From the IMG/VR virus record IMGVR_UViG_2713896788_000033: a stretch of 8,823 nt of DNA, one strand, 5' to 3'. The translations under genes and the position numbers were made by a program. The stretch is from a virus (taxonomy: Duplodnaviria; Heunggongvirae; Uroviricota; Caudoviricetes). The notes under the pieces are model-generated. The model had not been told where the DNA came from and searched no databases. It was given only the letters and a program-made list of their open reading frames with translations. This document shows positions 1 through 8,823 of the stretch, in pieces. How positions within the stretch are numbered: the first letter of the stretch is position 1; the number at the start of each line of letters is the position of its first letter.

Positions 1-1
1 G

Positions 2-214
2 CGGAAAAACGGTGCTGAAATTTATAACCGTACCGCGCTGGATAATACGCTGATTTACAGTGGTGTTATTGATATGCCTGCCGGTCACGGTCACATGACA
101 CTGGAGTTTTCGGTGTCAGCATGGCTGGTAAATAACTGGTATCCCACAGCAAGTATCAGCGATTTGCTGGTTGTGGTGATGAAGAAAGCCACTGCAGGCA
201 TCACGATTAGCTGA
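2..214 (+). CDS. J: 3' end of tail-tip / host-specificity protein J (partial, start lies upstream of the window)
   Basis: Frame 2 is open from the window edge to TGA at 212-214 and encodes ...[64 protein letters not shown]. From memory this resembles the C-terminus of lambda J, and it sits directly upstream of lom as in lambda. Family assignment is recollection, not a search. Confidence 0.7.
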
Positions 215-230
215 ATTTTATAACCCAGAT

Positions 231-258
231 ACGGGCGCCAGAAATGGCGCCTTTTTTA
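231..258 (+). terminator. Rho-independent terminator-like hairpin between J and lom
   Basis: GGCGCC (232-237), 6-nt loop, GGCGCC (244-249), followed by TTTTTTATT (250-258). Confidence 0.5.
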
Positions 259-281
259 TTGCAGAAAAGCGAGAGGTAATT

Positions 282-881
282 ATGCGTAAATTATGTGCTG
301 TTATTTTGTCCGCAGTAGTCTGGCAGGTCGCCGCTGCTACGCCAGCGAGTGCAGCAGAACATCAGTCCACGCTGAGCGCGGGGTATCTCCATGCCTCGAC
401 GAACGTTCCCGGTAGTGATGATCTGAACGGGATTAACGTGAAATACCGTTATGAGTTTATGGACGCGCTGGGGCTGATTACGTCCTTCAGTTATGCCAAT
501 GCTGAGGATGAGCAAAAAACGCGCTACAGCGATACCCGCTGGCATGAAGATTCCGTGCGTAACCGCTGGTTCAGCGTGATGGCGGGGCCGTCTGTACGCG
601 TGAATGAATGGTTCAGCGCGTATGCGATGGCGGGTGTGGCTTACAGCCGTGTGTCGACTTTCTACGGGGATTATCTCCGCGTAACTGACAACAAGGGGAA
701 AACGCACGATGTGCTGACCGGAAGTGATGACGGTCGCCACAGCAACACGTCTCTGGCGTGGGGGGCTGGCGTGCAGTTTAACCCGACCGAATCCGTGACC
801 ATTGACCTTGCTTATGAAGGTTCCGGTAGTGGCGACTGGCGATCGGATGCATTTATTGTTGGTATCGGATACCGTTTCTGA
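282..881 (+). CDS. lom: Lom-family (Ail/PagC/OmpX-like) outer membrane beta-barrel protein, a lambdoid prophage moron
   Basis: 199-aa ORF with SD GAGAGG at 271-276. N-terminal signal peptide MRKLCAVILSAVVWQVAAATPASA|AE. Alternating aromatic/hydrophobic beta-strand pattern and C-terminal ...IVGIGYRF typical of small outer-membrane barrels. Position immediately after J matches lambda lom. Confidence 0.9.
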   Translation: MRKLCAVILSAVVWQVAAATPASAAEHQSTLSAGYLHASTNVPGSDDLNGINVKYRYEFMDALGLITSFSYANAEDEQKTRYSDTRWHEDSVRNRWFSVMAGPSVRVNEWFSAYAMAGVAYSRVSTFYGDYLRVTDNKGKTHDVLTGSDDGRHSNTSLAWGAGVQFNPTESVTIDLAYEGSGSGDWRSDAFIVGIGYRF

Positions 882-986
882 CAACAGACGCCGATTTATC
901 TTCTGTAAATATTGTTATGATACGCAGGTTCATCCACCTTATGGGGTGAACTGCGTTTGAGGAAACGTAAAGTTACACTGTCCTGA

Positions 987-1018
987 AGCCCGTGGCGTCA
1001 CTGCTGCGGGCTTTTTTT
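987..1018 (+). terminator. Terminator-like hairpin downstream of lom
   Basis: AGCCCG (987-992), 14-nt loop, CGGGCT (1007-1012), then a T-run (1012-1018). The long loop makes this weaker than the others. Confidence 0.35.
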
Positions 1019-1032
1019 ATTGGTGGAAAAGT

Positions 1033-1299
1033 ATGACAGTAAAAATTTCTGGCGTGCTTAAAGATGGCACAGGAAAACCAGTACAGAACTGCACCATTGT
1101 GCTGAAGGCCAGACGAACCAGCAGCACGGTGGTGGTGAACACGGTGGCCTCTGAAAATCCGGATGAAGCCGGACGTTACAGCATGGATGTTGAGTACGGT
1201 CAGTACAGCGTCATTCTGTTGGTGGAGGGATTTCCTCCGTCACATGCCGGGACCATCACCGTGTATGAAGATTCTCAACCCGGTACGCTGAATGATTTT
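1033..1299 (+). pseudogene. 5' fragment of a side tail fibre gene (stf N-terminal domain, 89 codons), truncated by the assembly gap
   Basis: [92 protein letters not shown] runs into the N-run. It is roughly 90-93% identical at the nucleotide level (by eye) to 1420-1686 of the full stf, so it is a diverged paralogous copy, not an exact duplicate. Confidence 0.7.
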
Positions 1300-1349
1300 N
1301 NNNNNNNNNNNNNNNNNNNNNNNNNNNNNNNNNNNNNNNNNNNNNNNNN
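1300..1349. other. Assembly gap (50 N)
   Basis: Run of n characters; true length and content unknown. Confidence 0.99.
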
Positions 1350-1381
1350 TTCTGATTAGCCAGGTAACACAGTGTTATGAC

Positions 1382-1409
1382 AGCCCGCCGGTTCAGGCGG
1401 GCTTTTTTG
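1382..1409 (+). terminator. Terminator-like hairpin immediately upstream of stf
   Basis: AGCCCGCC (1382-1389), loop GGTTCAG, GGCGGGCT (1397-1404), then TTTTTT (1404-1409). It ends about 10 bp before the stf SD and start. Confidence 0.5.
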
Positions 1410-1419
1410 TGGGGTGAAT

Positions 1420-4335
1420 ATGGCAGTAAAGATTTCAGGTGTACTGAAAGACGGCACAGGAAAACCGGTAGAGAACTGCACCATTCAACTGAAAGCCAGA
1501 CGTAACAGCGCCACGGTGGTGGTGAACACGGTGGCCTCTGAAAATCCGGATGAAGCCGGTCGTTACAGCATGGACGTTGAGTACGGTCAGTACAGCGTNA
1601 TTCTGTTGGTGGAAGGNTTCCCGCCGTCACATGCCGGGACCATCACCGTGTATGAAGATTCTCAACCCGGTACGCTGAATGATTTTCTTGGTGCCATGAC
1701 TGAGGATGATGTCCGTCCGGAGGCACTGCGCCGTTTTGAGCTGATGGTGGAAGAGGTGGCGCGTAACGCGTCCGCGGTGGCACAGAACACGGCAGCCGCG
1801 AAGAAGTCAGCCAGCGATGCCAGCACATCAGCCCGTGAGGCGGCAACCCATGCGACTGATGCTGCGGACTCAGCACGCGCAGCCAGCACGTCAGCCGGAC
1901 AGGCCGCGTCGTCGGCTCAGTCAGCGTCTTCCAGCGCAGGAACGGCATCAACAAAGGCTACTGAAGCATCAAAAAGTGCTGCCGCTGCAGAGTCCTCAAA
2001 AAGCGCGGCGGCTACCAGTGCCGGTGCGGCGAAAACGTCAGAAACGAATGCGGCAGTGTCACAACAATCAGCCGCCACTTCTGCATCCACCGCGACCACG
2101 AAAGCGTCAGAAGCTGCCTCCTCAGCCAGGGATGCGTCGGCTTCAAAAGAGGCGGCAAAATCATCAGAAACGAGCGCAGCCTCGAGCGCCAGTAGTGCAG
2201 CCTCCTCGGCAACGGCGGCAGGCAATTCCGCGAAGGCGGCCAAAACGTCTGAGACAAACGCTAAGTCCTCTGAAACGGCAGCAGAACAGAGTGCCTCCGC
2301 AGCAGCAGGCTCAAAAACAGCGGCTGCATTATCTGCCAGTGCCGCGTCAACAAGTGCCGGGCAGGCCTCAGCCAGTGCCACCGCCGCCGGAAAATCGGCA
2401 GAAAGTGCCGCATCGTCTGCTTCAACAGCCACAACGAAGGCTGGCGAAGCCACTGAACAGGCCAGCGCAGCAGCGAGTTCTGCTTCCGCAGCGAAGACAT
2501 CCGAAACGAACGCGAAAGCGTCGGAAACCAGCGCAGAATCCTCAAAAACGGCTGCCGCATCGTCAGCCAGTTCGGCGGCGTCATCGGCATCATCTGCGTC
2601 TGCTTCAAAAGATGAGGCGACCAGACAAGCGTCAGCAGCGAAGAGCAGCGCCACGACGGCATCCACGAAGGCGACAGAGGCAGCTGGTAGTGCGACGGCA
2701 GCAGCTCAGAGCAAAAGTACGGCGGAATCTGCAGCAACGCGCGCTGAGACAGCGGCAAAACGGGCAGAGGATATTGCATCCGCCGTGGCGCTTGAGGATG
2801 CGAGCACGACGAAAAAGGGGATAGTACAGCTCAGCAGTGCGACTAACAGCACTTCCGAGTCACTGGCGGCAACGCCAAAAGCCGTTAAGGCCGCGTATGA
2901 GCTGGCTAACGGGAAATACACCGCACAGGATGCAACGACAGCACAGAAAGGGATAGTTCAGCTTAGCAACGCGACCAACAGCACATCTGAAATGCTGGCG
3001 GCAACGCCAAAGTCGGTAAAGGCAGCCTATGACCTTGCTAACGGGAAATATACTGCTCAGGACGCTACGACAGCACAAAAAGGAATTGTCCAGCTCAGTA
3101 GTGCAACCAACAGCGCATCTGAAACGCTTGCCGCGACACCGAAAGCAGTGAAAGCAGCTAATGATAATGCGAATGGTCGGGTACCTTCTGCCCGTAAGGT
3201 GAATGGTAAGGCGCTTTCATCGGATATAACACTGACGCCGAAAGATATTGGTACGCTTAACTCAACAACAATGTCATTCAGCGGTGGTGCTGGTTGGTTC
3301 AAATTAGCAACGGTAACCATGCCACAGGCGAGTTCTGTTGTTTCAATTACGTTGATTGGTGGCGCGGGATTTAACGTGGGGTCACCTCAACAGGCAGGTA
3401 TATCTGAACTTGTTTTGCGTGCAGGTAATGGTAATCCGAAGGGGATTACTGGTGCTTTATGGCAGCGCACATCGACAGGGTTTACAAATTTTGCCTGGGT
3501 CAATACATCTGGTGATACTTACGATATTTACGTTGCAATCGGAAATTATGCGACTGGTGTAAATATTCAATGGGATTATACCAGTAATGCCAGCGTGACG
3601 ATTCATACGTCACCAGCATATTCTGCTAATAAGCCGGAAGGGTTAACGGACGGTACAGTTTATTCACTCTATACGCCATCAGAGCAGTTTTATCCGCCTG
3701 GCGCACCAATCCCGTGGCCATCAGATACCGTTCCGTCTGGCTATGCCCTGATGCAGGGGCAGACTTTTGACAAATCTGCATACCCGAAACTTGCAGCCGC
3801 TTATCCGTCAGGCGTGATCCCTGATATGCGTGGCTGGACGATTAAGGGCAAACCTGCCAGTGGTCGGGCCGTATTGTCTCAGGAACAGGACGGCATTAAA
3901 TCGCACACCCACAGCGCCAGCGCATCCAGTACGGATTTGGGGACGAAAACCACATCGTCGTTTGATTACGGCACTAAATCCACGAATAACACCGGGGCGC
4001 ACACGCACAGTGTGAGCGGTACAGCCGCAAGTGCCGGAAACCATACTCATAGTGTCACAGGCGCATCAGCAGTCAGCCAGTGGTCACAAAATGGGTCAGT
4101 ACATAAGGTAGTGTCTGCGGCCAGTGTGAATACAAGTGCTGCAGGAGCGCACACTCATAGTGTCAGCGGCACAGCTGCATCTGCAGGTGCTCACGCACAT
4201 ACTGTCGGTATTGGTGCTCATACGCACTCTGTTGCGATTGGCTCACATGGACACACCATCACCGTTAACGCTGCGGGTAACGCGGAAAACACTGTCAAAA
4301 ACATCGCATTTAACTACATTGTGAGGCTTGCATAA
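1420..4335 (+). CDS. stf: Side tail fibre protein (lambda Stf-like; distal part related to T4 gp37-type fibres)
   Basis: The track ORF starts at GTG 1414, but ATG 1420 preceded by GGGGTG is the likelier start. Conserved N-terminal domain [16 protein letters not shown]... Long Ala/Ser/Thr-rich low-complexity shaft. Three tandem 44-aa repeats [44 protein letters not shown]-terminal His-rich HxH repeats and terminal ...[22 protein letters not shown]. Contains ambiguous bases at 1599 and 1617. Stop TAA 4333-4335 overlaps the tfa start. Confidence 0.9.
2815..3210 (+). repeat. Three in-frame tandem repeats of 132 bp (44 aa) inside stf (phage tail fibre repeat)
   Basis: Repeat units begin at 2815, 2947 and 3079, a period of exactly 132 bp. 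Peptide units are [88 protein letters not shown] and [28 protein letters not shown]..., the third diverging after about 3160. Confidence 0.9.
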
Positions 4336-4916
4336 TGGCATTCAGAATGAGTGAACAACCACGGACCATAAAAATTTATAATCTGCTGACCGGAACTAAT
4401 GAATTTATTGGTGAAGGTGACGCATATATTCCGCCTCATACAGGTCTGCCAGCAAACAGTACCTATATTGCACCGCCAGATATTCCGGCTGGCTTCGTGG
4501 CTGTTTTCAACAGTGATGAGTCATCGTGGCATCTCGTTGAAGATCATCGGGGTAAAACGGTTTATGACGTGGCTTCCGGCGACGCGTTATTTATTTCTGA
4601 ACTCGGCTCATTACCGGAAAATGTTACCTGGTTATCGCCGGAAGGGGAGTTTCAGAAGTGGAACGGCACAGCCTGGGTGAAAGATGCAGAAGCAGAAAAA
4701 CTGTTCCGGATCCGGGAGGCGGAAGAAACAAAAAACAGCCTGATGCAGGTAGCCAGTGAGCATATTGCGCCACTTCAGGATGCTGTAGATCTGGAAATCG
4801 CAACGGAGGAAGAAGCCTCATTGCTGGAAGCCTGGAAAAAGTATCGGGTGTTGCTGAACCGTGTTGATACATCAACTGCACCTGATATTGAGTGGCCTGT
4901 AATACCTGAAGTTTAA
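4335..4916 (+). CDS. tfa: Tail fibre assembly protein (Tfa; chaperone for the Stf tip, T4 gp38-related C-terminal domain)
   Basis: 193-aa ORF whose ATG (4335-4337) overlaps the stf stop as TAATG, the classic stf-tfa coupling. Its C-terminal segment ...[37 protein letters not shown] is the conserved Tfa C-terminal domain and recurs in the fragment at 8577-8696. Confidence 0.85.
4754..4874 (+). repeat. Left copy of an approximately 120-bp direct repeat (tfa 3' end) bracketing the cargo
   Basis: Hand alignment of 4754-4874 against 8577-8696 gives about 13 mismatches in 120 bp with no indels (about 89% identity). Confidence 0.8.
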
Positions 4917-4921
4917 AATAA

Positions 4922-4947
4922 AAGCCCGCTTAAAATATCGCGGGCTT
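4922..4947. terminator. Hairpin between convergent tfa (+) and katN-like (-) genes; possible bidirectional terminator
   Basis: GCCCGC (4924-4929), 10-nt loop, GCGGGC (4940-4945). It is flanked by an A-run on the 5' side (4914-4922), which is a U-run for the minus-strand transcript, and only a short TT on the + side. Confidence 0.45.
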
Positions 4948-5035
4948 CGAAATATAAATGTATTTTCAGAGGCTAGAGCTTAGGATATCTCAGCGGCAAT
5001 TAACTTATGAGGGATAGCTAAATACCAGAAGATAA

Positions 5036-5926
5036 TTAGTTTTTACTATTTATCTTTGTTTGTGGTTCTCCTTCAGCAAGCTCAGCGCCAGTGACAGGAT
5101 TGATGTCTTCATGGGATTTCAACCTTGTTGCCATAGCTTTTATCATAGCTTCTTGCTTGGTCGAAAGATTTATCGAGGCCTTCCCATCCCCACCGTCAAC
5201 CGCTGAAACTGGATCGGAAACATAGTCAAAGTTTTCATCACTGTTCCAACTACCTCTGACGTCTTCACCTTCTGACATGTTGTAATATACGTTTTTGTAT
5301 TTCTCAAGTGGTGGTAATTTTCCTGGTGGAAAGGTGTTACGAATTGAATGTAATGCTTTTTCAAATGAAAGCATGTGTGCTGCTTCCCGGGTCATTAAAA
5401 ATGCCAGAGTGTCTTTTACTCCAGGATCATCAGTAACATTAATGAGACGTTCGTAAATGATCTTTGCCCGAGCTTCAGCTGCAATATTTGAACGAAGATC
5501 GGCCGTGACTTCGCCAATAGTATCAACATAAGCTGCAGTCCAGGGTACTCCAGCTGAATTAGTTAATGCTGGGCCTCCTCCGTAGAGGAGAGAAGTTATA
5601 TGGCTATCATTGCCATTTTGAGTTAAGGAACGGTAAAGCTCAGCTTCATTCTCAGTTCCTTCAGCAAGTGCTCCTTTTGCACCTTTGTTGAGCATACCAA
5701 CAAGAGAACCAATAATTTCGAGATGACTTAGTTCTTCTGTTGCTATGTCCATCAGCATATCCCTTCGGCCTGCATCTTCATCACTTAAGCCTTGAGTGAA
5801 GTATCGGCATGCTGCTGCAAGCTCACCCTGTGGCCCACCGAATTGTTCTAAGAGTAGATTAGCCAAGCCTGGGTTTGGCTCACTTACACGTACTGTATAT
5901 TGAAGTTTTTTCACGTGTCTAAACAT
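5036..5926 (-). CDS. katN: Manganese (non-haem) catalase, KatN-like
   Basis: 296-aa ORF with a strong SD (GAGGAGG, reverse complement of 5930-5936) 4 nt before the ATG. N-terminus MFRHVKKLQYTVRVSEPNPGLANLLLEQFGGPQGELAAACRYF and two ExxH motifs (TEELSHLE, TREAAHML) match the dimanganese-site signature of the Mn-catalase family. It is the last gene of a yciG-yciF-yciE-katN arrangement like the one known in Salmonella. Confidence 0.8.
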   Translation of the reverse strand: MFRHVKKLQYTVRVSEPNPGLANLLLEQFGGPQGELAAACRYFTQGLSDEDAGRRDMLMDIATEELSHLEIIGSLVGMLNKGAKGALAEGTENEAELYRSLTQNGNDSHITSLLYGGGPALTNSAGVPWTAAYVDTIGEVTADLRSNIAAEARAKIIYERLINVTDDPGVKDTLAFLMTREAAHMLSFEKALHSIRNTFPPGKLPPLEKYKNVYYNMSEGEDVRGSWNSDENFDYVSDPVSAVDGGDGKASINLSTKQEAMIKAMATRLKSHEDINPVTGAELAEGEPQTKINSKN

Positions 5927-5944
5927 AATGCCTCCTCAAAAGAA

Positions 5945-6451
5945 TTATTTTTTGGCTTCAACTCCATCAATTTCAGATCTGACCATGAATTGCTCAGTGG
6001 TGTCAGGAATATGGTTAAGAAGCCATTCAGCCATTTGTTTTTCTTCATTAAGAATTGCTTCAATAATGGGTACTGAAGCTGTATCACCCGCATTTTTGGC
6101 TGCTGCGAGAAGAGATGTGTAACACGCAATTTCAAATTGTTCGAACACATAGCCACTGATCGAACCTTTGACAATTTCATCAGATGGAAAAATTCCACCA
6201 ATGGATTGTCCAAACGCGGCCATTTTACTCATAGAGTCTTTAATGACAGAGCGCGAAATATTATTACGATCAAGTATGCTTTCAAGCTGTGAAAGCTGGT
6301 TCTTTGTTTCGCTAATGTGCTGCTCAATTCTGGAACGTAACTCAGGATAGTTTTCTATCCGGCTGGCCATAGACTCAAGCATTTTTTCAGCTTGTTTTTC
6401 CATCGCATGTGCATCACGAAGCCAGTCATGGTAATGTTCAATTCTATTCAT
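5945..6451 (-). CDS. yciE: DUF892 ferritin-like stress protein, YciE-like
   Basis: 168-aa ORF with SD AGGA upstream (reverse complement of about 6456-6462). N-terminus MNRIEHYHDWLRDAHAMEKQAEKML carries the DUF892 motif (D-x-[YH]-x-[AM]-E-K-Q). Gene order matches yciGFE. Confidence 0.8.
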   Translation of the reverse strand: MNRIEHYHDWLRDAHAMEKQAEKMLESMASRIENYPELRSRIEQHISETKNQLSQLESILDRNNISRSVIKDSMSKMAAFGQSIGGIFPSDEIVKGSISGYVFEQFEIACYTSLLAAAKNAGDTASVPIIEAILNEEKQMAEWLLNHIPDTTEQFMVRSEIDGVEAKK

Positions 6452-6487
6452 AATCTGTTTATCCTAAAAGAAATTGAAGTCTATAGT

Positions 6488-6988
6488 TCAGGAGTTATCC
6501 TGAGCTTTTTTATTAACGTTATTAAATGCCAGGTCTGTTAATTTGACATCAGTAGCTTTTTCCTCTTCCAGTGTTTCTTTCAGGAGTTTAGCCGCTTTTT
6601 TATATCCTAATTGCTCAGCGAGTGTTACCAAAGTGCCATAACTGGCAATTTCATAGTGCTCTACTTTTTGTGCTGCAGCAATCAATGCAGCATCACGTAC
6701 TTCATTTTTATCAGTGCTTTCAATTACCTCATTCGCCTCTTCGATAAGTCCTTCCATTGCGGCACACTTAATTCTTTTCAATTTAAGACCATCTTCAGAA
6801 TCAACAACCTGATCGATGCGTTCAATTTGACCATGTGTCTCATCAAGATGTGACTGAAAAGCAGCGGTTAATTTATCACTATATGCAGAGCGACTAAGTT
6901 TAGACAGTGCCTTTGTTAGTTGTTTCTCAGCGCTGTATGTATCCGATAATAAGTGGATGAAGATATCTTCAACAGATTTAATTTGCAT
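6488..6988 (-). CDS. yciF: DUF892 ferritin-like stress protein, YciF-like
   Basis: The track ORF starts at GTG 6994 (MIMQIK...), but ATG 6988 preceded by GGAG with a 5-nt spacer is the likelier start (MQIKSVEDIFIHLLSDTYSAEKQLTKAL...). It carries the DUF892 motif LSDTYSAEKQ and is a paralogue of the adjacent YciE-like gene. Confidence 0.8.
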   Translation of the reverse strand: MQIKSVEDIFIHLLSDTYSAEKQLTKALSKLSRSAYSDKLTAAFQSHLDETHGQIERIDQVVDSEDGLKLKRIKCAAMEGLIEEANEVIESTDKNEVRDAALIAAAQKVEHYEIASYGTLVTLAEQLGYKKAAKLLKETLEEEKATDVKLTDLAFNNVNKKAQDNS

Positions 6989-7006
6989 AATCACTCCAGA
7001 GTTTTC

Positions 7007-7030
7007 ACTGCGAGCCCGTAGGCTCGCAGT
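7007..7030 (-). promoter_or_regulatory. Perfect 10-bp stem / 4-nt loop hairpin in the yciG-yciF intercistronic region
   Basis: ACTGCGAGCC (7007-7016), loop CGTA, GGCTCGCAGT (7021-7030). No U-run follows on the transcribed (minus) strand, so it looks like an intra-operon processing or stability element or a partial attenuator, not a full terminator. Confidence 0.5.
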
Positions 7031-7066
7031 TAGCTTCAGTTATTCACGAATGTAGGGGGTGATAAA

Positions 7067-7249
7067 TTAAGAGTCAGATTTACGGCCGCCACCATGGCTA
7101 TTCTGACCACCTTTTTTCCCTGCTTCTGATGCTCTTTGTGGATCGTTTTTAAAATTACCGCCACTATGTTGGCCGCCTTTACGACCAGCGTCAGAAGCTT
7201 TTTGTCGATCTTCAGCGAAATTACCTGCACCGCCACGATGTTCGGTCAT
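7067..7249 (-). CDS. yciG: KGG-repeat general stress protein, YciG-like
   Basis: 60-aa Gly/Lys-rich ORF MTEHRGGAGNFAEDRQKASDAGRKGGQHSGGNFKNDPQRASEAGKKGGQNSHGGGRKSDS with two KGG-type repeats (GRKGGQHSGGNF, GKKGGQNSHGG). SD GAGGAGAA (reverse complement of 7255-7262) precedes the ATG. First gene of the operon. Confidence 0.75.
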   Translation of the reverse strand: MTEHRGGAGNFAEDRQKASDAGRKGGQHSGGNFKNDPQRASEAGKKGGQNSHGGGRKSDS

Positions 7250-7272
7250 ATCATTTCTCCTCTGATTTTCAA

Positions 7273-7299
7273 ATTGTAAATAACATGTGCCTTGTCAGC
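7273..7299 (-). promoter_or_regulatory. Candidate promoter for the yciG-like operon (minus strand)
   Basis: On the minus strand: -35-like CTGACA (reverse complement of 7294-7299), about 15 bp spacer, -10-like TACAAT (reverse complement of 7273-7278), about 25 nt upstream of the yciG ATG. The spacer is short, so a stationary-phase sigma-factor-type promoter with a degenerate -35 is plausible. Prediction by eye only. Confidence 0.3.
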
Positions 7300-7746
7300 A
7301 CCCAATTAACTCTAGTAACAAATAAGAAAGTGTCAAATAAGAGATTGGTATGCGCATCTTAATGTGAGAAATAGCAATTGTAAAAATGTGTACTCAGTGA
7401 GTATAATCTGTTGATATCTTGGTGATTAACGGAAAGTTTAGGTTGTAACTCAAAAGATTAATAAATCTAAATTTACATTTCTATATCTTTTGATGTGTAT
7501 GGCGTTGTTTTTCTCAATCAGAACATTCTAAAAAATAATTTAATTACACGGCGGTAGTTGTTAATGTTTTTACGACTCTTCCTAATGAAGTCTGTTTCTT
7601 GGATAAATAGAGAAATTTTATCTTAAGGACTAATTACAAAAACATCTATATAGCCACAGGAATCATTATTGTACTTAACTACAATATTTGAGAGTAAAAA
7701 TTAAACCGCAGACACGGCGTATGCAAGAACGTGCTGCGGTTGGATG

Positions 7747-8415
7747 CTATTTTTTCCCTGAAGCGGAAAACATTACTACAGTACCTTGAACCTTGGTTTT
7801 AACATTCTCGAAATGCTCTGAGAGTATATGTGTTAAGCCTTCTTCGGAATCTTTTGTGTTTGAAAAGATGCCTTTCTGATTGTAAATGCGCATCAGTTTT
7901 TGACCGAAGCTATTGTGCACAACTCCATCGCCAAGAATTGTGGCTCCGTATAGAGTTCCATCGTCAGTTAAGGCCTGCGCCGCATTGCGTATTACACAGC
8001 TTTTTGTAGATATATTTCCAGGCAGGCAGTGAAGAAGGTAAAACATGGAAATGGAATCAAATTGACCATGTAACGCCGCGGGATAAGGTTCAAAAACATC
8101 ATGGCTAATTTTATGTTTAATTTTTGATTCCCCAGCCCTTGTAGATGCCGCGTTCAGGCTAGCTTCGTTCAAATCCATTAAAGATATCAGACTACTCTCA
8201 GGTACGTGAGTAAGGTAAAACCCAGTTCCAACACCAATATCCAGATGGTTGTTACCTAAATGTTCCAGAAAGTGTGGAAGAAGGTGTTCCTTTGTAGGAC
8301 ATCCCCATGCAAGACGATTTGATACTCCCAAAACCCACCAGTCATAAAGCTTTAGGGTAAGTGGTGTGTAAATTTTAGCCCCATCATCTGTGTTTTTTTT
8401 CATTAATTTCACCAT
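7747..8415 (-). CDS. Class I SAM-dependent methyltransferase (orphan; target unknown)
   Basis: 222-aa ORF; the likelier start is the internal ATG (reverse complement of 8401-8403), which has a GGTGA SD, giving MKKNTDDGAK... Rossmann motif I HLDIGVGTGFYL (hh-D-h-G-x-G-x-G), an acidic residue after beta-2 (SLMDLNE) and a DDGTLY motif typical of small-molecule/RNA class I methyltransferases. From memory, a methyltransferase gene (ybcY) lies between two tfa genes in E. coli K-12 prophage DLP12; this arrangement is similar, but the homology is unverified. Confidence 0.6.
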   Translation of the reverse strand: MVKLMKKNTDDGAKIYTPLTLKLYDWWVLGVSNRLAWGCPTKEHLLPHFLEHLGNNHLDIGVGTGFYLTHVPESSLISLMDLNEASLNAASTRAGESKIKHKISHDVFEPYPAALHGQFDSISMFYLLHCLPGNISTKSCVIRNAAQALTDDGTLYGATILGDGVVHNSFGQKLMRIYNQKGIFSNTKDSEEGLTHILSEHFENVKTKVQGTVVMFSASGKK

Positions 8416-8471
8416 GTTATAGTTTTATTTGTGAATTAAATCAATTATGGCGATGAATTACAAGGGGTTAA

Positions 8472-8720
8472 ATGCTGCCGCAGCATAGCGATATTGAAAT
8501 AGCCTGGTATGCTGCGATACAGCAGGAGCCGAATGGCTGGAAGACCGTCACCACACAGTTCTACATCCAGGAATTCAGTGAGTATATTGCGCCACTGCAG
8601 GATGCTGTAGATCTGGAAATCGCAACGGAGGAAGAAAGATCGTTGCTGGAGGCATGGAATAAATATCGGGTATTGTTGAATCGTGTTGATACATCAGTAG
8701 CTCGTAAGCGTACAGCCTGA
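8472..8720 (+). pseudogene. 3' remnant of a second tail fibre assembly (tfa) gene
   Basis: 82-aa ORF whose C-terminal half ...[38 protein letters not shown] matches the C-terminal domain of the tfa at 4335-4916 (nucleotide similarity 8577-8696 versus 4754-4874). The N-terminal 35 residues show no similarity to the full Tfa and there is no convincing SD, so this is probably a recombination remnant whose ATG is fortuitous. Confidence 0.6.
8577..8696 (+). repeat. Right copy of the approximately 120-bp direct repeat (tfa 3' end)
   Basis: See the left copy: same orientation, same reading frame, similarity ends at ...GTTGATACATCA. Confidence 0.8.
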
Positions 8721-8823
8721 ACCGTCTGGTCAGAATCTGACGAATTAGACAAAGTGGTGCCCACCAAATAAGTAGTGGGAACCAAAGTATCAGATATGCA
8801 GAAAAATGTGACTCCCGGCAGGC

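Follow-up and report, generated by a model that had tools for sequence, protein, structure and literature searches.

The side tail fibre module of phage lambda consists of stf and tfa and is embedded in the layout J-lom-stf-tfa. In lambda and in mosaic lambdoid fibres, like that of E. coli 700462, the N-terminal PF08400 domain is conserved and the distal fibre is variable. The 5' segment which codes for this domain is already known as a conserved joint for the exchange of lambdoid fibre modules, and by comparison with lambda Stf the domain presumably attaches the fibre to the tail. E. coli O157:H7 carries about nine J-lom-fibre loci (nine in strain Sakai). In Sakai prophage Sp8, the genes ECs_1649-ECs_1657 encode lom, stf, tfa and a cargo of Mn catalase, DUF892 and KGG genes; the same locus is found in the closed EDL933 genome (CP008957). 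In Sakai prophage Sp9, ECs_1806-ECs_1808 encode J, lom and a short tail fibre of 437 aa, which is followed by an 89-aa ORF and the effector genes nleA, nleH and nleF.

The window, a stretch of 8,823 nt which by its sequence is E. coli O157:H7 DNA, shows the same J-lom-stf-tfa layout but contains two fibre starts. The fibres of lambda and E. coli 700462 are single genes, and the two starts of the window would come only from the way in which the scaffold was joined. We consider it very probable that the window spans a scaffold junction of two contigs from different prophages in a draft O157:H7 assembly and not a tandem duplication. The identities, map positions, repeat boundaries and allele pattern on which this reading is based were observed directly. 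The following features were identified:

1-214, + strand: 3' end of the tail-tip gene J, Sp9 type; identical to Sakai Sp9 ECs_1806, the end of which corresponds to window position 214
282-881, + strand: lom (Ail/Lom outer-membrane protein), Sp9 type; Pfam PF06316 (E = 1.7e-122), identical to ECs_1807
985-1014, + strand: terminator-like hairpin after the Sp9-type lom; 13-pair stem, then T-run
1033-1299, + strand: copy 1, 89 codons from the start of the short tail-fibre gene ECs_1808 (Sp9 type, 437 aa), cut by the contig end; 100% identity to Sakai Sp9
1300-1349, no strand: run of 50 Ns, very probably a scaffold spacer between two contigs that are non-adjacent in closed genomes; flanks 141-557 kb apart in closed O157:H7
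1350-1355, + strand: last 6 nt (TTCTGA) of the Sp8-type lom ECs_1649, from comparison with Sakai Sp8; start of the right contig
1382-1403, + strand: terminator-like hairpin after the Sp8-type lom; 8-pair stem (7 GC pairs), then T-run
1420-4335, + strand: stf, Sp8 type (ECs_1650), complete, 971 aa, beginning with copy 2 (1420-1686); identical to Sakai Sp8 and closed EDL933 barring two Ns; Pfam PF08400, Phage_fiber_2 and Collar
1599, + strand: ambiguous base; T in Sp8, Sp4, Sp11, Sp12, Sp14 and Sp15, C in Sp9 and Sp10; silent third position of Val60 (GTN)
1617, + strand: ambiguous base; G in Sp8, Sp4, Sp11, Sp12, Sp14 and Sp15, A in Sp9 and Sp10; silent third position of Gly66 (GGN)
4335-4916, + strand: tfa (ECs_1651), tail fibre assembly chaperone of the Sp8 stf; PF02413 (E = 8e-45)

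Two tail fibre starts

The original prediction described two stf starts, each with its own upstream hairpin and Shine-Dalgarno (SD) sequence, as a diverged duplicate of the stf 5' end of which the first copy runs into an assembly gap. This description holds: the N run occupies exactly 1300-1349, and the two 267-nt copies (1033-1299 and 1420-1686) align without gaps with 243 of 265 positions identical (91.7%). Their proteins differ at 5 of 89 aa. The region 1006-1299 matches the 5' region of the Sp8 stf far above chance (BLAST E = 5.5e-104). PF08400, the Pfam family of prophage tail fibre N-termini, is found in copy 1 (89 aa, E = 3e-50, family positions 1-89 of 134), in the Sakai Sp8 stf protein encoded by copy 2 (E = 3e-72) and in the Sp9 short fibre (E = 1e-68), and by this domain both copies belong to the lambda-type side tail fibres (Stf). 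The further hallmark of Stf, a fibre gene placed after J-lom and followed by tfa, is present for copy 2 (lom stop, stf at 1420-4335, tfa at 4335-4916). Copy 1 also sits after J-lom but is truncated by the gap, and its counterpart in closed genomes is followed not by tfa but by an 89-aa ORF matching PF06820 (Phage_fiber_C).

A hairpin with a T-run lies upstream of each start, two in total where 0.3 are expected from shuffled sequences, and an SD-like purine-rich stretch was recognized by eye before each start. An Rfam scan of 860-1700 at gathering thresholds gave no match.

Left and right part match different prophages

The left part (1-1299) shows 100% identity to Sakai Sp9 and no more than 91% to the other eight Sakai J-lom-fibre loci. 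Its lom is only 88.7% identical to the lom of Sp8. In all 10 long contigs among the matches listed for the exact Lom protein of the window, lom is followed, after a 151-nt spacer, by the 437-aa-class fibre position, the 89-aa ORF and nleA, and in none of them by a 971-aa stf.

The right part (1350-8823) is identical to Sakai Sp8, closed EDL933 and many other O157:H7 genomes, with mismatches only at the two Ns. In Sakai Sp8 and closed EDL933, unlike in the window, stf follows the J-lom of Sp8 itself after a 64-nt spacer, with a single fibre start and no gap; this true upstream region is 88.7% identical to the left part of the window. The genes 3' of tfa in Sakai Sp8, closed EDL933 and matching contigs comprise catalase, two DUF892 genes, KGG, a methyltransferase, a tfa remnant and ISEc8. 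A site-specific invertase of the Mu Gin, P1 Cin or e14 Pin type was not found among the genes annotated or called there, and the tfa remnant (8472-8720) lies in direct rather than inverted orientation.

The left contig ends with 63 nt that recur without change at 1624-1686, as would be the case if both contigs overlapped at a single locus and the left 5' stf segment were an error-rich miscall of copy 2. This is hardly conceivable. The 22 called differences are not noise, as copy 1 belongs to a genuine Sp9 allele with 100% identity over 1299 nt, and the left contig carries a different lom and the 151-nt instead of the 64-nt spacer. Each half exactly matches a distinct locus in closed genomes, and we regard the single-locus overlap as refuted.

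Arrangement in closed genomes

The positions of both halves were compared in the 8 closed genome records that occur among the matches listed for both. The halves either share a strand at a distance of about 141-149 kb or lie on opposite strands with about 399-557 kb between them. In the same-strand cases the left part is located downstream of the right part, which is the reverse of the window order. In Sakai, the segment 1033-1299 is part of Sp9, whose fibre gene follows the Sp8 stf at a distance of about 149.5 kb, in contrast to its upstream position in the window. Sp6, which is located upstream of Sp8, was considered as a collinear source of the left contig but has no J-lom-fibre locus; Sp5 was dismissed because its tail is unrelated.

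A joint search with a 2400-nt query was carried out against 5,426 closed E. coli genomes. The best joint place showed 96% coverage and 94.9% identity over a span of 2013 bp. This span equals 2400 minus the 387-nt offset between the copies, so it contains a single stf start. Neither a tandem arrangement nor a near-identical hybrid was found in any of the 5,426 closed genomes. Gap-free O157:H7 assemblies have one stf start at this place and carry the 1033-1299 segment elsewhere, in Sp9, which is the outcome that the original prediction had named as its refutation. Of the two options left by the original prediction, these data favour the scaffolding or collapse artefact, with flanks identical to two separate prophages, Sp9 and Sp8, which lie far apart in closed O157:H7 genomes.

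The other option was a second fibre module hidden in the gap. Both starts have the same orientation, each has a terminator and an SD-like stretch, and the 50-N run is not a measured size; the gap could contain the rest of the first fibre gene, perhaps with an accessory ORF, and a second lom ahead of the second stf/tfa. Since the right contig opens with a lom stop, not only the remainder of one fibre gene but a whole second lom has to be placed in the gap. Moreover, the two flanks are identical to two different prophage loci, each of them complete and at a location of its own, the 10 long contigs with this Lom among the matches listed do not lead to a 971-aa stf, and in none of the 5,426 closed genomes are the halves joined at a distance of up to about 1.7 kb. 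Each of the nine Sakai loci has just one fibre start, and two fibre modules in tandem were seen neither there nor in the contigs examined. True tandem modules are extremely unlikely, and this option of the prediction is not supported.

Large rearrangements flanked by prophages are documented in O157:H7 (PMC8991562), and a strain-specific junction is conceivable. Unequal crossing-over in the direct-repeat 5' segments of the Sp8 and Sp9 fibre genes could produce a tandem duplication of about 150 kb, with a novel junction in which the Sp9 J-lom-5' stf is fused to the body of the Sp8 stf. The contigs would then be linked by read pairs spanning this junction, the right contig would take its Sp8-type 5' end from the unrearranged copy, and the apparent gap would be a negative overlap. 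The direct repeats lie 149.5 kb apart and have a stretch of 65 identical nt in common, inside a region of about 380 nt with 89% identity, and the window order, with Sp9 left and Sp8 right, is exactly that of the hybrid expected from such a duplication. In E. coli 700462, a copy-1-type start (98.5%) is naturally fused to a long stf in one ORF. If the duplication of the segment from Sp8 stf to Sp9 stf were real, the doubled start of the window would show the parental and the recombinant junction collapsed into one, and the tail would be a hybrid in which the Sp9 J-lom drives the long Sp8 side tail fibre. However, the homology is short and diverged, which makes it a poor substrate for RecA-mediated recombination, and a high-identity hybrid occurs in 0 of 5,426 closed genomes. 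Mis-scaffolding induced by repeats fits the same data without a rare event, and we judge the rearrangement to be very unlikely.

Contig ends coincide with repeat boundaries

Exact repeats among the nine Sakai J-lom-fibre loci were mapped. A 318-nt exact repeat common to Sp8, Sp4 and Sp15 starts at position 1350, which also lies within longer exact repeats of 636 nt with Sp11 and Sp12 and of 729 nt with Sp14. Position 1350 is also the exact midpoint of the 636-nt Sp8/Sp11/Sp12 repeat; a split in the middle by an algorithm was considered but dropped because Sp4 and Sp15 show a true repeat boundary. The other contig end, position 1299, lies 63 nt into an exact repeat of Sp9 and Sp10 (last base discriminating the two at 1236) and 2 nt before the fork between Sp9 and Sp8. 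Three signs of a repeat-induced mis-join occur together: the flanks of the N run are located at non-adjacent loci in closed genomes, the contigs end on exact-repeat boundaries and ambiguous calls are found at sites that discriminate paralogues.

Ambiguous bases and paralogous alleles

The two ambiguous bases fall where the copies differ, as had been noted before: the bases of copy 1 that correspond to the Ns are C (1212) and A (1230), and closed Sp8 has T and G. The probability that two random positions both hit copy-discriminating sites is about 0.008, and for a coincidence of the Ns with paralogue-discriminating sites it is about 4e-4 to 8e-3. The original prediction had suggested a mixture of reads from paralogous copies as the cause. 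This is plausible for reads of the Sp9 or Sp10 type: across 1512-1688, Sp10 differs from Sp8 at 1599 and 1617 only, and Sp9 differs there too. Copy 1 alone cannot account for the Ns, since the remaining 22 copy-discriminating sites are called without ambiguity. The N pattern is only partly explained, as the joint differences of Sp9 and Sp10 from Sp8 at 1503-1511 are called cleanly. Calls are also unambiguous at 1668 and 1671, where five paralogues differ. Sp11 and Sp12 were ruled out as a cause because both are identical to Sp8 at the two sites.

Draft contigs and the original EDL933 record

In public assemblies, these genes usually lie on short contigs: the lom of the window is found on contigs of 2-5 kb in 2202 of 3630 index blocks and its tfa on contigs of 5-10 kb in 671 of 929 index blocks. 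Three draft contigs bearing this tfa begin either within the final 204 nt of lom or shortly after the start of stf, 27-40 nt inside the gene (window positions 1447 and 1460). Exact-protein searches with the 108-aa ORF that spans the gap and with the N-containing stf gave no match. The original Sanger record of EDL933 (AE005174.2), which has gaps and more than 6,000 ambiguous calls (PMC4132626), is similar to the window in several respects. It carries a 'wrong' J-lom before the same stf, an Sp15-like one (99.7%) in place of the different J-lom in PacBio-closed EDL933; the change of J-lom falls on the repeat whose first base is window position 1350, and single Ns are scattered in the prophage repeats. 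In contrast to the window, with its Sp9-like left part, the upstream block is Sp15-like and the join is seamless, without an N run; the record was therefore rejected as the source of the window.

Probable scaffold join of two prophage contigs

The preferred reading, a scaffold join, can be described as follows. The left contig (1-1299) would come from an Sp9-type lambdoid prophage and comprise the 3' end of J, lom, the 151-nt spacer and the first 267 nt of the short fibre gene. The right contig (1350-8823) would come from an Sp8-type prophage and comprise the lom stop codon, the 64-nt spacer, the 971-aa stf, tfa and the stress-gene cargo. The fibre genes of O157:H7 share the conserved 5' segment encoding the PF08400 domain, which is a multi-copy near-exact repeat, and assemblers would break contigs in this segment for that reason. 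A scaffolder may then have set the two repeat-bounded contigs side by side with a fixed spacer of 50 Ns. The single Ns would be consensus ambiguities at which Sp10-type or Sp9-type reads, or graph bubbles, differ from Sp8. We infer the behaviour of assembler and scaffolder and the mixing of reads from the pattern of the sequence, and the non-adjacency of both parts in the source strain from other O157:H7 genomes. The paralogues are real and already known; their adjacency is most likely not real.

The exact repeats behind such breaks among the nine Sakai J-lom-fibre loci are now mapped, and the original and closed EDL933 references disagree at the same joint. Draft scaffolds of prophage-rich genomes such as O157:H7 should be read with caution, as they can juxtapose tail-fibre modules of different prophages. 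Such joins make fibre genes look duplicated or truncated and create chimeric host-range modules, and they would mislead prophage typing, the cataloguing of receptor-binding proteins and pseudogene counts.

Apparently duplicated fibre gene start in the window

The original prediction described a duplicated 5' end of the side tail fibre gene (stf), and this description proved accurate, far beyond chance (BLAST E about 1e-104). Copy 1 (1033-1299) and copy 2 (1420-1686) are 267-nt homologues which align without gaps, with 243 of 265 positions identical, and their translations differ in 5 of 89 residues. In Pfam, the prophage tail fibre N-terminal domain (PF08400) was matched by copy 1 and by the protein of Sp8, a prophage of E. 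coli O157:H7 Sakai, which is encoded by copy 2. Terminator-like hairpins are located 5' of both starts (985-1014 and 1382-1403; 2 observed, 0.3 expected from shuffles). The region contains the following ambiguous bases:

1300-1349, run of exactly 50 Ns
1599 and 1617, single Ns; copy 1 has C and A at the opposite positions

Origin of the two halves

A megablast search of 5,426 complete E. coli genomes with 1350-8823 revealed full-length matches, listed at 100.0%, in O157:H7 strains, including Sakai (annotated prophage Sp8) and the PacBio-closed EDL933. Sakai differs from this part solely at the two single Ns, where Sp8 has T and G. This right part opens with TTCTGA, the final six bases of Sp8's own outer-membrane protein gene lom (ECs_1649), followed by a 64-nt spacer, a 971-aa stf (ECs_1650), the fibre assembly chaperone gene tfa and cargo genes for a Mn catalase, two DUF892 proteins, a KGG protein and a methyltransferase. 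The Sp8-type organisation of the tail-tip gene J, lom and stf was also found in closed EDL933, and 22 of the 27 contigs read that carry the window's tfa show an Sp8-type neighbourhood.

Searched separately, 1-1299 gave 100% matches in the same closed genomes but at a different place. In Sakai the counterpart lies in prophage Sp9 and comprises the 3' end of J (ECs_1806), lom (ECs_1807), 151 nt of spacer and a fibre start, namely codons 1-89 of ECs_1808, which encodes the short tail fibre of 437 aa. Against the J-lom of Sp8 itself, identity is only 88.7%. In each of the 10 long contigs shown with the exact Lom protein, the short-fibre position comes 151 nt after lom, ahead of an 89-aa ORF and nleA; eight of these contigs have a called fibre ORF of 437-438 aa.

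Each half exactly matches a distinct closed-genome locus, which refutes the reading that one locus was assembled twice, with errors. Neither fibre gene is unusual: both belong to the lambda Stf / PF08400 family and reside in known Sakai prophages, Sp8 and Sp9. Hallmarks of a dual or invertible fibre system were tested and not found: neighbouring fibre genes in one prophage, inverted cassettes or, among the genes 3' of tfa in Sakai Sp8, closed EDL933 and the matching contigs, an invertase.

Further features of the right part

2813-3158, + strand, 132-nt tandem repeat inside stf (2.6 copies, 78% matches)
4678-4876, + strand, Rfam IS009 match (229 bits, gathering score 117)
5036-7236, - strand, stress-gene cassette, prophage cargo directly 3' of tfa
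7747-8415, - strand, SAM-methyltransferase
8472-8720, + strand, tail fibre assembly protein remnant (82 aa, PF02413)

The tandem repeat corresponds to three Pfam Phage_fiber_2 repeats. The Rfam match lies wholly within the tfa coding sequence, so that the "RNA family" here coincides with the conserved tfa 3' coding region. The cassette, which is similar to the katN/yciGFE cluster, consists of genes for the Mn catalase (296 aa), a pair of ferritin-like DUF892 proteins (168 and 166-168 aa) and a KGG general stress protein of 60 aa. Between the KGG and methyltransferase genes, a roughly 490-nt AT-rich stretch (7260-7746) has no ORF of at least 40 aa and no Rfam match at the gathering threshold; it is presumably the promoter and regulatory region of the cassette. 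The cargo genes and the methyltransferase separate tfa from its remnant, of which 121 nt (8576-8696) match the 3' end of intact tfa at 89% identity (compared 4754-4874). In Sakai, ISEc8 is located beyond the window end.

Repeat boundaries and ambiguous bases

Among the Sakai lambdoid prophages, whose tail regions were all examined, nine have a J-lom-fibre locus (Sp3, 4, 8, 9, 10, 11, 12, 14 and 15). In a register-anchored comparison, the right contig starts at 1350, precisely where an exact repeat of 318 nt (1350-1667) common to Sp8, Sp4 and Sp15 begins, and this position is also covered by longer repeats, likewise exact, of 636 nt (with Sp11/Sp12) and 729 nt (with Sp14). The left contig ends at 1299, which is 63 nt inside an exact repeat of Sp9 and Sp10 (1237-1462, copy-1 register), 15 nt inside a repeat common with five further prophages and 2 nt ahead of the divergence of Sp9 and Sp8. 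The 63-nt overhang may stem from assembly by a k-mer graph, which at k about 64 would leave such an end. Public draft assemblies break in the same way: the window's lom occurs on 2-5 kb contigs in 2202 of 3630 index blocks and its tfa on 5-10 kb contigs in 671 of 929, and three example draft contigs with this tfa start in the final 204 nt of lom or 27-40 nt into stf, the latter at window positions 1447 and 1460.

The original Sanger record of EDL933 (AE005174.2) contains gaps and more than 6,000 ambiguous calls (PMC4132626). Its J-lom 5' of the same stf (locus L025, 1-3400) was compared with closed EDL933 (CP008957.1, locus L003) and Sakai Sp15 (locus L012). It is 99.7% identical to Sp15 (Sp15/CP-933V-like), whereas closed EDL933 has an Sp8-type J-lom there. 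The type switch is located at the repeat beginning at window 1350, and the joint is probably a mis-join of the 2001 assembly at this repeat. The window does not come from this record, which has no N run here and a different upstream block.

The single Ns had been attributed to mixed reads from paralogous copies. Both are silent third-codon positions at paralogue-discriminating sites, with T (1599) and G (1617) in Sp4, 8, 11, 12, 14 and 15 and C and A in Sp9 and Sp10; the chance that two random positions both land on such sites is 4e-4 to 8e-3. Over 1512-1688 Sp10 differs from Sp8 at these two positions only, so reads or graph bubbles of Sp10 (and Sp9) would be nearly indistinguishable from Sp8 there. 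However, other discriminating sites are called cleanly, namely 1503-1511 (Sp9 and Sp10 jointly against Sp8) and 1668 and 1671 (five paralogues), for which the paralogue set of the source strain or the assembler would have to account. Mixed paralogue support therefore appears a good but incomplete explanation.

Arrangement of the halves in closed genomes

Distances were compared in the eight closed O157:H7 records found in the top lists of both half-searches. In four, the halves lie on one strand at a distance of 141-149 kb and the left part comes downstream of the right, the reverse of the window order; in the other four they lie on opposite strands, 399-557 kb apart. With a 2400-nt junction-spanning query, neither a tandem arrangement nor a near-identical Sp9/Sp8 hybrid was found in 5,426 closed E. 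coli genomes. The best joint place (96% coverage, 94.9% identity) spans 2013 bp, which is 2400 minus the 387-nt copy offset, so that what it covers, in non-O157 strains, is only one fibre start.

If the direct fibre 5' repeats of Sp8 and Sp9 underwent unequal crossover, exactly such a hybrid would result, Sp9 on the left and Sp8 on the right, and large prophage-flanked rearrangements are documented in O157:H7 (PMC8991562). That the link is the true junction of a roughly 150-kb tandem duplication is nevertheless improbable. True tandem fibre modules in one prophage, one of the two readings originally proposed, are scarcely credible: the halves are not adjacent in closed genomes, and a second lom and the remainder of a fibre gene would be needed within the gap, for which there is no support. 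The other reading, a scaffolding artefact, is supported. Very likely, contigs from two prophages were joined and the paralogues, though real, do not lie side by side; a scaffolder would have linked the two repeat-bounded contigs with a fixed 50-N spacer. The apparent stf duplication is most likely not a real genomic feature.

In E. coli 700462 (NZ_CM128581.1, locus L029, 4001-8397), one of the non-O157 strains with a joint place, J-lom, the 151-nt spacer and a copy-1-type start are 98.5% identical to window 1-1299. This start continues as a single ORF into a long stf of 930 aa, and tfa comes next. This natural mosaic shows that the conserved fibre 5' segment is a genuine module-exchange joint. 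The window serves as a worked example of draft assemblies that break and are wrongly joined at conserved fibre N-terminal segments.

Follow-up and report, generated by a model that had tools for sequence, protein, structure and literature searches.

The window, by which we mean the whole 8,823-nucleotide stretch analysed, derives from prophage Sp8/CP-933X of E. coli O157:H7 (prophage Sp8 in the Sakai annotation), and its genes and other features are collected in Table 1. Positions 1350-8823 are 99.97% identical to Sakai and EDL933, with matches of up to 100% among O157:H7 genomes. The first 1349 positions, which end in a 50-N scaffold gap (1300-1349), are non-contiguous with Sp8 in finished genomes, and their lom and stf are just 88-89% identical to the Sp8 lom and stf of Sakai and EDL933. 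The locus is an ordinary example of lambda-like phages gathering cargo 3' of their tail-fibre genes.

Table 1. Features of the window (coordinates count from its first nucleotide).
Feature	Position	Strand	Basis
Context segment: lom gene (282-881) and stf 5' end, other lambdoid prophage copy	1-1349		identity comparison
stf, side tail fibre gene of Sp8/CP-933X (ECs_1650)	1414-4335	+	ORF list; Sakai annotation
tfa, intact, 193 codons (ECs_1651)	4335-4916	+	Pfam Caudo_TAP 1-131/131, E = 8e-45
Repeat, left copy: conserved C-terminal tfa block, codons 137-180	4743-4874	+	repeat search, blastn, codon comparison
katN-yciEFG moron cassette, 2.8 kb	4899 to ~7704		junction alignments vs PhiR29_1, 2G7b, DLP12, lambda, PhiR68_2
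Stem-loop AAGCCCGC-N10-GCGGGCTT, predicted bidirectional terminator, from cassette	4922-4947		fold -13.9 kcal/mol, z = -3.5
katN, manganese catalase (Z1921/ECs_1652)	5036-5926	-	Pfam Mn_catalase, E = 8e-87
yciE-like ferritin-like (DUF892) gene (Z1922/ECs_1653)	5945-6451	-	Pfam DUF892, E = 1e-50
yciF-like ferritin-like (DUF892) gene (Z1923/ECs_1654)	6488-6994; RefSeq start 6988	-	Pfam DUF892, E = 3e-54
yciG-like general stress protein, KGG repeats (Z1924/ECs_1655), first gene of operon	7067-7249	-	Pfam KGG, E = 1e-16
AT-rich operon upstream region (GC ~0.32), promoter-like sites, cassette right end	7250-7704	-	composition
Conserved hairpin CCGCAG...CTGCGG, terminator, right boundary of cargo slot	7705-7738		junction alignments; folds -18 to -25 kcal/mol
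ybcY-type class I SAM-dependent methyltransferase (ECs_1656)	7747-8415	-	Pfam Methyltransf_12/23/25
tfaX-type remnant ORF, 82 codons (ECs_1657), runs into ISEc8	8472-8720	+	Caudo_TAP 75-121 of 131 only
Repeat, right copy, within tfaX remnant	8565-8696	+	repeat search, blastn, codon comparison
ISEc8 left end (IS66 family), inside tfaX	8704-8823	+	Sakai repeat_region annotation; junction sequences

The katN operon converges on tfa, from which it is separated by the stem-loop at 4922-4947, and the best promoter-like match upstream of it lies at 7336-7309 on the minus strand (10/12). A preliminary description of this DNA held everything between tfa and its partial copy to be foreign to phages, which is true of katN-yciEFG (GC 0.37-0.43, against 0.5-0.6 in stf) but not of the methyltransferase, a regular constituent of lambdoid phages. 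The operon is the very one carried as Z1921-Z1924 by EDL933, where KatN (Z1921) is a manganese catalase secreted by the T6SS of EHEC, with RpoS and OxyR as activators and H-NS as repressor; the cryptic prophage CP-933X was named there as the location of Z1921-Z1924, and horizontal transfer was inferred (PMC5363993). The katN operon on CP-933X is accordingly already known, and its insertion junctions and slot are without description in that paper. The cassette occurs in 382 of 5426 complete E. coli genomes, 345 of them with the Sp8-like arrangement, and in none of the sequenced virion genomes of the phage collection. Outside E. coli, the most similar KatN is that of Kosakonia (87% identical), and a donor of the cassette was not found.

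Junction alignments place both ends of the cassette. Codons 1-188 of tfa are common to the tfa genes of lambda, DLP12 and PhiR29_1, and the identity to PhiR29_1 (97.8%) runs as far as 4898 and breaks off abruptly, codons 189-193 (VIPEV) and the stop deriving from the cassette. At the other end (about 7699-7704) the cassette meets a hairpin. In lambda, DLP12, PhiR29_1 and 2G7b, all of which have the slot empty, this hairpin comes directly after tfa, in the order ...GAGTGGCCT, six variable codons, stop, about 15 nt, hairpin. The cassette thus stands in for some 30-35 nt of these phages, the replaced ~35 nt being the last 6 tfa codons, the stop and the spacer, and its ends show no terminal inverted repeats and no target duplication. 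The left arm of the Sp8 hairpin is of the cassette type (GTATGC, like that of L004) and its right arm continuous with ybcY, while the lambda and DLP12-type hairpins carry compensatory stem differences. A further occupant, pin-ynaE, is found in PhiR68_2 at the equivalent of 4897 to 7703. In two other prophages tfa and kat are followed by the prophage end, with neither ybcY nor tfaX: L004, at the bio/lambda-att site, adjoins bioA with the attR core GCTTTTTTATACTAA, and L005, at the ydfJ/Qin site, adjoins ydfJ and has a degenerate hairpin. These alignments delimit a defined slot with alternative occupants, and the earlier suggestion of a hotspot for cargo at the far end of the tail-fibre module is borne out by related phages in which the slot is empty or holds katN-yciEFG or pin-ynaE.

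Part of tfa recurs in the same orientation beyond ybcY. The repeat search of the window gave two copies (4743-4874 and 8565-8696), identical at 115 of 132 positions (87%) and 3822 nt apart, start to start, and blastn aligned a 121-nt core (4754-4874 vs 8576-8696) without gaps at 89.3% identity (E = 4e-38), far beyond chance expectation in an 8.8-kb window. The reading frame is kept in both copies, and the longest perfect block is 39 bp (4776-4814). The direct repeats of about 120 bp first reported are thus confirmed, as is the location of the right copy within a tfa remnant; what had been taken for the last 40 or so codons is indeed a C-terminal block, but one comprising codons 137-180 of 193, with the final 13 unrepeated.

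These repeats had been read as the edges of a single 3.7-kb cargo, gained whole in one recombination between tfa genes and open to precise deletion. The repeats are real and direct, tfaX does come from a different tfa allele, and deletion is possible in principle because the copies share the 39-bp block, which exceeds the MEPS of both RecA (31-34 bp) and Red-beta (23-27 bp; PMC3945230). Nevertheless, a single cargo is very unlikely and is contradicted by the comparative data: thousands of genomes, and functional phages too, have ybcY-tfaX but no kat; kat is also found with neither ybcY nor tfaX; the cassette edges (4898/4899 and ~7704/7705) lie away from the repeats; and the predicted deletion product, whether IS-free or with ISEc8, turned up in 0 of the 5426 complete genomes. 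Empty and filled relatives both exist, but they diverge at tfa codon 188 and the hairpin and not at the repeats. What stands of its recombination between tfa paralogues is the origin of tfaX from another allele and a crossover within the tfa block, seen at an IMG/VR locus (L097) where kat-ybcY-tfaX is joined to another tail-fibre module with a break at ~4800, which supports a role for the conserved tfa 3' block as a crossover site. The tfa/tfaX repeats are best read as a scar and not as the arrival route of the kat operon; because the cassette is bounded by the slot and is found without ybcY and tfaX, it would spread by flanking homology and not through these repeats.

The ybcY methyltransferase and tfaX are an old module, present in 3420 of the 5426 complete E. 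coli genomes (counted at a coverage of at least 80%), including DLP12 of K-12, which is annotated tfaD-ybcY-tfaX-appY-ompT. Plaque-forming lambdoid phages also carry it without kat, and both PhiR29_1 and 2G7b read stf-tfa-ybcY-tfaX-hydrolase-ompT, again without kat. It is very unlikely that the kat arrangement is instead ancestral and the empty tfa-hairpin-ybcY phages are cassette deletions. With the hairpin at the right of the cassette in both Sp8 and L004, a deletion ending there is conceivable, but lambda and the DLP12/PhiR29_1 type have a homologous 35-nt filler, which kat-bearing prophages lack, and this reading is disfavoured because a deletion would not recreate that filler. The empty state is moreover some 9 times commoner, the base composition of the cassette is foreign, and a third, unrelated occupant (pin-ynaE) has the same boundaries.

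Only positions 8565-8703 of the tfaX ORF are derived from tfa. By tblastn and protein searches, no full-length Tfa has anything corresponding to the first 31 codons of this ORF, which among 5.8 billion proteins are seen only in those of at most 71 aa; the same searches found no full-length parent allele. The K-12-type tfaX keeps a natural tfa 3' end (…VAPDIEWLIQP, then stop) but has a nonsense codon, and the O157 remnant is truncated too, because the left end of ISEc8 starts 8 nt past the repeat end (8696). These comparisons indicate that tfaX is a 3' fragment left by another tfa allele and since decayed, not a fresh local duplication. A tandem duplication of the neighbouring tfa 3' end with later decay would account for the shared orientation, the proximity and the 87-89% identity, but is most unlikely. 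Nine of the 13 core differences fall at third positions, and the synonymous excess (pN/pS 0.15, pS 0.31; a small sample of 13 differences) fits divergence between functional genes and not decay; tfaX is just 87-90% identical to sampled full-length tfa alleles, the neighbour included (a spread sampling, with no exhaustive ranking); its K-12-type 3' end is distinct; and GB089 has a tfaX-like remnant behind an unrelated (DUF4376) tail-fibre module, without ybcY. Least credible of all is that tfaX is a functional small gene under selection (a truncated chaperone or regulator) and the repeat a shared domain, for despite a good Shine-Dalgarno (AAGGGG) 5 nt upstream of the ATG at 8472, an ORF open in several phages and a K-12 annotation of 'protein TfaX' as a CDS, it has been disrupted in three independent ways (TGG to TGA in K-12/PhiR68_2, a frameshift in 2G7b, the IS in O157), lacks Caudo_TAP positions 1-74 and 122-131, and is labelled by RefSeq a tail fibre assembly pseudogene without N-terminus.

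The right arm of Sp8 was very probably built by stepwise accretion of cargo behind the tail-fibre genes, in nested layers whose order we infer by parsimony rather than by means of a dated phylogeny. In the first and oldest, a tail-fibre module made up of stf-tfa, the terminator and ybcY would have been joined, presumably by an illegitimate event, onto a resident right arm, leaving the resident tfa 3' end as tfaX before the hydrolase/appY-ompT genes; since that 3' end was kept, such a join would leave the conserved C-terminal block of tfa directly repeated. In a younger layer the katN-yciEFG stress operon, a self-contained unit that brings along a promoter region and a terminator, would have entered the tfa-hairpin slot. 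The cassette may move among lambdoid prophages by homologous recombination in conserved flanks, the left being the tfa body or its 3' block and the right the terminator hairpin plus whatever comes next. Judging from De Paepe et al. 2014, relaxed phage recombinases of the Red/RecT type are most likely at work: Red-driven stf-tfa exchange of lambda with Rac and Qin has been shown experimentally, and an insert between tfa and ea47 (b region) is tolerated (PMC3945230). The right-hand homology of L004 with Sp8 is just the 33-nt hairpin, which is short by the standards of RecA and only just enough for a Red-type enzyme, so some transfers could be illegitimate. The third layer is the insertion of ISEc8 into tfaX in the O157 lineage, which left an 8-bp target duplication (AGTAGCTC) at 8696-8703 and beyond the far IS end.

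Phage morons, a concept of Hendrix and Juhala, are extra transcription units that separate genes found side by side in related phages. The kat cassette resembles them in lying between tfa and a terminator, in its deviant GC and in having its own terminator hairpin and regulated promoter region, but differs in being a four-gene operon, opposite to the late genes, that replaces the last tfa codons. A similar operon is the RpoS-dependent yciGFE-katN of Salmonella, with the same gene order and domains, although nucleotide identity to Salmonella-labelled records is just ~72-73% and that operon is a chromosomal core locus, whereas the Sp8 one is prophage-borne. A close counterpart of the locus is the right end of DLP12, where tfa is likewise followed by the terminator hairpin, ybcY and tfaX, and where the 3' block of tfa is directly repeated in the same way; the Sp8 ybcY-tfaX segment is ~97% identical to that of a K-12 derivative. 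In DLP12, however, tfaD has lost its 5' part, ybcY is a pseudogene, tfaX has a nonsense codon, appY takes the place of the hydrolase and the slot is empty, whereas Sp8 has both tfa and ybcY intact, katN-yciEFG in the slot and a tfaX cut by ISEc8.

The module exchange shown experimentally by De Paepe et al. 2014 (PMC3945230) concerns the same stf-tfa region as the Sp8 cargo; marked alleles were exchanged with Rac and Qin, the kat cassette and tfaX lying outside its scope. The invertible segments G of Mu, C of P1 and P of e14 likewise carry tfa-family sequences in duplicate at a tail-fibre module's distal end, but their two copies are inverted, on either side of a switchable segment beside an invertase, whereas the Sp8 copies are direct, one of them being a dead fragment, and the window was found to contain no invertase. 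The Sp8-equivalent slot of PhiR68_2 is filled by a pin-type serine recombinase.

The preliminary description of this window read the 3.7 kb behind tfa as a single cargo bounded by direct repeats of the tfa 3′ end. Alignment of the two copies upholds the repeat, which covers 132 nt at 87% identity (115 of 132 positions, by a repeat search of the window), its longest stretch of unbroken identity being 39 bp, and which has an ungapped blastn core of 121 nt at 89.3% (E = 4e-38). The single cargo does not hold: the interval comprises two independent acquisitions, ybcY-tfaX and a katN-yciEFG (kat) cassette, and the kat operon arrived via borders other than the tfa/tfaX repeats, namely a fixed point near the end of tfa and a conserved hairpin (see Table). 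The left repeat copy forms codons 137–180 of an intact 193-codon tfa, which lies directly after stf, overlaps the stf stop and matches the entire Caudo_TAP profile (PF02413, positions 1–131 of 131, E = 8e-45). The right copy lies inside an 82-codon ORF, tfaX, that matches positions 75–121 of the 131 only, and stops 8 nt short of an ISEc8 element. Judged by its partial profile match, tfaX is a tfa fragment, not a second tfa gene.

Coordinates of the features discussed, in the window unless another record is named
Feature	Record	Position	Remark
lom and stf 5′ end		1-1299	88-89% identity to Sp8
Run of Ns		1300-1349	50 Ns
Portion matching Sp8		1350-8823	99.97% identity
Single Ns		1599, 1617
Direct repeat of stf 5′ end		1016-1299, 1403-1686	89% identity
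Low-complexity stretch of stf		1800-3190	Ala/Ser/Thr-rich
Tandem units of stf		2795-3190	three of 132 nt, 62-77% identity
tfa		4335-4916	193 codons
Left repeat copy		4743-4874
Cassette start in tfa		4898/4899
Hairpin of the kat cassette		4922-4947	predicted
kat cassette		4899 to ~7704
Conserved hairpin, Sp8		7705-7738
Conserved hairpin, lambda	L089	~673-706
Conserved hairpin, DLP12 type	L002	4634-4666
ybcY		7747-8415	minus strand
Promoter-like site of ybcY		8471-8444	minus strand
Overlap of that site with the tfaX start		8444-8474	Shine-Dalgarno and ATG
tfaX		8472-8720	remnant
Right repeat copy		8565-8696
ISEc8 in tfaX		8696-8823	element starts at 8704
ISEc8 in tfaX	L001	13405-15854
pin-ynaE of PhiR68_2	L090	3112-4852	window equivalents 4897 and 7703
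Module break in IMGVR_UViG_2563366967_000002	L097	~7127	window equivalent ~4800
tfaX-like remnant region of GB089	L092	2015-5215
tfaX with nonsense codon, K-12 MG1655	L008	5876-6140
Frameshifted tfaX of 2G7b	L003	4900-5198

The region belongs to a prophage annotated in the E. coli O157:H7 Sakai genome as ‘prophage Sp8; lambda-like phage’, which together with the matching EDL933 prophage differs from the window only at the two single Ns over the portion compared, and many O157:H7 genomes match window positions 4300–8823 at 100%. The Sakai genes run in the order Lom, side tail fibre (ECs_1650), tail fibre assembly (ECs_1651), catalase (ECs_1652), three hypothetical genes, ECs_1656, a second ‘tail fibre assembly protein’ (ECs_1657), ISEc8, hydrolase and ompT. 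PhiR29_1, 2G7b and other functional lambdoid phages from ECOR and K-12 hosts carry stf-tfa-ybcY-tfaX-hydrolase-ompT without the catalase operon, and the window is collinear with PhiR29_1 up to 4898 and again from ~7700, the intervening 2.8 kb standing for ~35 nt of phage. The window holds tfa, the hairpin, minus-strand ybcY and plus-strand tfaX in the order of the DLP12-type module, and its tfaX is the counterpart of K-12 tfaX: the right end of DLP12 in MG1655 is annotated tfaD, ybcY (pseudogene), tfaX, appY, ompT, and the ybcY-tfaX segment of the K-12 derivative TOP10 is 97.2% identical. Among 5426 complete E. coli genomes, ybcY-tfaX was found at a coverage of at least 80% in 3420 and the kat operon in 382, of which 345 are Sp8-like in arrangement. 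The kat operon also occurs on its own, directly after tfa and without ybcY or tfaX, in a prophage occupying the lambda attachment site (L004), where the attR core GCTTTTTTATACTAA is followed by ybhB and bioA, and in the same place in a prophage adjoining ydfJ (L005). In O27:H7 B4103-1 and O20:H12 Res13-Lact-PEB17-18, a prophage at the DLP12 site has kat, ybcY and an uninterrupted tfaX, without ISEc8. All four combinations of kat and ybcY-tfaX, present or absent, therefore exist, with lambda as the doubly empty one, which shows that the two layers are independent; ‘empty’ and ‘filled’ prophages can both be found, as had been anticipated, but kat and ybcY-tfaX vary separately between them. In O157:H7 F8492 (NZ_CP038282.1) an IS1203/IS629 copy lies within the kat operon, and in Z0117EC0098 the best match takes in no more than half of the operon, while the record matches at a second place as well; disruption of the cargo thus happens occasionally.

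The place occupied by kat can be delineated from phages in which it is empty. Alignment of lambda, DLP12, PhiR29_1 and 2G7b gives a common layout after the conserved ‘…AACCGTGTTGATACATCA’, consisting of …GATATTGAGTGGCCT, six variable codons and a stop, a spacer of ~15 nt and the hairpin CCGCAG…CTGCGG. The distance from tfa to the hairpin is 15 nt in all four, such that the two flanks lie side by side as those of a moron do, and homology between lambda and the DLP12 type can be recognised in their tail-plus-spacer segments. In every kat-bearing prophage the cassette starts right after GAGTGGCCT, supplies five new tfa codons (VIPEV), a stop and a hairpin of its own, and ends just upstream of the conserved hairpin. 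A similar example is found in phage PhiR68_2, which carries a pinQ/R-type serine recombinase and ynaE within the same borders; a DNA invertase of phages Turner and Kati was listed under the same match. The comparison thus shows both the borders of the slot and its alternative occupants, and agrees with the earlier proposal that the distal tail-fibre end is a cargo hotspot, the slot being empty or filled by katN-yciEFG or pin-ynaE in related phages.

Folding energies of -14 to -25 kcal/mol were obtained for the hairpins, of which those of lambda and the DLP12 type differ by compensatory changes in the stem (CCGCAGAAACGTT/AACGTTCTGCGG versus CCGCAGCACGT/ACGTGCTGCGG), a pattern that suggests selection on structure and would fit a conserved bidirectional terminator. 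In Sp8 the loop-proximal left part of the hairpin, GTATGC, is that of the kat-only prophage L004, while the right arm is continuous with ybcY; the Sp8 hairpin looks like a hybrid, which would fit a crossover within it. Arrival of the cassette as a transposon or a site-specific integrative cassette is rejected, as no pair of inverted repeats in the window spans 4899/7704, no target duplication is present at the junctions of GAGTGGCCT with GTAATACC and of AATTAAA with CCGCAG, and a Pfam search gave no recombinase gene in the cassette; the sole element with a target duplication is ISEc8, outside the cassette. An invertible tail-fibre segment of the Mu G, P1 C or e14 P kind fails since the repeat copies are direct and the window has no invertase ORF. 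The right end of the cassette contains GAGTAA, which might be taken for a vestigial tfa stop; since L004 and L005 do not conserve this motif, that reading was rejected. Literature searches on tfaX and ybcY, and on morons at lambdoid tail-fibre ends, yielded nothing that concerns this junction in particular.

Four lines of evidence bear on the origin of the second copy. Over the 40 codons that align between tfa and tfaX, nine of the 13 nucleotide differences are at third positions (pS 0.31, pN/pS 0.15), a bias indicating that both copies were functional genes while they diverged, rather than one being a decaying duplicate of the other. tfaX has been disrupted independently: by a TGG-to-TGA nonsense codon in K-12 and PhiR68_2, beyond which the tfa frame runs on to its natural end …RVDTSVAPDIEWLIQP and stop, by a frameshift that splits the gene into two annotated ORFs in 2G7b, and in O157 by ISEc8 (IS66 family), with a clean 8-bp target duplication, AGTAGCTC. 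No full-length Tfa matching the first 31 codons of the tfaX ORF was found in the phage collection by tblastn with the 101-aa PhiR29_1 version, and when 5.8 billion proteins were searched with 42 aa of the N-terminus, only short remnants matched, none longer than 71 aa. Lastly, the tfaX-like remnant of strain GB089 shares the left breakpoint but stands behind a different tail-fibre module and without ybcY; here a shorter stf and a DUF4376 protein, putatively another kind of fibre chaperone, are followed by ~300 nt of non-coding sequence, the remnant, hydrolase and ompT. Together these identify tfaX as a defunct 3′ fragment from another tfa allele; it thus marks where the hydrolase/appY-ompT arm begins on the left, and is a leftover from replacement of the tail-fibre module. 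Recombination involving another tfa allele, as first suggested, is in this respect supported, tfaX being its scar. The 5′ end of the GB089 remnant resembles tfa and its 3′ end tfaX, which makes it a mosaic. In the window the divergent ybcY/tfaX intergenic region is very compact (56 nt), and a promoter-like site for ybcY overlaps the Shine-Dalgarno sequence and ATG of the tfaX ORF.

The proposed mechanism of cassette exchange is homologous recombination between conserved flanking sequences. IMGVR_UViG_2563366967_000002 has kat-ybcY-tfaX (99.4% identity) attached to another tail-fibre module, with the break in the interior of the conserved tfa 3′ block, which is thus a place where crossovers happen. 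Lambda has been seen experimentally to swap stf-tfa with Rac and Qin, mainly via Red; in the lytic cycle a divergence of 12% cuts recombination only ~100-fold, and the interval between tfa and ea47 tolerates an insert (De Paepe et al. 2014, PMC3945230). The minimal pairing segments quoted in the same paper are 31–34 bp for RecA and 23–27 bp for Red-beta, lengths that the 39-bp perfect run between the repeat copies reaches. Lying within 11–13% divergence, this run would in principle enable the repeats to delete the cargo precisely, as the preliminary description had it, but as a fixed product the deletion was seen in none of 5426 complete genomes. This applies to a contiguous tfa/tfaX hybrid both in an IS-free version (601-nt query) and in one with ISEc8 (488-nt query), the queries being built such that only a contiguous junction could attain 80% coverage. 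A 960-nt hybrid query gave two-piece matches only, spanning ~2.0 kb, and the methyltransferase is therefore retained in them.

The locus is ordinary, if tidy, lambdoid mosaicism, and the findings leave the understanding of that mosaicism unchanged. A broader reading, which we hold tentatively and rate as slightly more doubtful than probable, is that the tfa end block and the terminator hairpin form the two boundaries of a ‘cargo slot’ shared by lambda-like phages, in which cassettes (none, katN-yciEFG or pin-ynaE) would be swapped by relaxed Red/RecT-type recombination, making KatN a phage-mobilisable fitness cassette already at three or more integration sites, with the tfa/tfaX repeat providing for rare, inducible loss of both layers.

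The cargo itself and the tfa-ybcY-tfaX arrangement are both already known, the locus belonging to one of the best-studied pathogen genomes. A Pfam search identified a Mn catalase, two DUF892 ferritin-like proteins, a KGG-repeat stress protein and a class I SAM methyltransferase; the first four correspond to katN, yciF and yciE, and yciG, which lie on a single strand as a yciGFE-katN operon. The operon of that name in Salmonella-labelled records is ~72–73% identical to it in nucleotides. The z1921-z1924 operon was noted, and its resemblance to yciGFE-katN reported, by Wan et al. (2017, PMC5363993), who named Z1921 KatN, found its secretion to be T6SS-dependent and its expression activated by RpoS as well as OxyR, with H-NS as its repressor, and assigned the operon to the cryptic prophage CP-933X and to horizontal acquisition. 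Secreted KatN has already been demonstrated to aid the resistance of EHEC to host reactive oxygen species. The attribution to CP-933X and the K-12 annotation of tfa-ybcY-tfaX thus pre-exist, and what the analysis adds is the precise anatomy: a layered interval, a discrete kat cassette with defined junctions that occurs on several prophage backbones and at several integration sites, and a slot in common with lambda. This can be of use for annotating prophage cargo and for tracing the spread of KatN across E. coli lineages.

The GC content is 0.32–0.43 over 4900–7700 and 0.5–0.61 in stf, a departure in base composition typical of morons. No donor of the cassette was identified, matches reaching at most 73% nucleotide identity in the plasmid collection and at best 87% amino-acid identity in genome contigs, where the best matches are in Kosakonia and other Enterobacteriaceae; the closest KatN outside E. 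coli, at 87%, is that of Kosakonia. None of the virion genomes in the phage collection carries kat. The IMG/VR matches are apparently prophage predictions from isolate genomes, judged by their IMG-genome-style contig names, and so contribute more arrangements but no proof of packaging. The cassette has two candidate elements for autonomous expression from the prophage, the predicted hairpin at its left end and promoter-like sites upstream of yciG, though the 15 promoter matches in total barely exceed the shuffled expectation of 10.9; expression and its regulation are as reported by Wan et al. (2017).

At the other end of the window, the low identity of the lom and stf 5′ portion to Sp8, together with the run of 50 Ns that follows, indicates that the first 1.3 kb come from another lambdoid prophage copy joined at a scaffold gap. 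The stf 5′ end is present twice as a direct repeat; this appears to be a product of the scaffold join between two lambdoid prophage copies rather than a true duplication. The low-complexity stretch of stf contains many short degenerate repeats, and its three tandem units agree with repeated motifs of the protein.

Follow-up and report, generated by a model that had tools for sequence, protein, structure and literature searches.

The yciGFE-katN operon of Salmonella is reportedly sigma-S dependent and regulated by H-NS and YncC. The order yciG-yciF-yciE-katN is also found in many Enterobacter and Klebsiella loci, and in many Enterobacteriaceae the operon is sited away from trp and ompW as well. 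In E. coli O157:H7 a prophage-borne version has been annotated since about 2007, with functional studies in 2009 and 2017: ECs1652 on prophage Sp8 was entered as a "putative catalase" (Ogura 2007) and was found in 8 of 8 O157 strains tested (PMC2323221). [quoted passage not shown]

The stretch of DNA analysed here (the window, 8,823 nucleotides) carries this same locus: its four-gene block is a stress operon already known, made up of the manganese catalase gene katN and copies of yciG, yciF and yciE, and is borne as cargo by Sp8/CP-933X, a lambda-like and defective prophage of E. coli O157:H7. An earlier note on this DNA, made from the sequence alone, knew of no description of the cassette as prophage cargo, but such reports exist for Sp8/CP-933X (Ogura 2007; Dong & Schellhorn 2009; Wan 2017). 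Since earlier papers already describe the locus, its place in the prophage and how it is regulated, the present work is confirmatory in value; the small additions are the exact junctions, the genome distribution, the four chromosomal sites, and the absence both from deposited phages and of a close donor. It is considered highly probable that yciG2-yciF2-yciE2-katN is a self-contained operon, a horizontally acquired cargo of the moron type in a lambda-like prophage, which is autonomously transcribed and stress-protective. The gene identities, junctions, second-copy status and distribution were obtained here and the regulation and phenotype are taken from the cited papers, while the promoter position and the spread through tfa recombination are inferred.

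Prophage context and junctions of the cassette

From position 1350 onward the window is ~100% identical to E. coli O157:H7 chromosomes by blastn, and 1350-8823 matches the prophage of O157:H7 ATCC 35150 with 99.97% identity, where the order is portal…J-lom-stf-tfa-[cassette]-ybcY-tfa'-ISEc8-hydrolase-ompT. The locus is that of Z1921-Z1924, or ECs1652 and its neighbours, in prophage CP-933X of EDL933, which equals Sp8 of Sakai, and no biological difference separates the two; the window differs in coming from a draft scaffold, which has an N-run and, upstream of stf, a chimeric join. Positions 1-1299 (the end of J, lom and an N-terminal fragment of stf) are non-contiguous with the remainder, to which they are joined across the N-run at 1300-1349, and in complete O157 genomes they match a different prophage ~400 kb off on the opposite strand. 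The tail-module context of the cassette is still valid, because the cassette-bearing prophage has its own J-lom-stf-tfa. By Pfam, the genes 5' of the cassette are of the Ail/Lom, stf (phage_tail_N, Phage_fiber_2, Collar) and tfa (Caudo_TAP) types. The features of the cassette and its surroundings are as follows:

4335..4916, plus strand: tfa, tail fibre assembly (Caudo_TAP, E 8e-45)
4899..7699, no strand: cassette block of 2801 bp, in place of 29 bp between tfa and ybcY of cassette-less lambdoid phages (blastn break points)
4912..4948, minus strand: predicted intrinsic terminator of the operon, overlapping the tfa stop codon (RNA fold)
5036..5926, minus strand: katN, manganese catalase, 296 aa, = Z1921/ECs1652 (PF05067, E 7.9e-87)
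5945..6451, minus strand: yciE paralogue, DUF892 ferritin-like, 168 aa, = Z1922 (PF05974, E 1e-50)
6488..6988, minus strand: yciF paralogue, DUF892 ferritin-like, 166 aa, = Z1923 (PF05974, E 3e-54)
7067..7249, minus strand: yciG paralogue, KGG-repeat general stress protein, 60 aa, = Z1924 (PF10685, E 1e-16)
7250..7699, minus strand: AT-rich regulatory region of the cassette (about 31% GC)
7309..7336, minus strand: promoter-like site TTGACA-16 nt-TAGAGT, presumed sigma-S promoter (consensus scan, 10/12)
7747..8415, minus strand: ybcY-type class I SAM methyltransferase, resident lambdoid cargo outside the cassette (Methyltransf_12/23/25)
8472..8720, plus strand: tfa C-terminal remnant (tfaX-like), resident lambdoid DNA annotated as a pseudogene (Caudo_TAP, E 4e-18, partial)

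The earlier note's placement of the genes as cargo inside a lambdoid prophage is borne out by the junctions. Window position 4898 corresponds by blastn to position 5971 of the cassette-less locus L006 and window position 7700 to its position 6001, and identical break points are given by L005 and by DLP12 of K-12 (L004). PhiR26_1, ev243 and DLP12 are otherwise collinear lambdoid phages without the cassette, and infectious or complete lambdoid phages share the module J-lom-stf-tfa-ybcY-tfa'-hydrolase-ompT(-int), again without it. Like a moron, the cassette thus lies inside a prophage and has sharp junctions when set against collinear phages that lack it. The last 18 nt of tfa (4899-4916) fall within the inserted block and give the C-terminus …EWPVIPEV, unlike that of cassette-less phages in a junction alignment with PhiR26_1 and DLP12. 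On the other side, the ybcY-type gene is 99% identical in DNA to those of phages PhiR26_1, ev243, 2G7b and Turner and 97% identical to ybcY of DLP12, and the arrangement of the tfa remnant is the same in the cassette-less DLP12, ev243 and PhiR26_1.

Gene products, control and function

The ORF list, Pfam matches and a comparison of gene order agree on a yciG-yciF-yciE-katN operon in the Salmonella order, on the opposite strand just past stf-tfa, as the earlier note had proposed. The four ORFs are co-oriented on the minus strand, with gaps of 78 bp (yciG2-yciF2), 36 bp (yciF2-yciE2) and 18 bp (yciE2-katN). The proposed families are likewise upheld by Pfam and PDB matches, so that the failure of family membership named as a refutation was not realised. 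KatN is a full-length match to PF05067 (Mn_catalase), with residues 1-270 covered at 291 bits against a cut-off of 27, and its PDB relatives are Anabaena KatB (4R42/6J42, E 5e-47) and the Lactobacillus plantarum enzyme (1JKU, E 9e-35). The di-Mn ligands of the L. plantarum catalase are reportedly Glu35, Glu66, His69, Glu148 and His181. When KatN is aligned with 1JKU, E35, E65, H68, E151 and H184 stand at the E/E/H/E/H ligand positions, within the motifs GE35L, E65ELSH68, AAE151A and TREAAH184. Identity to Salmonella KatN is 84%, which equals the value published for Z1921 (PMC5363993).

The other three products resemble their chromosomal counterparts closely. The YciE-like protein matches YciE in the PDB (3OGH, E 3e-97) and is 89% identical to chromosomal YciE, and the YciF-like protein matches YciF (2GS4, E 1e-82) and is 80% identical to its chromosomal form; the start of the latter is most likely the ATG at 6988 (the RefSeq start, giving 166 aa) instead of the GTG at 6994. 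The YciG-like protein has two KGG repeats (61 bits, the cut-off for PF10685 being 20.4), and where it aligns with chromosomal YciG the identity is 88-93%. The suspicion that the cassette is a second copy proved right, as the same O157 genome retains an intact chromosomal trpA-yciG-yciF-yciE ~163 kb from the cassette, without katN.

In base composition, the cassette (39.1% GC; 31.4% in the 7250-7746 spacer) is indeed AT-richer than stf (54.7%) and lom (54.5%), which the earlier note took as a sign of a different source. This reading is weak and was rejected: low GC is uninformative on source because the chromosomal yciGFE of E. coli is just as AT-rich (40.9%), and comparable values (41-43%) are found for ybcY, hydrolase and ompT in the nearby phage cargo.

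Putative control elements lie at both ends of the operon. The predicted terminator has a GC-rich stem of 9 bp (4921-4948), after which comes UUUUAUUUU, and its fold of -16 kcal/mol (z -4.6) was equalled in stability by 0 of 200 shuffles. The promoter-like site, ~60 nt upstream of yciG2, has C at -13 and TTAA after the -10, and a -35 TTGAC and a CTA…TTAAT -10 region are common to this site and the region upstream of chromosomal yciG; both its position and its function as a sigma-S promoter are suggested by these motifs. The region 7250..7699 is likely an H-NS target.

In the mechanism proposed here, the cassette occupies the late 'b-region' of Sp8/CP-933X, between tfa and the resident ybcY-tfa'-hydrolase-ompT, and would bring its own predicted AT-rich promoter region and intrinsic terminator; because of these, its transcription would be independent of the phage late genes and run in the opposite direction, a view with which the RpoS dependence in stationary phase agrees. 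H-NS would silence the operon in the lysogen, and RpoS in stationary phase, together with OxyR, would switch it on. The products, presumably a non-haem di-manganese catalase, two ferritin-like proteins and a KGG stress protein, may then add peroxide and stationary-phase protection beyond that provided by KatG, KatE, KatP and the chromosomal yciGFE. For the idea of a lysogenic-conversion stress module, the stress function has published backing in the RpoS-dependent stationary-phase expression and in the finding that katN aids growth under oxidative stress and reduces ROS (PMC5363993); the part on conversion does not hold in O157, where Sp8 is defective and no active conversion takes place.

A different role has also been considered for the catalase. 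KatN secretion is reported to be T6SS-dependent, with lower macrophage ROS and better intramacrophage survival (PMC5363993), and the locus has been proposed to favour survival in macrophages. That KatN is mainly a type VI-secreted effector into macrophages, rather than a cytoplasmic stationary-phase catalase, is possible but doubtful, however, as genes for PAAR, VgrG, Hcp, adaptor and immunity proteins are all absent from the cassette and its flanks, the operon is widespread in Enterobacteriaceae as a chromosomal sigma-S stress operon, and a katN deletion mutant equalled the wild type for virulence in a mouse model (PMC5363993). The mouse result also weakens the case for a fitness benefit of the cassette in vivo.

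Distribution and routes of acquisition

The cassette is present in 382 of 5426 complete E. coli genomes (7%), which corrects the published impression of katN as typical of 'most pathogenic E. coli'; the chromosomal yciGFE has matches in 5423 of the 5426. The 7250..7699 region is restricted to the 382 katN-positive genomes, and katN is normally found in one copy per genome. The sampled carriers are mostly O157:H7, across whose sampled genomes the locus is kept, and the others include wildlife and river-water isolates. Among the non-O157 carriers, PapM-36-2, 16F5M1D1 (O8:H8) and KKa014 are examples in which the prophage is still full. The cassette occupies four chromosomal sites, with the tfa 3' end always directly at the katN side, and was on a plasmid in 0 of 390 places. 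Among deposited phage genomes 0 of 50,697 carry it, and a search of the same records with the tfa-end/terminator segment gave no match.

The Sp8 prophage of O157 Sakai has no CI/Cro and does not circularise, excise, replicate or become packaged (PMC2669165). In the O157 lineage the cassette is therefore fixed cargo on a defective prophage, with no actively converting phage, and, with none of the phage genomes carrying the cassette and Sp8 defective, transfer by infectious phage is suggested from the distribution. The presence at four integration sites is indirect support for phage transfer. Spread from one lambdoid prophage to another may proceed via recombination through tfa homology. A more specific picture is offered tentatively, in which the cassette could be a travelling module permanently welded to the tfa 3' end and passed on, through homologous recombination at tfa, among lambdoid prophages that are not related to one another, its origin maybe lying in the aberrant excision of an ompW-integrated phage from an unsequenced katN-positive lineage of enterobacteria. 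If true, the shuffling of tail-fibre modules would also be a vehicle spreading host stress operons. More broadly, a temperate phage has presumably brought an entire sigma-S stress operon of the host type into a pathogen lineage, and with it a non-haem catalase otherwise absent from E. coli.

Capture by an aberrant excision of the specialised-transduction type, from a lambdoid prophage integrated in ompW of a katN-positive enterobacterium and followed by spread among lambdoid phages through tfa recombination, would fit several features of the locus. The Salmonella order is trpA-yciG-yciF-yciE-katN-ompW (loci L017 and L018), and lambdoid prophages integrated in ompW of E. coli point their tail-fibre end at yciE, convergent with yciGFE, which is the orientation seen in the window, with stf-tfa and then the opposed katN-yciE-yciF-yciG; in strain KKa014, the cassette is the final item before attR. 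However, no ompW or trpA remnant was detected in the cassette flanks by tblastn (E up to 10), and the flanks (4899-5035 and 7250-7699) have zero homology to 80 katN loci of other species, similarity being confined to the coding regions. A close donor is also missing from the databases searched, where KatN identity outside E. coli reaches at most 87% (in Kosakonia) and the nearest complete operon, that of Salmonella, is 73% identical in nucleotides, and in most carriers the block is internal to other cargo and away from att, which together make this route an unlikely one.

There is far less to be said for entry into the prophage as an autonomous mobile element, whether a transposon, an IS composite or an integron-like cassette, as opposed to acquisition by phage recombination. 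The clean junctions with the 29-bp replacement and the nearby ISEc8 and IS1203 in O157 are compatible with such an event, but the block has no transposase or integrase, and its borders at 4899 and 7699 show no terminal inverted repeats, target-site duplication or flanking direct repeats, only short chance repeats. ISEc8 is moreover missing from non-O157 carriers, and the absence from plasmids and the constant tfa 3' end on the katN side also speak against it, leaving a very small probability. Lastly, the reading of the window as the ordinary chromosomal yciGFE locus beside an unrelated phage remnant, which draws on the fact that in O157 a lambdoid prophage integrated in ompW does adjoin chromosomal yciE and might appear so in a short window, is refuted with near certainty, as the chromosomal yciGFE lies elsewhere in the same genome and is only ~74% identical in DNA, the cassette has phage DNA on either side that runs on uninterrupted in phages lacking it, and the cassette is found at four different sites.

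Comparison with related operons and prophage cargo

Having been set apart from the chromosomal yciGFE of E. coli (b1259-b1257 in K-12), the moron-type cassette nevertheless shares with it paralogous YciG, YciF and YciE proteins, a similar AT-richness and a core promoter motif; the chromosomal locus differs in having no katN, in addition to the divergence in DNA mentioned above. In comparison with other lambdoid moron cargo, such as lom and bor of lambda, sodC of Gifsy-2 and of O157 prophages, and the ybcY/ompT of the DLP12 type, the cassette is unusual in being a four-gene duplicate of a host stress operon rather than a single gene, and an infectious carrier phage is not among the deposits. 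It resembles this cargo in its position between tail genes and att, a GC content below that of the structural genes, expression from the prophage and a sharp-edged absence from close relatives, and may do so too in having a promoter and terminator of its own.

In further comparing the cassette to yciGFE-katN of Salmonella enterica, the latter is chromosomal, in the trpA-ompW interval, whereas the cassette lies in a lambdoid prophage between tfa and ybcY; the DNA is only ~73% identical and both flanks are unrelated. The four genes, their order and their orientation are nonetheless shared, the proteins are 80-88% identical, and control by RpoS and H-NS has been reported for both the Salmonella operon and the O157 cassette.

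Gene content, assembly and base composition of the window

Four tightly spaced genes, all on the minus strand, are found by the ORF list and Pfam searches after the tail-fibre genes. The earlier note's description of them, covering families, order, strand and AT-richness, is right in every particular, as is its overall reading of a phage-borne stress operon.

Features of the window (coordinates, strand, identity, basis)
282-881, +, lom; ORF list
~1420-4335, +, stf (side tail fibre); ORF list
4335-4916, +, tfa; ORF list
5036-5926, -, Mn catalase ORF (katN); Pfam Mn_catalase, E 7.9e-87
5945-6451, -, DUF892 ORF, YciE-like (yciE2); Pfam DUF892, E 1e-50
6488-6994, -, DUF892 ORF, YciF-like (yciF2); Pfam DUF892, E 3e-54
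7067-7249, -, KGG ORF (yciG2); Pfam KGG, two repeats, E 1e-16
7747-8415, -, class I SAM methyltransferase ORF; Pfam, best Methyltransf_12, E 3.8e-09
8472-8720, +, short ORF, tfa remnant; Pfam partial Caudo_TAP, E 4e-18

The DUF892 pair matches solved E. coli structures (YciE, 3OGH, E 3e-97; YciF, 2GS4, E 1e-82), and KatN aligns throughout its core with Anabaena KatB and with the Lactobacillus plantarum Mn catalase, its E35, E65, H68, E151 and H184 falling at metal-ligand positions in the alignment. The operon and its AT-rich upstream region are referred to below as the cassette.

Hundreds of E. coli O157:H7 chromosomes match 4800-8823 at 100% identity, and 1350-8823 is 99.97% identical to a single stretch of strain ATCC 35150. 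Window 1-1413 is chimeric: its 1-1299 part (J end, lom and the 5' part of an stf) shares only 86-89% identity with the cassette-bearing prophage but is 100% identical to a different prophage, which in strain FORC_044 lies ~400 kb off on the other strand. The 50 Ns at 1300-1349 therefore mark a scaffold join over the repeated stf 5' region. That stf shows its N-terminus twice (1033-1299; 1420 onward) comes from the assembly and has no biological basis. Lone Ns are present at 1599 and 1617.

The contrast in composition proposed earlier is confirmed (cassette 39% GC, spacer 7250-7746 31%, stf and lom ~55%), but the inference to a different source is not. Since chromosomal E. coli yciGFE (40.9% GC, beside trpA and trpB at 54.5%) and the resident phage cargo ybcY, hydrolase and ompT (41-43%) are equally AT-rich, low GC fails to discriminate the source of the cassette. 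The AT-richness of the operon accompanies H-NS control wherever the operon occurs.

Prophage cargo and its borders

The cassette is prophage cargo, and two independent tests agree on this. The O157 genome also has trpA-yciG-yciF-yciE, without katN, 163 kb from the cassette and adjoining an ompW split by another prophage; the second yciGFE copy that the earlier note had thought worth seeking is thus present. The copies share ~74% DNA identity, with protein identities of 93% (YciG), 80% (YciF) and 89% (YciE). The module J-lom-stf-tfa-ybcY-tfa'-hydrolase-ompT occurs without the cassette in the complete lambdoid phages Lambda_ev243 and PhiR26_1 (whose record gives K-12 MG1655 as host), and the cassette is absent from the K-12 DLP12 remnant tfaD-ybcY-tfaX-appY-ompT. 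Pairwise blastn against the cassette-less phages gives collinear flanks and sharp break points at 4898/4899 and 7699/7700, where 29 bp of phage sequence were exchanged for 2801 bp, the inserted block taking in the final 18 nt of tfa and giving it a new C-terminus. On these break points, the methyltransferase and tfa remnant are resident phage DNA (ybcY and tfaX), not acquired with the cassette. An ordinary chromosomal yciGFE locus lying next to phage genes is rejected on the separate distant copy and the collinear phages.

The ybcY-tfaX pair spans 7747-8720 in the window, 10153-11061 in the DLP12 locus (L004) and 6047-7077 in both cassette-less phage loci (L005, L006). The ybcY gene is a pseudogene in K-12 and intact in the window and in the infectious lambdoid phages PhiR26_1, ev243, 2G7b and Turner. 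Because the alpha/beta hydrolase gene and ompT come after ybcY-tfaX in these phages, ompT, usually thought a DLP12 gene, is regular cargo of a live lambdoid phage family.

The lambdoid prophage in ompW of ATCC 35150 lies directly beside chromosomal yciE (L002 24967-26781; L003 15486-16177) and carries paa, nleA, nleH1-2, nleF, espM1 and nleG. An ompW fragment is left beside yciE and an intact ompW stands at the int end; the tail-fibre end is convergent with yciGFE, as the cassette is with stf-tfa.

No transposase, terminal inverted repeats or target duplication were found in or at the ends of the block. Its katN end carries a strongly predicted intrinsic terminator (9-bp GC-rich stem and U-run, -16 kcal/mol, z -4.6), and its other end is a 450-bp AT-rich region in which a consensus scan finds a promoter-like site (TTGACA-16 nt-TAGAGT, C at -13, TTAA after the -10) whose core is kept upstream of chromosomal yciG. 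The predicted anatomy of the cassette is that of a phage moron. At 7450-7493, ~200-245 nt upstream of yciG2 in the AT-rich region, lies a 22-nt palindrome-like inverted repeat (perfect spacing, 82% complementary, no spacer), which could bind a regulator (YncC/McbR or OxyR) or have arisen by chance in so AT-rich a sequence.

Working model and distribution

In the most likely working model, held with high confidence, the operon would be transcribed from its own sigma-S promoter, opposing the phage late genes, and end at its own terminator. H-NS would silence it in growing cells, and this silencing would be relieved or overridden in stationary phase by RpoS and under peroxide stress by OxyR. The products would be a di-manganese catalase, two ferritin-like four-helix-bundle proteins and a small KGG protein, through which the lysogen would gain haem-independent peroxide scavenging and probably also metal-handling or protective functions. 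The regulatory and phenotypic steps are taken from the cited papers, and the promoter location is one we infer. KatN may in addition act as a T6SS-delivered effector: T6SS-dependent secretion has been reported, but there is no T6SS link in or around the locus, and deleting katN left virulence in mice at the wild-type level (PMC5363993).

Of 5426 complete E. coli genomes, 382 have katN, always chromosomal and never on plasmids, and the 450-bp upstream region is likewise present in 382. While katN is at least 95% identical in all positive genomes, the 450-bp region is 78-90% identical to the O157 version in 48 of them (e.g. H182-H185); change in the promoter region, by divergence or exchange, has far outpaced change in the genes. 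Most sampled carriers are O157:H7, the rest coming from sources such as pig, baboon, guinea fowl, bat, bear and river water. The published claim that katN is in most pathogenic E. coli and absent from non-pathogenic strains (PMC5363993) looks overstated.

In all six contexts inspected, non-O157 or variant, a tfa 3' end stands directly before the katN end of the block, and the chromosomal site varies.

Chromosomal sites of the cassette
ycgX/iraM-minE region: O157, O8:H8 16F5M1D1
DLP12 site beside envY-ybcH: PapM-36-2
thrW, degraded remnant: GF4-3, wlxctx60
lambda attachment site beside ybhB-bioA, cassette the last element before the chromosome: KKa014

This pattern would be expected of a block that moves with lambdoid prophages and is swapped through recombination inside tfa. 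The GF4-3 and wlxctx60 variants (L007, L091), in the thrW island, neighbour a LysR regulator and an SDR oxidoreductase. In KKa014, from river water (L090 3737-6487), a tail fibre labelled 'pyocin knob domain-containing S74 family peptidase' comes after a truncated stf, the cassette abuts the prophage end, and ybcY and ompT are absent. The cassette occurs in 0 of 50,697 deposited phage genomes. An Enterobacter ludwigii plasmid (unnamed2, CP195346.1, 147 kb; L042 4351-6864) carries yciG-yciF-yciE-katN with KatN 80% identical, and therefore, outside E. coli, the operon is mobile by non-phage routes too.

Source prophage, earlier descriptions and origin

In the complete ATCC 35150 genome, a lambda-like morphogenesis arm (portal, protease, capsid, tail genes, tape measure, J, lom, stf, tfa) is followed by the cassette, methyltransferase, tfa remnant, ISEc8, alpha/beta hydrolase, ompT, further elements and then backbone minEDC. 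Z1921 has been named KatN, with 84% identity to Salmonella KatN (PMC5363993). As our own comparison reproduces this value and katN is usually single-copy in E. coli genomes, the identification of the prophage as Sp8 (Sakai) or CP-933X (EDL933) is secure. Sp8 of O157 Sakai lacks CI and Cro and does not circularise, replicate or become packaged (PMC2669165).

The system is already known; descriptions as prophage cargo, of which the earlier note knew none, do exist. By 2007, ECs1652 on Sp8 was tabulated as "putative catalase", positive in 8/8 O157 strains tested and in zero O26, O111 and O103 EHEC strains (PMC2323221). In 2009, RpoS dependence in stationary phase was reported for Z1922 (35-fold), Z1923 (64-fold) and Z1924 (137-fold), annotated "prophage CP-933X" (PMC2907692), and the functional study followed in 2017 (PMC5363993). 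The present analysis adds, incrementally, the exact borders, confirmation of a second copy, the distribution, the contexts of integration and the GC caveat.

The four-gene operon is common on enterobacterial chromosomes. Outside E. coli, KatN of Kosakonia quasisacchari comes closest (87%; Salmonella 84%), the four proteins jointly are closest to Salmonella and Enterobacter (80-91%), and the best DNA match among 80 katN loci of other species is 73%. Capture by aberrant excision of an ompW-integrated lambdoid prophage from a katN-positive host is an improbable, speculative route: it would yield the observed orientation, as lambdoid prophages of E. coli enter ompW with the tail-fibre end toward yciE and the Salmonella operon adjoins ompW, but no ompW or trpA remnant is found in the cassette flanks, which resemble none of the 80 loci. 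The operon differs in setting between the two systems, lying exactly between trpA and ompW in Salmonella and in a lambdoid prophage in the window.

Follow-up and report, generated by a model that had tools for sequence, protein, structure and literature searches.

The 497 bp that run from the yciG start codon to the stop codon of a methyltransferase gene (7250-7746) are probably the cis-regulatory region of an operon carried as a moron by a prophage, and are neither a long leader nor an RNA gene. The window, by which we mean the whole stretch of 8,823 nucleotides that was analyzed, holds this interval between two genes which are both read from the minus strand. On that strand, a hairpin followed by a U-tract (7746-7693) would end the methyltransferase transcript and any read-through, isolating the yciG promoter. 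The next 360 bp or so, with 71% A+T (7692-7337), would serve as a platform for H-NS polymerisation and would silence the promoter in growing cells, and the promoter-like and palindromic sequences found there would be of the kind that occurs in any such AT-rich DNA. A sigma-S-type promoter, TTGACA-16-C-TAGAGT-TAA (7336-7309), would fire in stationary phase or under stress, with transcription beginning near 7302, and yciG would be preceded by a structured 5'UTR of 53 nt in which the Shine-Dalgarno sequence is strong. RpoS-dependent, H-NS-repressed control of the operon was already known; what is added here are positions, base composition, conservation of the core promoter across species, the moron architecture and the fold of the terminator. 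KatN, which the operon encodes, has been reported to be a T6SS-secreted catalase that aids survival of EHEC in macrophages, which gives control of the operon some relevance to pathogenesis.

Identity of the locus and layout of the window

A segment of about 1.5 kb around the interval matched many chromosomes of E. coli O157:H7 with 100% identity, and the window can be assigned by sequence to prophage Sp8/CP-933X of E. coli O157:H7. The position in Sakai is that of the lambda-like prophage Sp8 (ECs1649-ECs1657) and in EDL933 that of CP-933X, O-island 52 (PMC5363993, PMC2907692). Window coordinates were converted by adding 1,648,233 for Sakai (NC_002695.2) or 1,733,671 for EDL933 (CP008957.1), both conversions being valid for 7067-8415.

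On the plus strand, the window begins with Lom (282-881, identified from its open reading frame and annotation), followed by a side tail fibre gene and the tail-fibre assembly gene tfa (4335-4916). A tfa fragment (8472-8720), also on the plus strand, lies towards the other end, with ISEc8 after it. The cargo genes between tfa and the interval are all on the minus strand and comprise katN, encoding a Mn catalase (Z1921/ECs1652; 5036-5926; Pfam Mn_catalase on the called gene), a yciE-like gene (5945-6451) and a yciF-like gene (6488-6988), the latter two recognized from their open reading frames and RefSeq annotation, and a yciG-like KGG-repeat gene (Z1924/ECs1655; 7067-7249; Pfam KGG, E = 1.1e-16). 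Pfam matches on the called cargo genes also included DUF892. With its ATG at 7249-7247, yciG is the first gene of yciGFE-katN. Open reading frames and the RefSeq annotation, which was read from the identical DNA in PA20, Sakai and EDL933, place the operon yciG-yciF-yciE-katN (Z1924-Z1921/ECs1655-ECs1652) at 5036-7249 on the minus strand, and the four genes have been named as an operon on CP-933X (PMC5363993). The upstream neighbour of yciG, on the same strand, is a class I SAM-dependent methyltransferase gene (Z1925-equivalent/ECs1656; 7747-8415, with its stop at 7747), identified from its open reading frame and RefSeq annotation, with domain matches to Pfam Methyltransf_12/23/25 and to PHROG 2132 (E = 7.9e-157).

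Terminal hairpin and position of the cargo

Read from the methyltransferase gene, the interval opens with a lambdoid terminal hairpin (7693-7746, minus strand) which was identified by terminator scan and folding. A GC-rich stem of 12-13 bp (7741-7704) is followed directly by UUUAAUUUUUA, the hairpin folds with -20.5 kcal/mol (z = -3.2) and the sequence, located 5 nt past the methyltransferase stop codon, has the makeup of an intrinsic terminator. No U-tract adjoins the 7704-7741 stem on the plus strand. The 7693-7746 segment is a predicted minus-strand terminator for the methyltransferase gene and would insulate the yciG control region.

The element formed by the last 44-49 nt of the interval (7698-7746) is conserved: of 5426 complete E. 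coli genomes 3667 had a match, as did 36 phage records, whereas the interval at its full length was confined to about 382 genomes. In HK97 this element follows tfa at a distance of 126 nt and precedes sib/att; in the Rac prophage of K-12 it comes after tfaR-pinR-ydfK-ynaM and just before the host gene uspF. These positions mark it as the landmark closing the lambdoid late region. Three natural copies that carry no methyltransferase gene (L002, L087 and L092) keep the operon, the AT-rich DNA and the hairpin, and in one of these, strain 200088 (L002), the sequence past the hairpin continues as HK97. As the AT-rich DNA and the hairpin accompany the operon without the methyltransferase, the cassette has been inserted between tfa and the terminal hairpin. 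It is best described as a moron, made up of the operon and some 450 bp of the AT-rich DNA upstream, which lies in reverse orientation between these two landmarks. The cargo between tfa and the hairpin measures 2.8 kb and has the attributes of a phage moron, with its own promoter and a GC content of 0.29-0.46 as against 0.50-0.65 in the tail-fibre gene. A candidate terminator-like hairpin, AGCCCGC...GCGGGCT, was seen in the alignment between tfa and katN.

The predicted yciG promoter and 5' untranslated region

The 311 nt upstream of the yciG start were aligned for the window and 11 other loci (12 sequences), these being from E. ruysiae, the E. coli chromosome, two Enterobacter, two Salmonella subspecies, Leclercia, Pseudocitrobacter, Citrobacter, Klebsiella oxytoca and a second E. 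coli prophage copy. The sole conserved block was ATTTGAC, a gap of 16-17 nt and CTAnnnTTAAT, which corresponds to 7336-7305 in the window. Within it the core yciG promoter (7309-7336, minus strand) consists of TTGACA (7336-7331), a 16-nt spacer and TAGAGT (7314-7309); with a C at -13 (7315) and TAA downstream, the -10 element is an extended one of sigma-S type, CTAnnnTTAA. Promoters were classed as sigma-S-type when a C at -13 was combined with a TAA-type discriminator (consensus KCTAYRCTTAA), a -35 element being optional, and the minus strand at 7315-7305, which reads CTAGAGTTAAT and has TTGACA 16 nt upstream, conforms to this pattern. The 7336-7309 site scored 10/12, placing it as one of the two best sites found by the scanner, and it was identical in 17 natural copies with the exception of one haplotype in which TAGAGT is replaced by TAAAGT. 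The sequence predicts a sigma-S-type yciG promoter at 7336-7309 and, from the position of the conserved -10, a transcription start near G7302 (EDL933 CP008957.1 1,740,973; Sakai NC_002695.2 1,655,535). In the accessible part of a K-12 Cappable-seq supplement, nothing was listed close to the start predicted for yciG of K-12.

The yciG promoter had been placed at 7273-7299 in the preliminary description of this DNA, a location which proved to be mistaken. The TACAAT found there (7278-7273) would be combined with CTGACA across a spacer of 14 nt or, if the spacer is 15 nt, with GCTGAC (0/6); the scanner made no call at this site, the segment is not conserved between species, and it falls within the predicted yciG 5'UTR.

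The 5'UTR, with its start inferred as above, is predicted to be 53 nt long (7250-7302, minus strand). The interval as a whole had been termed a leader of roughly 500 bp; it is indeed non-coding and AT-rich, but only about 53 nt of it (7302-7250) are predicted to be transcribed and the term leader does not apply to the remainder. Within the 5'UTR, a hairpin, GTGCTGACAAGGCAC, occupies 7301-7287, a second helix in which CAUGUUAUU pairs with AAUGAUAUG includes the start codon, and a Shine-Dalgarno sequence, GAGGAG, is located at 7262-7257. The fold reached -14.0 kcal/mol (z = -3.83), a value that was not equalled in 200 shuffles. The segment was 100% identical in all haplotypes sampled and thus shows no covariation; the predicted fold may have a role.

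Base composition and H-NS, RpoS and OxyR control

The GC content was 0.31 for the whole interval and 0.285 for 7301-7700, with values of 0.40-0.60 elsewhere in the window. The A+T content stays far above that of the flanks for more than 100 bp, which is the composition of H-NS-silenced xenogeneic DNA. As the longest open reading frame touching the interval encodes 33 aa, the original reading of an AT-rich gap (31% GC) with no frame of 60 aa or more was confirmed. The segment at 7337-7692, about 71% A+T, accompanies the operon and is listed here, with no strand assigned, as putative upstream regulatory or silencing DNA; it contained no open reading frame and no protein-family (Pfam or PHROG) or Rfam match above threshold. 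The sole Rfam match in the interval, CssrB, scored 21.7 bits compared with a gathering score of 76 and was dismissed, its E value being 0.49 and the match covering the phage hairpin.

The suggestion made from the sequence at the outset, that this DNA is an H-NS target, fits published work and is in this sense already known. Deletion of hns in EDL933 raised katN (Z1921) mRNA more than 450-fold, with confirmation by western blot (PMC5363993), and chromosomal yciG of Salmonella is likewise a standard H-NS/StpA-silenced reporter (PMC4223078). Expression of katN is promoted by RpoS/OxyR (PMC5363993), Z1922, Z1923 and Z1924 were lower by 35-, 64- and 137-fold, respectively, in an EDL933 rpoS mutant (PMC2907692), and several stress conditions induce Z1924 (PMC4048457). 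McbR/YncC has been found to bind the K-12 yciG promoter (PMC7705038, PMC13343897).

With respect to the site of action, we infer that H-NS binds directly to 7337-7692. The H-NS high-affinity motif TCGATAAATT, which is not obligatory for binding, matched twice in the interval (at 7600 and 7608, each time with 2 mismatches) and was not enriched, with 14 occurrences in the window compared with 9.3 +/- 3.0 expected. RpoS levels rise in hns mutants, and the effect of hns on katN could be partly indirect via RpoS. Scanning with the OxyR consensus gave a best match of 11/20, below the shuffle mean of 12.4; with no consensus site found, the published OxyR effect is left unaccounted for by the sequence.

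Divergence of the upstream DNA

An identity profile was prepared by comparing the window with the divergent haplotype of strain 200088. The operon was 97-100% identical (94% in one 100-nt bin) and 7201-7300 was 100% identical, followed by 91% in 7301-7400, 85% in 7401-7500 and about 74%, with indels, in 7501-7700. The farther the DNA lies from the yciG promoter, the lower is its identity to the divergent haplotype, which drops from 91% to 74%, and the distal part of 7337-7692 shows no apparent sign of constraint.

This distal DNA includes an imperfect palindrome of 44 bp (7450-7493, no strand assigned) in which 18 of 22 positions are complementary and the outer 9-bp arms, TCAAAAGAT and ATCTTTTGA, are perfect. 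The palindrome is statistically unusual, being the only one in the window with at least 17/22, and a value of 18 was reached in 1 of 500 dinucleotide shuffles. In other haplotypes it falls to 13-17/22 with no compensating changes. A separate pattern search of viral contigs matched 6 loci.

The plus-strand TATAAT and overlapping palindrome

A promoter-like sequence on the plus strand (7378-7407), detected by scan, overlaps a short palindrome, and the two had been proposed to form an operator-controlled promoter for a small RNA or for a transcript antisense to the methyltransferase gene. The positions given in that proposal were exact, with TTGTAA at 7378-7383, an 18-nt spacer, TATAAT at 7402-7407 and TACTCA-G-TGAGTA at 7391-7403. 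The function was not supported, and the site is most likely a chance or spurious one.

To obtain chance levels, the interval was shuffled 2000 times with its dinucleotides preserved. With both strands counted, a perfect TATAAT occurred at a mean of 1.05 per shuffle and at least once in 64% of shuffles, and a palindrome with 6-nt arms and a loop of 0-4 nt at a mean of 1.15 per shuffle, being present in 62%. In 15.5% of shuffles a perfect -10 was accompanied by a -35 that matched at 4/6 or better, and a palindrome touching a perfect TATAAT, which is a post-hoc combination, in 5.9%. Across the 1.6 kb from 6900 to 8500 there were 7 promoter-like sites, 5 of them inside the interval, compared with 5.3 +/- 2.5 expected. 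As a repressor-controlled sigma-70 promoter, the site has hexamers that do not rise above chance and an operator symmetry that is not kept. Among the 17 natural copies, three haplotypes had altered palindrome arms (L089 with G to A; L087, L092 and L002 with T to C; L100 and L101 with TA to CG), in each case uncompensated, and a fourth had an altered centre base. TTGTAA and TATAAT were unchanged in all 17 copies, an invariance which carries little weight at 9-15% divergence and with few independent lineages.

Of the alternatives to the cis-regulatory reading, the one that fares best, and which we regard as a possibility on the doubtful side, is that the plus-strand TATAAT does fire, weakly and mainly without H-NS, as a spurious divergent promoter with neither operator nor product, which would at most compete with the yciG promoter for RNA polymerase. 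The density of promoter-like sites described above agrees with this, as does their being expected by chance. H-NS is reported to suppress spurious promoters in AT-rich DNA, and an antisense sigma-70 promoter is reportedly present in the Salmonella yciG region. Against it, scanning of the chromosomal yciG upstream regions of Salmonella and E. coli found no strong sigma-70-like site on either strand.

It is unlikely that 7378-7407 is a sigma-70 promoter controlled by a palindrome-binding regulator and giving rise, from about 7414 (EDL933 1,741,085; Sakai 1,655,647), to a small RNA or an antisense RNA to the methyltransferase gene. The -10 is perfect, the -35 matches at 4/6 and the spacer is a permitted one, for an overall score of 10/12, both hexamers are constant in 17/17 natural copies and, with no U-tract adjacent to the 7704-7741 hairpin on the plus strand, a plus-strand transcript could enter the methyltransferase gene. 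These features are offset by the chance levels in DNA of such composition (15.5% of shuffles have the promoter and 5.9% a palindrome at the TATAAT), by the absence of an extended -10, by a spacer that changes from 18 to 19 nt in divergent haplotypes, by the mutated palindrome arms and by a segment that diverges faster than the operon. Nor does the sequence resemble a small RNA gene, as it offers no unit of promoter and terminator, belongs to no family and is poorly conserved: no plus-strand terminator-like site was found by scanning 6900-8500, no Rfam match rose above threshold, and the accessible portions of the Hfq-CRAC and Sakai small-gene supplements carry no entry at the coordinates of the interval, which is a weak negative.

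It is improbable that yciG has a second promoter, more distal, on the minus strand. Here TATACT (7405-7400) would direct transcription from about 7393 (EDL933 1,741,064; Sakai 1,655,626), producing a 145-nt leader which opens with the palindrome as a hairpin. TATACT is invariant and matches the sigma-S/sigma-70 -10 consensus at 5/6, and the RNA hairpin folds with -5.3 kcal/mol (z = -2.2); however, there is no C at -13, the best -35 (TTAATC) reaches only 3/6, the scanner did not report the site, other species conserve neither the position nor the sequence of TATACT, and the hairpin arms mutate uncompensated.

There is likewise only a slim chance that the invariant TATAAT (plus strand) and TATACT (minus strand), which stand back-to-back some 100 bp ahead of the yciG start, act as a true divergent promoter at which a factor bound to the CTCA-N-TGAG core modulates occupancy and so counters or reinforces H-NS silencing. 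Were this true, the prophage copy would have swapped the distal GTMAA-N4-GTMA element of chromosomal yciG loci for a different control input.

A reading of the AT-rich DNA as what is left of a decayed gene is hardly credible and was rejected for want of family matches and an open frame: a RefSeq hypothetical protein of 112 aa (WP_032300779.1) does span the homologue of window 7480-7790 in strain 200088, but it has no Pfam or PHROG match, its frame begins in non-homologous flanking DNA, another gene-calling pipeline omits it on the same haplotype (L087, L092), and in O157 every frame is closed by 33 aa.

With the interval taken as the cis-regulatory region of the moron operon, the gain is a modest one: coordinates are now assigned to the likely sigma-S promoter, to a leader of 53 nt and to the boundary set by the terminator, the cassette is placed as a moron in the slot between tfa and the terminal hairpin, and an operator-controlled promoter with motifs at chance level is dropped from the candidates. 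Current understanding of the operon is unchallenged.

Comparison with known systems

The EHEC prophage small RNAs AgvB, AsxR, HnrS and StxS also stem from non-coding gaps of O157 lambdoid prophages near moron cargo (PMC4104026, PMC13502914). Their genes lie downstream of PR' or among the late genes of Sp5, Sp9, Sp10, Sp12 and Sp17, and the RNAs have lengths of 51-66 nt, mapped 5' ends and intrinsic terminators; the interval differs in having neither a plus-strand terminator nor conservation, and no Hfq peak is reported for it in the accessible part of the published data. HnrS (EcOnc10-12) was considered as a candidate for the interval itself and rejected, being encoded in Sp9, Sp10 and Sp12 and not in Sp8 (PMC13502914).

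Morons at the tail-fibre end of other phages (lambda lom and bor, and ydfK-ynaM of Rac) likewise carry their cargo between late-region landmarks, with their own promoter and terminators and with atypical composition. Unlike these, the cargo described here is a stress operon of four genes whose AT-rich control region is unusually long, and a second cargo gene, that of the methyltransferase, lies beyond the hairpin.

The chromosomal yciGFE(katN) loci of Salmonella enterica and E. coli K-12 have the same gene order and proteins as found here, with YciF 80-82% identical. The upstream DNA of the prophage and chromosomal yciG cannot be aligned outside the core promoter, and the prophage copy, unlike chromosomal yciG, has a perfect -35 and a longer and more AT-rich upstream tract. 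The boundary also differs, being a phage terminator at the prophage operon and the trp terminator at chromosomal yciG. Of 15 chromosomal yciG loci, 12 have a direct repeat, GTMAA-N4-GTMA, which precedes the -35 by about 180 nt and might conceivably be the YncC/McbR site; the prophage copy has no such repeat on either strand, a difference which may merit follow-up. The K-12 yciG fragment carries ACGTCAACTTACGTCA. The chromosomal yciG promoter is reportedly sigma-S-dependent, silenced by H-NS and modulated by YncC/McbR. Features common to the chromosomal loci and the prophage copy are the AT-rich upstream DNA (for the 300 nt upstream of chromosomal yciG, the GC content was 0.32-0.38 in 11 of 18 loci, with a range of 0.32-0.43), the same core promoter, TTGAC-16/17-CTAnnnTTAAT, and the RpoS dependence and derepression in hns mutants that have been published for both operons.

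Upstream region of the prophage yciG operon

The distal upstream DNA (window 7501-7746) was compared with that of L002, L087, L092, L100 and L101, natural copies of this region. Two allelic forms were found with approximately 74% identity, while the operons attached to both forms were nearly identical (97-100%). The joining of such dissimilar distal DNA to nearly identical operons implies that the two forms arose through recombination inside the AT-rich region rather than by gradual divergence. The window also contains a 44-bp imperfect palindrome at 7450-7493, matching at 18/22 positions with perfect outer arms of 9 bp, and no other of its kind was present within the window. This score was reached in only 1 of 500 shuffles. 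The palindrome was not maintained in the other haplotypes, where its score dropped to 13-17/22.

Methyltransferase gene and flanking tail-fibre sequences

The methyltransferase belongs to PHROG 2132 (E = 7.9e-157), which is annotated as unknown function. The segment upstream of its gene (window 8416-8471) holds a promoter-like site of its own on the minus strand, TTAACC-16-CATAAT (8471-8444; 9/12).

A match to Rfam IS009 was obtained within the 3' part of the coding sequence of tfa, the tail-fibre assembly gene (window 4678-4876; 229 bits against a gathering score of 117), with a weaker match, below threshold at 109 bits, in the tfa fragment beyond the methyltransferase (8495-8698). This 'sRNA' family therefore coincides with coding DNA for tail-fibre assembly. 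The tail-fibre gene region contains 50 consecutive N at window 1300-1349 and single N at 1599 and 1617, and from Lom through the tail-fibre gene the window exceeds Sakai, EDL933 and PA20 by 474 nt; it thus seems to derive from a draft assembly whose scaffold has a gap in the repeat-rich tail-fibre gene.

Comparison with other yciG loci

The predicted yciG 5'UTR (window 7247-7303, minus strand) folded far more strongly than shuffled sequence (z = -3.83), and the start codon is paired in the predicted fold. Its hairpin differs from that in yciG UTRs of other species, GATACG...CGTATC, which occupies the same place. With respect to more distal elements, 12 of 15 chromosomal yciG loci (L003, L004, L006-L010, L012, L013, L016, L043 and L046) shared a direct repeat, GTMAA-N4-GTMA, which lies upstream of the promoter at a constant spacing, about 176-191 nt before the -35; the E. 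coli version is ACGTCAACTTACGTCA. In contrast, the prophage copy lacked this repeat on both strands of window 7250-7746. The repeat may be a YncC/McbR site, and if so, regulation of the prophage operon would be rewired relative to these chromosomal loci.

Follow-up and report, generated by a model that had tools for sequence, protein, structure and literature searches.

An intact lambdoid-prophage ybcY gene of Escherichia coli O157:H7 and the class I methyltransferase that it is predicted to encode

The ybcY gene and its surroundings in the prophage

The window, by which we mean the whole 8,823-nucleotide stretch of viral DNA analyzed here, comes from the tail end of a lambda-like E. coli O157:H7 prophage, with positions 1350 to 8823 matching complete O157 genomes at 99.97 to 100% identity. 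It corresponds to prophage Sp8 of E. coli O157 strain Sakai, which is CP-933X of strain EDL933 (PMC5363993). A small methyltransferase gene lies in this region between a full-length tfa on one side and a C-terminal tfa fragment on the other (Table 1), the placement given in an earlier sequence-only reading of the same DNA. In lambda-like phages this site is the tail-fiber/b-region boundary, where the gene order reads stf-tfa-[ybcY, reverse]-tfaX-(alpha/beta hydrolase)-ompT-int; in the prophage studied here, the alpha/beta hydrolase gene and ompT are located beyond the window edge.

Table 1. Coordinates of genes and other features in the window
Feature	Position	Strand	Basis or remark
lom	282-881	+	
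Side tail fiber (stf)	1414-4335	+	
tfa, full length	4335-4916	+	
Mn-catalase katN	5036-5926	-	
yciE-like	5945-6451	-	
yciF-like	6488-6994	-	
yciG-like	7067-7249	-	
Terminator-like hairpin (CCGCAGCACG...CGTGTCTGCGG), then T-tract TTTAATTTTT	7697-7742	-	Directly after ybcY stop codon
ybcY-type class I SAM-dependent methyltransferase ORF (predicted)	7747-8415	-	ORF, Pfam, PHROG 2132, AF2, Sakai annotation
Sigma-70 promoter-like site, TTGATT (8444-8439)-17 nt-TATAAC (8421-8416)	8416-8444	-	Sequence; hexamers as in K-12 map
Second promoter candidate, TTAACC-16-CATAAT	8471-8444	-	Consensus scan
tfaX-like, C-terminal tfa fragment (ECs1657)	8472-8720	+	PHROG 2341 and tfa PHROGs, K-12 tfaX, Sakai annotation
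ISEc8 (IS66 family), left end	8704-8823	+	ISEc8 matches from 8704; Sakai repeat_region maps to window 8704

The open reading frame is uninterrupted and comprises 222 amino acids as called, with a motif I sequence, LDIGVGTGFYL, that contains the GxGxG signature (D59-I-G61-V-G63-T-G65). It is identical across hundreds of ungapped complete genomes, with 100% identity in many complete O157 genomes, and is therefore neither an assembly artifact nor a pseudogene here. The sequence-only reading had described a clear SAM-binding motif and AT-rich codon usage, and both descriptions hold, the latter at 40.7% GC and 35% GC3 compared with 47 to 55% for the tail genes. The true start is probably the second ATG, Met5 (8403 to 8401), which would yield a protein of 218 amino acids. 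We favor this start because all 39 aligned homologs and the PHROG profile begin there and because the first ATG follows directly on the best promoter-like site, whose -10 hexamer ends one base before it. The sequence GGTGA stands before the Met5 ATG.

This frame is an intact ortholog of K-12 ybcY (b0562), and it is already known: the gene has been annotated and is very common in E. coli prophages. Its protein has a RefSeq entry (WP_000239881.1, "class I SAM-dependent methyltransferase"), the Sakai label ECs1656 ("hypothetical protein"), and a match to PHROG 2132 ("unknown function") at an E value of 8e-157 over profile positions 1 to 218 of 218. At the nucleotide level, K-12 ybcY-tfaX and window positions 7700 to 8701 are 97% identical. 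A 772-bp module containing the gene, counted as present at ≥95% identity, was found in 3,837 of 5,426 complete E. coli genomes (about 70%), the median genome carrying one copy and the richest four. Fifteen phage records, all from lambda-like phages of E. coli, carry ybcY at 99 to 100% protein identity; among them are ev243, 2G7b, the PhiR series (PhiR26_1 and PhiR29), Turner, and Kati, and in PhiR26_1 the annotators' label is "putative uncharacterized protein YbcY." The order ybcY (reverse)-tfaX is constant in genomes and in active lambda-like phages, and the synteny of the YbcY family with tfaX and ompT is conserved alongside the full-length sequence match. The earlier description of the gene as an orphan overstates its novelty, given the existing annotation, the K-12 ortholog, and its presence in most E. 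coli genomes.

The K-12 copy, which lies in the cryptic prophage DLP12 in the order tfaD-ybcY′-tfaX-appY-ompT (tfaX being b0563), is an annotated pseudogene, whereas the copy in the window is intact. The lesion in K-12 is a 2-nucleotide deletion in an ATG-A8 tract at codons 5 and 6 that destroys both start frames: the Met5 ATG is lost, and the frame from Met1 reaches a stop after nine codons. With its own copy disrupted, K-12 shows that ybcY can be dispensed with in the laboratory.

The stretch shared with K-12 and the phages is sharply bordered, starting exactly at 7700 and ending at 8703. The 56-bp spacer between ybcY and the divergent tfaX houses the better of two promoter candidates, TTGATT-17-TATAAC. 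A genomic-SELEX map of RpoD holoenzyme in K-12 lists identical hexamers for ybcY and places an H-NS site within this spacer (PMC3946193). At the other end of the gene, where tfa and ybcY converge in K-12 and PhiR26_1, nothing but the same hairpin separates the two genes. The tfaX frame is divergent in orientation from ybcY and has a distinct N terminus; a 121-bp repeat in it (89% identity) recurs at the 3′ end of the full-length tfa (4754 to 4874). The 3′ end of tfaX itself is replaced by ISEc8 at 8704, so that in this strain the insertion sequence bounds the conserved ybcY-tfaX module on the right. An inversion switch for tail fibers was considered and rejected, as tfaX is in direct rather than inverted orientation and no invertase is present.

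With its own promoter-like site and terminator-like hairpin, its deviant GC content, and a presence independent of its neighbors, ybcY fits the description of a phage "moron" as far as this can be read from sequence. The proposal that the gene has a cargo function in the prophage gains support here, in that it behaves as a moron.

The neighboring katN cassette

The katN, yciE-like, yciF-like, and yciG-like genes form, together with an AT-rich upstream region, a separate insertion of ~2.8 kb (about 4899 to 7699, minus strand) between the tfa stop codon and the ybcY terminator. The cassette is missing from K-12 DLP12 and from phages ev243 and PhiR26_1, and the corresponding interval in K-12 and the phages measures only ~30 to 55 bp. 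The junction running from yciG through the spacer into ybcY occurs in 381 genomes, compared with ~3,840 that carry the methyltransferase gene, and in ybcY genomes that lack the junction, similarity starts at 7700 to 7706. In the window, the yciG-like gene and ybcY are separated by the hairpin and by a 450-bp intergenic region of 29% GC.

Published data on the cassette are consistent with these limits. The operon as described comprises z1924 to z1921 only and is under the control of RpoS, OxyR, and H-NS (PMC5363993), while in a Sakai transcriptome table ECs1653 to ECs1655 co-vary and ECs1656 is absent from that group (PMC4940412). In O111:H8 strains, ECs1656 to ECs1663 are retained and most of Sp8 is missing (PMC2713265).

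The sequence-only reading had suggested that the methyltransferase might be linked to the yciG-like stress operon. Since the junction is present in only 381 genomes and the cassette is a separate insertion, such a functional link is not supported by our sequence comparisons, and the terminator and the AT-rich spacer point the same way. Cotranscription of ybcY with the yciG-like operon was likewise rejected, since a terminator intervenes, the two are distributed independently, and the published operon stops short of ybcY. Altogether, the comparisons indicate that the ybcY module moves independently of the katN stress operon and that its AT-rich composition is foreign.

Predicted fold, enzyme class, and conservation

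Four Pfam families (Methyltransf_12, _23, _25, and _11) match the protein above their gathering cutoffs. An AlphaFold2 model built from an alignment of 40 sequences (pLDDT 90.8, pTM 0.87) shows a single domain of seven strands flanked by helices with an N-terminal two-helix lid. In the model, D81 ends strand 2 (E76-81), at the acidic SAM-ribose position. The predicted SAM-binding residues G61, G63, G65, and D81 are intact, and D106, after strand 3, would by analogy be a further residue of the SAM site. These features identify YbcY, as predicted from its sequence, as a small single-domain class I SAM-dependent methyltransferase.

The best match to the model in a Foldseek search was the R-type phosphatidylethanolamine N-methyltransferase PmtA (8ys9; E value of 9e-12, TM score of 0.61 to 0.65), followed by JHAMT, SgvM, and the Plasmodium phosphoethanolamine N-methyltransferases, of which PfPMT and PvPMT were both in the top 20. 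All top structural neighbors act on a small molecule, a lipid, or a natural product, and none is a DNA methyltransferase. Sequence and profile matches in the PDB covered the Rossmann core only, at E values of 1e-3 to 1e-6 (JHAMT, UbiG, NodS, CysG(N-16)/BelI, ToxA, and PmtA), and the UbiE, UbiG, and BioC models reached divergent family members only on the core, at E values of 1e-6 to 1e-10. More broadly, searches of NCBIfam, PADLOC, and the PDB with the single protein and two family profiles returned generic core matches that were all below curated cutoffs. The NCBIfam models for PmtA, RquA, and CpaM scored 15 to 17 bits against cutoffs of 175 to 390 (15.6 bits against 390 for the PmtA model NF045882 and 16.9 bits against 175 for the RquA equivalog), and the best PADLOC match reached 14 bits. 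A search for a methyltransferase fold had been proposed as a way to place the protein in a subfamily; the fold was confirmed, and the matches to subfamilies were generic and confined to the core. The modeled fold fixes the class, of small-molecule or lipid type, and no specific subfamily.

Regular-expression searches of the protein found no [DNS]PP[YFW] and no PC[QH] motif, and a lone "ENV" near the C terminus lies outside a catalytic context. The protein, a 222-residue single domain, has no extra domain and no endonuclease neighbor, the neighboring genes being tfa, yciG-like, and IS genes, in agreement with the earlier statement that there is neither an adjacent restriction endonuclease nor a target-recognition domain. 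A DNA methyltransferase was rejected as a candidate because the protein has neither motif IV nor a target-recognition domain and because the structural neighbors are small-molecule, lipid, or natural-product enzymes. The earlier preference for a small-molecule or RNA methyltransferase over a DNA methyltransferase is thus borne out for the small molecule and against DNA, and specific support for the RNA part did not emerge.

The YbcY family is under purifying selection. Among 12 homologs at 53 to 99% identity, there were no in-frame stops, and dN/dS was 0.10 to 0.12 where dS was unsaturated, with a family-wide value of about 0.1. In 40 sequences of 56 to 90% identity, 57 columns are invariant, including G61, G63, G65, and residues of the SAM site. 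Two invariant blocks in these 40 sequences are family specific, one N-terminal (Y16..L21..Y24-D-W-W-V-L..N33..W37.C39.T41) and one C-terminal (G157-A-T..G162..N168..Y178-N.K-G-I-F.N186..D189). When the alignment was extended to 79 sequences at 33 to 56% identity, Y24, D81, H129, G157, and D189 were still invariant, and Y16, D25, W37, C39, H57, C130, and N186 were conserved in ≥90%.

Beyond E. coli, an exhaustive search of representative sequences returned 1,321 clusters at E values of ≤1e-3, 197 of them at ≤1e-30. Named members belong to Providencia, Cedecea, Acidobacteria (Edaphobacter), and lichen-forming fungi (Endocarpon, about 46% identity), and a scan of species-representative genomes added Enterobacterales, Pasteurellaceae, plant-associated Pseudomonas, Xanthomonas/Dyella, and Oxalobacteraceae. 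Enterobacter and Salmonella copies have unrelated neighbors, and across 80 genome loci, analyzed by crude ORF calling and blastp clustering, no neighbor gene was conserved beyond genus-level synteny. Since no neighbor is shared beyond that level, the protein acts alone, and its context yields no pathway.

Family members are also carried by about 600 Klebsiella pneumoniae plasmids; on the one plasmid examined, a virulence plasmid, the gene has rmpA/rmpD and an IS1 as neighbors. On pEA29-like Erwinia plasmids, the family gene adjoins a choline transporter gene, and in the vap pathogenicity island of Rhodococcus equi pVAPA1037, it is divergent from a gene for a LysR-family regulator. The R. equi copy may be inactive, as its glycine-rich loop is lost ("EVGARSAWF"). 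This recurrent siting on mobile elements of pathogens is suggestive. In several settings the family travels together with outer-membrane or virulence cargo, being found with lom and ompT in E. coli phages, with rmpA/rmpD on Klebsiella virulence plasmids, and within the vap island of R. equi.

Possible roles and comparison with known systems

Taking the locus as a whole, we consider it likely that the frame is an intact lambdoid-prophage ybcY encoding a stand-alone, single-domain class I SAM methyltransferase that is carried as independently transcribed cargo, or moron. Expression of YbcY would take place in the lysogen, from a sigma-70 promoter of its own and not together with the late tail genes, and H-NS would probably damp this promoter. 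The enzyme would use SAM to methylate a small or lipid-like acceptor, which would bind under the aromatic N-terminal lid (Y16, Y24, D25, W26, W27, and W37) and the conserved insert between strands 5 and 6 (N168, Y178, N179, K181, N186, and D189). Our literature search found no functional study of ybcY and no expression or activity data for the gene. Published mentions place it as a neighbor of ompT in uropathogenic E. coli (PMC6854850), within a deleted segment of an ethanol-evolved strain (PMC4559166), and among deletion mutants in which Hha toxicity was unaffected (PMC2408971).

As to what the enzyme does, the best-surviving proposal, to which we give slightly less than an even chance, is that of an enzyme that detoxifies or edits metabolites by O-, S-, or C-methylation of a soluble small molecule, for example an organic acid, a thiol, a quinone-like compound, or a heterocyclic toxin. 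In role it would resemble Tam, TehB/Tpm, or Rv0560c, and it would give the lysogen an advantage in particular niches. However, no model scored at its family cutoff, no transporter, regulator, or pathway gene is conserved beside ybcY in the 80 loci, and the literature reports no phenotype.

An amine N-methyltransferase of the phospholipid or phosphoethanolamine type (PmtA/PEAMT-like) is an unlikely alternative. Such an enzyme would in lysogens add methyl groups to phosphatidylethanolamine or to an envelope decoration of phosphoethanolamine, a form of lysogenic conversion by surface remodeling that would match the surrounding outer-membrane cargo, lom and ompT. It draws on the leading Foldseek match, PmtA, which is of similar size (207 amino acids), on the presence of both Plasmodium enzymes among the top structural neighbors, on a weak NCBIfam match to Legionella PmtA (E value of 0.01), and on the one Erwinia plasmid copy next to a choline transporter gene. 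The NCBIfam PmtA score, however, is far below its cutoff.

The most specific mechanistic lead within our main reading, on which the phospholipid-type proposal also draws, is a possible correspondence of catalytic residues. An hhalign comparison of a divergent family profile with PfPMT, whose sequence we checked as identical to PDB entry 3uj6, paired Y16 with Y19, Y24 with Y27, D25 with E28, and H129 with H132, at 76% probability and 20% identity and with the phosphate-binding half of PfPMT unaligned. The PfPMT mutants Y19F and H132A are deposited structures (3ujd and 3ujc), and Y19 and H132 reportedly form a catalytic dyad. A His after strand 4 is common across the methyltransferase superfamily. 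In RtPmtA, the N-terminal Tyr10 has been proposed as the general base and Tyr17 holds the SAM carboxylate, while the head group sits in a pocket lined by Trp and Phe beneath a hydrophobic lid of Trp and Phe (PMC11446283); the YbcY lid is similarly rich in Tyr and Trp. By analogy, Y16 and H129 might act under the aromatic lid of YbcY as a Tyr/His base pair that activates an amine or hydroxyl nucleophile by deprotonation, as in N-methyltransferases of the phosphoethanolamine or phosphatidylethanolamine type, although we regard the pair as a weak lead and not as a classification. The more specific idea that YbcY represents a new amine N-methyltransferase subfamily, with Tyr16 and His129 as its base pair and with phosphatidylethanolamine or an envelope phosphoethanolamine decoration as its substrate in lysogens, is very improbable on our present estimate. 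If it were true, ybcY would be a previously unrecognized conversion gene for envelope remodeling.

That ybcY is merely what an old prophage has left behind, without function and in decay, intact here only by chance and hitchhiking with ompT, seems improbable. The K-12 pseudogene with its 2-nucleotide deletion, clusters of truncated proteins (161 amino acids with 445 members and 130 amino acids with 30 members), the position of ybcY in degraded prophages beside IS elements, and the lack of a phenotype in the literature would all be compatible with decay. However, the main 222-residue cluster holds 6,589 member sequences, the gene is 99 to 100% conserved in inducible, plaque-forming lambda-like phages, and the low dN/dS of the family and the invariant SAM-site residues argue against decay. 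A nucleic acid methyltransferase, whether an orphan DNA enzyme that shields the phage against restriction or an enzyme acting on rRNA or tRNA, is scarcely likely.

For the reading of ybcY as an independently transcribed cargo methyltransferase, the new elements are a mobile ybcY-tfaX module defined by its borders, promoter-like site, and terminator-like hairpin; the independence of the gene from the katN stress operon; the evidence for an intact, selected enzyme of the small-molecule type; and a testable lead to catalytic residues in Tyr16 and His129. The finding is otherwise an ordinary one, with possible novelty limited to the Tyr/His hypothesis and to the virulence-linked mobile elements on which the family occurs. 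Once defined, the activity would annotate thousands of genes on mobile elements of pathogens.

Among characterized enzymes, PmtA (8ys9) and PfPMT (3uj6) resemble YbcY in being single-domain class I proteins of about 210 to 260 amino acids with an N-terminal helical lid, but they differ from it in sequence (15 to 20% identity) and in a C-terminal substrate-binding half that is not alignable. UbiG/UbiE/Coq5 and JHAMT provide the best PDB matches at the sequence level (E values of 1e-3 to 3e-5) and share a "YD..." N-terminal helix and an "LxH" after strand 4; in contrast to YbcY, these enzymes match in the core only, with equivalogs far below cutoffs, and ybcY has no quinone-pathway context.

At the level of the locus, K-12 DLP12 and the window are alike in the order tfa-ybcY (reverse)-tfaX, in the promoter hexamers and the terminator hairpin, and in the presence of ompT further downstream, whereas two additions set O157 apart from K-12: ISEc8 lies in tfaX, and the 2.8-kb katN cassette separates tfa from ybcY. 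The lambda-like phages ev243, 2G7b, PhiR26_1, PhiR29, Turner, and Kati have the same flanks, namely, tfaX, a gene for a 494-residue alpha/beta hydrolase, ompT, and int, and differ from the window in being without the katN operon and ISEc8. In these phages tfaX is full length (101 amino acids), compared with 82 amino acids and an IS-derived end in the window.

The katN operon insertion and the flanking tail-fibre assembly genes

The katN/yciEFG-like operon, an Mn-catalase stress cassette, forms a discrete insertion, with the stop codon of tfa directly on one side and the terminator hairpin of ybcY directly on the other, and the junction of this insertion is present in 381 of 5,426 complete genomes. 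Upstream of the yciG-like gene lies an AT-rich spacer in which several promoter-like sites were found on both strands, while neither an ORF nor an Rfam match was found within it. Given what is known of the control of this operon (PMC5363993), the spacer is presumably its regulatory region, under RpoS/OxyR/H-NS.

The 3′ end of tfaX, the C-terminal tfa fragment divergent from ybcY, is interrupted by ISEc8 (IS66 family), such that its ORF in the window encodes 82 amino acids with an IS-derived tail, compared with 101 amino acids for phage tfaX. The 3′ coding ends of both tfa and tfaX match IS009, an Rfam family representing a predicted E. coli small RNA candidate, at 229 bits (over the gathering threshold) and 109 bits (slightly under it), respectively. 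The IS009 "RNA family" thus coincides with the sequence that encodes the conserved C terminus of Tfa.

Coordinates of features in the window and in loci carrying ybcY or its homologues
Feature	Location	Description
Segment left of gap	window 1-1299	lom and stf N terminus
stf 5′ end, first copy	window 1006-1299
N run	window 1300-1349	50 N
stf 5′ end, second copy	window 1397-1686	89% to first copy
Single Ns	window 1599, 1617
stf tandem copies	window 2814-3158	roughly 44 aa each
IS009 match in tfa	window 4678-4876
katN/yciEFG-like operon	window 4899-7699	2.8 kb
AT-rich spacer	window 7250-7699	450 bp, 29% GC
IS009 match in tfaX	window 8495-8698
Site compared with the K-12 ybcY deletion	window 8401-8403	2 nt
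ISEc8	window 8704-8823
K-12 ybcY	L009 8153-8807
K. pneumoniae homologue	L090 2525-3178	virulence plasmid
E. pyrifoliae homologue	L091 5001-5660	plasmid
R. equi homologue	L092 6001-6714	pVAPA1037

Left end of the window and the side tail fibre

The N run and the single Ns mark a scaffold gap. Since the segment to its left matches complete O157 genomes at no better than ~88 to 89% and the stf 5′ end is present twice, the window seems to join pieces from two different lambdoid prophages.

Within stf, a low-complexity Ala/Ser/Thr-rich stretch precedes tandem copies of the unit "[42 protein letters not shown]", and His-rich repeats, "[15 protein letters not shown]", occur near the C terminus.

ybcY variation and homologues on other mobile elements

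In E. coli K-12, ybcY is inactivated by a deletion that sits within an ATG-A8 homopolymer tract close to the start. Because tracts of this type are slippage-prone, on/off variation of ybcY between strains is conceivable.

On a virulence plasmid of K. pneumoniae, a gene of the YbcY family (homologues of the ybcY product) adjoins rmpA/rmpD, and 603 Klebsiella plasmid records contain family matches. On Erwinia plasmids, the gene next to the family member encodes a choline transporter. On pVAPA1037 of R. equi, the homologue lies inside the vap pathogenicity island and its SAM loop is degenerate. In Klebsiella (L022) and Proteus (L059, L060, L074, and L077-L079) chromosomes, two conserved ORFs adjoin the homologue on the upstream side of the methyltransferase. 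Judged by eye, these ORFs resemble the IbrA/IbrB pair (PAPS-reductase-like and ParB-like), a likeness that hints at a further mobile-element context for YbcY homologues.
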